A DNA stretch of 63,972 bases, the filler included, from Stramenopiles sp. TOSAG23-2 (taxonomy: Eukaryota): assembly GCA_900128395.1 (NCBI GenBank). It is 3 parts of 3 records of this genome, joined end to end, with 100 filler letters (N's around TTAATTAATTAA, not from the genome) between each part and the next. Parts side by side here need not be neighbours in the genome. Positions count along the whole stretch, not along the records: positions 1 to 22,738 come from LT649501.1; 2 more parts are not named here. One strand, 5' to 3'. The position numbers were made by a program, and so were the translations under genes. Under the pieces are notes generated by a model that ran no database searches, was not told the DNA's origin, and worked only from the letters and a program-made list of their open reading frames with translations. Shown here piece after piece: positions 1 to 63,972 of this stretch (positions within the stretch are counted from its first letter, which is position 1; each line of letters opens with the position of its first letter).

Positions 1-147
1 TTTTTTTGATATTTTTTGATTTTTTTTTTGGGGGGGGTTGGGGGGGGGGGGGGATATTAATACTAAAAAAATACGATGTACTTCTTCGTAAAAATAATAA
101 AATATAAAAAATACTTCCCGTTTCTAGAAGTTACTTTCGGTTTTTTT

Positions 148-2274
148 TTAAAACTCACATTTTCCTCCATCATAATCACACTCTTTAGAATTACAACTTG
201 GATCACAATAATTATCCTTATTACCTTCCTCCGACCAACAATATTTACTACATATTTCTTCACAATATTTACCATAATTTTCTGCATCATTTTCACACAA
301 CAATTCGTTCCCTGAAAAATATGCCTCAATTCCTGTATCTTTGATCCAATTTGTAACTTCGTTTGGAACCTCGGTTATATTATTATCTCGAGCATTTAAA
401 TATTTCAAATATTTAAAGTCTGTTAAATACGATGGTAATGTTTTTAATCCACATCTTGCTAAACCAAGAAGAGCAAGATTTGAAGATAAAGTCTCAATGT
501 TTGTTCCACCAGTTTGCGGGATTCTATTACCGTCTAGCAATAAACCTATTATACTTGGTAACTGATCTTTCCCCAAAATACTCGGTAACAAAATACTGTT
601 ATTTCTGATATCAAAGTAAAAAACGTTGGGCAAATAGATATCTTTAGGATTCAATGGCATGCGGAGTCCGATATTAGAACTTGCTTTAATTTCTGTAACA
701 GTTTCGTGTTTCCAAAAACTATCATGAACGTGTGTAATATTGTTGAAACGTATATAAATTCTATTCAAAGATAGAAATCTCGACACATCAACATCAAAAC
801 GTTTCAAACGATTAAATTCAAAATCAATAAATGTCAACTCTTTTAACTTTTCCATATTATCAGGTACTTTCATTAATGGCCCGTTCCGTATAGCTAACTT
901 TCGTAAATTTGTCATTTCAACAATTCCATCTGGCAACATGGTCAAGTTATGGCTTTTAATATCAATCATTGCACAATCACAAGTTGGTATAAACATATTT
1001 TTACAAAATGGAGTTTTAATTTTACATCCATTGTGCCATATCATTTCCGTATGATGTTTCAATAGATCATTACATAATCCATCAACTCGTAATAACGATG
1101 TACCTTGAACGATCACAGTTGTAATTAACATAATACAATATGTAAAACTACTTCCACATACTGCCATCTTTGCCCAACGTGGAAAATATTTATTTTGTTC
1201 CATTTCAATATTTTTGTTTCTATCCATTCCATATATACTTTGGCGCCGTCTATTAATACGTCCGGAGTCTTTGTTTTCTTCTTTTATAATCATTTCATCA
1301 ATATTTGCACGAAATGTTTGAAACAACATAAATCTTAATTTTCCAAATAAGGAAAATCCAGTAATACATACAACTTGTAAAGTAACACTTGGAATTAATC
1401 TTATTCCATACAAAAATATCATTGCCCATGGAACTATTAAAAAGAATAAATCTACAAACATGTCACTAAGAATTTGTATATCACGATCTATCACACGAAT
1501 TGAAGTTCTACGCGAACACCATAATCTAAAACCAAATGAATAACCACGTAAGCCACTTTCAATTACTAAAATAAAACAAATAATAGAAGTAAGTTCATAT
1601 GGTAAATTGCATAAGAAAACACTTCTCAAATTGTAATATTGCCACCAATTCTCAAAGACTTCATATAAAGACAGTTTCCATAGATAATACCGTCCATTTA
1701 AACCAATATTTTTTCGATACATTGATCGAAAATTACTGACAATATTGTGTCGTCCTGCAATATCTCGAGTTCCATAATTTCGTTTTATCCATTTGATCAT
1801 ATATCGTTTCCAACGTATTATAAAAAATAAAATGAGTAATATGTAAAATATTGTAATTACTAGAAATGTCCAAACCCATGGACGTGATAAAAGTGCAAAT
1901 GGTCCGTGCATGTTATATGAATTTAATATAAGGACAACGCCAAAAAATACCGTCACACAAACAAGTAAAAAGAAAATAAAACAACCACGGAAACGCCATG
2001 TATTACAACATGTTAAATTTTCAGCTACATGATTTCGAATAGTATTTATATTACGAGTTTTTTTCCGTTTTACTTTATCTATCTCGTATGTAGTTTCACT
2101 TTTATCTATATGTTTGTCTTTATCTTTTACAACAAGGTCAATTGGTTGGAATGCACTACCATTATGATCATTAGTGTTATTGATAACGATTTTTGTTGTT
2201 TCATTTTTGTTAATAATATCTTTTTCAATGTTTACAACTTCTACCTCTGTTATGGAAATGGAATCATTCTTCAT
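148..2274 (-). CDS. Multi-pass membrane protein with C-terminal leucine-rich repeats and a terminal LNR(Notch)-like Cys motif
   Basis: 708-aa ORF. About 6-7 hydrophobic segments in the N-terminal half. LxxLxLxxNxL repeats (LKELTFIDFEFNRL, LKYLNARDNNI). Ends CDPSCNSKECDYDGGKC, which is LNR-like. Confidence 0.75.
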   Translation of the reverse strand: MKNDSISITEVEVVNIEKDIINKNETTKIVINNTNDHNGSAFQPIDLVVKDKDKHIDKSETTYEIDKVKRKKTRNINTIRNHVAENLTCCNTWRFRGCFIFFLLVCVTVFFGVVLILNSYNMHGPFALLSRPWVWTFLVITIFYILLILFFIIRWKRYMIKWIKRNYGTRDIAGRHNIVSNFRSMYRKNIGLNGRYYLWKLSLYEVFENWWQYYNLRSVFLCNLPYELTSIICFILVIESGLRGYSFGFRLWCSRRTSIRVIDRDIQILSDMFVDLFFLIVPWAMIFLYGIRLIPSVTLQVVCITGFSLFGKLRFMLFQTFRANIDEMIIKEENKDSGRINRRRQSIYGMDRNKNIEMEQNKYFPRWAKMAVCGSSFTYCIMLITTVIVQGTSLLRVDGLCNDLLKHHTEMIWHNGCKIKTPFCKNMFIPTCDCAMIDIKSHNLTMLPDGIVEMTNLRKLAIRNGPLMKVPDNMEKLKELTFIDFEFNRLKRFDVDVSRFLSLNRIYIRFNNITHVHDSFWKHETVTEIKASSNIGLRMPLNPKDIYLPNVFYFDIRNNSILLPSILGKDQLPSIIGLLLDGNRIPQTGGTNIETLSSNLALLGLARCGLKTLPSYLTDFKYLKYLNARDNNITEVPNEVTNWIKDTGIEAYFSGNELLCENDAENYGKYCEEICSKYCWSEEGNKDNYCDPSCNSKECDYDGGKCEF

Positions 2275-3040
2275 TGTTTTATATTGCTCTATTATATACG
2301 CCAGTATGACTACTACTATACTTTTTTTTATTGGGATTGCTTTTATTTGTTCATGAAATATAATGTATATTAATACTAGATCTTTTTCTTTTAATGTTTT
2401 CTTTTTTGTTGTTGTTGTTTGTGTGTTTTTATACTGTATAGTAATGTTAGTATTATTAAATGATGTAGTGCAACTAGTAGTAGATTAAATAATATAAAGT
2501 TGTTATTAGAATCCTCTTACTCTCTGCACCTCTCCTTTGTAATAGTTGTGCACTTCTTCTTGTTAGTTACTACTAGACGACTACTAGTTACATACATTTA
2601 TACTATTCGCTGTCTGGGCTGCGGCTGGTAATTGAAGTTATATGTAGTTATTATTTAATACGTTTAATGCCTGGTTTTAGCTAATATATTTACAATGGAC
2701 ACAGCATTGCTTACGATCCCATTTTGCCTATGCCACAGTATAGCTAGAGCTAGAGCTAGCTATAGTGTGTTACTGTAATAGTGTGCCAAAGCACGAAACG
2801 TGATTTTTTTTATAATAAAAAAATGGATTTTTTAGATTACCAGATTTCCTGGATTTCCATGATGACCAACGCACCAACGTGTGCCAGGTGTGCCAACGAC
2901 CAACAACAAGAGCACAAGAGGAATAATAATTATAAAAGATACTTTTATAATGGAAAATATATATATATATCGATAAATGTACAAAATAATACATTCTATA
3001 TACATCATACATTACGTACAAACGATAACCACAAATAACA

Positions 3041-4088
3041 ATGACATCTCGAACATCTGCAGCGTTGACTATTTTTGCCTGTACAATTAGTGGTGGTTTA
3101 TTAGCATTACCACGTGTATTTTATGAAAATACTTTTTTCCCTTCATTTATATTAATTGCAATAGCCGCATTAACTACAGGTGGTTCTTTATATGCATTAA
3201 TATTATTATCCTATTTAAATAAAGATATTAAAAGTTATGGCACGTTAGTCTATTGGTTGGGTGGCACATGCCTTGAAAAAGCGATAGAATTTATTATTGG
3301 TATATTTTTAATTGGTGTACTTGGTGGTAGTTTTATAATCATACATGATTATATTATATTGCAAACAGCACCGGAAATATTAATTGGAAATTTAATAACA
3401 GTTGGAATAGCAATTATTGTATCTTTATTATCTTTACCAACAAATATTGGTAGATTAGCAATGGCTAGTACTGGTAGCGTATTATCATTTTGTTTTCTCG
3501 TTTTTACGTTGGTATACTATGGTATAGATGAATGGTCTAAATGGCCTCATCCACATTCCCCATCATCATATCCTACGAATGTAACGAATCATTCATCAAT
3601 TACAAACCATTCATCGCATCATAAATCTTCAATACCATGGTTTCCTGTAAAAAAACCTGGGACAGATGATAGTAGTGGAAGTTTAATCATATCAACTGGA
3701 CTGGCATTGCCACCAATTTTATATGCATTTGGATGTCAAATACAAATTTTTGACATATACAATAGTGTAAACAAACGTAAAGGTAAAGATAAATTGCAAG
3801 ATTTCTTATGTTGTATTTTGTCTGCAATTATTGGTATGACATTTACATTTACATTAGTTGGTTTTTTCGGCGTATTAGCATTTCCAGATGAAAATATTAA
3901 AGGTGATGTACTTCAAATGTTAGTACATAAAGGTTTATTAGGCTCTATTGCACGTGGTGTATTAGTTTTTGCTATTGGTTTATCTGCTCCGTTAATAGTA
4001 CACCCAACAAAATTGATGTTAACAGATGTTTATTATTTCATATGCCCTTGTGGTAATAATAATGATTTAGAAAATGAAGAGGGTGATG

Positions 4089-4122
<34 letters not shown>

Positions 4123-4615
4123 AACATTAAATGTGATTATGACATTTATTATTGTTACATTGTCAACATCGCTTGCATTATCAGGTGTTAATTTTTTATT
4201 TGTTGTATCACTAATGGGCGCATTTATTGCATCGCCATTATTTTTCATATTACCAGGTATAGCATGTATAAAAATGATGACTACAAATCATATGGTAGAT
4301 GATCTTTTTGATGATTTAACTACTGCATCATTAATGGATCAAGATTATTTTACTACTACTACTAATAATAATAATAGTTTATTATCAAGTTTTGATACTT
4401 ACAATCCAAATTCTGGAGTCATTGAAGATCAACATGGGAATGTTTATAGCACAACAAGTAGTAGTAGTAGTAGTAGTGCACGGACTAATAGTAAGCATAT
4501 GATTAAATTGTCATCATGTTGCCAATGTATTTCTTTATTAATTAGCTTTTGGTTGATTATTATCGGTTGTGGTACATTTATTTTGAGTGTATATATTAGA
4601 TTGGGTCCTGCCTGA
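3041..4615 (+). CDS. Amino acid transporter, AAAP/SLC38-like (Aa_trans)
   Basis: 524-aa ORF with about 11 TM segments; N-terminal ISGGLLALP and YAFGCQ motifs typical of the family. Confidence 0.85.
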
Positions 4616-4868
4616 GAGGTTATCGTCCTGCCTGAGAGGTTATCGTCCTGCCTAAGGTTTGTGAAACGAAGTGTATTTTCATATTTTTTACCTGGCTGAG
4701 AGCTTTCTATCTGATATTTTATGATGTGTAAACCAAAATATTACAAACGTACGAACGACTTTGTACAAAAATATGTATAAAACGCGAGATATGTGCGTGT
4801 GTGTATTTGCTGGGTCCTGCCTGAGGTTTGTGAAACGAAGTATATTTTCAAAATATTACCTGGCTGAG
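4602..4868 (+). repeat. 20-bp tandem repeat (GTCCTGCCTGAGAGGTTATC x2.5) plus a degenerate ~55-bp direct repeat (4645-4700 / 4814-4868)
   Basis: Seen directly; the first unit overlaps the transporter stop codon. Confidence 0.8.
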
Positions 4869-5406
4869 ATGTGTGGATAAAATTTTATTTTTATAATATT
4901 ATAAATAAATATGTATATAAAAAATTCTCTTATTTATAATTTAAAGATTTTATTTACTCATATTATATATAAAATGCTTTTACTCCCGTTCATTAACATC
5001 TCAAATCAAAAATGATTTTTAAATACTTATTTATTATACTGGTATCATACGTATAAACATATGTGTGTGTCATAGGAAATTATTTATCTATGTAATGTAA
5101 TTACCAGAATATATATATCATCTCCCAGATATTTCGGGTATAATATCATATATATACGATTATACCGAGTATTCGTTAATTTTATCAGTGTACAAAAACA
5201 ACGCTACGAACTTCGTACGAATTTTCGTACGAAGCTTCGTATTTTTTTTTATTTAATAATATAAAAATATATACGCTCGTACGACGTATGATACGTATCA
5301 TATCATAATAATTATCCACACACAAACAATTTTTACATTTTGACACACACATTTTTAATATAAAACCAAAAGACTACCGGTTAATTTTCTCTCTCTCTCT
5401 CTCTCT

Positions 5407-6291
5407 TTACATTGTTGCTTGTTTTTTACCATCGACACCAATAGCTTGAATACCAGCTTCTCTTGCTTTTCTTTTTTTTGTACGTGTTGAAATATCAAAT
5501 TTACTTGGAACAGCATTAATAATATTTAAAAAATCTGGTTTCAAACTTGCACCACCAACTAAAAATCCATCAATATCAGGTTGGTTAATTAAACTTTCAG
5601 CATTATGACCTTTCACGGAACCACCATAAATTATACGTAAATTTGTAGCAATTTCACTTGATAAATTTTCAGTTAAAAATAAACGTAATGCTTCATGTAC
5701 TTCTTGTGCTTGTTGTGGCGTTGCACTAACACCAGTACCAATAGCCCATACAGGTTCATATCCTATAACAATATCACTTTTCCATGCATTCAATGGTATA
5801 GTATCAATAACAGCACGTAATTGATCCATGCATACTTTCAATGTACGGCCATCTTCCCTATCTTTTAACGTTTCACCGATACATAAAATAACTTTCATAC
5901 CAGCTGATAATGCATGTTGTACTTTATCAGCAACCGAAGAAACAGATTCATCATGCCCAAGTCTTCTCGTTTGTTTTCTTCTACGTCTTTCTGAATGTCC
6001 AACTAATGTATATGTAACGCCTGATGCAACGAATAATTCTGCTGTTAATTCACCAGTATATGCACCAAAACCTTTATCGGTTGAAATATTTTGTGCACCA
6101 ACAGCAACATCATTAGTCAATGAATTTTTCACGGTAAGGGTATGCAATGCAGTTGGGAAAACAACTACTTCACAACTTGGGGTGGATTGTTTTTTATTTA
6201 AATTGGATATCCACTCTTGTACTTTTTCTGGTGTACCATTTAATTTCCAATTTCCTCCTACGAAATATTTTTGGGGGGTGGGGGTAGCCAT
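5407..6291 (-). CDS. TPI1: Triosephosphate isomerase with a basic C-terminal extension
   Basis: GGNWK, GHSERR, YEPVWAIGTG, YGGSV and DGFLVGGASL motifs all intact. Confidence 0.97.
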   Translation of the reverse strand: MATPTPQKYFVGGNWKLNGTPEKVQEWISNLNKKQSTPSCEVVVFPTALHTLTVKNSLTNDVAVGAQNISTDKGFGAYTGELTAELFVASGVTYTLVGHSERRRRKQTRRLGHDESVSSVADKVQHALSAGMKVILCIGETLKDREDGRTLKVCMDQLRAVIDTIPLNAWKSDIVIGYEPVWAIGTGVSATPQQAQEVHEALRLFLTENLSSEIATNLRIIYGGSVKGHNAESLINQPDIDGFLVGGASLKPDFLNIINAVPSKFDISTRTKKRKAREAGIQAIGVDGKKQATM

Positions 6292-6382
6292 GTTTTGTTT
6301 TGTTTTTTGGTTTGTTTTTTGGTTTTGGTTGGTTTTGGTTTTGGTTTTGGTTTTCGTTTGGTTTGTTTTGGTTTTGGTTGTT
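6292..6382 (+). repeat. (GTTTT/GGTTTT)n microsatellite upstream of the TPI start codon
   Basis: Seen directly. Confidence 0.8.
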
Positions 6383-6696
6383 GTTTCAATGTTGTGTTTT
6401 TGATGATCGTGTGTGTATATTTGTTAAATCAATGTACATATATGTGGTTCTTGTGTTGAATCTATCATCAGATGACGCGGTGATACATCATATATTATAT
6501 ATTATTGGCATGCTGGCATGGGTCAATCTGGCAATGGTATCTCAATAGTAATGGCTTTTTATTACCCCAATGCTATATCAAGCCCCAATGCTATTCCTAT
6601 GTTAATATATTTAATCTTATATATACCAACATTTTCCAATTTTCAGTAATAGTTGATAGCTCTAAATCTTGAAGCACATCTTGCATGTGCCCGAGT

Positions 6697-6762
6697 GTAC
6701 GTAAATTTTAGATTCCAAAAATCGATTAAGGATATCCACTAACAATTCACTCATTCACACAG
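6697..6762 (+). other. tRNA intron 1 (66 nt, between positions 8 and 9), spliceosomal-type
   Basis: 5' GTACGT; branch-point CACTAAC at 6737-6743; 3' CACAG. Confidence 0.85.
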
Positions 6763-6803
6763 GGCGAAATTGGTTATCGCGTCTGACTTCTAATCAGAAG
6801 GTT

Positions 6804-6883
6804 GTAAGTTGCCCAAAAAAGAAAATTTCCCAAAAAACTGAAAAATTAACACAAAACAAAACAAAAATAAAAAAAACCGACAG
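6804..6883 (+). other. tRNA intron 2 (80 nt, between positions 48 and 49), spliceosomal-type
   Basis: 5' GTAAGT; branch-like ATTAAC at 6845-6850; 3' GACAG; A-rich body. Confidence 0.85.
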
Positions 6884-6907
6884 GCGGGTTCAAGTCCCGC
6901 CTTGGGC

Positions 6908-6918
6908 TTTCTTTTTTT
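6908..6918 (+). terminator. Oligo-T RNA polymerase III terminator-like tract
   Basis: TTTCTTTTTTT starting at the tRNA 3' end (T7 run at 6912-6918). Confidence 0.7.
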
Positions 6919-7077
6919 GCCTTCTAAACGCACCAGTCATCATCTTTACTTCCTGATCTTTCATTTGTGCTAATTTTGAAGTTGAACGGATGTCTAGAAG
7001 TAAAGATTTTTTTTTTTGAAAAAAATGTTATCATAATTTTAGGTATTTTTTACAGCTCTCTCTCCCCCGTCTCACCA

Positions 7078-8019
7078 TCACCCTCCTCCTCCTCCCCCCT
7101 CCTCCTCCTCCCACATATTAAAATATTCCCCAATACGAAATTGCGTTGGTCTACCTTTTAAATTTACATAGTTTGGATTATATCGTTGCTCATCCATGCA
7201 ACGAAAATCAATTGATACACGAGTATTTGTTGTATCATTTGCTATTGTATAATGCTTACATTGATTTCCCCAAAACATTAAACATTCACCATATTCCATT
7301 TCCATCGGTTTAAAATCTTTTTTATCAGGTATCGTTTCAACATATAATGACATTGATTTACAAATATTATTAATTGGAATCCAAAAATTAATTTCAGATG
7401 GTTGATGATGATATTCAAAATCTATATGTGGATGTCCCATTGCCTTTTCACTTGGTGGATTTACACGTAACGTTGGCCTTCGCTGATATATTATCTTATT
7501 ACTTGCTAATTTTAAGGATACAATATCTTTACAAAAACGATTTAATAAAGCATTATATTTTTCAAAAATTTCCATTTCTCTTTTTGTTTTTGAACCATGT
7601 TTACGTGTAATTTGCATATATATTTTATGAAATGGACTGTTATTTGTACGTGTTTCTTTTACATTATTACCTTTTAAAAGATGTATAGTATTGAATGCTT
7701 GTTCAATTATTTGCATATTATCAAAATTATTATTCTGATTCCCATCAATGTTATTATAATTCAATAAAAATTTCTCCTCTAAATTTGCTTCTTTAAAAAT
7801 TTCAATCATTATTTCTCGAAACGGATATTTCTTTACATCATATTTAAAAATCTGCATTGTTCGTGTTGATGGATGTGGTAAATATTTTTCAGGATAATTT
7901 TTCAACCGTATTGGTATATTTGATGATACATTTATATGATTATCTTCATTAGAATTAGTATTAATATTTATTTGGTTGATTATTTCTTCATGATCTACGG
8001 TGGAATTTTTATTTCCCAT
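7078..8019 (-). CDS. StrG-like 2-oxoglutarate/Fe(II) oxygenase-fold protein
   Basis: HxD motif (HIDFEYHHQPSEINFWIP), distal His (QCKHY) and RVSIDFR; N-terminus MGNKNS looks myristoylatable. Confidence 0.65.
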   Translation of the reverse strand: MGNKNSTVDHEEIINQININTNSNEDNHINVSSNIPIRLKNYPEKYLPHPSTRTMQIFKYDVKKYPFREIMIEIFKEANLEEKFLLNYNNIDGNQNNNFDNMQIIEQAFNTIHLLKGNNVKETRTNNSPFHKIYMQITRKHGSKTKREMEIFEKYNALLNRFCKDIVSLKLASNKIIYQRRPTLRVNPPSEKAMGHPHIDFEYHHQPSEINFWIPINNICKSMSLYVETIPDKKDFKPMEMEYGECLMFWGNQCKHYTIANDTTNTRVSIDFRCMDEQRYNPNYVNLKGRPTQFRIGEYFNMWEEEEGGGGGG

Positions 8020-8687
8020 ATTTTTCTTAAGTATTATTTTCTATAGTTTGATCGAAATTTTATGAATGGATTGTATATAATTCTTATCTTCTATGTTGTT
8101 GTTGCTATATCTGGATATAGATCGCAATACAGAGTAATAAATAATTAATATCAAAAATGTATGTGTGTATGTGTATTTCAATTATATTAGAATTATAATA
8201 AAAAAACTGCAATAAATTAATAAGAAGACGCGAGATGATTTGATGCATCACTTTTGGTGCGCTTTGCTTTTTTACATCGCAAATCCAATACTGTGGCATT
8301 ATAAATAAAAATTAAAACTACACAGTATTGGAAAAAATGAGATCAAATGAGTTCCATATTGTCGTTGTATTCCTTATGTACAACACTAAAAAAAGCCCTA
8401 GCATAGCAATACCATGTAATGTGAATTTCTAGCATGGGAATATAACCTGTTTCAACTAATGGCCACCAGATCACCAAACACCGAAACAATTCTAAAATCT
8501 TCATAAAATAACACTACACACTATTAAAATTACAAACTACATAATATATATGTATAATAACAAATACTATAAACACATACAGACATGATAGAGACAGTAC
8601 AAACATTTCATATATATATATATTCAGTGAGATACAAGATAATACATACAATATTATAACAGAATATAAGAATACAATAATTTAAAC

Positions 8688-8960
8688 ATGACAAAAGGTA
8701 CAACTAGTTTCGGTAAAAGACATTCTAAAAGTCATACAATATGTCGTCGTTGTGGTAAATCTTCTTTTCACATCCAAAAGAAACGCTGCGCTTCGTGTGG
8801 CTACCCTAAAGCTAAAATGCGTAGTTACCATCATCATGCCAAAGCACTTCGTAGACGTTGCGAAGGTACAGGTAGAATGAGATACAAACGTAATTTACCA
8901 AGAAGAGCTAAAAATGGTTTCCGTGAAGGTACTAAAGCAAAACGTGTAGCACGTAACTAA
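8688..8960 (+). CDS. RPL37: 60S ribosomal protein L37 (eL37)
   Basis: [12 protein letters not shown]...CRRCG...CASCGYP...GTGRMR signature. Confidence 0.98.
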
Positions 8961-9782
8961 ACGTATGGATATACATGTATGTATATATATATATATTTTG
9001 ATGTATGATATAGTTAATAAAAAAAATACTGATAATATAATATATATATATGTATATGTAGCATGCAAATAGGTTTATGTAAGGATAGGTTTTTTACTTT
9101 TATATTGAAGTAATGGATTGTAATACAACAACAGCAATTGATATATATATATATATAAATAATTATATACGTATATGAACACGCGTAATTGAAAGATACT
9201 AGTTAATTCACATGTATAAAATGTTATATGAATGATTTCTCAAGGACTGGTGTTTTTTAAAAAAAAATATGAAAAAAATGTTTAATATGTGGTATCTATA
9301 GACATGCCGTTTATAGATTTACACAGAGATGTACGTAGGTGTTAATCTCTCTTGAAAGTTAAGAGTGTTGTGTGTGTGTTATAATGTATTTTGTTAATGT
9401 AAAAGTACACGTTAGTTTGAAATATATATATATATTTTTATACGGTATGATGTGCGGTGATTCCTTTCTCTTGAATATTCCCCTCTGTATATATTGTTCT
9501 TTGTATTTTTTATTTGTTTATCGGTATAATATATATATGGTATGATATGTACACCAGACTAAAAAATATATAATATTCAAATATAAATGATATAAATACC
9601 ATATTCTACAAAAAATTTTTTTTAACACATCTCCTCACACACACACACAAATCTCGCCTACCTCCTAACACCAGATCACCAGATAATAGCGGATACATCA
9701 TAGATTCATACTCGTATATAATATATATATATAACACGGGGCAGGTATCGAATAGGAAGCTGGTGCAAGATTCGCATTCCGC

Positions 9783-9876
9783 TTCACAACGGTGCAGGTT
9801 CACAAACACGGTGCATGTAAAATATAGCTTCACAAACACGGTGCCAGGTACGACAATACACAAACACGGTGCAGGT
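9783..9876 (+). repeat. Short degenerate direct repeats, core CACAAACACGGTGC (about 4 copies)
   Basis: Seen directly just beyond the exostosin stop codon. Confidence 0.7.
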
Positions 9877-9887
9877 AAATCACGCGC

Positions 9888-11419
9888 CTACCTCCTCACC
9901 CAATCACTCCCACCAGTCGGTTTATATAATTGTACTTTACGTGCTAATTTTCTTAAAATCATATCATATGCATCCCCTTTCATTGAATATGGTTGTTGAT
10001 ATGTAAAATGAATCCAATTTTTACGTAATTCTGCCAACATTTCCAATATTCGTTCTTGTGGAATTGACATCAATATTTCTTTCAAATTAACAATATCAGA
10101 TTCCATTACTTTTACAGTAAATTTACGATAATCAATAAATTCTTCAAATGGCAATTCAATATTATCAGCTATAACAACTGGGATGCAACCTAATGCAACG
10201 GAATCAAAGAAACGTCTACTCCATGGTGCAAATCCACGTGGGCATAAGCAAAATAATGAATCCCGTACTTCTTGTAAATAATTTTTCGATGGTCCTTCAT
10301 AAATTTTCATCAATGCATCACCTTTAAAACGTTTTAATAAATATTGTCGTACACCATTACTATAATGTGGACTAAATCCAGATTTAATTTTCAAATCATA
10401 ATGTCCTTGTTCATGATACCAATTGACTGTACCACGAAAATGTGCAAATATTGTTTTGTTTTTTACATTCAAAGATTGGCCACCACGTCCATCTCTCCAT
10501 AATCTTGGATCAACCATTAATGGTGGTATGACAATATCTTTATGCGTATTGAAACATCCCATATTTAAATCACCTAAATGAGATAAAAATATCGAATTTC
10601 GTAATTCTTTAAAATAGATATGATCCGTATTATCTAACCATGATAAACAACCACCAAAATCATGTACAAATGGCCATATATGATCACGTCCTTGTGTACC
10701 TGTTTGTTTAATTAATGTATGATGTGTGTATACATATATATATGGTTAGAAAAATGATTATTGTTATTATTATGTATTAGGGAAGGAGTGTGTTTCTATT
10801 ATATTATATTACTGTAATATTATAATATATGATTGTGATACCTACGTTTCCAATATGGGAATTCATTTATAATATGTTTCAATACTTCTTCAACTAAAAA
10901 ACGATATTTTGGAAATTGACTAAATGAACGATATACTAAGCATGTTGCATAGACTGGTATGAAGAAAAAATCAGCCTCTTCCGGATCAAAAGTACGCACA
11001 CCATGTGCATTATTGATTAATTGTTGGTGAATATATATTTCACTTGAAAACACACCATTACTACACCATGGATTACGTTTATGTATTAAACTATTCGCCC
11101 ATAATGGTAAATCATATACATATATTTTAAAATTATATTTTGATGTTTTTGTTCCAACGACTTTACTGCCAATATTTGGTACGGAAGATGATGCGGCAGA
11201 ACCTAGATTATTATTTCCACCAAACATATTACTAAACAAATTTAACCTAGATATTCTATTATTGTTATTGTTATTATTATCATTATTATTTGCTACGATA
11301 CTATTTAATGTCCTTCGCCGTTTTTCCAAATTATTATTATTCATTGATAAAAATACAATACTACCACATATTGCACATATAATATATATTACTATACGTG
11401 CAACTTTATTTAACGCCAT
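9888..11419 (-). CDS. Exostosin-family glycosyltransferase (GT47), type II membrane protein; two exons (11419-10846, 10699-9888)
   Basis: N-terminal TM; KIYVYDLP, DPEEADFFFIP, FCLCPRG and GCIPVVIAD motifs. Removing intron 10845-10700 (GTAGGT...CTAAC...CAG on the - strand) restores PYWKRTQGRDHIW. Confidence 0.9.
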
Positions 11420-11776
11420 TGTTCTGTTATAATATTGTTGTTATATTAGGTGTATGAATTATATGTATAAGTACATTTTGGTTAGATAGAATTATATGTT
11501 TTTATTATTTTTAGTATTAAATATTTTTATATATATATATTATTTATGTTTGTATTTTTTTAATAATGGTATTTCCATGTAAATATTTTTATTATACATG
11601 ATTGTTGATGAATAAACTCCATCTTCTCATACTACATATAAAAAATTATAGAAATTACGAAAAATATTTTATATATAAAATATACTCGTATTTTATCACA
11701 CAACAAAACACAAAACATTAAAACACATGTATATACATACACACGATCATAAAAACTTTTAAAAAACATCCATCAT

Positions 11777-13927
11777 TTAAAACAAATCAGGACGTTGTGG
11801 GCAACAAAGACTGTAAAAATCTTTTTTCGAAAAAGTATCAATACCTCTCCATCCACATGCAGTTGCTTTGTAACCTTCCAACATCACTACACGATCTTGT
11901 ATTGTATTTAAAACATCTTCCCCGCAATAATGTGGATCTAATATTAAATATTCCGTCAAACCAGTTTGATCATTCCATGCAACACCTATAATAGTAAATG
12001 CAAGTGCACCACCACCAATCATAATTGGCGTACCTTGTGTTTCAAAATGTTTTGCAACTTCCCTTGCAATAGTTCCTAATTCTTCCCCTGTACGTACAAA
12101 TATAATTTTAAACGTAACATTTAATACATGTTCTAAATATCGTCCAACTTCTTGTGATCCAATCCAATCTTTTGTTCCAACAAAACTTCTTTTTTTTTCA
12201 CCTGCATCTACTAATACTTCTTGTATTTCACGATGAGATGGTACTGGTAATGTTGTATAATTATTAAAACGAAACCAGGATACTAAAGTTTGCAAGGATC
12301 TATATGCACATCCCCATCCTTTATCATCATATCGATCTTGCATATAATGATAATAAATATATTCACCATGTACTAAATATAATTTCGTACCATCATCACC
12401 AGGTTTTTTCAATCCAACATGTACATTTTTCAATTTAAATGGTGTTGGTGATACACCACCGATAAAATCGTTGTTTGTAATGTGTGTATATCCGTTATCA
12501 TTATCATTACTTCTACTGCCATCATCTGCGGCGGAAAAATTTATTGCACAACCTAATTTAAACATTGGTCTATTTGCTGGAATATGCATTGCAAATCGTT
12601 TATGTATTGATGCACGTATGCTTTTATATTTATCACTATTTTCATAATCATCATCCATATTTATTATTAATGTAATTAAATGTGATAATCCTTTCGGTGC
12701 AAAATGAAAATTTTGATATGATTTTGAAAATTGATTGTTTTTCTCATTATCAAAAATTGAATCTTTGATTACATCAAATTGATTATGCAATCCATTTAAA
12801 CCATCATTACATGTTTTATCAATGGTAATAATAGTTGTATTATTATTGTTATCATCATCATTATTATTTATACTTTCATCAATGACAAATACTAATGTTT
12901 CACAATTCATTTTACAAACTACATGTTGTGTACCATTCGGTAATATTACGCCATTTCCACTAATTGAAGAATCTGATGAAGATTGGCCATTTCCACTAAT
13001 TGAAGAATCTGATGAAGATTGACGACGTAAATGAATATTTAAAATATTACTTTCATCATGTAATATTGATGTAATATTTGTTAAAATTGGATTTGTATCA
13101 ATCTCTAAATCACCTTGAATTTTGTATTTATCATCACTTCCTCCACCTTTGCCACCACCACCTTTCTTTTTTCCTTTTCCTTTATTACCTTTTCCACCAC
13201 CTTTTTTACCTTTTTTGCCTTTCGATGATGATGATGATGCTTGAGAGGAAGCTAATGATGCATTGAATTGATGGCTTTTCCATCCCATATTTGCATGTTG
13301 TTTTGGAACATCTTGTTGTTTAAAATAATCAACCGTAGGTAAAAGATATTTATTTCCTTCCTTATCATTTAATGTTATAATTTGATTATTTGGTAATAAA
13401 CCTATGTAATTGTCGTTGTTATTACTTTCAGGGCGAGAAGGTAAAAAAGGATTCAATGTTTCCTCTACGTATTGTTTAAATACTTTTTCATTTCCATTTA
13501 CATTTGGTAAAATTGGTATGAGTGTTTGTGTTTGTAATGTTGCACGTATGTATTTATTATTACTAATATTATTTACATTGCTGTTTATGTCAATTTTTTT
13601 AATAGTTTTTGCATTGCCATTAACCATAAATGCTGTATCTATATTAGATATTATAAAATTTGCTGGCAAAACGGTTTGATAACGATCAGTGGAAAATATT
13701 TGATCTTTTATGCTATTTTCTGTTGCATCCTTTACATACAGCCCAACTGCTTTCAAGTTGTATGGAATCATTCTTGAAACCTCTTTCCAATCATCCATCA
13801 AGTTTTTATTGTTTTCGATAATACAACAAGACAATACATTTGTATTGTCTCCATTGGTATATCCAATTAACCATGCAGTTTGAGTGATGGTGGAAGTTGT
13901 GGTGGTGAAATTGAATGTTACACTCAT
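11777..13927 (-). CDS. UFSP2: Ufm1-specific protease 2 (peptidase C78)
   Basis: DDKGWGCAYRSLQT catalytic Cys box, PIMIGGG and ILDPHY motifs; long N-terminal domain. Confidence 0.92.
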   Translation of the reverse strand: MSVTFNFTTTTSTITQTAWLIGYTNGDNTNVLSCCIIENNKNLMDDWKEVSRMIPYNLKAVGLYVKDATENSIKDQIFSTDRYQTVLPANFIISNIDTAFMVNGNAKTIKKIDINSNVNNISNNKYIRATLQTQTLIPILPNVNGNEKVFKQYVEETLNPFLPSRPESNNNDNYIGLLPNNQIITLNDKEGNKYLLPTVDYFKQQDVPKQHANMGWKSHQFNASLASSQASSSSSKGKKGKKGGGKGNKGKGKKKGGGGKGGGSDDKYKIQGDLEIDTNPILTNITSILHDESNILNIHLRRQSSSDSSISGNGQSSSDSSISGNGVILPNGTQHVVCKMNCETLVFVIDESINNNDDDNNNNTTIITIDKTCNDGLNGLHNQFDVIKDSIFDNEKNNQFSKSYQNFHFAPKGLSHLITLIINMDDDYENSDKYKSIRASIHKRFAMHIPANRPMFKLGCAINFSAADDGSRSNDNDNGYTHITNNDFIGGVSPTPFKLKNVHVGLKKPGDDGTKLYLVHGEYIYYHYMQDRYDDKGWGCAYRSLQTLVSWFRFNNYTTLPVPSHREIQEVLVDAGEKKRSFVGTKDWIGSQEVGRYLEHVLNVTFKIIFVRTGEELGTIAREVAKHFETQGTPIMIGGGALAFTIIGVAWNDQTGLTEYLILDPHYCGEDVLNTIQDRVVMLEGYKATACGWRGIDTFSKKDFYSLCCPQRPDLF

Positions 13928-14299
13928 TGTTAATATATTAAAGGAGTTGTAATCTTTAGTTTTTATCTTCTAAATTTGTTTTCATGAAATATAGACTTGG
14001 TATACAAAATCTATTATTCATTTGCACATTTCTTATTTCTTTCGGTGGTGTTGAGCATCGTGTTTTTTTGAGATTTGATCAATATATTATTCAAGTTTAA
14101 GTTTAATTCTTCTTTATAATTCGGTGTGTAGTGCTGTATAATATATGGGTTTCCTGCTGATGGTTCTTTTTTTCCTTAATTTTAATTTTTTTGTAACCCT
14201 GATCCTAACATGAAAATGAACGGAGTGCTATAGTGCTATGCCAAGCTAAAAGATGACATTTTGCAATGAGCTTGCCAGGCTTGCATCTGCACTTGCATC

Positions 14300-14762
14300 C
14301 TATATATTTATATATATATTTTTATATGTATATAAGTTTTTATCAAAAAAAATTGTATTTTTTAAATCATGGTGAAAGTGTTTATGCTTATTGTATTTTT
14401 TTTGAAATTCCGCCAATGCTTCCCTTCCTCCACTGTTGTGTAGGAACTTTATTCGATTTATTAGTTGTTCTTTTGTCAATGCTACCTTCCCACACTCATA
14501 CACATTGTGGCAGTTTGCACATTTTACTGCAAGTTCAAATTCTAATGCTTTTAATATCCGTTTATTTGTGTTGAACTTAAACCGTCTTTTCCCAGATGGT
14601 CCTATTTCTTGGAAACCATCCATGTTGACATGCGATATTTCCATGTCATTCGTTAGCATTCTTACACAAATTGGGCATGTGTTGAGCTGTAATAACCGGA
14701 AATATGTGTGTAATATTCTATCACTGAAAGTGCCAAATCTAGTATCAAATGATTTTAATTTT
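14300..14762 (-). CDS. Fragment with a CxxC...H...CxxCHN pattern, possible HNH/His-Me nuclease-like domain (5' incomplete)
   Basis: The frame is open upstream of the listed Met and gives NTCPICVRMLTNDMEISH...VKCANCHN. Confidence 0.4.
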
Positions 14763-14816
14763 TAAAATTATAAAGCAGAAGAAAAACAACAACAACAAGA
14801 AAATAATCATAATAAT

Positions 14817-15290
14817 ATGAATGAAGAAGAAAATAAACGCGATGATAATAAAAATATGTATAATAATAAGAAGAAAATGGAAAAAACAAGTAAGAAATCT
14901 AAATGGTCGTCTTGGTTATGTAAAAAACGAACAAAAAGAAAAGCGAATGCAACATTAGAAAAAAAAGATACTACTACTAATAATAATAATAATAATGAAA
15001 AAGACAATGAAGACGACCAGAAGGAAAAAAATAAGGTTGAGGGTGCAACTGTAAAAAAAAATGAGATAAAGGAGAAAATTGATGAAATTGATGATGAAGA
15101 AGAAGTCAAACCATTAGTAGATGAAACTAATGTCGAAGAGGATGGTGGTATATTCGATATTGATACATTCAATATCAACAATAAAACACCATATGAAGAT
15201 TTATTTTACAAACCATTGCATACGTATCTTGAATCATTTTTCAAATCGAAATTGAACGAAAAATTATTTTTAATTTCCGAAAATGATTAA
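14817..15290 (+). CDS. Hypothetical charged low-complexity protein (possibly a fragment)
   Basis: 157-aa K/E/D/N-rich ORF with coding-like composition; no recognisable domain. Confidence 0.4.
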   Translation: MNEEENKRDDNKNMYNNKKKMEKTSKKSKWSSWLCKKRTKRKANATLEKKDTTTNNNNNNEKDNEDDQKEKNKVEGATVKKNEIKEKIDEIDDEEEVKPLVDETNVEEDGGIFDIDTFNINNKTPYEDLFYKPLHTYLESFFKSKLNEKLFLISEND

Positions 15291-15809
15291 AATATTACAA
15301 TAGATCGTGATAGGATAAAATTAAAAATATCCGAAATATGGTTTATTCGGTTAAGTTTAGTTTTTTATTACAGCTACTATAGCTATTTTAATTTATATTT
15401 TATACTCTTATATTTAGGTTAGGCGGAGTTAGTCCTTAAAAATGACTGGGATTAGGCGCGCGGTTTTATATTTTAACTAAAAATAACTAGTTTGTTTTAT
15501 TATGAATATATCACACATGGCACCTGGCGGCATGCACAGCCTTTTTTTGTTTTATATGGTTTTACTATATAGGTTAGCTGGTTAGACTCTTTCGAATGAC
15601 AACAGATATAGTACCAGGTATGAGTTGTATCAGAGAGGAGGATAGTATATAATATAATATAATACAATAAACTTATATCTATCCAGCTATCCTTCAAAAT
15701 AATAAACTGGAAACAAACAAACATCTCCAATATATACAGTATATATATACATAAGTATATAAGTATCATATTTACAACCAGAATTATTTCAGTCGAAACT
15801 TATTAAAAG

Positions 15810-17549
15810 ATGGCACAATGCCAAAAGTTTCGCCTTCTATTTAATATTAAATACTATAAAATATTAAAATGTTTTTTTTTGCTTATTACTTTTATTAATT
15901 GTCTAAGTTTTTGTTTAGGTCAGTGTGACAATGGTACGTTTTACGTTGCGGCAACAAATAAATGTGAAAAGTGTCCTGTTGGTACATTTAATACTGACGG
16001 AAATGCATCTAAATGTCGTGCATGTCCATACGGTTACATCGGTGAAACGGAAGGTCTCAGCGTATGCGTTAAATGCGACAAACCAGAGAATTGTCCAGTA
16101 GGAACGTTTAACACATTATCGTCAACACAAGTAAATATACGTAATGGAAACAAAATGAAACAATACAACAACTCAGAAGCAATCTCTAAACCACCATCAC
16201 ATTGTGACGAAGATATAGGTGACGGATGGAGTATGTTGTATGCCATGTTATTTACTAGTTTGGGTATATTAATATTCCACTCGTGCTTCATACAGACGTT
16301 GATTTATTTTCTTTCCTGCTGTATTCATAAAGAAACAGCGAGGGTCAAGGTCTTAGCCCGTTTGGACAAGCTCCAGAGTAACTGGGGGTCCTGGGAAGGT
16401 GATAATGTAGACGATCAAGAACTTGTACCGCCAAATCCATCCGCATTTGGAGCTGCGTATACTCTTGCATTTATTCCTATTTGTGCATATACAATATATC
16501 AATTGATTTTTTCCAATAACCCAAGATGTTCTGCTGGATTGCAAATTTTAAGTCCAATTCGTGCGAATGGTACAATGAACTGGACAATTGAACTACCTAC
16601 AGTTGCTGATACGGTATGCACCACATTTGTCAACAAAAATACTATTGGTTTTACAGAGACTGATGCTGCACCCCATTTAATTGATGTGGGAAAGTGTAAT
16701 AAAGTAGTATGCAAAGAATGCAAATTAGATGCGGTAAATGAACTTTCGTTTCAAGTTCCATATATTGCACAAGTTGCAAAGGTCATTTATAAAGCGCCTG
16801 TAGCTGCACCTGATCAACCACCTCAAGTTTCATGGGCGTATATACGGCCTAAAAATGGTTCCTGGGCATTTAATGATAATGCTGAAATTGTTCAAGATTT
16901 TCGTGCTCGAGAATCATTCTTTCAAGACAAAACAGTAGGGAGAAGACAAGGGGTTAAAGTATCACGTGATACTGGATTGTTGGCCCATAGTGGTTTTGTC
17001 ATTGAAGCGGATGCACCGCGTTCGACTGCTTATATGGAAAGTCAAAGCATAACTTATAACTCTAACTCTTATTGGACATTACGAATTCGAATATCACGAG
17101 AAGGAACCGTGCAATATGTTGAAAAAGCATATTTGCAAGATTCTGTACAGTTATTTTTCGCTGTTATTGCGGGTGTATCCGTTGGTTTTTCGTTTTGGGT
17201 TGGTGCATTTCATGGATGGTTGGTTATAGTAATTAATGCCGTTAGAAAGCGTTGTTGCAAGCCAAAAGAAAATTATAGTTTGAAAGATTTAAAAAAAAGT
17301 AAATCAGACATACTGAAAGATAGAATAGGCAAATTGGAAAATAAAAACAATAATTTGGAGTATAAAATATTAGAACTTACGACATTACTAAGGAATCATG
17401 GCATCGTTAATAAGACTAATAAAAAGCCGGAAGAATCAAAAGACGTAAATGATGATAACGAAGAAGAAAGAAATCCATCAGTCGTGCCAGACAAGGAAGC
17501 TACTACTTCAAATTCAGCAGAAAATAATACTAGCATGGAATCGATATAG
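15810..17549 (+). CDS. Cell-surface membrane protein with Cys-rich GCC2/GCC3 (ephrin-receptor-like) repeats, TM segments and a coiled-coil tail
   Basis: Signal-like hydrophobic N-terminus; CEKCPVGTF and CRACPYGY repeats; three later hydrophobic segments. Confidence 0.7.
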   Translation: MAQCQKFRLLFNIKYYKILKCFFLLITFINCLSFCLGQCDNGTFYVAATNKCEKCPVGTFNTDGNASKCRACPYGYIGETEGLSVCVKCDKPENCPVGTFNTLSSTQVNIRNGNKMKQYNNSEAISKPPSHCDEDIGDGWSMLYAMLFTSLGILIFHSCFIQTLIYFLSCCIHKETARVKVLARLDKLQSNWGSWEGDNVDDQELVPPNPSAFGAAYTLAFIPICAYTIYQLIFSNNPRCSAGLQILSPIRANGTMNWTIELPTVADTVCTTFVNKNTIGFTETDAAPHLIDVGKCNKVVCKECKLDAVNELSFQVPYIAQVAKVIYKAPVAAPDQPPQVSWAYIRPKNGSWAFNDNAEIVQDFRARESFFQDKTVGRRQGVKVSRDTGLLAHSGFVIEADAPRSTAYMESQSITYNSNSYWTLRIRISREGTVQYVEKAYLQDSVQLFFAVIAGVSVGFSFWVGAFHGWLVIVINAVRKRCCKPKENYSLKDLKKSKSDILKDRIGKLENKNNNLEYKILELTTLLRNHGIVNKTNKKPEESKDVNDDNEEERNPSVVPDKEATTSNSAENNTSMESI

Positions 17550-18080
17550 TACAATACCGGTATAGCGTGTTGATGGTAGACGAAAAAAATGAAACTACAT
17601 CCTCGTATACAGTTTAAAGTTAGACACTATAACTAGAGTAAGCAAATTTTAACAATTTTCATATATTAAGTGCAAATATAATTAAGAATACCTTTAATAC
17701 AAATTTAAGGAGATTAAAGTAAAGTACTAAAATGACAAAACGTTCATGGACATAATAATTGGAAAATATCCGTAAAATATTTTTATGGCCCTACACCTTA
17801 TACACCTCTATTATTTTTCTATTATTGCTATTATAAATTCTTCGTTTTCTTGCTTTATCTTGAGACCTGCTATATTATACAATATAAATACCAAGTAATT
17901 TACTACTCTCGTTGGACTTAAAAAAGATGTTAATGTGGTATCTTTATATATATTATTGATCAATGAATAAAAAGAAGGAAGGAAAAGAAATACCAATTTC
18001 GAACACTATTCGCGCATATCATTTACAATAAACAGCTGTAATTAACAAACAAATTAACAAAATAAGACCAAAAAAACAAC

Positions 18081-19320
18081 ATGAGTACATATAGAAAAAT
18101 TGTTGTATTACCAGAAAAATATGGCGATAGAAATTTTGAAACTGCTACGGCAATTAAAACCGTGGAAATTGTTCCACCTACTCCTAATCAAATTCAAGTG
18201 AGATGTACACACACTGGGATTGAAGCAAGTGATATTGTGCAAATGGTTGGTGGGTATGGTCGATTAGCTGGTAAAAAGCCAGTTTCTTCATGGAATGGTA
18301 CGGTACAGCTTGGTGATATGGGATGTGAAGGTACAGGTGTAATAACTGCTGTTGGATCAAACGTAACTAACTTTCAAGTTGGTGATGCTGTTGCTTATAC
18401 AACACCTTCTTTCCGTGAATATACATTAATTGATGTTAATACTGGCAATGGAATGTCTAATATTCCAGCAGCATTTAAAATACCTGCACCAACACCTGAA
18501 TGGACGGCTGTACCAATCTCTGCTTTGACTGCAACAGGTGGTCTAGAACAAGCATGTTCTATCAAAAGAGGACAAAATGTATTAGTCACAGCTGCTTCAG
18601 GTGGTACTGGTCACGTAAGTAATACCTGGTATACATATATCAATATAATAAGTATATAAGATCTTTTTCAGGAAATTTTTTCTCTAACATATTTTTTCAT
18701 ATAATTATTTACATATATAGATCGCAGTTCAATGGGCAAAAAAAATATGGGGATGTCGTGTTGCTGGTACATGTGGAAGTGCTGAAAAAGCAAATATGTT
18801 GAAAAGATTGGGTTGTGATGTTATTGTAAATTATCGTGAAGATGATGTAGAAACTATACTTGCTAAAGAATTTCCAAATGGATTTGATGTTGTCTATGAA
18901 GCTGTTGGTGGTAAAATTGGGAATATTGCCAGACGTTTACTTGCACCAAATGGTACATTAGCACAAATTGGGTTTGTCAGTACAGATTATAGCGGTGCAA
19001 CGAAAGGAGCATCTGATGGTGCCCCAGTAAAACTTAAGGATGGACAAAGTGAAATGTTTTATTTTGTTGGTGATTGGAAAGGTGCTAAAAAGACAAAGGA
19101 ATCATGGGATTTGTTAATTCAACGAACGATTGATGAAGTTGCGAAAGGTAATATTGAAATTGTTATGGATGATACATGCAATAGTTTTACAGGCCTTGAA
19201 GGTGTATACAAAGCACAAGCAAGGATGCGTGAAGGAAAAAATATTGGAAAAATATTTGCAAGTATTAATCCTGATTATGCTGCTGGATATGCAGCTGGTG
19301 TAAAAGCAAGTAAACTATGA
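18081..19320 (+). CDS. Zn-independent MDR oxidoreductase (PTGR3/ZADH2-like, quinone reductase family); two exons (18081-18614, 18721-19320); C-terminal SKL
   Basis: Removing intron 18615-18720 (GTAAGT...CTAAC...TAG) gives VLVTAASGGTGH/IAVQWAK; FDVVYEAVGG and NIGK motifs; ends ASKL. Confidence 0.9.
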
Positions 19321-19780
19321 AGGTTGTGCATGGAGAGGATCTTGTAAAAACATATTTTATTATTAAAATTAAAAAGATAAGAAAAACAACATTAACATTA
19401 TTTTTTATGGCGAGAGGAGATATTTTTTTATGAGAATCATACTTTAAAAATATGTATGTATTTAAATATATATACATACATACATATACGAGAAATAATA
19501 TATATACACGACTATATATCATCATATGTCGTACTCGTAGTATTTAAAACAAATTTTTTTTATTTTTATTTCTAAGCTTGTGTTATATATATGTAAAAAT
19601 AAAATTTTTATTTTGATTAATTTTAAAATAAAAAAACATAATTAAATATTTAAATTAAGATATATCACGCAAGATATATCAAATTATTTTACAATATATA
19701 TATATATATATAATTATGTGTATTTCTCTACCAATATCTAGCAAAATATATTTATTTTGTACATACGTATGTGTTTAACA

Positions 19781-20638
19781 TTACAACGCCGCTCCTACAC
19801 TTCTTAAATCAACTTTTAATAAGGAACCCCCATCAACATTAATTTCAACACCAGTCAGCCATGCACCGGCTCTTGAACTTAGATAAATACATGCTCCAGC
19901 CATATCTTTTAAATCTCCAATTCTTTGCCTTGGATTGCCTTTTGCTAATGCATTTCCAGCGGCAGCTATGGTTGCTCTCATCATTCGTGATTGAAATGCA
20001 CCAGGTAATATACAATTGACCGTAATATTTTCCAATGCTAAATGGCCAGCTAATACTTTTGATAAACGTCTTACGGCAGCTTTACCAGATGAATAAGCAT
20101 AGGTTGGCAACGATGGTACACTTGCACCATCAACAGAGGAAATGTTAATAACTCTTGCTGGATCTTCCCTTGTACCAGCACGTTTCATTAAAGGAAACAA
20201 TTGTTGTGTCAAATGAAATACGGCTCTTACATTTAAATCATAAACACGATCCCATCCCTCCAATGTATATTGAGAAAATGGTTGGGACCAATTAGTACCT
20301 GCATTATTGACTAAAACATGTACACCATTAGGTTCTAACCTTTCCAATTCTTTTACCAATTTTACTACGTCATCTGGTTTCGATAAATCACTTTGTATTG
20401 AAACGCACCTGCCACCCGTATTTCTTTCATTCAATAGATTTGCATATGCAGATGTATCTTTCCTAGATGTGATATAGACACGGCTACCATTTTCACAAAA
20501 ACCAGCAGCAATCATTGCCCCAATGCCACTACCACCTCCAGTTACAACCACTACTTTATTTTTCACTGAAAATAAGTTAGATACGTTTACTTCACCAGGC
20601 GGTGGTAATGGATTTTCATTTGCGATAGGTTTTGGCAT
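19781..20638 (-). CDS. Short-chain dehydrogenase/reductase (RhlG-like)
   Basis: TGGGSGIG, NNAG, YxxxK (YSSGK) and VDGG motifs. Confidence 0.92.
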   Translation of the reverse strand: MPKPIANENPLPPPGEVNVSNLFSVKNKVVVVTGGGSGIGAMIAAGFCENGSRVYITSRKDTSAYANLLNERNTGGRCVSIQSDLSKPDDVVKLVKELERLEPNGVHVLVNNAGTNWSQPFSQYTLEGWDRVYDLNVRAVFHLTQQLFPLMKRAGTREDPARVINISSVDGASVPSLPTYAYSSGKAAVRRLSKVLAGHLALENITVNCILPGAFQSRMMRATIAAAGNALAKGNPRQRIGDLKDMAGACIYLSSRAGAWLTGVEINVDGGSLLKVDLRSVGAAL

Positions 20639-21230
20639 TTTAATTAAAGTTATAATTATTTACGTATTCAATTTTGATTTCTTAATAGCTAATAACTTGA
20701 TTTTTTTTATTTCCTTTATCTTTTGCATATACATATTATATAAATAAATATTTTTTCATGTATATTATTATTAATTATGAAGTATATATATATTATAACT
20801 ATACCAGGTACAGGTGCACAGCATTATATAATTGCGCGAAAAAAAGAAGAAAGGATTTAGATTGAAGCGAGGGCCATTTTTTCATTAATTTTTACGTCCC
20901 ACCCAAGCCACGGCAAGGGTTTGCCCGTGCTTATTATGCTATTTCAATGCTATTCCTGCTCAACATTCTAATTCTATAATACTATAAATCTCATTCAAAG
21001 AAGAAGAAGAATTAAATAATATATTAGCAAAACTATAGATATATATATATATATATCCGGATAGTATATTGGTGTGAGATATACTAGTATAATAAAGCGA
21101 ATCATAGAACAAAATAATAATATACGTAGTACCAGTAATAGCAACATTTTCAATATATAATAATATAATCAGTTTAATAAATAAGAATTGTGTATACATA
21201 CGTAAAAAAAAATTTTAATACAATTAAATA

Positions 21231-21929
21231 ATGGCCACATCAGTCACGGAAGCAACCATGAAGCGTATATCTTACAGGCGCTTTTTAAAAAAAACTGTAT
21301 CGGAAAAAGATGTACGTGAAATATTAGATACGGCACGATTTGCACCAAGTGGTGGTAATACTCAACCTTGGCATTGTTATGTACTTGCTGGGGATGCAAA
21401 AGACAATTTAACAAAAGCTATCTTTAATAGTACAGGAAGACCACCAAAACCAGAATATAGTGTTTATCCTGGTAAAAAAGATATGCCAGAGGATATGTAT
21501 GACGTATACATGAAACGTAGGCGTACATTAGCTGCTGAAATGTATAGGTTAATGGGTGTATCGTATGATGATAAAAAAGGTCGTGCAGAAGCTATGATGA
21601 AGAATTTTGATTTCTTTGGTGCACCAGTTGGTATTCTTGTTACTGTTGATCGACCTGTTGATGTGAATGGTTGGGGACATGTAGGTTCGTTTTTACAAAC
21701 AATATGTTTATTGGCTGAAGAAAAAGGTATGGGTACTTGTTTACAAGAGGCATTTGGAAACTACTACCATGTCATATATGAACATTTGAATATACCAAAA
21801 GATCAAATATTATGGTGTGGTATATCATTAGGATATCCAGATATGGATCAACCAGTCAATACGTTACGTTCAGAAAGAGCACCAGTTGATGAATTTGCAT
21901 CATTCCATGGTTTTACAAGTAAAATATAA
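21231..21929 (+). CDS. Nitroreductase family flavoprotein; C-terminal SKI
   Basis: RISYRRF, APSGGNTQPW, NFDFFGAPVG and LGYPD motifs. Confidence 0.92.
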   Translation: MATSVTEATMKRISYRRFLKKTVSEKDVREILDTARFAPSGGNTQPWHCYVLAGDAKDNLTKAIFNSTGRPPKPEYSVYPGKKDMPEDMYDVYMKRRRTLAAEMYRLMGVSYDDKKGRAEAMMKNFDFFGAPVGILVTVDRPVDVNGWGHVGSFLQTICLLAEEKGMGTCLQEAFGNYYHVIYEHLNIPKDQILWCGISLGYPDMDQPVNTLRSERAPVDEFASFHGFTSKI

Positions 21930-22395
21930 ATACCACCCACCCCCACCCCCCTCCCGAAATCGGAGTGTCTGTGTGTTGTGTTTTATTTTTAAAATATTTA
22001 TATATTTATAAAATGAAAGATTATTAAAAATTTAAATTAAATTTAAAAAAGAGAGTTGTGTGCTTGATATTTTATAAAACCTACGTATGAGATAAATAAT
22101 GTGATGTGTTGCATTTTTATATTACGAGTATATATAGAAAAGCAAAATGAAAAAAAATACGAGTTGAGATACTCTCCCTCGTAATATTAAAATGTTTTTG
22201 TTATAAAACTTTACACACAGCTATATTATTCGAAAAAAATGCTACACACGTAATATAGCTATGCAGATTCCATTTTGTGTTGCATACAAAAAAAACACAT
22301 ATATCATATGTATATAATGCAAAAATATAGTACTGATCTCTCACAGTGTGTACTCTGGAGAAATATTTCTTTTACGTACGGAAGTATATATTTCT

Positions 22396-22738
22396 TTACA
22401 ATTTTGCATGTTGATGTTTCCTTCTTGGAATTAAACACATAACCCGTGCTTCAACTGATTTACGTGGAAGTGCATCAGGTTTTGTATTTTCATCATTAAA
22501 TGCAGTGTGTAATGTGGGAATAAATGGATTTTCATCACTATCATATGTTTTAAATACCATTACTTCATCTTTCATTAATTTTGGGTAATAATAAAATTTA
22601 TGATTAGGATTATATTCACTGGAAAATACTGGTAAGCCATTACCATTTCCACCTAAATCACTTGGTACAAGTTCATCTCTTCTGACTGTACTTTTATCAA
22701 CTAATGCTAACGGCATTGCATCCATCGGATATACTGTA
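22396..22738 (-). CDS. CmcJ/NvfI/AsaB-family oxidoreductase, 3' part only (truncated by gap); C-terminal AKL
   Basis: PLALVD, HKFYYYPKL, FKTYDS, HTAF and RKSVEAR motifs. Confidence 0.75.
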
Positions 22739-22782
22739 NNNNNNNNNNNNNNNNNNNNNNNNNNNNNNNNNNNNNNNNNNNN

Positions 22783-22794
22783 TTAATTAATTAA
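22783..22794. other. Artificial contig linker TTAATTAATTAA inside an N-run
   Basis: Six-frame-stop palindrome flanked by Ns; identical copy at 45612-45623. Confidence 0.9.
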
Positions 22795-22838
22795 NNNNNN
22801 NNNNNNNNNNNNNNNNNNNNNNNNNNNNNNNNNNNNNN

Positions 22839-23759
22839 GTAGTTGTCGAAGTACGAGAAAAAGATGGAAGTACAACCGAACATAATATTACAACTGGTGT
22901 ACGAACTAATTCGAAGACCGGTGTTGCACCAGACCTTAACTATAAATCAATAGTAAATAAAAAACGTACATTTTTTGAATTGTATTGTACCAAAGGATCT
23001 GTCTCAAATTATATCACTTTTGGAATATTGGTCATAGCATTGGTATTATACAGTAGTAATCCAAATGTTGTGGCTTTGCATTACCTTTTATCATTTGGCT
23101 TGTTTGGTTTTGCTGGTGGCTTTACCAATTGGCTTGCTGTGAAAATGCTTTTTGATAAAATAGGATGTGGTGGGATATATTTAATTGGTTCTGGAGTCAT
23201 TCCACGTCAATTTAAAGAAATCCGTGAAACTGTGAAAACTACGATTATGGCAACATTCTTTGATCAACAATATTTAGGTAAATATTTAAATGATCGTTCC
23301 AAAGGTCTTTTGGATAAAATCGATATTGAAAGTCGTATTAAAAAGATTGTAGATGATCCATCTACGGAAGAAATCATGGCAAAAAAATTACAAGAAATGG
23401 CAGCTACGCCACAAGGTGCATTTTTAGCAATGGTACCGGTAATGATGCCAGGTATGACAATGCGTTCAATTGCTGCTATGATGAAACCAGCACTTGCAGG
23501 CTTTGCAACGGAAATGGCAACAAAAATGAAAGATTCATTTGATATTACAGAATTTGTAAGCGTTGATAATGTGCGTGATGAGATTGATGAGTTAATGACT
23601 GAGAAGTTGAAAGAGTTGACACCACCAATTGTTAAACAGTTAATGGAAGATGTTATTCGAGAACATTTAGGATGGTTAATTATATGGGGTAATATATTTG
23701 GTGGTGGTTTAGGTATAATTAGTCAAGCATTGGGGTATGGAATTTCAGCCTCCGCGTAG
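22839..23759 (+). CDS. DUF445-like membrane protein (5' truncated at gap)
   Basis: GGFTNWLAVKMLF, GVIP and EHLGWLIIWGNIFGG motifs; frame open back to the gap. Confidence 0.8.
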   Translation, partial: VVVEVREKDGSTTEHNITTGVRTNSKTGVAPDLNYKSIVNKKRTFFELYCTKGSVSNYITFGILVIALVLYSSNPNVVALHYLLSFGLFGFAGGFTNWLAVKMLFDKIGCGGIYLIGSGVIPRQFKEIRETVKTTIMATFFDQQYLGKYLNDRSKGLLDKIDIESRIKKIVDDPSTEEIMAKKLQEMAATPQGAFLAMVPVMMPGMTMRSIAAMMKPALAGFATEMATKMKDSFDITEFVSVDNVRDEIDELMTEKLKELTPPIVKQLMEDVIREHLGWLIIWGNIFGGGLGIISQALGYGISASA

Positions 23760-24101
23760 AAATATTGAGAGAGTACTCTAGTACTAATATAAAATATTTT
23801 ATTTTTACGACAGCAGGAACTGTAATATATCCCTTTTATCGCCCTTTCATAATTTTTTAAAAAATAAAGTTAAAATTAAATTTAAATTATTATTTTTTTT
23901 AAAATTAATTCGCGTCGAAACACAAAATCTTTTTATAAAAAAATACTCTCTCTCTCTCTACCTCTCCACAACGCGACTAAAACCGCTTCGTGGTGTAAAA
24001 TTAAAAGAATACTATATATACTTCTGCTTTTCGTATATTTTTTTGACAATTGCCAAAATTTGGTTGTCAAAAAGCAAACACATTTTTCTTTTCTGTGTCT
24101 T

Positions 24102-25058
24102 TTAAATTTTTGCTTTACGTGCAGGTGTAACCAATCCTAATTTCATCAAGTTACTCATGCCACCACCACTTCCCATTTTCTTGCCATGTTTGTAACTCCA
24201 ATTTGGAAATTGGGTTTCACCACCAAAATCTGTTCCTTCATCCCATTTATTTGCAACATCTTCAATGGAAAATCCATTACGAACATCGGAATAGGCACCA
24301 CTTGTTCTTTGCCATCTTGTCTTTGCAAACCACCCCCCAGATGATTCAATGACAACTCCATTGTCTTCTGTATCCTCATGACATAAATATGCTACAATTG
24401 GTGAAACATAATCTGGTTTTAAGACTTTTACAAGCTCTTCAGGCATAACTGTTACTGTCATTCGACTGCCTGCACCTGGTGCAATTACATTACAATGAAT
24501 ATTTCTTTTTGCGCCTTCTTGTGCAAGTGTGTACGCAAAACCAACTTGGCTCATTTTGGCCATAGCATAATTTGATTGACCAAAATTGCCGTACATACCT
24601 GAAACACTTGTAGTCATAACAATTCTTCCATATCGTTGTTCGCGCATGTAAGGCCAAGCAGCTTTAGTAACTTTGTATGGTCCCATGACATGTACTTGAT
24701 AAACCAAATCCCAATCTTGTTGTGTCATTTTAGCAAATGAAATATCACGTAAAATACCAGCATTATTCACAATGATATCAATACGGCCCCACGTGTCAAT
24801 AGCAGTCTGAACAATTTTCTCTCCATCAACAACGGAATCATAATTAGCAACGGCTTCTCCACCAGCTGCTTTAATTTCTGCAACAACTTCATCTGCAGCT
24901 CTAGCAGAAGCACCTTTACCATCAAACGTACCACCTAAATCATTCACGACGACTTTTGCCCCGCGTGATGCAAATAACATTGCATGAGCTTTTCCCAATC
25001 CTGCACCAGCGCCTGTAATAATTGCTACGCGGCCATCATATCTATATTTTTGTGCCAT
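24102..25058 (-). CDS. Peroxisomal (3R)-hydroxyacyl-CoA dehydrogenase, stand-alone SDR domain of HSD17B4/MFE-2 type; C-terminal AKI
   Basis: TGAGAGLG, KVVVNDLGG, NNAGILRD and GNFGQSNYAMAK motifs. Confidence 0.92.
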   Translation of the reverse strand: MAQKYRYDGRVAIITGAGAGLGKAHAMLFASRGAKVVVNDLGGTFDGKGASARAADEVVAEIKAAGGEAVANYDSVVDGEKIVQTAIDTWGRIDIIVNNAGILRDISFAKMTQQDWDLVYQVHVMGPYKVTKAAWPYMREQRYGRIVMTTSVSGMYGNFGQSNYAMAKMSQVGFAYTLAQEGAKRNIHCNVIAPGAGSRMTVTVMPEELVKVLKPDYVSPIVAYLCHEDTEDNGVVIESSGGWFAKTRWQRTSGAYSDVRNGFSIEDVANKWDEGTDFGGETQFPNWSYKHGKKMGSGGGMSNLMKLGLVTPARKAKI

Positions 25059-25569
25059 TATTTCAAAAAAATAATTTATATAAATAACTTTTATTTTTTG
25101 TGTATAAGAATTTGATTAATAATAATAATGATAATAAAATTCTTCTTGTTCTATTGTTTTTCTTTTCATCTTGTTACAAAAATAGGAAATGTAACTTTAA
25201 CTTCAATTATGAATTATGATAGTATATCTTTTGATCTCTTTTTTTTCACCATTATTAATAGTAGGTAGGACATATACCACCACCAGATTAAGGTGGTATA
25301 ATAGTGTCATTTATACGGGAAAAAAAGGAAAAAACATTTAATTATATCTCTAAAAAATCTACTAAAAAGTATCAATAACAAAATTGTTAAAAACATATTT
25401 GTAACACCATATACTACGTATATCTATACACACGCACTCTATACGAAAATAAATTTCAAAGCAATATTTTTAAATATGTCGTGTCTTGTTCTTGTTAAAT
25501 CTATTATTGTTGATTTTTTTTTGTCAACATTTTCATGATAATATTAATATTTGCACCAATTTCTTTAAT

Positions 25570-26040
25570 GTCGCGGCATTGATTCCACCACCACCATATG
25601 TATTAGACATGGAAAAGAAAGATCATGTATTGCAAATTATGGTAATGATAATCAAGCTAAGTGACGTGTCCCATCCAGCTCGAAATTTTGAGACGCATTA
25701 CAAATGGTCTCAACGTTGCGTTGAAGAATTTTATTTGCAAGGAGATAAAGAAAAATCTGTTTTGGAAAAAGAACCTTTAGGTTTCATGGATCGGGAGAAA
25801 GATTATTTGCCTAAATCCCAATGGGGATTCATTAAATTTGTTGTTGTTCCGATGTATGCGACGATAAAACCAATCATGCCATTATTACATGAGCAAATGT
25901 ATAAAAATATTGATAATAATATCAATGCATGGAATAAATATAGTGAAAAAAAAGCAGATGTTAAAGTAGATATTAAAAACTTCAACCTGTTGGAGGCAGA
26001 CAAGTACAATCCAGATGTTATAATGGCACCACCGCTTTGA
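25570..26040 (+). CDS. Class I cyclic nucleotide phosphodiesterase, C-terminal catalytic fragment (5' part missing; start approximate)
   Basis: IKLSDVSHPAR, W...EEFYLQGDKEK and SQWGFI motifs; the N-terminal HD metal motifs are absent. Confidence 0.8.
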   Translation, partial: VAALIPPPPYVLDMEKKDHVLQIMVMIIKLSDVSHPARNFETHYKWSQRCVEEFYLQGDKEKSVLEKEPLGFMDREKDYLPKSQWGFIKFVVVPMYATIKPIMPLLHEQMYKNIDNNINAWNKYSEKKADVKVDIKNFNLLEADKYNPDVIMAPPL

Positions 26041-26135
26041 GATGACAAAAATTGAAAATTTGACCCAAATTTTTATATACACTCTTATATAATAATTTTG
26101 ATATCTCATATATTATGATATGATACATTTCTTTT

Positions 26136-26316
26136 TTACAACTTGTTTTGTCGTAATCCTAAACTACCAATGCCAGCTGGTGCAGCTTTACCACCTCGTC
26201 TTGCTTTTGCAACAACATCTCGGAGTGTAAATGCTTTGTTCAGCTCCTCTTAAGTTGAATTTGGACCAAGCTCACCAACACGAATATATTGTCCATGATC
26301 TTGAAAAAGAAAACTC
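26136..26316 (-). pseudogene. Short coding-like fragment with an internal stop, ending QNKL
   Basis: Reads SFLFQDHGQYIRVGELGPNST*EELNKAFTLRDVVAKARRGGKAAPAGIGSLGLRQNKL*; GC higher than the flanks. Confidence 0.35.
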
Positions 26317-26356
26317 TCTAAAATTCACGCATTATCATTCACAATCAATTTTAATT

Positions 26357-26392
<36 letters not shown>

Positions 26393-26493
26393 TACGAGTA
26401 AAATTTAAAAAAATATTTTAATATATGTGAAAATAATTGATATTTTTTTATACAGTATATCATGATTTTGTCATGTACACACACAACAGAAAA

Positions 26494-28608
26494 TTATTGA
26501 CCACCACAACTAATTTTCAAACCAACATCTTCTACCATTTCCAATGATGAAAGATCTCTTCTTATTGTCGTCATCTTCTCGGGGTCTTTCTTGTTTTTCT
26601 GTTTCAATGTCATTCGTTGCAACTCATCATCAATACTCCATGTATTCACATCATATGGCTTCTTTAAAATATTAATTACGTTTAAATAATCAATATCATT
26701 TTTGTTTTGAACCATGTCTTGAATAATTCGTCTTACAGGACCAGTACGTAATATATATCTTGGATTCTGTCGTCTAACTCGTGTACGCCATTTATTTAAT
26801 ATTTCAGGGTGATTTATTAAATGTTTATGTAAAAATTCTAAAAATGATTTTAAATCACGTTTTCCTATCGCAGAAGCTCCAGTAACCGTTGTAAATTTAT
26901 TTAAGATATCTTTTTTCACATCATCGTCATCAATAATATTAAATTTGAAAATGTCAACTTCTGCTAATAATCGAGATGCCCTTGTATAATCAGCTTTTCC
27001 AAATTTTAACCATCTTCTCCATAATTTAATAAACATATCTTGTTCTCCCATCATAGATTGCATTGAATTTAAACCTAAACGAATTGCCATTTGTTGTGCA
27101 TAACATCTTTTGTAAATTTTTTGATATAAAATTATGTTTTCATTGTTATCGTAAGTATTTGAATAACTTTTTTCACCTCCAGGTCTTTCAACATTACCTT
27201 TTAAGTTTATTATGTCAATTAATCGTTCTAAATTCCATCGTCCAATTTTATATTGTGCACCATATTTATATCGATTCTCTTCATCAATATGATTGCTACT
27301 CCAATTTAAATTAAAGTTTTGAAGCCATCCAAATACATTTAAATCAATTGTTAAACCAATCAATGATATATTATCAGTATTCATAACACCATGAACAAAT
27401 CCATTGGCATTCCATGCTGCTATTAATGAAGCCAATCGTTTAGAAAATTTACGTAATAAACATGTTAAAACCTCATTATTTTCCATGCTTTTATAATCAT
27501 TTGCACATGAAGAAGAAGAAGAAGATCTTCGTTGTTGAAAGAAACATGTTGATTTATCTTCAGAAGATATATATTGAAGAGCATCATGTACATTATCATA
27601 CTCAACTATATTTCTTTTTTCTAATTCTGATATTTTTTTCAATGCATATCTTGCAATATCTACAACTCCATTTATTCCTTGTTTTTCATATGCAATTTGC
27701 AAACTGCCAAGACGTAAAAAAGATGGTGAAACTCTTAATATAATACCTGGTGGTACCACTTTATTTTTATTATCATAATATTCATCACGAAAAATTCCAT
27801 CATCCGTATTGTCAAGTATTGTGCCAATCAACGCCAACGAAGTTACTGTTGGGATTTTAATTGAATTCAATGCAATACCACCTAAATATTCTCGTGCAAC
27901 TGATTGAAAAACAGCACGGCCATCACCACTTCTAGAATAGGGTGTTCTTCCACCCCCTTTAATACTTAATTCATATGTTGTTTTCGTTGAAGTGTCAACA
28001 CCAACAATTTCTCCAATAGATATTGCTCTGCCATCACCCAATTGTCCGGCCCAATTTCCAAATTGATGTCCGCCATAATTATGACAAAAAGATTTCGTAG
28101 CATCAATTGTAACTTCTCCGATTATTTCATTTTTCAAAGCGTCCATGTCTAGTATAGTTGGATCATAGTCCGGAAAAATTTTATTTGCAACATTATCATC
28201 AATATCAATAATTCTAAATTGATGCGGGTTAATAAATGGTAATGGATGCAAATGTGTTATAGTTGCATTTGTTTGTCTCGAATGCCTTGTATGAATTGGA
28301 TCTATTTGCACAAAGTTAAATATTTCATTTGAATAATTTAATGACGCTAATGAAACTCTGTCTAAATTTTTTTTTTCGTTTTTCTTTTTATTACAAAGTT
28401 TTCCAAATATACATAAACATTTACCACTGCCATATGGACCTTCATCACATTCAAGATGTTTTGAATCTTGACAATTACATTTATTATTACATAATGGTCC
28501 ATAATAATGTTTTGCACAATACGTATAACGTGGTGGTATCCTTTCTGATTTGCTCAGTGATATGAAACATAATAGTAATAGGAAATTGATAGTTAATGGT
28601 GCAAACAT
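26494..28608 (-). CDS. SelO/YdiU-family AMPylase with an N-terminal signal peptide and EGF-like Cys-rich module
   Basis: YGGHQFG, GQLGDGRA, KGGGRTPYSRSGDGRA, GFVHGVMNTDN and NPRYILR motifs; ends ISCGGQ (Cys, no TGA). Confidence 0.9.
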   Translation of the reverse strand: MFAPLTINFLLLLCFISLSKSERIPPRYTYCAKHYYGPLCNNKCNCQDSKHLECDEGPYGSGKCLCIFGKLCNKKKNEKKNLDRVSLASLNYSNEIFNFVQIDPIHTRHSRQTNATITHLHPLPFINPHQFRIIDIDDNVANKIFPDYDPTILDMDALKNEIIGEVTIDATKSFCHNYGGHQFGNWAGQLGDGRAISIGEIVGVDTSTKTTYELSIKGGGRTPYSRSGDGRAVFQSVAREYLGGIALNSIKIPTVTSLALIGTILDNTDDGIFRDEYYDNKNKVVPPGIILRVSPSFLRLGSLQIAYEKQGINGVVDIARYALKKISELEKRNIVEYDNVHDALQYISSEDKSTCFFQQRRSSSSSSCANDYKSMENNEVLTCLLRKFSKRLASLIAAWNANGFVHGVMNTDNISLIGLTIDLNVFGWLQNFNLNWSSNHIDEENRYKYGAQYKIGRWNLERLIDIINLKGNVERPGGEKSYSNTYDNNENIILYQKIYKRCYAQQMAIRLGLNSMQSMMGEQDMFIKLWRRWLKFGKADYTRASRLLAEVDIFKFNIIDDDDVKKDILNKFTTVTGASAIGKRDLKSFLEFLHKHLINHPEILNKWRTRVRRQNPRYILRTGPVRRIIQDMVQNKNDIDYLNVINILKKPYDVNTWSIDDELQRMTLKQKNKKDPEKMTTIRRDLSSLEMVEDVGLKISCGGQ

Positions 28609-28974
28609 TGTATAAATTCAACTGAAACGAATACGATATAGTAGTTTTTTACATGTTAATACACATTTGGATTGTTTCACAATGGATGAATTATTAAAAT
28701 ATGATATATATATATAATAACAAGACGGTGCAGACGAGTAAAAATTTTGCTAAATATATATAATTTATACATGTAATACATTTAGTTTGTATTTAATTTT
28801 TTCGTTCATCATCTCATAAAAAAAATTTAAAAATTAACACTGCACACTATTGAATATTAATATATGTGGTTTACCCACCTTTCATTTCTTCAGCATTTTT
28901 ATGATTGCTTCGTTCTTAGAATAACCAGAGAAAAGTGATAAAGTGATAACATATATTCGTAGAAGTAAGATCAA

Positions 28975-29009
<35 letters not shown>

Positions 29010-29103
29010 CATTCCATTCTATTCTTTAATTATATTGTTTTTAACAAGACAATTTTTGTTTTGTGCTTTTTTGTGTCTTGAGGTACAACTATAATATATT
29101 AAA

Positions 29104-31251
29104 ATGTTGACACGTTCATTAGGTACTGGTAAATTAGCGAAAGAGAGGTTAATTGTATTAGTTATAACATTTTTCTCTTATATGTGTTTTCATGCAAGTC
29201 GAATTCCACCATCAATTACCAAAGGTGTATTGCATCCACATAGTGAATCTGCAGATAGTCTTGGTTCATATAATCCGCGTACAAATCCAGGCTGGCTGCC
29301 ATTTTCACAGGACTTGGTTCCAGATGTTGTGGCAAAATCTGGTTATGTTGTCTCTAACTCCGATATATGTCAATTAGAAAGAGCAGGTAAATTTTCTTGT
29401 ACAAAAATTAAACATGGCAAAGCCGATGGTGCAAAAGATTGGTGTAGTCGTTACGTTTCTGAAGATGGAAAATTTTGTTTAAAAGTTGATGATCAGCCAG
29501 ATGGAAAATATGCAAAACAAGATTGTGGCACAGCCAATTCTTCTACCTGTTGGGTTATATATGGTATACGTGCAAATTTAACGAAGGAGGAACGGAAAAG
29601 GTTTTGTACGACGGAGAAAGATAATGATAATAATGAAAATGCTTTTAATTCCCTATCGACAAAGAAAACTGCTGTTGATGGTTGTGTCTTATATGTACAA
29701 GCTGGTGGGTATCATTTACCTGCAGAGGTAGATTCGGATACGGTAGCATGGCATTCGGTACAAGCAAAATATGGCAAACCACCAGATATTATACCAGCTG
29801 TTACAGATGGAAAAGTATTATTAGGCTCTTTAATGACTGTATATTTATTATTTTACGCGTTTGGAATGTTTGCGGCAGGACATATAGCAGATAATGTAAG
29901 TTTGCGATTGTTTTTATCAATTGGTTTGCTTGGTTCAGGAATATTAATTGCCGGTATTGGTTTTGCCAAAATATTAGATCAACATGATTTATTATATTTT
30001 TATGTAATATATGGTGTACAAGGTTTGTTTCAAAGTATTGGATGGCCAACCGTCGTAGCAATCATGGGAAATTGGTTTCAAGGCGATACGAGAGGTTTTA
30101 TTATGACCGTATGGAATTCACATACATCAGTTGGAAATATGGTTGGTAAAGCATTAAGTTCATATGCATTGTCAATTCCAGGTGGGGATACATTAAATCA
30201 AGGTAATAATTGGCCTGCAACATTTTTCGCATGTGCTATTTTAATTTCCACAATGAGTGTTTTCGTTTTTTGTTTTTTGAAAGAATCACCATCAGATGCA
30301 GGTATTACTCTTGAAGATTATGAAAATGATACTAGTAATAACAATGCAACAACATCTTTATTGACAGAACCTTTGGACAAAGGTGTTGATAATAATAATA
30401 ATAAAATCAAGAGTAATGAGGTAGGATATGGCTCCGTTTCACTACCACTGGGGGTAGTCGAAGAGACCAATGCTGCTGCTGCTGCTGAGAATAAGGAAGC
30501 AACTGGTATTTTAAGAGCATTAGCAATACCAGGTGTAATTGAATTTGCATTAAGTTTATTTTTTTGTAAATTTGTTGCATATACGTTCATATATTGGCTG
30601 CCGTATTATCTAGGACACATAGGGTTTCCAGCAGAAACTGCTGGTTACTTATCTATATTTTTTGATTTAGGTGGTATTCCAGGTGGAATTATGGCTGGTG
30701 TCATTTCAGATAGATTAAGAACGCGTGGAATTGTTATTTTTGTATATTTAGCTTTGACAATTCCAGCGTTATATACTTATAGAGAGATTACAGAAGCATT
30801 AGGTCCAAGTGGCGTTTGGTTACATTTTGTATTGATGTTATTGTTGGGTGCCTTGGTAAATGGACCGTATGCACTTATAACGACCGCCGTCTCTGCTGAT
30901 CTTGGACAACATAAATCACTAAAAGGTTCAAAAGCATTAATGGCAACAGTTGCAGGTATTATTGATGGGACTGGATCCGTCGGTGCTGCTGCGCAAGGCC
31001 TTGTAATTGGATGGTTGAGTTCCAGTTGTCAAGGATGGAATGCAGTATTTGGTGCACTCGGTTTTTGTAGTGCTTGTTCTGCAATTTGTTTAGCAAGAAT
31101 GTTATGGGCCGATTTTGAACCAAAAAAAATTACATTATATAAAGTTGTTGTAATAAGCGTCATTATTTTATTAATTGGTGCTGCCATTTACAATGGATAT
31201 GGTATCATTGAAGATTGTGGTGTCCAAGATGCACAATGTCTTGGAAGTTAG
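29104..31251 (+). CDS. MFS sugar-phosphate exchanger / glycerol-3-phosphate transporter (SLC37-like) with a large Cys-rich loop
   Basis: YMCFHASR, QSIGWP...NWF, WNSHTSVGN, YTFIYWLPYY, GPYALITTAVSADLG and IIDGTGSVGAA motifs. Confidence 0.92.
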   Translation: MLTRSLGTGKLAKERLIVLVITFFSYMCFHASRIPPSITKGVLHPHSESADSLGSYNPRTNPGWLPFSQDLVPDVVAKSGYVVSNSDICQLERAGKFSCTKIKHGKADGAKDWCSRYVSEDGKFCLKVDDQPDGKYAKQDCGTANSSTCWVIYGIRANLTKEERKRFCTTEKDNDNNENAFNSLSTKKTAVDGCVLYVQAGGYHLPAEVDSDTVAWHSVQAKYGKPPDIIPAVTDGKVLLGSLMTVYLLFYAFGMFAAGHIADNVSLRLFLSIGLLGSGILIAGIGFAKILDQHDLLYFYVIYGVQGLFQSIGWPTVVAIMGNWFQGDTRGFIMTVWNSHTSVGNMVGKALSSYALSIPGGDTLNQGNNWPATFFACAILISTMSVFVFCFLKESPSDAGITLEDYENDTSNNNATTSLLTEPLDKGVDNNNNKIKSNEVGYGSVSLPLGVVEETNAAAAAENKEATGILRALAIPGVIEFALSLFFCKFVAYTFIYWLPYYLGHIGFPAETAGYLSIFFDLGGIPGGIMAGVISDRLRTRGIVIFVYLALTIPALYTYREITEALGPSGVWLHFVLMLLLGALVNGPYALITTAVSADLGQHKSLKGSKALMATVAGIIDGTGSVGAAAQGLVIGWLSSSCQGWNAVFGALGFCSACSAICLARMLWADFEPKKITLYKVVVISVIILLIGAAIYNGYGIIEDCGVQDAQCLGS

Positions 31252-31743
31252 AGTGGAGTGTGGTGTATAACGCCAATAATGTGTCAAAAAACTACGTAAA
31301 AAATATCATCTTCCGTGTATTTTTTTATTATTTTACGTATTATATGTTAACCTGGTTAACAGACTGTTTCTTCGACTGTTTAAAAGATTTTGATAAAATT
31401 ATATACGTAGTATTCTCGACACTAATAGTTATTAAATACGAACGTAAAATATTATATTAAGAAGAAGCTTAGGAAAAATAAATTATAGTAAATACGTTGT
31501 TATACACAAACATACGTCGTATATATGATGTGTTTAATCAATACCCCTCCCGGTATAAAATAATTTTAATCTAGATTAATCTCTATCTATCTATCTACCT
31601 AACTAAGTATTAATACAATCCTGACTTACTTTCCCCATATTAACCGTCCATTTTTGTGATATTGATATTTATTTCATTACCGGATGAAAAATATGTAACT
31701 CGTATTATATTTACTTCACCACAACTGGATTCAATGCTTCACA

Positions 31744-32182
31744 CTAACTTTCCCCATTACCTTCCATTATCATTGATGTTTCTTTGACAACATTATCATC
31801 CATAATATCAGTACCAGATGATGATATTGCTTCAACAACTGGATTCAATGCACGTCGTAACATACTTTCCAAAATTGCATTACGTGCTTTTGCACGTTTT
31901 AAATTGCTTTCTAATTTTTCATTTGTTGTTTCTAATTCTTGAATTCTAGCACTTAATGTAGATATCAATTCAATATTTGTACGATTGTTTTTTATTACAA
32001 TATTTTGCAAAAGTTCATTTTCAGCAGTTTTATCTACAAGATTAATATCATCATGTTTTGTTGCATTACTTTCTATTAATAATTTTAAATTATTGTTTAA
32101 TAATGTCTCTCCTATATTCTTATCACTTGATGATGGACTTTGAAACAATCCATTATTGTTAATGCCATTAGAAGTATTATTA

Positions 32183-32218
<36 letters not shown>

Positions 32219-33639
32219 TGTGCTTTATGAGGTGTTACAGGAAATGGTCCATGATGATCTCTATCTAATATTTTCATAACAGCATGTCTATCTTGTCGGG
32301 CTAATATAATAGTACGTCCTTCCCCAGCATCAATATTTTCAACAGCAGTTGATTTTTCTGTGAAAGTCACTTTCGTAAATGTTTTCTTTATTTTTGCACT
32401 TTCGTGTCGTAAGCCACATACATACAATTCAGCAATTTCCGTAATAACGCATGTATGCTGTTCACCACATTTTATACGACATGCTGAATCCATTCCAATA
32501 ACACGTCTAGGTGATAATACATTTCCATTGATATTTAAATGTCCTAAACGTCCTTGTGCACTTTGACCCCATGTGTATACATCACCACTTGATAACACGG
32601 CTGCGCTATGTTGACCACCAGCTGCTATATGTACCACATAGTCCCCTTCGCCTAAAGATGAAAAAAAAGATATAGGCAATGGTCTCGATTGTGATTTTTC
32701 ATTACCATGTCCGAGTTTCCCAAATGAACCTCCGCCCCAAGAATATACAGATGGTGGCATACCAAGTTTACCTGTAACAATTGCAAGAGTATGGTGTCCG
32801 CCAGCACTTATTTCCTTCGCAGGTGGGCTTATGTAACTATTTCTATTAGTAGTAGTAGTATCATTATTATCGTTTGCATTATTATTATTATTATTACTAT
32901 TATTATTATCATGAGTATTATGCTTATTGCTGTTGTTACTATTGTTATTGTTGTTGTTGTTCATATTATTACTACCAATGTTGTTGTTATTATTATTATT
33001 GTTATTAATAGAATTACTACTATTATTGCTATCGTTGCTATTGTTATTGTTTGCATTCCTCTTGTTATTATTCGATGAATTGAAAAAGCCATTATCATGA
33101 AATTCTACTTCTAACGGTGCGCTTTGATCTAAATCATTTCCAATACCTAAGCGTCCTTCAGCACCTAAACCCCATGTATATGCAAGTCCACTTCGTGTTA
33201 AAGCAACTGTATGATATCCACCACAACTTACATCTAAAATTGGTATAGTTGATAGACTTTGTACTTTACCAGGTCTATCATGTCTACCGTTGCGTCCTAA
33301 TCTACCATTTTGTGGGCAGCCCCACGTATATAATATCCCATTTTCCGTCAAAGCAGCTGTATGTGCCTCCCCACATGATACCGATATTATTTTTATTGAC
33401 TTACCAAAGGAAGATGATACAATACGTGGTATATTTGGTTCATCCGTTGTTTTATATCCAAGTTGTCCATTTCGATTGACTCCCCATGTATATATTTCCC
33501 CAGTGCTAACAACTGCAGCATAGTGTCCACCACCTACTGCAATTGAGATGCATTCTTTACCATGAAAAGACGATACAATTCGTTGTGGGGATGGAACATT
33601 TTTTTCCCATACAAGCACTTGTGATTGTCTTGCTCCCAT
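31744..33639 (-). CDS. RCC1-repeat protein with Asn-rich inserts and a C-terminal coiled coil
   Basis: Repeated SCGxxHT...YTWG...GRLG units; MGARQS is a possible myristoylation site. Confidence 0.9.
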
Positions 33640-34197
33640 AATTAGGTTATTATTAATTAATTAAATAAATATTTACAAACAATAACAACCAAAAAAAATA
33701 TTTTAAAAATAAAGTATTAGAAAAAAAAAAAAAACAATGACAAAAAATTTACACAATCCAATATTTTATTGATTAATCTATAATAATAATTATAATACAA
33801 TACAATGACAAATTTAAAATATTATAGGAGATGATATGAACTATTCTTTCTTCCCGAAACAACACCTGTAAATATATTACACCTTAAATAATCTCATTTT
33901 TTTTTTTGATGATTTTATTATATTACCAGATTACTGTATTATAAAAAATTTTCAAAAAATTATTATTATTCACTAAAATATATATTCTATAATTTGAATA
34001 TTTTTTTTGTTATCTTTGGTTTTTTGTGTTGTTGTTGTATGATACCTATTTCTGTTGTTAAATTACGATTGAATCAAGTGTGTGTGTGTGTGTGTGTGTG
34101 CATATATATATTATATATACACTTTTTGTATATTTTTATTATTGTTTTTTTTTTTTTGGCTGTGAACCATTTTTGATAAAAGTTACGTCATAATAAA

Positions 34198-35313
34198 ATG
34201 GCAGCATTTGAAATTTTTAAAAGTTCGAAATCTAGTTCGAGTCAATACCAATTAAAAAATCCACCACAAGATGGTGTGTCTTCGCTGTGCTTTTCAAGTA
34301 AAGAAAGGAGTGATGCACTTCTTGCAACCAGCTGGGATGGCAGCGTGACACTTTATGACACAAAATTAGATAGTGTGAGGTGGAAACAATCTTTAGAAGA
34401 AGAAGTTCCTGTATTATGTTGTGAATTTGCTGGGAAAGACGATACGGTTGGTTTTAGTGGATCTATTGATGGTAAAGTCCATGTTCATAATTTTGAAATT
34501 TCTGGCTCTAAAGCTAATTCGACTAGGATATTATCAAATGGACATGAAAATGGTGTATCATGTGTTTGTTATAGCGAGGAATTAAATATCGCTTGTACTG
34601 GTGGTTGGGATAAGAAATTATGTACTTGGGATATTAGAAGTAATGAAAGTCGTACGGCAATTGCTGAATTGCCAGGGAAGGCATTTAGCTTATCTATATC
34701 AACATGCAGAGTAGTTGTTGCGTGTGCAGATCGTAATATTTTAATTTATGACTTAAGAAATTTAAGCAAACCGGAGCAAATCAGACAATCCTCATTGCAA
34801 CAGCAAATGCGCACAGTTTGTTGCTCTCCATCAAATTTGGGTGCATATGCTATTGGTACAGTGGATGGTCGTGTAGCAATTGAATATTTTGATGATCAAG
34901 TACATAGTAAAAAGAAATTTGCATTTAAATGCCATCGTCAAAAGGAAGACATGAGTAGCAATAGTAATAGCAATAGTAGTAGTAATGAAGCAATAAAAAA
35001 GAAGGAAAAAACAACTGTTGCATATCCTGTCAATGCAATTGCATTTCATCCAAAATTTGGCACATTTGCCACTGGTGGTGGAGATGGTATGGTTGTAACT
35101 TGGGATGCAATAAATCGAAAACGCATAACAGAATATAGTAAATATCCAACTAGTATAGCTGCACTTTCCTTTAATCATGATGGAACTCGATTAGCAATTG
35201 CAAGTTCATATACATACGAACGTGGAGAATTGAAGGATAAGCCAACAGATAGTATATATGTGCGTGTCATTAAAAATGAAGAAGTACAACCAAAAGTGAA
35301 GAAAATTAATTAA
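34198..35313 (+). CDS. BUB3: Mitotic checkpoint WD40 protein BUB3
   Basis: PPQDGVS, DGRVAIEYF, FAFKCHR, YPVNAIAFHP.FGTFATGG and LAIASSY motifs. Confidence 0.93.
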   Translation: MAAFEIFKSSKSSSSQYQLKNPPQDGVSSLCFSSKERSDALLATSWDGSVTLYDTKLDSVRWKQSLEEEVPVLCCEFAGKDDTVGFSGSIDGKVHVHNFEISGSKANSTRILSNGHENGVSCVCYSEELNIACTGGWDKKLCTWDIRSNESRTAIAELPGKAFSLSISTCRVVVACADRNILIYDLRNLSKPEQIRQSSLQQQMRTVCCSPSNLGAYAIGTVDGRVAIEYFDDQVHSKKKFAFKCHRQKEDMSSNSNSNSSSNEAIKKKEKTTVAYPVNAIAFHPKFGTFATGGGDGMVVTWDAINRKRITEYSKYPTSIAALSFNHDGTRLAIASSYTYERGELKDKPTDSIYVRVIKNEEVQPKVKKIN

Positions 35314-35484
35314 AAAAAAAGTGGTGTCAAAGTTTTACTTTTTTTTTTATACTTGCTTCCTATATTATTTAATATAATTTGTAATGTCAATATAAAAAAA
35401 TAAGAACATTATATATCATATATTTCTTTTTTAATTTATAGCAAAATAGTACTACTATATAATACTGCTGTACCTATACACTAT

Positions 35485-36302
35485 TTATATTCTAAATCTT
35501 CTCTGAACTTTCTGCTTGTATTCTTTTAATTTCTTTGGTTTAGTCGTTAATTTATTCGGTTTAGTCGTTAACTTATTTGGTTTAGTCACTTTTTTGACAA
35601 AATTAAATAGCTTTTTGTTCGAAGAGAAGTATGCAAGTATGTCTCTATATTTTCCAGCTTCATATTTTTGTTCAANNNNNNNNNNNNNNNNNNNNNNNNN
35701 NNNNNNNNNNNNNNNNNNNNNNNNNNNNNNNNNNNNNNNNNNNNNNNNNNNNNNNNNNNNNNNNNNNNNNNNNNNNNNNNNNNNNNNNNNNNNNNNNNNN
35801 NNNNNNNNNNNNNNNNNNNNNNNNNNNNNNNNNNNNNNNNNNNNNATTTCTTTTTTGCTTGTTTAGTCACTTTTTTGACAAAATTAAATAGCTTTTTGTT
35901 CGAAGAGAAGTATGCAAGTATGTCTCTATATTTTCCAGCTTCATATTTTTGTTCAACAGGTGAAAATCTAATGGTACGACACTCTCTTCTGCAAGGATGT
36001 GTAGATGTGTATTTTAAGTTTTGTGCCTCTACCGTTTTCGCACATTTTTTATATTCTTCCAACAATACTGTTTTTGTGCGCTTGTTCCATCCCTGTACAC
36101 CTCCATTTACTTTTATTGTGAAGAATTTGTTCGTCGTTAATACTTGGATTTGACTTGGTAATACGTTATTAGTATTAGTCTCGCTATCTATTTCTTGCAT
36201 AATTCTTGCCAGTTTTGGAACACAATTTTGGCAAGTATTGCAGGCATTGGAAAGTTGGAAACTTCCTACAATAAGACAAATGAAAACGATTAATTTATTC
36301 AT
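35485..36302 (-). CDS. Small secreted Cys-containing hypothetical protein, interrupted by a gap with duplicated flanks
   Basis: Signal peptide then CNTCQNC. Collapsing the duplicated flanks gives the C-terminus VTKPNKLTTKPNKLTTKPKKLKEYKQKVQRRFRI* ending at 35485. Confidence 0.6.
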
Positions 36303-37230
36303 GCTTGATTTAAAATACGCGAATATCTAATCTATACTTCTTGTATTTCTATACAAACTATTTCTTTCCAAATGTAATCTTTGTTGTAGGTTTATATTTT
36401 TATGTATATGTTAATTTTGTGTGAAAGGCCCCTCTATTTTAATTTTTTAGCACAGACTTTCCACTTCATTCATTTTTTGTTGTCGTTGGTATTGCTAGAC
36501 TTACAACAAACAAAATGGAAATAGCATTACAGATTACAGAAGAAACACTTGTAAAAGCTGCAAAGCTGGTATTCTTGTACAGCTAACTCCAGCTACCTAT
36601 AAGTATAGTTTACATCATGCTGCTATTATTGTACTATGGTAGAGCTCTCCCATCTTTTTTTCTTTTTCATGCCATCATCAGCTAGCTACTGTATAATATA
36701 CCTGGTACAGTGATTTATTACTGTAATATCTACAAATACCTATATAGTCTATCATAGTTTATTTACAATAAACAATAAAAACAAGGAGAGAAAATTATGA
36801 ATGGAAAAACTTCGCTTCGCTCAGTTTTTGTTCTTGTACATAAACTGAGCGTGGCCGTAGATAGACTATAGAAGGTATACCAGTATACGCGTATACGCCG
36901 ATACGCCATATCATGGGTTTAGTCCTGGCCGTATAGGAAAAGACCATACAGCATTAATATAATAGCTATATAATAAGATTGCTTGGCTTGCCAGCTTGTG
37001 ATGCTGCTATTGAACCAACCCAGTACTGTAATCCTTCACACTTCTTCTTTATTGTTGTATTATCAACATCATTAAAATGGAGGGGATATATTAAAAATAG
37101 CACAATAGACTATTAATAATATATATATTCCTGTATTCCATATTTACATATTTACTTCTTAAATATCGTCTTTTCAACAACTTAACTTATTTTGCATATA
37201 TATCTAGCCCAAAACTTGTAAAGAATCATC

Positions 37231-38664
37231 ATGAGGCGATTGTTTGTACTTATAATAACGTTGATATGTATGCTGTTGTCTTTACATGTTGATAATAGTG
37301 CATCTATAGACAGTGAAGAGTATAATAGGAAAAAAAATAGTATTTTTAAAAGTCATGATAGTATATCAATAAAAAAAGGTGGGTCTAAATCTAAAGGTGG
37401 AGTTGGACAAACAAAGACTTCGAGTTCTAAGAAAGCTTCAAAAAGTAGTGGATCAGGCAGTCGATCGAAATCTAAAAGCTCCTCTAAAGGCAGTGGCTCC
37501 AAATCTAAAAAAGCTTCGAAAGGCAAGTCCTCCACTAAATCGAAAAAAACTTCTAAAGGCAAGTCAACGAAGGGAGGTTCCAAATCTAAAAAAACTTCTA
37601 AAGGCAAGTCAACGAAGGGAGGATCCAAATCAAAAAAAGGAGCTAAAGGTAGTACAAAATCAAAAAAAGGAGCTAAAAGTAGTGGGTCGGGAAAGGGTGG
37701 ATCTAAATCTAAAAGCTCTTCTAAAGGTAGTGATAGTAGTACTGGTGGTTTAAGTACTAATCACAACTCTTTAAGTGATATGGCCAAAATCAGAGCTGAA
37801 CTTGGTATAGTAAAACAAGAAGAAGGAGTCACTAATCATGATCATCGTGAAAAAATGAAGGAGGTAGAATATGAAAAATTTGAATTTGGAGCGTCTATCA
37901 TAGAACCATATCGAGCTAATGAGTATACTTCCTCTGGTGGAGTTTTTTCTGATTCTCAAGCTTTAAAACATTGTCATCAACGAAAAATTAGTACCGGTCA
38001 ATGCGTCCCACCATGCTATGATCAAGTTCCTGGTGATCCAACCGGTCGTTGTTTTGTATATTCTAAAGATAGAGAATGTTTATGTATTGATCCATGTACC
38101 TTGTATTCTGGTAAAGAGCTGGATCCAGTAACTGGTTCAACGCTTAAGGGTAGTGGTGATCCATGTGAACGCTGCGTACGACATAAAAGTTGGCGGTTTT
38201 TCCTTGAAATCGGGGCGGCACCTAAACAACCTTCCCGTATCAATCCTAGGTCAAAACCAAATTGGGTCTATGATTATGATTCAGACGAAAAAAGAAGAAA
38301 AAAAAAATTAGGACCATCTGGAAAAGAGATATTTGATGTAAGTTGTGGTATGTGCGACTCTGAATGTGTCGCTGGTACCAAAATTGGTCCAAAAATAGAG
38401 GGAGATGAATGTCCTGGTGTTTGGAATTGGAAAATAGATCAATGCCGACGAATGGAATTGACATCCGAAGAAAGTGTTGCTCAAGAAGAAGGTGCTTTAG
38501 CAGGTGCTGCTGCTGGTGATAAAAAAGAAGGTGAAGGATTCGAATTTGAAACGTATAGACAAGATAAACCAAATTTTTCTTTAGATGATAAAGCTAAAGA
38601 TGATAAGGCTAAAGGTGAAGCAGGTAAAGAGGAGAAAAAACCGAAGGTGGAATCTAAAGTGTAA
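37231..38664 (+). CDS. Secreted protein with a Lys/Ser/Gly-rich repeat region and a Cys-rich domain
   Basis: 477-aa ORF; signal peptide; SKSKKTSKGKSTKGG-type repeats; about 14 Cys in the C-terminal half. Confidence 0.75.
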   Translation: MRRLFVLIITLICMLLSLHVDNSASIDSEEYNRKKNSIFKSHDSISIKKGGSKSKGGVGQTKTSSSKKASKSSGSGSRSKSKSSSKGSGSKSKKASKGKSSTKSKKTSKGKSTKGGSKSKKTSKGKSTKGGSKSKKGAKGSTKSKKGAKSSGSGKGGSKSKSSSKGSDSSTGGLSTNHNSLSDMAKIRAELGIVKQEEGVTNHDHREKMKEVEYEKFEFGASIIEPYRANEYTSSGGVFSDSQALKHCHQRKISTGQCVPPCYDQVPGDPTGRCFVYSKDRECLCIDPCTLYSGKELDPVTGSTLKGSGDPCERCVRHKSWRFFLEIGAAPKQPSRINPRSKPNWVYDYDSDEKRRKKKLGPSGKEIFDVSCGMCDSECVAGTKIGPKIEGDECPGVWNWKIDQCRRMELTSEESVAQEEGALAGAAAGDKKEGEGFEFETYRQDKPNFSLDDKAKDDKAKGEAGKEEKKPKVESKV

Positions 38665-38742
38665 AATGGTTTTTTGTATATATATATTTGTTAATATTTA
38701 CCTATCTCCAATTCAGAAAATAGCTCATAGCTACAAATTTAG

Positions 38743-40602
38743 TTGACTTTCTTAAAAGAAGTTACAATGAATCAAAAATACCGAGACATTATAAGTTCTG
38801 AAGAAGAACTGACTACAGAGTTAGCACAAGAATTAGTCCAAAGTACTAAGACAACTGCTGATTTTCTAAAGAATCCAAAAAATAGAGATGAAATGAACGA
38901 ACCAATAGAAGAGTTTGAAACACTTTTACAAGATCACATGTTGCTCTTGCGTGATTTGGTCAGAAGATGCGTCGCTCATAAAGCCACTTTGGAAAAGAAC
39001 CGGTCTTTTATCAAAAGTGGCTTTGATGTAATATTTGAAGAGCTTTTAAAGATACCTCTAGAAGATGAATTATTGTCAGATTACAAATTTTTTGATACTA
39101 ACTTTGATAGTAATAATAAAAACAATCTTTTGGGTGCTACGTCGATATTATCACTTTTACCATGTAAAAAAAGTGAAATTAAAGCGACTAGTGCAACTAT
39201 AAATGACTTTTTACCCTTTTGGAACATTTGCTTCCGTGGTAAATGGGGAAAATTTGAAGAATATTTAAAAGGCGATCTTTTGTACATAGATTTGGAGGTG
39301 GATAACAGCGATGAATATGCTCTTAATAATAATAATAATAATAATAGATTCCAGGACACAAAAAGATATTGGTTTGTTGCGAAAAAGAATCTTCCACGCA
39401 ATTCGCATAAAGAACCACATCCGACGAAGTTAGAACATACACAATGGAATCGAATGTCAGACGAAGATCTTCAAAAAGATGAAAATTTGTTCAACTTAGA
39501 TTATGATCTAGCCATGAAGCTTTGTCGATACTTCTCATTGACATTTACTGAATTTTCCAATTTTGCAGATGAAGTATGTAAATACATAGTACTAAAAGAT
39601 GTTTCCGATTTTGAGAATCATTACGAAAATATGGAAATACTCCATGGTTCTATATTTGCTACGTTTTTAATGACTTCTGCCTTATTGACATTTTGTAAAG
39701 AAGATATTGAAAGAACGCCCGTTGCAAAATTGTATTTACATAACGCCATGCGATGGATTAAACAAACATGTACGTCATTTGAAAGCTTTCATGCACCACT
39801 GGTGAAGATAGTTCAACGATTAACGACGTTTTGGCCAGTACCAATGGCTGATCAAAAACGAATTGAAATTGTTTTTTTGCATGGGGAAGGTGAAGCCAGG
39901 GGATATTTCACACGCGTAACTCAATATAAAAAGAGAAGTGGTACTACATCGATATCAATGTCACATCCAATACAATCTATTTTAATGTATGCAAATTGCA
40001 TATATGATTTTAAGTACAATTTGTTTGATTTTAATTCACAATTTACAATATGCTTTTTTGATCAACATGATGATCCATTGGTAATCGATACGATAAGTAC
40101 AAGTACAAATATGACGTTATCCAAAGCGATTAGGAAACTTGAAGTAAAGTCTGAAATCACAATAGTAGCTAAATGCATAGATCCCAGCGTAAAATTAAGG
40201 CCATGCCTACCAATACAATGTTCTATTGAAAATAAACGAATTGAAGGTATGGTAATTATGATCCCTACTGGTGCAAGTCTACACCAGGCTAGGCAATTAA
40301 TTATTGATTATGCGTTTTCATTTCAATCTACAACCGTTGAAATTTACAATCAAGGTAACATTTTGGAAGTTAAGACTGCATTGAAAGAGTTGTTAGTATG
40401 TGGTGAATGGGAATATATACACAATGGCGATAAAATTGATGAAGAAGATGAAAAGACAACAAGCGCAATTGAATATGCTGTTTCACAAGGAAGTTTAGAG
40501 ATGGTTGATGGTGAACAATCTACTAATTTAGTTTTTGCTTTTGCACCTATTGATACAGCTTTTTTCTCTGAAACTTTTATTAATGTTGTTCAAACGTTGT
40601 AA
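38743..40602 (+). CDS. Hypothetical protein (start uncertain; first ATG at 38767)
   Basis: 619-codon open frame; no motif recognised. Confidence 0.65.
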   Translation: MTFLKEVTMNQKYRDIISSEEELTTELAQELVQSTKTTADFLKNPKNRDEMNEPIEEFETLLQDHMLLLRDLVRRCVAHKATLEKNRSFIKSGFDVIFEELLKIPLEDELLSDYKFFDTNFDSNNKNNLLGATSILSLLPCKKSEIKATSATINDFLPFWNICFRGKWGKFEEYLKGDLLYIDLEVDNSDEYALNNNNNNNRFQDTKRYWFVAKKNLPRNSHKEPHPTKLEHTQWNRMSDEDLQKDENLFNLDYDLAMKLCRYFSLTFTEFSNFADEVCKYIVLKDVSDFENHYENMEILHGSIFATFLMTSALLTFCKEDIERTPVAKLYLHNAMRWIKQTCTSFESFHAPLVKIVQRLTTFWPVPMADQKRIEIVFLHGEGEARGYFTRVTQYKKRSGTTSISMSHPIQSILMYANCIYDFKYNLFDFNSQFTICFFDQHDDPLVIDTISTSTNMTLSKAIRKLEVKSEITIVAKCIDPSVKLRPCLPIQCSIENKRIEGMVIMIPTGASLHQARQLIIDYAFSFQSTTVEIYNQGNILEVKTALKELLVCGEWEYIHNGDKIDEEDEKTTSAIEYAVSQGSLEMVDGEQSTNLVFAFAPIDTAFFSETFINVVQTL

Positions 40603-41210
40603 AACATCATGACAATTGTGTGTGCGTGTGTGTGGTAAAAAGTAACACATTAGCCAGAGAGGAGAAAAAAAAAGATTTTGTTGTTCAAATCTACAATATA
40701 TATATATATATCTGATATAGTTCAAACGTTGTAAAACATCATGACAATTGTGTGTGCGTGTGTGTGGTAAAAAGTAACACATTAGCCAGAGAGGAGAAAA
40801 AAAAAGATTTTGTTGTTCAAATCTACAATATATATATATATATCTGATATATATATAAATACATTCTTTCTGGAGAGTAGGAATTATCATGAGTAAAAAT
40901 TAAAAAATAAGTTTTACTGCATTAATTTGATGGTTAAAATCTAAGTTATACTAATTTTAGTTCCCGTGGTAAATACTACGCTCAATACTCAATCATTAAT
41001 TATAATACTACGAAGAAATTTACGTATAATACGAGTATTATTCAAATTATTCAAAATATACGAAGTACTAACGAGAAAAATACGAAAGTACGGAGGTCGG
41101 TAATATTATATTACTTCGTATAATTAAATTCGTAAAAATATTACGAATTCGTAAAATTTTTAATTTAATGCAACTGTGCAACTGCCTGTCCCATACTGTC
41201 CCTTTTTTTT

Positions 41211-42831
41211 TTACAATTGTACATATGTACCATTATCTTTTATTTTTTTATTCGGTTTTCGACTCTTTCCAGAAGAATCATTTCTACGATCAGATAATTC
41301 TATGGTACGGTGCTGATTTCTATTACTAGTTTTATTACTATTGTGAATATTTGATAAATCATTATCCATAAAACTTCCATCAAAACTATCATCAAGATCC
41401 ATATCACCATCAATAGAGCTATTCCTTAAAACATGTAAGCTTTCTTTCATGAAAAAATTATTGAAATATTCAATCGTCAATCTATTAGCAATTATTGCAT
41501 GTAAACCAACAATTCCACCATATTCCGGTGCATAGTTATTCCAAAAAATTATTGAAATATTCAATCGTCAATCTATTAGCAATTATTGCATGTAAACCAA
41601 CAATTCCACCATCTTCCGGTGCATATTTATTCCAAACATTGGAATCAACATAACCATATGTATTGCCACAAAATAACGATGCAGCATATTTCATATGTTC
41701 AAGATTATCAAGATCAAACACTTCAGAAAATTTTGGGATTCTATCATCATCTTCCTCTTCTTGCATCCTTCCTTTAATACCATTTGTTACAAATGAGTTT
41801 GAATTTCGTTCCCTTTGTTTTCTTTGATTTAATATACGTTTCCTTATTTTTGCCATTTCCTCTGCATGTCGTTTCTCTGCAACAATTTCCATTAAACCTG
41901 ATCCTAAAACACCAGCAGGCAAAGCAAATAAACATACGCCAAGAAACGCAACAAATACGCCAATAACCCGTCCACCACTAGATTTTGGGTAAATATCACC
42001 ATAACCAACTGTTGTTAATGTTTGTGTTGCCCACCATATACCCTCAGGTATTGTGTTGAATGTTTCAGGTTCAACATAATAAATTAATGTTGATGCTAAA
42101 ATCAATAATATGGAGGCAACAAATACAGTGATCAATAACTCTGGAATTTTTCGCTTCAAGACAGTAAATAAACGTTTTAAACCTTTTGATTGTCTTTCAA
42201 TTCTCAATATTGTTAACATTCTTAAAAGTCTTAAAAATGATATAGAACGCCCATATTCCATAGCAGGATTTTTTACTTTTGGATCGAATACTGTAAAACT
42301 AGAAATAGCATCAAGCATAAAAGCTATTAAGACTATTAGATCTAAAATTGATAATGGCCGTGTTATCCAAACAATGCGACCAGAGCATGCGCCAGGATAT
42401 TTTGCATCTTCGACACAGCTCCAACAACGCAATCCATATTCCAAACCAAATATTAAAAATGATACAATAATTATAAAGGAATATGCATTATTAAAATCTT
42501 CCGTACCTGCTAAATTTGGATCTGTTTTTATAACAGCTAAACATACGTTTATACCAATTAATAAGACTATAATAAACTCAAATATTTTCGATGGCCAATA
42601 CGTTGTCCTATTACCATATCTACTAGCATTTAATGAAAAGATTCCCCATATAAATTTTCGATAAGAATTTTCTTTTGGTGTACCAAGTGCTCTGTCGAAT
42701 TGTTTCAAATATTTTGTTATTTTCGTTCCACGTGGGTGACGACGTGTTGACCTTGCCTCATCTTGTAACAGTTCATTTGGATCAATCGTATTCACATCAC
42801 TGAAAAATGTATCTGCAGACGTTTGTCGCAT
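41211..42831 (-). CDS. Voltage-gated potassium channel (6TM); apparent frameshift from a local duplication near 41450-41625
   Basis: S4 FLRLLRMLTILRIER; pore WWATQTLTTVGYGDIYP; S6 LFALPAGVLGSG. Confidence 0.92.
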
Positions 42832-42832
42832 T

Positions 42833-43837
42833 TTGAATATGTATGCAAATCAATGTCCAGCGGGAATGTGCAAAGGTGATAATGATTGTGCTAGTTCTTA
42901 TTGCATGAATGGTGCGGGCAAAACTCCAAATCCACAAGGATGCTTTTATTGCCATGTTAACATACCAACGAAAAAAATTGCAGATGGTGTTGAAATGCCA
43001 ATGGCTGGTTTAGGAACCTGGACATACAACAATTCAATGGCATATGATGCTGTATCAAAAGCATTGAACCTTGGATATACACATATTGATTGTGCATTAG
43101 GTTATCAAAATCAAGAAAGTGTTGGCAAAGCCTTGAAAGATTCAAAACGTGAACGTAGCACGTATTTTATTACCTCAAAGATTCCTGGCGGGTTAAATTT
43201 CAGCGCCGCAACCGCTTCGATGGAATTAAGTCTACAGCAACTTGGTTTGGATTATGTTGATTTGATGCTTGTTCATTTTCCAGCTGCATGGTCAGGACAA
43301 GGTGGTAAAATGTTACGTCTAGAAGAATGGAGAGCAATGGAAGCATTTCAAAAAAGTGGTAAAGCAAAGGCTATTGGAGTATCCCATTATTGCAGACGTC
43401 ATTTGGAAGATATCTTATCGATCAACACCGTACCAATTGCTGTAAATCAAGTGCAATATCATATTGGCATGGGAACGGAAGGTCCAAATGCAACGGATGA
43501 TAAACAATTTTGCGATGAACATGGCATTACATATGAATCTTTCTCTCCGCTGTGTGGACCGTGTGGTAAAGATGCACATATGGAATTAATTACGGGGAAA
43601 ATGGTTACTGATATTGGTAAAAAATATGGTAAATCAGGTGCGCAAGTTAGTTTAAAATGGCAAGTCCAACAGGGAATCCCTGTCATTCCAAGGTCAGATT
43701 CGGTTGATCATTTATTGGAAAATATTGATTTATTTAATTGGAAATTATCTGAAGAAGATATGAATACATTGACACAAAGTAAATCACCGCCAGTAGCAGG
43801 TGATGGGCCAAATTCGGGAGATTGTTCCGTGCTTTAA
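42833..43837 (+). CDS. Aldo-keto reductase with a Cys-rich N-terminal segment (5' end probably incomplete)
   Basis: MPMAGLGTW, HIDCALGY, FITSK, LDYVDLMLVHFP, AIGVSH and QVSLKW...IPRS motifs. Confidence 0.9.
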   Translation: MNMYANQCPAGMCKGDNDCASSYCMNGAGKTPNPQGCFYCHVNIPTKKIADGVEMPMAGLGTWTYNNSMAYDAVSKALNLGYTHIDCALGYQNQESVGKALKDSKRERSTYFITSKIPGGLNFSAATASMELSLQQLGLDYVDLMLVHFPAAWSGQGGKMLRLEEWRAMEAFQKSGKAKAIGVSHYCRRHLEDILSINTVPIAVNQVQYHIGMGTEGPNATDDKQFCDEHGITYESFSPLCGPCGKDAHMELITGKMVTDIGKKYGKSGAQVSLKWQVQQGIPVIPRSDSVDHLLENIDLFNWKLSEEDMNTLTQSKSPPVAGDGPNSGDCSVL

Positions 43838-44036
43838 AATGGAGCGCGTGTATCAATAAATGTTTGTGATGTGTACATGTATATAGCTCTAATGGAGGTA
43901 AAGATACGAGAGAAGCTGCGCATAGTGTCTCCGTATAAAATATATATTATGTGTACATACATTTATGTGTTAATATATATTATTAGTTATGGCACAAAAA
44001 AATATTACCCCCTCATTATACGACCACGTATTTTTA

Positions 44037-45318
44037 TCATATTCGTAACACATCATTCTTAAAATCACTCAAACGATACTTGGTATTTTTAACTTCATCA
44101 TCACAATGATATGTAAATCCAGGTGCTTTTTTTATATTATCATTATCATCATTCGAAACTCGTTGAAAAGCAAAACATATAAGTGCTCTAGGTTTCTTAC
44201 TAGTATTTGCACCACCACAATGTATAGCCCTTGCATCCATTGTATAAATATCACCAATATTTGATAATACAGCTGCATCATACAATTCTTCTTCAGTGAA
44301 TGTTTTTTTCTCCACAGATTTATCTTCAATGTTACTTATTTTTTCAATAGTACCATCAACAGAATATGATTCCATCTCAATTTTGATTGATGAATGGTAT
44401 TCAAATGTATGTGTTTTTGGAAGAATTATTGTAGGACCCCTGATATATATATATATATATATGCGTGTGTGTATAAAATTTAAAACAGTTCTTTGTTAGA
44501 TAATAATTCAGTAGTTACAGAATAATATAGAGAAGAGCCACACACTTACATATCTCGATCAACATCTTGAATTGCAACAAATGTACTAGATAACCCAGGT
44601 AAATTATAGTTATCATGTTGAGATTCTAACGCTTGATATGATATATCCGAATGCAAAGCTTGTGATGGTGCGCCAGGAAACGTTAACAATAAACTAAATT
44701 CAACTAGTATTGATGATGGGCCATATAACGTTTCATAAAATTGTTGACGCCTTTCGTTTCCATATAATACATGATGTAATAATTCCTTTAATTTATCATT
44801 CATTTTTAATTTTATCGAATGTCTATTTTTTGGTGTATTTACAATATCAAATATTCGTGTTAATTTATATTTCCATGTTTTCGATTGTTCTTCATAATCT
44901 TTCATACAAGAATCTAAAATAGTTTGACATAAGGTTGGATCAATACTTGCATTTGAATTTGTCTTCTTGTTATCATGATCTTTATCAAATATAACAAATC
45001 CATTATCTAAGATTGAACGAATATCTGGATTTGCCTCAATGTTAATAATATTATTATTCGAAGAAAAGTTACGTTGTGATTGAATGATATTATTTATATT
45101 TTTATTATTTACATTTTGAATTACTTTATAATTATTTTTATTACATATCAATTGGGAAAAAAAATGTTTTTGACGACGGTAGCATGATGTTATGATACGA
45201 TGGTATTATTATTTACATTTTGAATTACTTTATAATTATTTTTATTACATATCAATTGGGGAAAAAAATGTTTTTGACGACGGTAGCATGATGTTATGAT
45301 ACGATGGTAGATATTCAT
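44037..45318 (-). CDS. PhyH-like 2OG-Fe(II) dioxygenase; intron 44549-44440; probable ATG at 45318 obscured by a ~105-bp duplication
   Basis: PGAPSQALHSD motif. Splicing GTAAGT...CTAAC...CAG gives AIQDVDRDMGPTIILPKTH; later HCGGAN...R. Confidence 0.8.
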
Positions 45319-46193
45319 TATATATAATTCATATTATTATTCTTTTATCATGCTCTTGTTTATTATAATTATCAATCCTAAGAAAATTTCTTTCAAAATA
45401 AGATTATTGGTATAGTCGTCTATTATTATGATGTCGTCTATTATTTATTATTTTTGTCTTTTCTCTTCGTTGTTTGTTGGTGAAAATGAATCCCAATATA
45501 TAATGTTACAACAACTAAAAACAAAAATATTGAAGTAATATACAGATCTAGAATATATATATATATANNNNNNNNNNNNNNNNNNNNNNNNNNNNNNNNN
45601 NNNNNNNNNNNTTAATTAATTAANNNNNNNNNNNNNNNNNNNNNNNNNNNNNNNNNNNNNNNNNNNNCGTTTTTGCAATTTGAGTGAAAAGAAGCACTTC
45701 ATTTATTTTTTTAAAATTTTGGCACCTTAATCCACATAATTATGTGGATTTCACGCTTAGAGGATAAAAAATAGCAACAATGATGTGCCAATAACAAAAG
45801 TTGCATGAATGAGATGTTGGGCCTGTGGTTATGTATATATGAAAGTACACAGTACAGAATAATTACCTACATAGATAGTACTGTAATGCTATTCCTATAT
45901 AATAATATTATTATTTCTACATACTCATACGAATGAAGTACCAGGTACAGTAGTACAGTACTGTAGGATGTAGGATGATGATGATTATATTTTTTTTTTT
46001 TTTCAATGGCCATCTATTCTCTATTCTCTATACATTTTGATGAGAAAGATGAATACAATTCTATTGACGACAATACAAGAGTTACATTGATTGTTATACA
46101 TATCATTATCATCCATAACTCTTGTTTCGGTTTTTTTTGTTCTATAACTATAACATTTATATTAGATACAATATTAGAATATTAGGTAACATA

Positions 46194-48410
46194 ATGAGTA
46201 ACAATGTTGATGCTACTGCTGCATTTGAAGCGGAAAAAGAACGAGAGGCATTTTTAGAGTCTATTTTTAAACCTTTTAAAGCATGGTATAATAAAGAAGG
46301 AACAAAAGAGGAAATAAAAGAAAGGAAAAATATGTTTGGACGTTTCCCAATATTTTGGAAAGGGTTAAAGAAATGGAAACATTATGAAGGTGCATATGCT
46401 GCATACACTCAAGCTAATAATAGTGGTGGTAATAATAATAATAACAACAACGCAGTTAAAGCTACTTCTGACACAACTACTAATATTGCAAATATGGTAC
46501 CAACCGCTGTTTCTATTAATAATAATACATCTACCAACACCACAGCAGCAGCGGCTACTGATACTACAGGAACGAAGAAACGGAAGCGAAAAAGCAGATG
46601 GGCGGCAGAAACGAATACCAGTGTCGTTCAAGATTCCAACAAATCTTCGCGTTGGTCAATCCCAACTGCTGATAATTTGACAGGACGAAAAAGCAGATGG
46701 GCGGCAGAAACGAATACCAGTGTCGTTCAAGATTCCAACAAATCTTCGCGTTGGTCAATCCCAACTGCTGATAATTTGACAGGAAAAGTGAAGATATTGC
46801 CTAGTGGTTTTATTGTACCTGCTGGTTTAACTATGAAAGATGAAGATGTTTTTGTTTACAAAATTCGATTGGAGCAATTAAAAGAAAAAATGATGCGCGT
46901 TCCAGAAGAAGCCTCTAAAAGAGACGCTGATCCAGACCGCTCGCCATCTCCAGAACCAGTTTATAACATGCAAGGTATCCGTACAAACGGTCGTCTACAA
47001 CGAATGACGGAAGCATGTGAAAAGGAAGAGGAAAAATTAATGATAGGCATGTTGCGTGCAGATCCAACATTGCGTAATACATTTAATTATAGGATTGTAC
47101 GTAAAGTTTATTGCCCCGTCAAAGAGTTTCCACATTATAATTTCATTGGTTTAGTGTTAGGACCTCGTGGTGCAACGCAAAAACAAATGGAAGGGGAAAC
47201 TGGGTGTAAAATTGCAATACGCGGTAAAGGTTCGATCCGTGCTGGGAGGAACGTAAGGCAAGGTTCACAACATGAAAGATCACAAAATGAAGATTTGCAT
47301 GTATTAATAACTGGGGACGATATTGATATGGTAGAACGGACCATTGAATTAGTGAAACCTTTGTTACGGCCTTTAGATGACGATCGTAACATACATAAGC
47401 AACGTCAATTGAGGCAATTAGCTTTGATTAATGGTACTCTTCGGGAAAGTACATATTGTAATTATTGCGGAGAAGAAGGACACGCACATTATGCATGTCC
47501 AAAACGAAAACAAGCTGAGATGGCAAAATTGAAGCAAGTTAGGTGTGCCATATGCGGGGAAGTATCACACGTAACTGCAGATTGTAAATATACGAAAGAG
47601 GAATTGCAAAACAAAAAGAGAAAAGTTGATGGTGATTTTCAAAATTTTATGGCCGGTTTAACTGGAACTGGTCATTCCGATCAAAATGCCACTGCAGAAT
47701 ATACTGCGACGCTTGATAGTCATAACAAAAACAATACCAATAATAATAATGAAGTAATACCAATATTAAACGTAGTTGCTACTGGCGCCTCACAAAACAA
47801 TGCAACTTCTCAAATTAATAGTAATAATAATAGTAATAATAATAATAACGACCCGCCACCAATTTTAAATTATGGCATGGCAATGCAAGCACCGCCGCCA
47901 TTGTTGGGAATGCAGCAGCAGCAACAACAACAAGGACCACCGCCAATTCTAGGAATGCACCGTGGAGGAGGTTTGCCACGTGGTATTGGTATGCCATCAA
48001 GAGGTAGAGGACGTGGTAGAGGACGTGGTTCAGCCGCAATGATGAAGCCAGCATGGATGATTCAGCAAGAAAAAGAAGCAGCAATGAAGGAACAAGAAAG
48101 TGGCCAAGATATGATCGGCAAACCACTTGAAGACAATAGCAATAGCAACGGACCTCCACCATCTACTAACAATAACAATAATAATATGCAACAGATGAAT
48201 CAATTCCAACCACCACCTATAAACCCACAAATGAATCAATTCCAACCTCCGCCACAAATGGCTCAATTTCAGCAACAACAATACATGCCACCAATGGGAA
48301 ATTTCATGCAACAACCTCCGCCACAAATGCCAATGTATGGAATGTATCAACAACCGGTACCAATGAATACTAAGAAATATGCACCAGATGTTAGTGATTG
48401 GGGAGATTAG
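46194..48410 (+). CDS. SF1: Splicing factor 1 / branchpoint-binding protein
   Basis: RKRKSRW ULM, RSPSPEPVY, KH domain NFIGLVLGPRG...KIAIRGKGS, QUA2 QLRQLALINGTLR, two CCHC knuckles, Pro/Gln tail. Confidence 0.95.
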   Translation: MSNNVDATAAFEAEKEREAFLESIFKPFKAWYNKEGTKEEIKERKNMFGRFPIFWKGLKKWKHYEGAYAAYTQANNSGGNNNNNNNAVKATSDTTTNIANMVPTAVSINNNTSTNTTAAAATDTTGTKKRKRKSRWAAETNTSVVQDSNKSSRWSIPTADNLTGRKSRWAAETNTSVVQDSNKSSRWSIPTADNLTGKVKILPSGFIVPAGLTMKDEDVFVYKIRLEQLKEKMMRVPEEASKRDADPDRSPSPEPVYNMQGIRTNGRLQRMTEACEKEEEKLMIGMLRADPTLRNTFNYRIVRKVYCPVKEFPHYNFIGLVLGPRGATQKQMEGETGCKIAIRGKGSIRAGRNVRQGSQHERSQNEDLHVLITGDDIDMVERTIELVKPLLRPLDDDRNIHKQRQLRQLALINGTLRESTYCNYCGEEGHAHYACPKRKQAEMAKLKQVRCAICGEVSHVTADCKYTKEELQNKKRKVDGDFQNFMAGLTGTGHSDQNATAEYTATLDSHNKNNTNNNNEVIPILNVVATGASQNNATSQINSNNNSNNNNNDPPPILNYGMAMQAPPPLLGMQQQQQQQGPPPILGMHRGGGLPRGIGMPSRGRGRGRGRGSAAMMKPAWMIQQEKEAAMKEQESGQDMIGKPLEDNSNSNGPPPSTNNNNNNMQQMNQFQPPPINPQMNQFQPPPQMAQFQQQQYMPPMGNFMQQPPPQMPMYGMYQQPVPMNTKKYAPDVSDWGD

Positions 48411-48760
48411 AAAAATAATATGAATACGTTAATATTATGATATCATATCATATATATATGCATAGTCATATCATAATCAGTTATAACCATCGTATATTTA
48501 TATGCATATTGTATTCTTTAGAAGAGTATATGAATTATCATGAAAGAGTAAATTAAAAAATCTAGATCAATGCGTTTAATATTTTAAATAATACTCTGCC
48601 AGTCTGATCATATTATGGCACTCTGGATACTCTTATTTACCTATGAAAAACTGTTTAATGGATGAGCGATCACAAATTTACTCTTTTTGTACGATCGTTT
48701 GATATAAGAAATATATACTGTATTGTTAATGTTTTATGATATTGCCCTCCTCGCTCAAAA

Positions 48761-51700
48761 TTAAATTTCATTAGAAAAACTTTCATTTACATCCGCCATG
48801 ATTTGATTCATAGTTCTTTGTTTTACTCTAGGGGACAAGACAGCTGCACTAGTGCTTTTACCACCAGTACCGCCGATTACTGTCTTTTTCACTCTATTGC
48901 TAATACCAGCTCCAGTATTGCCATTGTTGTACAAAGAAAATTTATTCATTGCGCTACCAAAATTTTTCAACCATTTTGAATGATCGCCCACTGCATCATA
49001 CGCAGTTTTTTGCTCTCCTGACCAACGCTTCAATTGATTTTGAAAAACAGAAAGACGATGTTGAATATCAGGATTAGACAATAGATTACCTTGTTTGTTT
49101 CCAAACCTATCAGCGACTGGGCGACCTCTATCCATCCATTGACGTTCAACATGCACATTCATGTTTTCAACGTCATTATATGCTGCAGGAGGCATACGGC
49201 TAGCTGCACGTTGAAAACCATGCATTACTCTATCATTGGATATATTGGACATTGGAACTCTACTACCGAACGTTGCACGTGGATATGCACCAGATCCATA
49301 TGGATGATTTACATATGGGGCACCACTACCCCATGCTGCATATGGATTACCATGCTGTGGCCATTGCATATATGGATTTTGCTGTTGCATATACTGTTTT
49401 TGTTTACTGCTACGCTTTTTGCTACGTTTTGTAGATTTCCATCCCCCACTTGATGGATCGAAGGCTGTAGCATTATCTGCCATAGACATATTTGAAAAAT
49501 CACTATCTAATTCATCGGACAAGCGTTCAAGATCAGATGTTTCCGGAGATGGCGAAGTGCCACCGCCACCACTGTTTGTGCCAAAATTTAAATCAAATGA
49601 ATCTGCAAATAAACTACTTTCATCCATGGTATCATTACCCACCTTTTGCCTAACAATATTTTCCATTTTTGCAACTTTTTTCTCACGTTCATATAACCAT
49701 TTTTCAGTTGCCATTAATTGATTGATGGCAGCATTTAATTCATCCGACTGTTGCTGCAACCCACGCTTAATTTCTTTTAACATGCGACGCTTGCTACGGC
49801 TTAAACCACCACGGCTGTTCTTTTGTCTTGCTGCGACACGCATATCTTCTTGCCAATGCCCTTTCTCTTTTTCTAAACGCTTCTGTCTTCGTTTTACTTC
49901 TCGTTTCTGCGATTCCAAAAATTTCGATGCTTTGGAAATTAAGAGCCTTTCTGAATTCACTCGTTTTTCCCATGGGTCGTTGCTATTACTATTATCCATT
50001 TTTCTTTCATCGCTTCCAAAGCTAGATGATTTCTTTTTGCTACTTTCATCAGTAATTCCACTGCCACCACTCGATAGGAAATTATTAATCTTGTTATTGT
50101 CTTCATATTCTGCTTTGTTTTTTCTCATATTGCTTTTTAATTGCGCTTTAAATTCGTCTAATTTCCTGTTTTCTTCCTTTATGATTTCATTACGTTTCGC
50201 TTCGTATTTGGATTTAATTTCACCTTCTAGTTGTGTAGGATCAAATGTGCCATTTGAAGAGCTTCCACTTGACAATTTTGCACGCGTTACTTCGTCTTCT
50301 AGATTGACTACTTTCCTTCTTAATTCACTCACAGTTCCCAATGCTTTGTTTTTTTCAGTCATCAACGTGTTAAGTTGGGACTCTAATTCACCAACATGAT
50401 CTGCTCGGAACCGTATAGCTTCCAAATCGGTGGAAAGTCTTGAATTTTCTGTCATTAATGTAACATTTTTTCGTGATAAATCTTTCATCTGATTTTCAAA
50501 GCTAGATTTTAACGCTGCGGCATTATCTTCCGCCATGCGTTGGTTGGATACTGCAGTTTCCAATTCCATTTGTGCGCGCTTCATTTTCCCTTCTGCTTCA
50601 TTTTGTTTCCTACGAGCAAATAGCACTTCGTCACTATTGCTGGAACTGCTACCTAATTTTGATGAAGCCGATGACAATTTAAATTCTTGAGCATTTTCAA
50701 TTTCTCGTTCTAATGAACTGATTTTGTCATTTGATATACGCAATTCGCTATTTGCATTTATTAACTCTGATTTTACTTTATTCAATTCATTTTCAAGCTC
50801 ATCAGAGCGTCTTTGTAAGCTTTCAGTTTCGTCATTAGCAGTCTTAGCACGTAGATCCATACTTTCTTGATCTCGTTCGATCATCTTTAATTTAGCAGCA
50901 ATCTCCTCCTTTTCGCCTTTATTTTGTAATAATTGTTTCTCCAACTCCGCATTTTCTGACTTTAAAGTTTGCGATTGACGCTGTGCATCTGCTAATTCAT
51001 TGGTTGACGATTTTTGTGTAGCTTGAATAGTCTCCATTTCCAATACCATTTTTCTTAGTTTACGATCCACGGTATCTTTCCTTGCAACAGCACTTTGTAA
51101 TTTTTCTTCCAACAAAGCATTTTCACGACTTAGGTCGGATAATCGATTTTTCAAAGGGTTGTCCAAATCATCGCTACCTGAAGATGCTTTTTTATTTGTA
51201 TCCATCAATGCTTGAAGATTTCCATTTTCCCTTCTCAAGCTTTCAACTTGACGTTCTAGGTCATCATTTTCAGCAACAGCTTTGTTGTTTTTTGATTCCA
51301 AATTAGTTATTTCTTCCATTGACTTCTCAAGTCGTTTTTCAAAATCTTCAGCTCGTTCAACTAAAGTTCTTGTGCGTGCTTCTCCATCTTTAACAGTGCG
51401 TGATAATGTACGAACTTTAGTTTCAAATTCATCTTTTTCGCGTTGTAATGTGCGAAGTTGAGTAAAGACACTTTCATTCTCTTTCGTACTTTCTTTATTA
51501 CGTTTTTGAACTTCTGCCAATTCCTCTTGTAAGCCTTTTACACGTCTCTCTAATCTTTCATGATCCCATTTCGTAGATTCTAAACGACGCTGTACAGTTA
51601 ATTTTTCAGATTCTGCGTTTGCCAACTGCTCTTCTACTGCTATTTTCGACTTTTTAACTTCCAACATTTCTTGCTCAACATCTTGAATTTGTTTCTTTAA

Positions 51701-53920
51701 CGTTTTCAATTGTTCCACCTTGCCTTTCGCACCAGTCATTGTTTCTTTCGACAAACGTTCTACTTGGCGTTTGAGATCGTCGATTTCAGTTTGACTTGTT
51801 GTAATGATAGTTTCTTTTTCATTTAATACTTTTTCAAGGGATGTTATTTTGTCTGAAAATTCCTCATTTTGTTCTTTTATCTTTTTGTATAATTTTTTCC
51901 TTTCTTCATTCTCTTTTTCGCTTAAAAGTTCGTCATCGTCATCATTGTTGTTCTTATCATTGCCTTTCGTATTTGTAGAAGAATTGTTCAATGCATTCGT
52001 TTCAGCTATTTTCAAAGCATCTTCTAGATCTGCAATTTCTTTTTGATAATCTTTTGATTCTTCTTCTGCGCGTCGTTTTGCACGTTTCAACTCAATCTCG
52101 GCATCATCAGCTCTGCGTCTTATACGATCAGATTCATCATTGCTGTCTCGCAGGTCCGCTTCTAATTTGCGTATTTTAGATTGCAATTCTCGTACGGTAT
52201 TATTGTCCGTGCCGGGTGATGATGATGATGCTTTTGAAGGTGTAGATTCTTGGCGTTCTTTTTCAAGTCGTTCACTAGCTTCTCGTGCGCGTGATTTAAT
52301 TTCTTCAAGTTCTTTCCTGCCTCGACGTTCTTCTTCCTCTTGCCGAGCTCTTAATTTGGACATTTCTTCTTTATGCGATGATTTTAATTCTGATAATTCG
52401 CTTTTATTTGTTGATTTCATTTTGTCCAGTTTTTCATTAAATTCCCTTTCAACACGACGTATGCTATCCTCCTTTTTACGATCATGCTCGTCTTTCAAAT
52501 CACGTATATAATCATCCAAGTCATTTTCTAAATCTTTTTTCTTCTCCTCTTGCTTTCTTTCATAACCACGTTCGATCTTGTCAACTTCGTCTTTAAATTC
52601 TTTATCCAGTATTTTTAGTTCGTCCTTCAATCTGTCTTGATAATCACGCTCTTGTGTACGTTTTTCGCGTGAAAATTTGTCTTCAAAATCTTCTTTGATT
52701 TCCTTCAATCTTGATTCATTATCTCGTCTGAGATCCTCACGTCGCTTTGCTTCCCTCTCTTCAATTTCATCACGAATACGCCTTGATTCTTCTTTTTCCT
52801 CCTTTCTCCATTCATCACGCTTGTCCCTCATATCGTCCTCATGAGAACGCTCAGCAGATCTTATTTCTGCTTCGTATTCATCTTTTTTCCTACGTAACTT
52901 GTCTTCATATGATTTTTCCAGATCTTTCAATTTACGCTCCAAACTGCGCTTTCGTTTATCTAATGCTTCATCATTACTTTCAATAGATTCTGTATCAGAA
53001 GTTAATGCACTCCTCAAACGTGAGCTTGCTCGTGATTTTTTTGAACGACGATTATTATCATCTTCATCATCGTCATCCGAACGATAATCATCTTTAGATC
53101 GCCTTTCACGAGATTTGCTTCTTCGTTTATTACGCTTACGATCTTTTCTATAATCCTCTTGCTCCTCCTCCTCAGAATCATCAGAATTATCACGACTACG
53201 TCTTTCTTTGCTTCGTCGACGTTCACGTGACTTACTACGTTTACGATCTTTACTCCTGTCGCGCCTTCGGCGATCTTTATCGCGTTTTTTTTTACTTTTT
53301 CGATCCCCACCGCCATCGTCATCCTCTCCCTCACGTTTTACTACGCCAATTTTTCCTAAAGGTTTTGAGCCACCTAAAGGTTGTTTACCTAATACACTTT
53401 TTAATCCTGGAAGTGGCTTACGGTCTAACGCGGTGCCTGCTCCACTTCCACCAGATTTCAATGGATTGGCTAGTTTAATGCTGTCTCGTTTCTTCTTCTT
53501 CTTTTTGTCTTTGCCTAACATTTTTCGCACTTCTTTTTTTTCTCGTTCTTGTTGCGCCTTCTTTTCTTCCGTTTGATGCTTGTTTCCTTTTTTCTTTTTC
53601 TCTTCCTCGTATAGTGTACGATAATATTCATCACACGGATGGTCCCAAGTACTTGCTCCAGTTGCAAAATTGAAATAATAAATTTCTTCTGTATCAGTTG
53701 TTTTACATGGTTTCCAGTTCTCTGGCAAAGGTGCTTTTAGCCCCTCTCTTGCAATCCATAATAGCGATTTATCCGCTTCTAGATCCATCCCTAACCACTT
53801 TGCATATTCAATAACTTCATCTTGCGTTGGCTCATAATTTGGATCAATTTCCTCTTCTAAGATAATAGAATCTCCCGGAGCATTTGATTGATTTTGACTT
53901 GCATTATGAGTTTTTGCCAT
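48761..53920 (-). CDS. CEP164: Centrosomal protein CEP164-like (N-terminal WW domain, long coiled coil)
   Basis: ILEEEIDPNYEPT..EVIEYA...LLWIAREGLKAPLP..WKPC...YYFNF.TG.STWDHPCDEYYR, the CEP164 N-terminal signature. Confidence 0.9.
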   Translation of the reverse strand: MAKTHNASQNQSNAPGDSIILEEEIDPNYEPTQDEVIEYAKWLGMDLEADKSLLWIAREGLKAPLPENWKPCKTTDTEEIYYFNFATGASTWDHPCDEYYRTLYEEEKKKKGNKHQTEEKKAQQEREKKEVRKMLGKDKKKKKKRDSIKLANPLKSGGSGAGTALDRKPLPGLKSVLGKQPLGGSKPLGKIGVVKREGEDDDGGGDRKSKKKRDKDRRRRDRSKDRKRSKSRERRRSKERRSRDNSDDSEEEEQEDYRKDRKRNKRRSKSRERRSKDDYRSDDDDEDDNNRRSKKSRASSRLRSALTSDTESIESNDEALDKRKRSLERKLKDLEKSYEDKLRRKKDEYEAEIRSAERSHEDDMRDKRDEWRKEEKEESRRIRDEIEEREAKRREDLRRDNESRLKEIKEDFEDKFSREKRTQERDYQDRLKDELKILDKEFKDEVDKIERGYERKQEEKKKDLENDLDDYIRDLKDEHDRKKEDSIRRVEREFNEKLDKMKSTNKSELSELKSSHKEEMSKLRARQEEEERRGRKELEEIKSRAREASERLEKERQESTPSKASSSSPGTDNNTVRELQSKIRKLEADLRDSNDESDRIRRRADDAEIELKRAKRRAEEESKDYQKEIADLEDALKIAETNALNNSSTNTKGNDKNNNDDDDELLSEKENEERKKLYKKIKEQNEEFSDKITSLEKVLNEKETIITTSQTEIDDLKRQVERLSKETMTGAKGKVEQLKTLKKQIQDVEQEMLEVKKSKIAVEEQLANAESEKLTVQRRLESTKWDHERLERRVKGLQEELAEVQKRNKESTKENESVFTQLRTLQREKDEFETKVRTLSRTVKDGEARTRTLVERAEDFEKRLEKSMEEITNLESKNNKAVAENDDLERQVESLRRENGNLQALMDTNKKASSGSDDLDNPLKNRLSDLSRENALLEEKLQSAVARKDTVDRKLRKMVLEMETIQATQKSSTNELADAQRQSQTLKSENAELEKQLLQNKGEKEEIAAKLKMIERDQESMDLRAKTANDETESLQRRSDELENELNKVKSELINANSELRISNDKISSLEREIENAQEFKLSSASSKLGSSSSNSDEVLFARRKQNEAEGKMKRAQMELETAVSNQRMAEDNAAALKSSFENQMKDLSRKNVTLMTENSRLSTDLEAIRFRADHVGELESQLNTLMTEKNKALGTVSELRRKVVNLEDEVTRAKLSSGSSSNGTFDPTQLEGEIKSKYEAKRNEIIKEENRKLDEFKAQLKSNMRKNKAEYEDNNKINNFLSSGGSGITDESSKKKSSSFGSDERKMDNSNSNDPWEKRVNSERLLISKASKFLESQKREVKRRQKRLEKEKGHWQEDMRVAARQKNSRGGLSRSKRRMLKEIKRGLQQQSDELNAAINQLMATEKWLYEREKKVAKMENIVRQKVGNDTMDESSLFADSFDLNFGTNSGGGGTSPSPETSDLERLSDELDSDFSNMSMADNATAFDPSSGGWKSTKRSKKRSSKQKQYMQQQNPYMQWPQHGNPYAAWGSGAPYVNHPYGSGAYPRATFGSRVPMSNISNDRVMHGFQRAASRMPPAAYNDVENMNVHVERQWMDRGRPVADRFGNKQGNLLSNPDIQHRLSVFQNQLKRWSGEQKTAYDAVGDHSKWLKNFGSAMNKFSLYNNGNTGAGISNRVKKTVIGGTGGKSTSAAVLSPRVKQRTMNQIMADVNESFSNEI

Positions 53921-53991
53921 AATTTTGCTATAGCTATTTATGTAAATTTATATATGTATCAATCAATAGTAATAATAATAGTAGTTATCTC

Positions 53992-55051
53992 ATGATTGCC
54001 TGCAGGAGTCTAAATATATATAGATTTATTTCGTTAAAATATACGAAGTCTAATCAATCAATAAACATGTTGTTGCATAGATGTATATTAACTTCCAATA
54101 AAAGAGATGCCAACGCTGTAATTGAATCTACTGCATTTGTAGACCCGACTGCGAATGTAGGATTAGATACTTATATAGGACATTTTGTACATATTGGTCC
54201 AGATGTAAATATTGGTGATGGATGTAAAATTTATTCACATTGTACAATAACAAATTGTGATGTTGGAAAACGTGTTATTTTAAATTCTGGAATACGAATA
54301 GGACAGGTAAGTATATAAGAGCTTCTTCGAACTAATACATATAATGTCTTGCTAGTACTTCAATCTGGCATATTTTTTCTTAAACATAGAACAGCTATGA
54401 TGAACGCGTCTTAGATACCATGCTAGACTTTTGATTTTTAATGAAATTAACTTCATACGCATTTGCCTTCTGAGCGTTTTATGTTTATTAATTCACAATA
54501 TTTTATTATTTTTTTTTCGTACAAAATATATATATTTGATTGCTAACCTTTACCAAATATTTTTACAGGATGGCTTTGGTTTTCATATTGGTAAAAATGT
54601 GAAGAAACCCCAAGAATTGCGTGTTCAAATAGGTGACGATGTTGAAATTGGTTCTAATACGACTATAGATCGCGGAAGCTGGAGAGATACTGTTATTAAT
54701 TCCAATACAAAACTTGATAATTTAATTCAAATTGGTCACAATGTGATAATAGGTGAAGATTGTTTGATTTGCGCACAGTCTGGGATTGCTGGTAGTACAA
54801 CTATAGGTAATGGCGTTCTGATCGGTGGTCAAGTTGGAATTGCGCAACATTTAAATATAGGTGACGATGTACGAATTGCAGCAAAGAGTGGTGTGATGCA
54901 TGATTTGCAGCAAGGAAAAGCATATGGTGGATACCCTGCAGTAGAAGTTAATAAATTTCATCGACAAACATTATTTTTGAAAAGTAGTGTAGAGAAGTCA
55001 AGAAGAAAGCTCCACACATGTTTTGTTACATCCACCTATGGCACAAAATAG
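53992..55051 (+). CDS. lpxD: UDP-3-O-acyl-glucosamine N-acyltransferase (LpxD); two exons (53992-54306, 54569-55051)
   Basis: Hexapeptide repeats. Splicing intron 54307-54568 (GTAAGT...GCTAAC...CAG) restores [34 protein letters not shown] and GGQVG motifs. Confidence 0.92.
54390..54478 (+). ncRNA. Candidate intronic box C/D snoRNA
   Basis: Box C ATGATGA 54397-54403, box D CTGA 54470-54473, possible D' TTGA 54431-54434, short terminal stem AAC(A)GC/GCGTT; lies about 95 nt upstream of the 3' splice site. Confidence 0.55.
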
Positions 55052-56705
55052 TCCAAAAATACATACACCAACGAGATTAAGTCATCAAAATATCCACTAT
55101 AAAGTACGTTCAGCCCAGGTTCTTATTAGACATGGCCAGCGTACACCATTGTATAAATTACCAAACGATAATAAAAAAGCATGGCCAACGGCACAACTTG
55201 GTCAGCTCACTATTAAAGGTAAGCTAGAATTAATAGATTTAGGTAAACAATTTCGTGCACGATACATTTTGTCTAAGAAAAATATTATTGATAATGGAAA
55301 AAATGAAAATTTGCTGCCCGAAAAATTTGAAGGTGTAGCTTCTCCGTTTATATATGCAAGATCTACTGATATTGATAGAGCACTTGAAAGTGCAGAAATG
55401 TTTTTAAAAGGTTTATATCCAGATGCAGTTGTACCTGTTCATTCCGTCCCTACAGAAGAAGATTTTTTACTGTTGGGATCACGATTATGCTCTAAAATGG
55501 ATAAACGTAGACAAGCGATTCAATTGGAAATAAGTAGTTCGAGTAAATATAGTACACTATTTCAACAATTACAATTGCATACAGGCATCGAACATGTATC
55601 AATGTCTAATTTTCGCACGATTGCAGATTCAATACTAACTTTAAAAGAGATTGGAGCTTTAAATAACAACAATATGCCCAATAAATTAAAAAGTATCTCC
55701 TCCGAAACTTTGGAAGAAACGAAAGACTTATTAGATACATATATGCACGATTTATATAAAATAGAAATGGCAGGGCGTTTGACTGGAGGGAATGTATTAC
55801 GTGAAATTTTAGAACGGATTATTAGTACAACTCAAAATGCAAAAAATGCAGAAGGAGATTTGCCACCACGTTTTGTTTTATATTCTACGCATGCCAATAC
55901 AATTATTGGATTTTTAAGCGCTTTAAGAAAACCGGTTAATCGTATTCCTGATTTTGCATCACAAGTAGTTGTCGAATTATTAGAAGCAACACATCCACCA
56001 TCGATGGTACCTGCATCATCACTAACGCACGGTAAGAAAGAAAAAAAGTTGCCATCCTCTTTTTTCATACGATTCACGTATGATGGAGAAGCTATTAAAA
56101 TAAACGGTTGCAAGGATGTAATATGTGAAGTTTCAAAAGTTATACGTTTAATCGGAAACATGATGCCTTCATCAACGATGGCATGGAACGTTGAATGTGA
56201 AAATAGATTTAATCAATATGGTCCAGCTAGCTTAGAAGGTTATTTAGGTATAGATTGGGAAGAATGGCCAAATATGGCTGTATTTTTAGCACTTGTCTTC
56301 ATTTTTGAAACAGTTGCATTTGACGCCATTGTTTGTAGCAAAATTAAGGAAAGGCAAAGGCAGCAACAACTTAAAAATGATAAGAATGAAAATACATTCT
56401 TAAGTCAATTAGAGGCAACGACTAGAAATTACTCTGAAAAAAATAATCAAGATGTGAAAGCATATAAGAAAAAACAACGCAAAAGGTCCTGTTACGTATT
56501 ATGTATTGGTTTCATAGGCATAATGACCTGTTTCGTGATGTTTTTAGCATTTGGTATTGAGTGGAATGAATGGCCTATTGTTGCATTTATATTATGTACG
56601 CTTATAGCTGTCGAATCAAGCGCCATTGCAGCTGTTTTTGTACATGCGAAATATTTTGATGATCCACAACTGTCGTCCATCCTTTCTTTTGACTCCATGG
56701 ACTAG
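55023..56705 (+). CDS. Histidine acid phosphatase (branch 2) with C-terminal TM segments
   Basis: RHGQRTP, GQLT..G and [12 protein letters not shown] motifs; YSTHANTI in place of the HD motif; first ATG at 55038. Confidence 0.88.
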
Positions 56706-58681
56706 CCCATAACTCTAAGAATCTCCCACGTTTATATTTTTTGCCATCTTTATTCAAAAATCCACGTGGTAACATGCGTTCTACTAACATTTGTAAAAAA
56801 TCATCAGGTTTTGTTTGAGTCCTTCTTGCAGCATGTTCTGGTCCATGTTGGATAGGTAACATAACAGAATCTTCTGTCCTTTGATGCCGTAATTCCAATT
56901 TCTCATGAGCATGTCTACCACCTGCTGTTATATGTCCTTTTCTAAATATCAATAAAGTTTCATGTGAATCGCGAAAATATGGACTACCACCATAACTAAA
57001 ATCATTTGAAGGTTTCTCTTTTAACCAGCATAAATTTTCGACATAATATAAATTATGGGTTTCCAGTGCCTTAACAACACGACCAATTTGTTGCTTTTTA
57101 ACCCAAATAAACACAATACCTGTTGGCATCAATTTTTCGGTTAACTTTAAGTTAACTAAATCTTCAGGCACAACTGATCCATTTCGATGTGGTAAATTTG
57201 GAATACCATTGCGATTTTTCACATTTGATTCATTCTCTTCGTCATCGACTACAGCAGTGATTGTATCTTTTACGTCCACTTTCCATGGTGGATCCATTGT
57301 AATGCCAATAAAAGTGAAATCTTCCTTCTCATCTTCCTTCTCGCCATCTTTTTCCTCGGTATCTTTTTCCTCGGTATCTTTTTCCTCAGTATCTTCTGTA
57401 TCCGGCACATTATTGAACGTCGGAGAAGATGGCAAAACTGTTTCCAAATCAAAATCTATGATAGATTCAACTTTATGAAAATTCATATTGTTACTTTCAT
57501 CGGCATCATTTGCTAATTTGGGTCCTACATCCTCATCGCGTTTTCTTTTTGAAGATGGTGATTTACTATTTTTACTACTACTATTTTTCGAGGTACTTGC
57601 CAATTCCTCTTTCGATTTCAAAAAAACTGACTGTGGAACATATGGTAATATCGTTTTCGCCCATGATCGTGGCACAGATGGATCTTCAGGATATTTTCGA
57701 TCAGCTACTTTTAAGTTAGGTACTTTCATGTATACAATCGCATTTGGATCGACCCACCTGGTTTTTTTAATTGCTGTAACAAATCNNNNNNNNNNNNNNN
57801 NNNNNNNNNNNNNNNNNNNNNNNNNNNNNNNNNNNNNNNNNTCCTCTAGCATCTGATACAAATGCAATTTTAGTAACTCCACTGAAACCCAGTTCACCAG
57901 GTAAACGATTTGAATAATCTCTACGTCCTTTGCGCTCGCGTTTAGCTCGAGCCTTTTTTATTTTAATCTTTTTACGCCTTTTTTTATTTTTATGTTTACC
58001 GTCATAAATATCATCCCAAAATGCATCTTCATCTTGGCCACCAGCCCAAAAATATTGACCTTCATCCTCATCATGTAACTCCAACAACTCAGCTGCATTT
58101 TCCCAACCCATATCAGCTGCTGACAGACCAGACATTGCAGCAAGATCGTCCATCTCATTTGCTTTGACAGCAGATTGGACAGTGAAATTTGATGTTTTCT
58201 GAAAAATTTCCTCCAATTGCTCAGTCGTCAATTCCTCGCCATTGTTATTATTGCTGCCACTGGTTTTACTAGCACCACCATCCATATCACCACTTTCACC
58301 TTCCTGCTGCTGTTGTTCACGAAATTGTTGTTTTACTTCTTCCAATTTTTGAAATTTTTTCATAATCATATCAACCGTCTCGCCCTCTTCAACATATCCA
58401 ACATAATGTGACATAGATGGTTGCGAAAAATTACTTTCGACTTCGCCTAAATCTTGTAAACGAGTCATTGCTTTTCGCGCTGCTGAACGTCTAGGGCGTC
58501 TTGATACTGGTGCAGCGGTTTTTGCATACGAACCGCTGAAACTTGCATCCTCATTTTTTCGCTTTCCACGTCCTTTTTTCTTCTTTTTTGTATTTGTAGC
58601 TTTAGCATCATTGCCATTGGCTGTTTCAGCTGTTGTTTCAGTTGCTGGTTCTGTGGGAGTAGTAGTCGTCAATGATGTCAT
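56602..58681 (-). CDS. MT-A70 family adenine methyltransferase-like protein (MTA9/AMT6-7-like), spanning the N-gap at 57786-57841
   Basis: ITMDPPW, GIVFIWV, YVENLCW, SHETLLIFRK, LELRHQR and LELWA...GW motifs. The upstream ORF 57767-58681 on the same strand is the probable N-terminus. Confidence 0.8.
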
Positions 58682-59253
58682 ACTATATTTCTTATTCCAG
58701 GTTTATTATTGAGAAACGAAATAGATAAATGATAATATATTTATAATTATTTACTTTCTAGTTGTTTGTTGTATATATAGATATAGATATATCTTGTTGT
58801 ATACATGTACATTTTTATTATCCTGTGTACAGTAGTGGTATTTATATATGTATTGCCTTGTTGCCCTTATTATATTTTTGAATTTCAAATAATAATGTGC
58901 AAAATATCGCGCCGCTTTTGTCGTTTAGTAAAACATTTACAACACTGGGAACATTTTGTACTAGTACAGCTTTTATACTAATGTAAATCAATGGTGTATA
59001 CCTAGTAATTATAACAAAGATCGGTCCAGATGAGTCACATTAACATTAACATTGCAACAGTTGCAACACGGCCCAGCTGGGGTGCAAAGATATATATAAT
59101 ATACCGAAAAAGTGCTATTGATGCAGCTCACATAGATATAGATAAAAGAAGGAAGAAATATATAAATATATATATACACACACAGAGACAGAGAGAGAGA
59201 GAGAGAGAGTAAAACAACACACATACAAAAGACTATAATATAGGATAAATATT

Positions 59254-59886
59254 ATGGGAAACAAATCATCAAAAGGGAAAAATAAAAATAAGTTGGCAAA
59301 AAAATTATTAACTGAATTAACGAAAACAACTAATTTTAAAAAAGATGAAGTAAAATTATTATGGGATCATTTTTGTATGATATCACAAAGTGGAAATAAA
59401 GATTTATTAATTGATTTGAAAGAGTTTAAACAAGCGGTTGGCTTTCGCGGCTCGAAATATGTATCTAGAATGTTTCAGTTGTTCGATGCGGACTCAGATG
59501 GCACAATTGATTTTAAAGAATTTGTAAGAGCATTATCAACTTTAAGTGACCGTGGTACGATTGATGAGAAACTAGCGTTATCTTTCTTAATTTATGATGC
59601 AGACGGCGATGGTAAAATATCACGTGTTGAATTATCAGAAATTTTTAAAGCATGTTTAACAGAAAATGATTTAAAGTTGAGCGATGCGCAAGTAGATGGA
59701 TGTGTTAATTTCACATTTAAAAACTTAAAAACAGCTGATGAAAATTACATTACACAAGATGAATATAATAATTTCGTCAAATCAAGCAATGAAGCACATG
59801 GCCATCATTTACTTTCACAAATGTCATTTAATGTTGGCAAACGTATTGAAGCATTACAAGCGATGAAAAAGCATCGGGTGAAATAA
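59254..59886 (+). CDS. Calcineurin B-like / NCS-type EF-hand calcium sensor
   Basis: MGNKSS myristoylation motif; EF loops DADSDGTIDFKEF and DADGDGKISRVEL. Confidence 0.88.
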   Translation: MGNKSSKGKNKNKLAKKLLTELTKTTNFKKDEVKLLWDHFCMISQSGNKDLLIDLKEFKQAVGFRGSKYVSRMFQLFDADSDGTIDFKEFVRALSTLSDRGTIDEKLALSFLIYDADGDGKISRVELSEIFKACLTENDLKLSDAQVDGCVNFTFKNLKTADENYITQDEYNNFVKSSNEAHGHHLLSQMSFNVGKRIEALQAMKKHRVK

Positions 59887-60586
59887 GTAAATAGAATATA
59901 ATTAATGGGAGTGGAGAGGATAGTGGTATATGGAAATATTTTTCTATAAATATTCATAATATTAAATTGTTGTTGTATAAAAGTTCTAGTGCGGTCTAGT
60001 GTGACGCATTTATAAAAAATAATACGAGTAAAATAAAAAATACGAGGATATTAATACTACATGTATACAAAATAGAGTATTAGAGTTGCTATATTTGTTT
60101 AACAATTTTATAGTGCTATATGATTATATAATAAAATTTGTGCCGATATGTGCATAGACCGAGTATTAATAGTATTATACGACGAGACATGAAACATTGC
60201 AAAAGGCAGATTCACACAATGATGTGGTGTATCCTTAAAAAGTCAAGAAGTCGGTACATTCTGTATTAATAATACGCGGTATAAATAACTCTGTGAACAC
60301 ATTTTTATTTACCACCCATGAATATGTACATCATTTCATCATTTGTAAATTTATTAAATTACGAATACTGACACGGTGATTGTAATTATAAATATATTAT
60401 TGTGCGAGACGTATATATTTTTATTATTATAATTAAATACTCTCTTTCTTTTCTTTTTTAATATATACGAGTAATAATCAAAAATAGTACAAAGTTCGTA
60501 TTTTATATTTTTTATATATGCATATAATATATAAAAATCAAAAATTAATTAATATTTGATCTATTTTTAAATACATTTATTTCACA

Positions 60587-61308
60587 ATGTCGTCCAACAT
60601 AGCAAAACGCAAATCGAAATCGGTAAAAAAACTCCATCATCATCATCGTATGAAACCAAAAAGGAAAAAAAAAAGAAAAGAAAAGATATTGAAGCGTATT
60701 GGTCTCCAAGTGATGAAGATGATTATGAAGATGATTCTCGTGGGAATAATTATACATATCAAGATAAAATGGCCAAAGATATTCTTGCTTATCAATTGAA
60801 ACGGGATGATGGGAAATATAGAAATTACAATAGAGATAAATATGTAGGCAATTACTTTCCATTTGATGATAATAATACCGAAACATCATCGAAAAACAAT
60901 AATGTTGAAGAAATATCAATTTGTAAATTGTTTTGCATCAGCATTATGATAGCATCATTAATAGTGACACTTATGATGCCACATCCATCGTGTAAAGTGA
61001 GGAGTATTTTAGACGAACAATGGCCAAATATATTTAATGGGATATCTCAAACAAAACGTTCAATAATGTTAGATAAAGTAGGTAAAATAGAAGATTTTAA
61101 CCATGATATGTTATCTATTATTGTTAAAATATTTGGAATAAATGTATTGACGAAGATGAAACAGCAAAATAAGACGTTTGATATGTTACCATTGAACCAT
61201 AGCAGCAAAGCAACTACTTTTTTCACAAATAATGCTGTTCAAAGCGTTAATGCCATAGAATTGGTGAAAGATCGTTTCAAGGCAGATTGGAAATTGCTAG
61301 AATATTAA
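60587..61308 (+). CDS. Hypothetical single-TM protein; probable homopolymer frameshift near 60666-60674 joining ORFs 60587 and 60769
   Basis: After the A-run the second frame reads KDIEAYWSPSDEDDYEDD... continuously into the 179-aa ORF. Confidence 0.5.
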
Positions 61309-61481
61309 AAAAAAGGAGAGAGAGAGAATATTAATTGAGAGTTCGAGTACAAAAAATTAATTAATTAAATTTTTTTTTAAAAATATTCCAGTAGAAGAAG
61401 ACACAACAAAAGGAGCACAAATTTTGATGCGCAACTCGCTTTTAAAGTCTTGTTTTGCCTCCTCTTTTTTTTGTTCTTTCA

Positions 61482-63941
61482 TTAATAACTATCCTCATCC
61501 GCAACGACACCTTGCACACCTTGAATAACATCAAACATTAATGTGCGTGTCAATGGTGGATAAGGCTCTGTTTCATAATAATATGGGGAAATTCCTAATT
61601 TATACATACCCCAATGTAGCATTTTTTGTAATTTTGTATATTTTAACAAACGTGGCTTATCTGCATTATGGCGAACGACACTAAAAGCGACGCTCACTGG
61701 ATGATTATACTTTTCTCCAATCGAAAATATCTTTGGTCGGCCATATTCTAATACTTCATCAGGATGCAATAATTTTCGATCCATGCCATTTCTTATTTTA
61801 CCTTTTGCATCATAAAATTGGCGTTTCGACGCTTTTGTACAACCAATATATGGCATCTTCAAATCTAGATTCAATGACCCACTATTTATTTCATCAACTG
61901 TTCCAAATGCATGCAAAATTTCACTTGGACAGGTAACAGCAGGTTTCGAGCGGAAATATACGTGAACATATCCTTTTGCATCAACATGCAATGTTGGTTC
62001 ACCATAACTTTGGTTAGCATATTTTGATTGTAGCAAAATACCATCTTTACCAATGCGGTGAAACGGTTCTTTTCTCCAGTCCGTAGTACTTGCAATGCCA
62101 ATTTTTGATTCGTGTTCCTTGCCTTTTTTCCAACCTCGATATAGTAAGATAATTGAACCATTATTAAGTAATGTTAAACTTGGATCGCCAATGTATTGAT
62201 CCCAGAAATCACCGCTTTCATCGTGACGACTTTTAAAAATGCCTTCAAATTTTGTCCAATTAGTGGTACCATTTACACCATCAATATTTGATGATGTATA
62301 CAAGTCAAATTGTTGTCCTTGTTTACTAGTTCTGTAATTATGGTTCGCATCACTGTAATCAAGAGGGTGCCCATACGATTTTAATTCGCTAGGACCAATC
62401 CTTTCATCTCCATTTACATCTATATTTGCACGGATTGTACAACGTTTTGTAGATGCGCTATAAACACACCCAACGTTATCGCATGCCATTGTCTGCGCTT
62501 TATTGTCATTCTGTTTATTTGGCGATGTATCTTCATCCTGTAATTTTTCCTCATCTGATAAAATTACATTCATAGAACCGACTACTTCCTTGAACGATTT
62601 GAGCACATCAGTTAAAGGATAATTGTTGCAAAAAGTAAGGTTTCGTGTCATACCATCATTAGCATATACACTAGCAACAACAATGTGTTGGTCTGCACGT
62701 ATGCGTAATACATCAGAAGATGGATGACCAGGTGGTAAAAAGGTATAATTCATTCGTTCAAAAGGCCCGATAGGGCCAACATCTGATACGGTATGTACCA
62801 ATCCTGCACAATCATAAAATGTTCCTTTACAATTTTTATCAAACTCATGAATAAATTGATGATACAAACAAGTTTTATCTTGATTATTACTATCATCAAT
62901 GTACGTATTGCAAGTCTTTATAAGTGATGAGCCCCAAGTTGCTTGGGATGGATATATGATCGATGCATCTTCAATCTTCGACATAATTGCTTGCCTTTTA
63001 ACAACAAATGACATTGACCATAATATTATTACTTTTGCTAATGTGCCCCATGTGAAGGATACATTGATAAATTTGTTTTTGTCATCATCATCATCATCAT
63101 CATCATCTGTATTGTTTTTTCCCCTTTCATCCTCATTTAAAGTTTTGTAATAATACGCGTCAGTTAAAAATTGAAACCATAATTCTTCCGATTGACTCCA
63201 TAATTCTATACCATATTCATGCAAATAGTTCAAATCAATATTATAGCGTGAAACAATCTCGTCAAATTTTGGTTCCAATTCTGGTTTTAAAATTATTTTC
63301 CAATAATATTCATATCCATTCTCGTAAATATACGCCTTGCTATATTGTAAACCTGGTACAATAACTATCGTATATAGGAAGTCGAGCAATTGATTGAATT
63401 TATCGTTCACATATAAAGTTAATGAAATTTTATTCCTTCCATTATTCAATTTACTATTGTGAAATATTTGTATACTAATGCATTTAAATAACATGAGGGT
63501 AGATATCATTGATATTATGAAAGTGAAAATGACAAATTCATTGGACAAAGAACGAACGATAACTGCTTTTGTTTCATTTACACCACGCACTGGATCGATT
63601 GCTGTCAATTCTTTACCAATGTGAACACTCGTGCATCGACGTCCAGTCATATATCCACGACAAACGCATTCGCCTAATTTAACAGAATAATTCTTCTCTA
63701 GCACAGCAGTGAAATGATATTTCTTCTTCTTTGAACTTTTTAGAGTTGGAATTGTATCGGGGTATTCATGTAAATGTGGACGTCGTAATGTAAGATTGAC
63801 AATCGTTTTTTTCATAAACAATTTAACAACATCTTTGACTTTTGATGTATTTGTAATAGTAACATTGCCAACCATTTTAATTTGATCATATTTATTTATT
63901 AAACCAACTCGACTTGCCGCTGTATTATTAAATACTTTCAA
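61482..63941 (-). CDS. Large membrane protein: partial PDZ-like and EGF-like N-terminus, TM segments, C-terminal GH32/43-like beta-propeller-type region (5' incomplete)
   Basis: AASRVGLINKYDQIKMVG...VNLTLRR (PDZ-like); CVCRGYMTGRRC (EGF-like); YIGDPSL, YGEPTL and YGRPKI blade-like motifs. Confidence 0.55.
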   Translation of the reverse strand: MKVFNNTAASRVGLINKYDQIKMVGNVTITNTSKVKDVVKLFMKKTIVNLTLRRPHLHEYPDTIPTLKSSKKKKYHFTAVLEKNYSVKLGECVCRGYMTGRRCTSVHIGKELTAIDPVRGVNETKAVIVRSLSNEFVIFTFIISMISTLMLFKCISIQIFHNSKLNNGRNKISLTLYVNDKFNQLLDFLYTIVIVPGLQYSKAYIYENGYEYYWKIILKPELEPKFDEIVSRYNIDLNYLHEYGIELWSQSEELWFQFLTDAYYYKTLNEDERGKNNTDDDDDDDDDKNKFINVSFTWGTLAKVIILWSMSFVVKRQAIMSKIEDASIIYPSQATWGSSLIKTCNTYIDDSNNQDKTCLYHQFIHEFDKNCKGTFYDCAGLVHTVSDVGPIGPFERMNYTFLPPGHPSSDVLRIRADQHIVVASVYANDGMTRNLTFCNNYPLTDVLKSFKEVVGSMNVILSDEEKLQDEDTSPNKQNDNKAQTMACDNVGCVYSASTKRCTIRANIDVNGDERIGPSELKSYGHPLDYSDANHNYRTSKQGQQFDLYTSSNIDGVNGTTNWTKFEGIFKSRHDESGDFWDQYIGDPSLTLLNNGSIILLYRGWKKGKEHESKIGIASTTDWRKEPFHRIGKDGILLQSKYANQSYGEPTLHVDAKGYVHVYFRSKPAVTCPSEILHAFGTVDEINSGSLNLDLKMPYIGCTKASKRQFYDAKGKIRNGMDRKLLHPDEVLEYGRPKIFSIGEKYNHPVSVAFSVVRHNADKPRLLKYTKLQKMLHWGMYKLGISPYYYETEPYPPLTRTLMFDVIQGVQGVVADEDSY

Positions 63942-63972
63942 AATATGTACAAAAGCGTCGAAACGCCAAATT

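Follow-up and report, generated by a model that had tools for sequence, protein, structure and literature searches.

Two spliceosome-type introns apparently interrupt a tRNA-Arg(UCU) gene of Stramenopiles sp. TOSAG23-2

A 63,972-nt stretch of DNA from Stramenopiles sp. TOSAG23-2 (GenBank assembly GCA_900128395.1; three parts joined end to end), hereafter the window, contains a tRNA-Arg(UCU) gene that is split into three exons at positions 6689–6908. The observation of an interrupted tRNA is real and far from a product of chance. Its two inserts carry the 5′ splice sites, branch-site motifs and 3′ splice sites of spliceosomal introns, and a close relative lacks one of them to the base. We consider it probable, judging from these signals and from the allele comparison, that this is a genuine nuclear tRNA gene interrupted by spliceosome-type introns and that the spliceosome removes them. 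Coordinates of all features discussed are collected in Table 1.

The tRNA emerges complete once the inserts are taken out. Joined by coordinates, the exons of 8, 41 and 25 nt give a single 74-nt tRNA-Arg(tct) in ARAGORN, with acceptor, D, anticodon and T stems of 7, 4, 5 and 5 bp in which every position is paired and the only G–U lies in the acceptor stem. Five nucleotides make up the variable loop, and the conserved U8, A14, G18G19, A21 and U33 are joined by a T loop of the TTCRA type (TTCAAGT), so that the joined exons form the cloverleaf of a class I cytosolic tRNA; CCA is not encoded at the 3′ end of the gene. An earlier note on this DNA, made from the sequence alone, had described such a fully paired 74-nt cloverleaf, and its coordinates and lengths proved exact. 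It had also placed the introns at 8/9 and 48/49 with position 37/38 uninterrupted, an arrangement that holds in our best model. The introns happen to divide the molecule into its acceptor/T-arm half (exons 1 and 3) and its D/anticodon half (exon 2).

The same note had anticipated that standard scanners would overlook the gene, and had suggested comparing its spliced and genomic forms. That comparison bears it out: ARAGORN finds the spliced 74-mer and reports no tRNA in the unspliced genomic form of the window. Rfam likewise yields no match on the genomic form at the gathering score, and a relaxed threshold applied to 6400–7200 recovers no tRNA either, the matches there being a T-arm fragment of 17 nt assigned to tmRNA and some chance hits. 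The failure of Rfam on this allele is due to the presence of intron 1. A motif scan of both strands of the window returned 12 T-arm-like motifs, just one of which has a G+C-rich stem and also, no more than 600 nt upstream, a fully complementary acceptor strand; that one is the tRNA-Arg locus.

The window as a whole is eukaryotic, gene-dense, intron-poor and AT-rich (about 31% G+C). The tRNA gene occupies a spacer, with a triosephosphate isomerase (TPI) gene on one side and the 3′ end of an unnamed ORF on the other. Of the 601 arginine codons counted in 20 window ORFs, 160 are AGA, and a tRNA with a UCU anticodon is therefore needed.

Table 1. Positions in the window of the tRNA-Arg(UCU) gene, its inserts and candidate signals, neighbouring genes, and the mRNA introns used for comparison
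Feature	Position	Strand	Description
12-nt direct repeat CCCCAATGCTAT	6565–6576 and 6583–6594	+	Read from the sequence; about 95–125 nt upstream of exon 1
TATA-like run TTATATATAC	6617–6626	+	About 65 nt upstream of exon 1; the relative contig L001 has TTATAAATAC there
Exon 1	6689–6696	+	Acceptor stem 5′ strand (positions 1–7) and U8; ARAGORN, joined form
Intron 1	6697–6762	+	66 nt, between tRNA positions 8 and 9; GTACGT...CAG; absent to the base in L001
Intron 1 branch-site motif CACTAAC	6737–6743	+	Predicted branch A 6742, 20 nt before the 3′ splice site
Exon 2	6763–6803	+	G9, D arm, anticodon arm (TCT), 5-nt variable loop; ARAGORN, Rfam; identical in L001
Intron 2	6804–6883	+	80 nt, between positions 48 and 49; GTAAGT...CAG; identical in L001
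Intron 2 candidate branch site AATTAAC	6844–6850	+	Predicted branch A 6849, 34 nt before the 3′ splice site
Exon 3	6884–6908	+	T arm (GGTTCAAGTCC, B-box-like), acceptor 3′ strand, discriminator U73; ARAGORN, Rfam, motif scan
T run TTCTTTTTTT	6909–6918	+	RNA polymerase III terminator-like; directly after the discriminator
TPI gene	5407–6291	-	Pfam TIM, E 8.6e-79; divergent from the tRNA gene
ORF (unnamed)	7078–8019	-	3′ end faces the tRNA spacer
Exostosin intron	10700–10845	-	GT47 profile 4–98 in the upstream exon, 100–293 in the downstream exon
ADH-like gene intron	18615–18720	+	Between the ADH_N and ADH_zinc_N domains
Candidate mRNA intron	44440–44549	-	Without Pfam support
SF1/BBP-type branch-point-binding protein gene	46194–48410		Encoded within the window itself
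Hexapeptide-transferase intron	54307–54568	+	Hexapeptide repeats in both flanking exons

To define the splice signals of this organism, mRNA introns of the window were located by joining open frames across GTRNGT...YAG, and the flanking exons were then checked against Pfam. Three of the four introns obtained have Pfam domains on both flanking exons. All four are 106–262 nt long and end in CAG or TAG; GTAAGT opens three of them and GTAGGT the fourth. Each contains one CTAAC, 22–56 nt from its 3′ end, a pentamer whose frequency in the window is 0.00045 per position, and the SF1/BBP-type gene in the window fits this strong CTAAC usage. The mRNA introns are 32–43% T, with a run of at least four T in every one and of at least five in three.

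Set beside these introns, the tRNA inserts carry closely similar signals. Their 5′ splice sites, GTACGT and GTAAGT, conform to the consensus of the mRNA introns, GTACGT itself not being among the four, and both inserts end in CAG, a YAG 3′ splice site. The branch motif of intron 2 is TTAAC rather than CTAAC, a weaker match that fits YTRAY. The inserts are best read, from these signals, as U2-type GT–AG introns with branch sites, of the kind that the spliceosome removes. Several features count against a spliceosomal reading: the TTAAC of intron 2; its A-rich composition (61% A, 12% T, no T run longer than 3) with no pyrimidine tract; and the length of both inserts, which are shorter than any of the four mRNA introns.

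How often such signals coincide by chance was estimated from 395,534 random 66- and 80-nt intervals of the window. GTRNGT stood at the start with a frequency of 0.00145, YAG at the end with 0.019 and YTAAC in the branch zone with 0.066; all three occurred together at about 1e-5 (4 of 395,534), the product of the single frequencies being about 2e-6. When 2 possible registers of intron 1 and about 6 of intron 2 are taken into account, the probability that both inserts look intron-like by chance is below 1e-8. The splice signals carry this weight because the borders are fixed independently by the tRNA; the loose pattern GT..YTAAC..YAG has 34 matches on the two strands of the window. For intron 2, tRNA structure alone places the borders only within a few bases, and the GT–AG register is the one that yields the usual 5-nt variable loop with U48 opposite A15.

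A second allele of the locus came from a search of metagenome contigs with exon 2, which returned exactly one contig, L001 (3811 nt). Collections of genome contigs and viral contigs gave no match to exon 2 and none to exon 3. The contig is DNA rather than a transcript, since it spans four genes on both strands together with their spacers, and it represents the same locus in a relative about 4% diverged from the window (93.5–96.6% identity over window positions 5256–9060). In it exon 1 abuts exon 2: pairwise and MAFFT alignments both leave a gap of 66 nt that coincides exactly with 6697–6762. No other indel in the 3.8-kb comparison is as large, and none of the others has GT...AG ends. The contig retains intron 2, exon 3 and the downstream T run in identical form. 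With intron 1 absent, the allele scores 50.6 bits against Rfam RF00005 (gathering score 29; E 3.5e-10; full length, 1–71); exon 1 aligns to model positions 1–8, and the 80 nt of intron 2 are placed as an insertion after the anticodon arm and before the T stem. ARAGORN misses this allele too.

The two alleles are identical at all 74 exon positions, and the 138 nt upstream differ at 9 sites. Identity extends without interruption over 6763–7100, a 338-nt tract that includes intron 2 and the downstream spacer, while other spacers differ by about 5–10% or more. The tract may reflect constraint or a recent exchange, and it is weak evidence of selection on the exons. Intron 2, confirmed in an independent assembly, is on this comparison older than the split of the two haplotypes. 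For intron 1, which is seen in one assembly only, that of the window, the alignment gives strong support to a discrete unit with exactly the borders needed to restore the tRNA. It may either be a recent gain, with reverse splicing perhaps placing it in a precursor that already visited the spliceosome, or have been lost precisely through a spliced RNA copy; gain by reverse splicing and precise loss through spliced RNA would alike imply that the borders are used at the RNA level.

We propose that the tRNA matures through the U2-type spliceosome. A precursor would be transcribed through both introns, the spliceosome would remove these as lariats, in the way in which the U6 snRNA of fission yeast loses its intron, and the ends would be trimmed and CCA added as usual. 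A broader reading, which we judge evenly poised, is that an essential cytosolic tRNA is made by way of the spliceosome, probably from a polymerase III transcript and independently of the endonuclease, and that its gene is an active target of intron gain or loss in wild populations. The latter part follows from the polymorphism of intron 1.

Signals around the gene point somewhat more towards polymerase III than polymerase II as the source of the precursor, a lean that rests on the T run at the 3′ end and on the lack of any T run of five or more in the introns, with the low T content of intron 2 (12%, against 32–43% in the mRNA introns) pointing the same way; polymerase II may instead make a transcript from which the tRNA is released later. 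The T7 run begins 4 nt after the discriminator and is retained in the relative, and a run of at least 6 T within 12 nt is found downstream of 1.6% of random positions. The lack of T5 in the introns is not significant, as 54% of random 146-nt stretches share it. Intron 1 holds a TTTT run, and TTTT terminates polymerase III in some eukaryotes.

The position of intron 1 raises a further difficulty. Internal promoter elements, through TFIIIC/TFIIIB placement, set the start of a tRNA transcript about 10–20 nt upstream of the A-box region, and intron 1 moves that region 66 nt further from exon 1. An internally set start would therefore lie within intron 1 and leave exon 1 out of the transcript, and the two-intron allele would need a start set from upstream or may be impaired. 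Two elements in the spacer, the 12-nt direct repeat (retained in the relative with one change in its first copy) and the TATA-like run, may be upstream promoter elements of the tRNA gene, and equally of the divergent TPI gene.

This promoter problem is one argument that the gene, or at least the two-intron allele of the window, is a disabled or decaying copy and that an uninterrupted Arg-UCU gene elsewhere serves the cell. Intron 1 parts exon 1 from the internal promoter region, contains TTTT and occurs in one assembly only, and the identity of the exons, lying as it does inside a wholly identical tract, is no proof of selection. We nevertheless regard decay as unlikely. Both alleles preserve every one of the 21 stem pairs as well as the conserved positions, and they share the terminator-like T run. 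Intron 2 predates a haplotype split across which spacers have diverged, yet the exons have not changed at all; random insertions, moreover, would not place the full set of 5′ splice site, branch site and 3′ splice site at exact borders twice. The restriction of intron 1 to the window would also suit an assembly artefact, such as a chimera of single-cell amplification, the true gene then having intron 2 only; the DNA data sets that match best are small and may be the window's own source. Against such an origin, which we hold very doubtful, the insert sits exactly between positions 8 and 9 with GTACGT at its start, CACTAAC 20 nt before its CAG and both exons intact, and the window contains no other copy from which it could have been joined.

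A protein enzyme could also cut out the inserts, be it the tRNA splicing endonuclease with a relaxed or unrecognised motif as its target and a ligase to follow, or some other endonuclease; GT–AG would then be incidental or secondary. Introns in tRNAs are normally endonuclease substrates, relaxed motifs can escape a simple pair count, and a red alga has nuclear tRNA genes with ectopic and multiple introns, according to the available part of PMC3728597. We examined this with a model of the bulge–helix–bulge (BHB) motif that has a 4-bp central helix, two 3-nt bulges and outer helices. Its central helix pairs four bases of the 5′ exon, ending two bases short of the exon's 3′ border, with four bases of the intron that likewise stop two short of the intron's 3′ end. 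In the required registers 1–2 of the 4 central pairs form at either insert, which is the background value. Over a 13 × 13 grid (169 registers per intron) each insert reaches at best 9 of 12 pairs, and no score was more frequent among 395 random intervals. The earlier note had seen no BHB by eye, and both the register test and the grid agree with it. Inserts at 8/9 and 48/49 with no motif above background do not have the character of endonuclease-type tRNA introns; both are moreover nearly unstructured in predicted folds, and the full set of spliceosomal signals at their borders would stay a coincidence. Excision by a protein enzyme is on these grounds quite unlikely. ARAGORN, run with introns allowed on the form without intron 1, does return a tRNA of 72 nt whose intron follows position 38 in the linear sequence, as if that allele had one ordinary 82-nt endonuclease-type intron at 37/38. 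We rejected this model and think it very improbable: its anticodon stem is defective (3 of 5 pairs), its variable loop has 3 nt, and it discards a perfectly complementary 3′ stem strand that lies right after the anticodon loop, against 5 of 5 pairs and a 5-nt loop for the 48/49 model. Rfam, too, puts the insertion after the anticodon arm, and intron 1 would be left unexplained.

Removal by the spliceosome, the reading we prefer, has its closest precedents in genes for other stable RNAs. The available part of PMC5855946 describes spliceosomal introns in the U6 snRNA genes of fungi, fission yeast among them, in U1, U2 and U5 snRNA genes and also in rRNA genes; there can be several per snRNA gene, they are lineage-specific, and they are thought to stem from reverse splicing followed by reverse transcription. 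As far as that source goes, the inserts reported here resemble them in being short, with canonical signals at both splice sites and the branch site, and in residing in a small, highly structured non-coding RNA, which in the case of U6 is also a polymerase III product. They differ in that the host is not part of the spliceosome, so that closeness to the catalytic centre cannot explain insertion, and in that tRNAs, unlike snRNAs, have a dedicated intron system of their own. Splicing has been shown for Schizosaccharomyces pombe U6, whereas the tRNA-Arg case is known from sequence alone. A second parallel comes from ascomycetes, whose nuclear rRNA genes contain spliceosomal introns (Bhattacharya et al. 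2000, as cited in the available part of PMC5855946): they too are spliceosome-type introns in a gene for a stable RNA of translation that lies outside the RNA polymerase II system. Those hosts, as that citation presents them, are polymerase I genes in fungi.

Among tRNA genes themselves, ectopic or multiple introns that standard scanners miss are described for Cyanidioschyzon merolae, nucleomorphs and archaea in the available parts of PMC3728597 and PMC3978253. The likeness lies in more than one intron per gene, in positions away from 37/38 and in the failure of scanners. The difference is one of signals: the introns described in those parts depend on a BHB, and the tRNA-Arg inserts are without one and carry GT, a branch site and AG.

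The presence/absence polymorphism of intron 1 also recalls introners. Spliceosomal introns that are recently gained and polymorphic for presence are known from protists and fungi, and introners and transposon-derived introns have many near-identical copies in a genome, with terminal repeats or target duplications. Intron 1 shares with them a base-exact presence or absence between close relatives in a marine protist. It differs in its host, a tRNA gene, and in its surroundings: a search of the 64-kb window found no further copy of either insert, and neither terminal inverted repeats nor target duplications are visible at the inserts on reading the sequence. The available part of an introner paper (PMC11146597) has nothing on tRNA genes as hosts. 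An introner-type origin of the inserts is neither supported nor excluded by these observations.

In a 2025 paper (PMC12530127, available in part) spliceosomal, tRNA and XBP1 introns continue to be classed as three distinct types. Our full-text literature search, which covered main texts and few subscription journals, met with no account of tRNA genes carrying spliceosomal introns, though an earlier report may exist. On the best reading, what would be new here is the presence of spliceosome-type introns in tRNA genes, a class of host with an intron system of its own, their presence in other stable-RNA genes being already known. The intron classes are taught as separate: spliceosomal introns belong to polymerase II transcripts and, in a few cases, to genes for snRNA and rRNA, and the introns of tRNAs belong to the endonuclease, which cuts at 37/38 or at a BHB. 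A tRNA that depends on the spliceosome would cross this boundary between eukaryotic intron classes. It would make a small, tightly folded and probably uncapped polymerase III transcript with a first exon of 8 nt a substrate of the spliceosome outside the snRNAs. The locus would further provide a natural polymorphic case for how spliceosomal introns arise, by reverse splicing or by insertion, and would bear on whether an organism could dispense with the tRNA endonuclease. Censuses of tRNA genes in protists would be missing genes, since two standard scanners failed on the allele of the window.

Homologues of the TPI protein begin with best matches at 89% identity and continue at 64% or less; those with names, at about 50% identity, include stramenopiles (Tribonema, Blastocystis and Hondaea) and many plants, a mix that points to no single lineage. 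Six marine RNA runs share 0.24–0.31 of the words sampled from parts of 5300–9100, shares that are not specific to the tRNA locus. In the same kind of word-share screen, 14 DNA runs contain at least half of the sampled words, and all 14 are marine; near-identical DNA is widespread across marine samples.

Aligning the window with L001, a metagenome contig that carries the same locus in a relative without intron 1, placed the intron 1 site of the tRNA-Arg(UCU) gene exactly at the start of an identical tract. Over 338 nt (6763–7100), spanning exon 2, intron 2, exon 3, the terminator-like T run, and downstream spacer, the two haplotypes show no differences. The 138 nt upstream of the site contain nine differing sites, and the spacer farther upstream (~6430–6560) is indel-scrambled between the two, including a 39-nt insertion in L001. 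On one reading of the alignment, the intron 1 site could mark the edge of a recombination or conversion event; alternatively, the identity of the tract could reflect constraint.

Within the gene itself (6689–6908), the two introns mark the dividing points between tRNA halves: exons 1 and 3 form the acceptor/T-arm half, and exon 2 forms the D-arm/anticodon-arm half. This placement may be a coincidence.

Two upstream elements are kept in L001 (see table). From sequence, the direct repeat and TATA-like run have a layout like that of polymerase III promoters of the upstream (type 3-like) kind; they may instead be elements of the divergent triosephosphate isomerase (TPI) gene (5407–6291, minus strand). 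The TPI protein has its TIM domain at residues 10–260 of 294 (Pfam), followed by a Lys/Arg-rich C-terminal extension of ~34 residues. In a protein collection search, its closest relatives showed identities of 89% and then at most 64%.

Judged by its domains, the product of the plus-strand ORF at 46194–48410, in the third record, is the branch-point-binding protein. Its gene shares the window with mRNA introns that all carry CTAAC.

Additional features of the window
Feature	Position	Strand or location	Evidence or note
Direct repeat, 12 nt, two copies 18 nt apart	6565–6594	upstream of tRNA gene	kept in L001
TATA-like run	6617–6626	upstream of tRNA gene	kept in L001
ORF with SF1 helix-hairpin and BBP-type KH domains	46194–48410	+	Pfam E 3.9e-15 and 1.9e-19
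Candidate intron, 72 nt (GTATGT start, AACTAAC inside, CAG end)	2524–2595	−	pattern search

Long Asn or Ser runs are common among window ORFs, e.g., 148–2274 (−), 3041–4615 (+), and 11777–13927 (−). By eye, the first of these seems to encode leucine-rich-repeat-like sequence and then a Cys-rich stretch at its end; the candidate intron sits just upstream of this ORF and may be a 5′ intron of the same gene. The window contains six N runs (22739–22782, 22795–22838, 35676–35845, 45568–45611, 45624–45667, and 57786–57841).

Follow-up and report, generated by a model that had tools for sequence, protein, structure and literature searches.

Which RNA polymerase transcribes a tRNA gene whose two introns resemble those of mRNAs, and which machinery would take these introns out? 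The question is raised by a locus in the window, by which we mean the whole 64-kb joined stretch of DNA that was analyzed and in which all coordinates are given. According to the textbook position, also found in the excerpted text of a recent review (PMC13149111), tRNA splicing proceeds without the spliceosome. If a tRNA were to need the spliceosome, spliceosomal introns would have a new class of host RNA. A preliminary description of the locus proposed that its introns are adapted to RNA polymerase III (Pol III) transcription, and this proposal was examined together with the structure of the gene, its splice signals, its promoter and a closely related allele.

A tRNA-Arg(UCU) gene predicted in three exons

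A nuclear tRNA-Arg(UCU) gene composed of three exons (8, 41 and 25 nt) and two introns (66 and 80 nt) is a well-supported prediction for positions 6689-6908 of the forward strand (Table 1). When the exons are joined, ARAGORN returns a 74-nt cloverleaf that it calls tRNA-Arg(TCT), with an acceptor stem of 7 bp (one of them G-U), a D stem of 4 bp, an anticodon stem of 5 bp, a variable loop of 5 nt and a T stem of 5 bp. Exon 1 pairs at seven of seven positions with 6901-6907, one G-U pair included, and this was the sole acceptor partner found within 600 nt.

Table 1. Features of the split tRNA gene and its flanks, in positions of the window
Feature	Position	Strand	Description
TATA-like box TATATATA	6618..6625	+	64-71 nt 5' of the tRNA; putative start-site element, for TATA-assisted Pol III or for Pol II
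Exon 1	6689..6696	+	8 nt, GCCCGAGT; 5' acceptor-stem strand and T8; part of the ARAGORN cloverleaf once joined
Intron 1	6697..6762	+	66 nt; between tRNA positions 8 and 9; absent from the related contig L013
Exon 2	6763..6803	+	41 nt; D arm, anticodon arm, variable loop; ARAGORN and Rfam tRNA alignment
A-box remainder GGCGAAATTGG	6763-6773	+	in exon 2
Anticodon TCT	6789-6791	+	in exon 2
Intron 2	6804..6883	+	80 nt; junction of variable loop and T stem; an insert in the variable region of the Rfam alignment
Exon 3	6884..6908	+	25 nt; T arm, 3' acceptor strand, discriminator T
B box GGTTCAAGTCC	6887-6897	+	in exon 3
T7 run	6912-6918	+	3 nt past the tRNA 3' end (6908); candidate Pol III terminator

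In the uncut window, ARAGORN found no tRNA and Rfam found nothing at its gathering thresholds. With a permissive threshold, the Rfam tRNA model matched 6760-6905 at 26.5 bits, under the gathering score of 29, and this score is low because intron 1 displaces exon 1. Were the gene to prove functional as predicted, standard tRNA finders would be missing genes of this kind, as the empty ARAGORN result and the subthreshold Rfam match illustrate. A scan of the 64-kb window for T arms with an acceptor partner returned the gene at 6689-6908 as the only split-tRNA candidate. Two further T-arm-like matches were rejected, having no credible acceptor partner. No other RNA gene was found in the window by Rfam at the permissive threshold, nor was any other tRNA or Pol III gene that could have served for comparison.

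Splice signals of the two introns

The comparison set for splice signals and base runs consists of two mRNA introns in the window, at 18615-18720 and 54307-54568, set against the two tRNA introns. Each of the mRNA introns has the yeast-like signals GTAAGT and CTAAC and a terminal YAG, with the branch point 21 and 32 nt from the end, respectively, and each is flanked by more than 125 open codons per side in phase 0. Pfam domains run across both sites: ADH_N is followed by ADH_zinc_N from profile position 5 across 18615-18720, and Hexapep is present in both exons flanking 54307-54568. On this evidence we take the two to be real mRNA introns. Across about 34 ORFs of at least 150 codons, no other convincing mRNA intron was found (the remaining candidates of the heuristic mRNA-intron search were mostly false), which makes the window intron-poor. 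Against this background, two introns within one gene of 74 nt represent a striking density.

The tRNA introns show the same kind of signals. Intron 1 starts with GTACGT and carries ACTAAC at 6738-6743; intron 2 starts with GTAAGT and carries TTAAC at 6846-6850; the branch A is separated from the 3' end by 20 and 34 nt, respectively. Both end in CAG, and in both this CAG supplies the first AG downstream of the branch motif. Both introns thus display what is expected of the U2 type, namely a GTRNGT-like 5' splice site, a YTRAY branch motif and use of the first AG. The probability that both boundary motifs fall by chance at the positions fixed by the tRNA structure is approximately 5e-10, given a noncoding composition of A = T = 0.36. 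The polypyrimidine tract is the one element of this set that is missing from intron 2. In its place lies the A/C-rich stretch remarked on in the preliminary description; the last 37 nt are 73% A, 24% pyrimidine and 8% T. The last 37 nt of intron 1 are 54% pyrimidine, compared with 62-65% in the mRNA introns. Organisms whose branch sites are strong can do without a polypyrimidine tract. An ORF elsewhere in the window (46194-48410, forward strand) contains SF1 helix-hairpin and KH domains, as in the branch-point binding protein SF1, and fits strong branch-site recognition in the organism.

Joining the exons restores the tRNA-Arg(TCT) cloverleaf, and a natural DNA allele that is free of intron 1 reaches 50.6 bits with the Rfam tRNA model (see below). 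Since the signals match those of the mRNA introns, no bulge-helix-bulge was found, the cloverleaf is restored and an allele lacking intron 1 exists, the reading of both inserts as U2-type spliceosomal introns (GT-AG, with a strong branch site) in a tRNA gene is well supported.

The competing view would treat both inserts as tRNA introns of a non-canonical kind that the tRNA splicing endonuclease cuts and a ligase seals, with the spliceosome uninvolved. Multi-intron tRNA genes with interruptions at odd positions do occur in red-algal, nucleomorph and archaeal lineages. As described in excerpts of PMC3978253, tRNAs of Cyanidioschyzon merolae, nucleomorphs and Archaea resemble the gene studied here in being interrupted away from position 37/38, sometimes more than once, and in being missed by standard finders. 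The introns of those tRNAs require a bulge-helix-bulge and lack GT-AG and branch signals, whereas the tRNA-Arg introns are the opposite in both respects. In the predicted minimum-free-energy folds, both for the whole precursor and for the single introns with their flanks, no bulge-helix-bulge was present at either junction pair, and intron 2 was nearly unpaired. The endonuclease route is thus unlikely. The full set of GT-AG, branch-site and first-AG signals, as in mRNA introns, and the location of the introns at positions 8/9 and at the border of variable loop and T stem, not at 37/38, also speak against it. Overall, we consider this route very improbable.

Two minor observations concern the introns themselves. 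In the predicted precursor fold, GAGUG at the junction of exon 1 and the 5' splice site (6692-6697) pairs with CACUC in intron 1 (6748-6752). Such a pairing would mask the 5' splice site or draw the intron ends together; it may also be a product of chance. A second copy of either tRNA intron was not found in the 64-kb window, where the matches did not go beyond low-complexity stretches of 10-14 nt.

A related allele that lacks intron 1

The allele free of intron 1 was obtained from a pattern scan of metagenomes, which gave 46 matches at 44 loci, and is carried by a metagenome contig of 3811 nt (L013). L013 is collinear with positions 5256-9060 of the window at approximately 96% identity. Exactly 6697-6762 is missing from it, the junction being ambiguous by 1 nt (a G), while the T7 run is kept, as are intron 2 (80 of 80 positions identical) and every exon position (74 of 74). 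Because the contig includes intergenic sequence as well as genes from either strand and retains intron 2, it represents DNA and not a spliced transcript. The Rfam tRNA model matches its tRNA from end to end at 50.6 bits (E 4e-9), treating intron 2 as an insert.

The exactness of the gap argues that intron 1 is a discrete unit varying between close lineages, and one that was probably gained or lost very recently. It also lends indirect but strong support to the predicted borders of intron 1 as those used in vivo. Intron loss via cDNA is usually biased to 3' introns. As the intron that differs here is the 5' one, gain is mildly favored over loss. If this reading is correct, the pair of alleles with and without intron 1 would capture a rare and recent event of intron gain or loss in a non-coding gene.

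The divergence between the window and L013 is distributed unevenly around this site. Approximately 48 differences, among them indels of 5-55 nt, fall in the intergenic stretch 6292-6688, and the flanking ORFs differ by 1-2%, as opposed to zero differences over the 338 nt of 6763-7100. The exact start of the identical tract is the intron-1 site; the tract comprises exon 2, intron 2, exon 3, the T7 run and approximately 190 nt of 3' flank, after which differences resume at about 2%. This tract may be the recombination footprint of the gain or loss of the intron, but it may also be the result of a sweep or of a strain-chimeric contig. A long C/T-rich tract (CTCTCTCCCCC...CCTCCTCCTCC) at 7057-7112 on the forward strand spans the 3' end of an ORF on the reverse strand (7078-8019), and the first renewed differences between the window and L013 (7101-7113) lie in this region.

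The other 45 of the 46 scan matches (43 of the 44 loci) were judged by their flanks to be uninterrupted tRNA-Arg genes of unrelated organisms and were set aside. They were retrieved because the degenerate GTNNGT of the pattern also fits the ordinary T stem GTGGGT. Two of these unrelated, uninterrupted tRNA-Arg(UCU) loci (L022 and L028) have a T7 directly after the gene, the same terminator layout as in the window gene. An exon-2 pattern had no matches in genome contigs and none in viral contigs. Matches of L013 to the Rfam families CrcZ and rivX were far under the gathering scores, overlapped the A-rich intron and were read as chance.

T runs, base composition and the candidate terminator

The preliminary description based the proposed adaptation to Pol III largely on T runs, stating that neither tRNA intron has a run longer than four, that both mRNA introns hold runs of six or more and that a T7 follows the tRNA. 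All of these statements were borne out. The longest T run is TTTT (6706-6709) in intron 1 and three in intron 2, and no run of five or more (T5+) occurs anywhere in 6689-6911. The mRNA introns contain several, namely T5, T6 and T6 in 18615-18720 and T6, T5, T9 and T5 in 54307-54568.

The weight of these observations was assessed against a chance baseline of 19,312 nt of noncoding window sequence, taken on both strands. By chance, T5+ runs are absent from 67% of noncoding stretches of 66 nt, from 62% of those of 80 nt and from 44% of those of 146 nt, and their absence from the tRNA introns is not significant alone. Judged by the density in the mRNA introns (7 T5+ runs in 368 nt), 2.8 runs would be expected in 146 nt, with a Poisson probability of about 0.06 for finding none. 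When A runs are counted as well, the tRNA introns have no T run and six A runs of at least five, versus seven T runs and no A run in the mRNA introns (Fisher p 0.0006, for runs that are not independent and come from two introns of each kind).

Intron 2 is a real compositional outlier, T-poor and A-rich on its sense strand (A49 C14 G7 T10), with five A runs of 5-8 nt. A T count of at most 10 per 80 nt was reached by 302 of 33,706 noncoding stretches of that length (0.9%), an A count of at least 49 by 142 (0.42%) and both together by 47. Intron 2 of L013 is identical to that of the window and thus gives no independent replicate of this composition. The position of the T7 run is also uncommon, as T runs of at least seven were found within 10 nt after 750 of 37,426 random noncoding positions (2.0%); for runs of at least five, the proportion was 7.2%. 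The arrangement is that expected of a Pol III terminator, with a T7 just downstream and no comparable run inside the putative transcribed unit.

Runs of four T terminate Pol III in some eukaryotes. Yeast experiments in vitro, as excerpted from bioRxiv 10.1101/2021.08.27.457903, gave no release of Pol III at T4, intermediate release at T5 and full release at T6, so that the T4 of intron 1 need not stop the polymerase, although the requirement in this organism may differ. Overall, the adaptation of the introns to Pol III is only suggestive, because the absence of T5+ runs has a probability of about 44% by chance, intron 1 contains a T4 and two mRNA introns were compared. A set of hints does point to Pol III: the T-poor intron 2, the reversed pattern of A and T runs, the placement of the T7 and the intact B box. 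The idea of terminator avoidance leads to a prediction that can be tested genome-wide.

Promoter layout and transcription of the gene

The A box of a tRNA gene corresponds to tRNA positions 8-19, and the B-box consensus is GGTTCGANTCC-like. As the preliminary description pointed out, intron 1 splits the A box and leaves the B box whole. A stretch of 66 nt lies between T8 (6696) and GGCGAAATTGG, and in the genomic context the first position of the A box is G instead of T, with the remainder lying downstream of the tRNA 5' end by 74 nt. The B box, GGTTCAAGTCC, is intact, and its distance from exon 2 exceeds that in the joined tRNA by 80 nt. Measured from start to start, the A box and B box are 124 nt apart, versus 45 nt in the joined tRNA, and a spacing of 124 nt is long for a type 2 promoter. 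In L013 the A box is undisturbed, and the internal promoter is ordinary save for a B box that is 80 nt further off.

Canonical transcription starts, as known from yeast, are measured from the A box and lie about 18-20 nt upstream of it. With the A box moved by 66 nt, a start guided by it would lie within intron 1, and the transcript would leave out exon 1. For the gene to work, an upstream element would consequently have to fix the start. The TATA-like box TATATATA is a candidate. It is kept as TATAAATA in L013 and lies in a block of 129 nt (6560-6688) with nine substitutions and no indels relative to L013, the alignment being indel-rich further upstream. Fission yeast and plants have Pol III promoters that are assisted by a TATA box. 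At -71 to -64, the box fits Pol II equally well.

We see about an even chance that the gene yields a Pol III transcript with an upstream-fixed start from which the spliceosome removes both introns. In that pathway, Pol III would start upstream of exon 1, at a site set by the conserved TATA element together with TFIIIC on the B box, would pass both introns without meeting a T5+ stop signal on the sense strand and would terminate at the T7, 3 nt beyond the tRNA. Both introns would be excised by the spliceosome from an uncapped transcript, as for U6 snRNA of fission yeast, and the ends would be trimmed by RNase P and RNase Z. The A-rich, T-poor sense strand of intron 2 would stem from selection against Pol III terminators within the transcribed unit.

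A fuller account can be offered tentatively, and we hold it with less than even confidence. It would make this the first nuclear gene for a tRNA that needs the spliceosome, with a twice-spliced Pol III precursor whose first exon is 8 nt plus a leader and whose older intron has been cleared of T runs so that Pol III can pass. Intron 1 would have been newly gained, by reverse splicing of a lariat into the tRNA or into its precursor and then by reverse transcription and recombination, with the identical tract 6763-7100 as a possible footprint of this recombination.

Transcription could also have passed to Pol II, an alternative that we regard as unlikely though of real weight. Pol II would start from the upstream TATA box (6618-6625), which is kept in L013 inside the indel-free 129-nt block, and would produce a short, capped, non-coding precursor that is spliced co-transcriptionally and from which RNase P and RNase Z release the tRNA. 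The T7 and the T-poor intron would then be leftovers of a Pol III past, or chance. Such a start would accommodate the displacement of the A box by intron 1, given that an internal-promoter start would lose exon 1; an 8-nt first exon would be spliced more readily behind a leader of about 30-40 nt; and the absence of T5+ runs is, as stated above, not significant. There is also a precedent in tRNA-Sec of Trypanosoma brucei (PMC2943599), a nuclear tRNA that is transcribed by Pol II and still processed, although it comes from a polycistronic unit and lacks a spliceosomal intron. A T7 placed only 3 nt beyond the tRNA, which has a 2% probability by chance, does not fit this alternative well, nor does the intact B box. 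Intron 2 has no T-rich tract of the mRNA type and lies in the 0.9% T-poor tail, for which Pol II transcription would provide no selection, and the L013 allele, apart from intron 2, has the ordinary Pol III layout of A box, B box and terminator. In six metatranscriptome (RNA) runs, 0.17-0.26 of the sampled words of 6300-7100 were present, a signal that could come from the UTR of a neighboring gene and was given no weight.

The displaced A box bears on a further possibility, namely that the window allele is disabled or dying. Intron 1 would recently have landed in a working gene of the L013 type, transcription would be poor or would start at the wrong place, and other copies would supply the anticodon. 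The existence of an intron-1-free allele in a lineage that is about 96% identical, the shift of the A box by 66 nt and the drop in Rfam score from 50.6 to 26.5 bits are in line with this scenario. The three exons are, however, intact and identical to those of L013 at 74 of 74 positions, and the splice signals of intron 1 are complete (GTACGT, ACTAAC, CAG). We consider a disabled allele improbable.

Relation to known introns in non-coding RNA genes

By its predicted structure, the gene would belong with the spliceosomal introns found in non-coding RNA genes. The closest parallels in the material covered by the excerpted review PMC5855946 are the U6 snRNA genes of fungi, Schizosaccharomyces pombe among them, which carry mRNA-type introns (Tani and Ohshima 1989, 1991, cited therein). 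As in the tRNA-Arg gene, GT-AG introns with a branch site interrupt a small non-coding RNA gene, and U6 is a Pol III product with no m7G cap that is spliced nevertheless. The presence of the U6 intron varies between related species, as that of intron 1 does between the window and L013, and reverse splicing has been proposed as its origin (PMC5855946). The two cases differ in that a tRNA host lies outside the spliceosome's active site, which makes the argument from 'proximity to the catalytic centre' inapplicable. They differ also in promoter layout; the B box of fission yeast U6 is intronic (Frendewey et al. 1990, cited in PMC5855946), whereas that of the tRNA-Arg gene is exonic and it is the A box that is split from T8.

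Spliceosomal introns are also recorded in U1, U2 and U5 snRNA genes and in ascomycete rDNA, according to the same excerpts (PMC5855946). Like the tRNA-Arg introns, they reside in genes that do not encode proteins and have a sporadic, lineage-specific distribution. Their transcripts are made by Pol II or Pol I, unlike in our preferred reading of a Pol III precursor, and the list in the excerpted text of this 2018 review does not include tRNA. Introners of marine protists, in the excerpted PMC11282704, offer another likeness in their recent gain and their presence or absence between close lineages. Introners have target-site duplications, often terminal inverted repeats, and many copies; intron 1 shows a 1-nt ambiguity at its junctions and a single occurrence within the 64-kb window.

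Within the literature searched, which lay apart from subscription journals and supplements, no report of spliceosomal introns in tRNA genes was found. A phrase match in a Mesodinium preprint was rejected, as the matched text reads 'non-spliceosomal tRNA introns'. Splicing of an uncapped Pol III RNA accordingly has a precedent in U6, while the tRNA host, the first exon of 8 nt and the split A box are without precedent in these sources. If the preferred reading of a Pol III precursor is right, the locus would provide a natural test of whether Pol III transcripts that lack a cap and begin with a very short first exon can be spliced.

Some features of the wider window relate to the organism. ORFs at 148-2274 (reverse strand) and 15810-17549 (forward strand) have leucine-rich repeats with a Notch LNR domain and an ephrin-receptor-like cysteine-rich repeat, respectively, and resemble genes for surface proteins of protists. 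The source organism occurs in marine metagenomes, and its TPI is nearest to a diatom-rich cluster.
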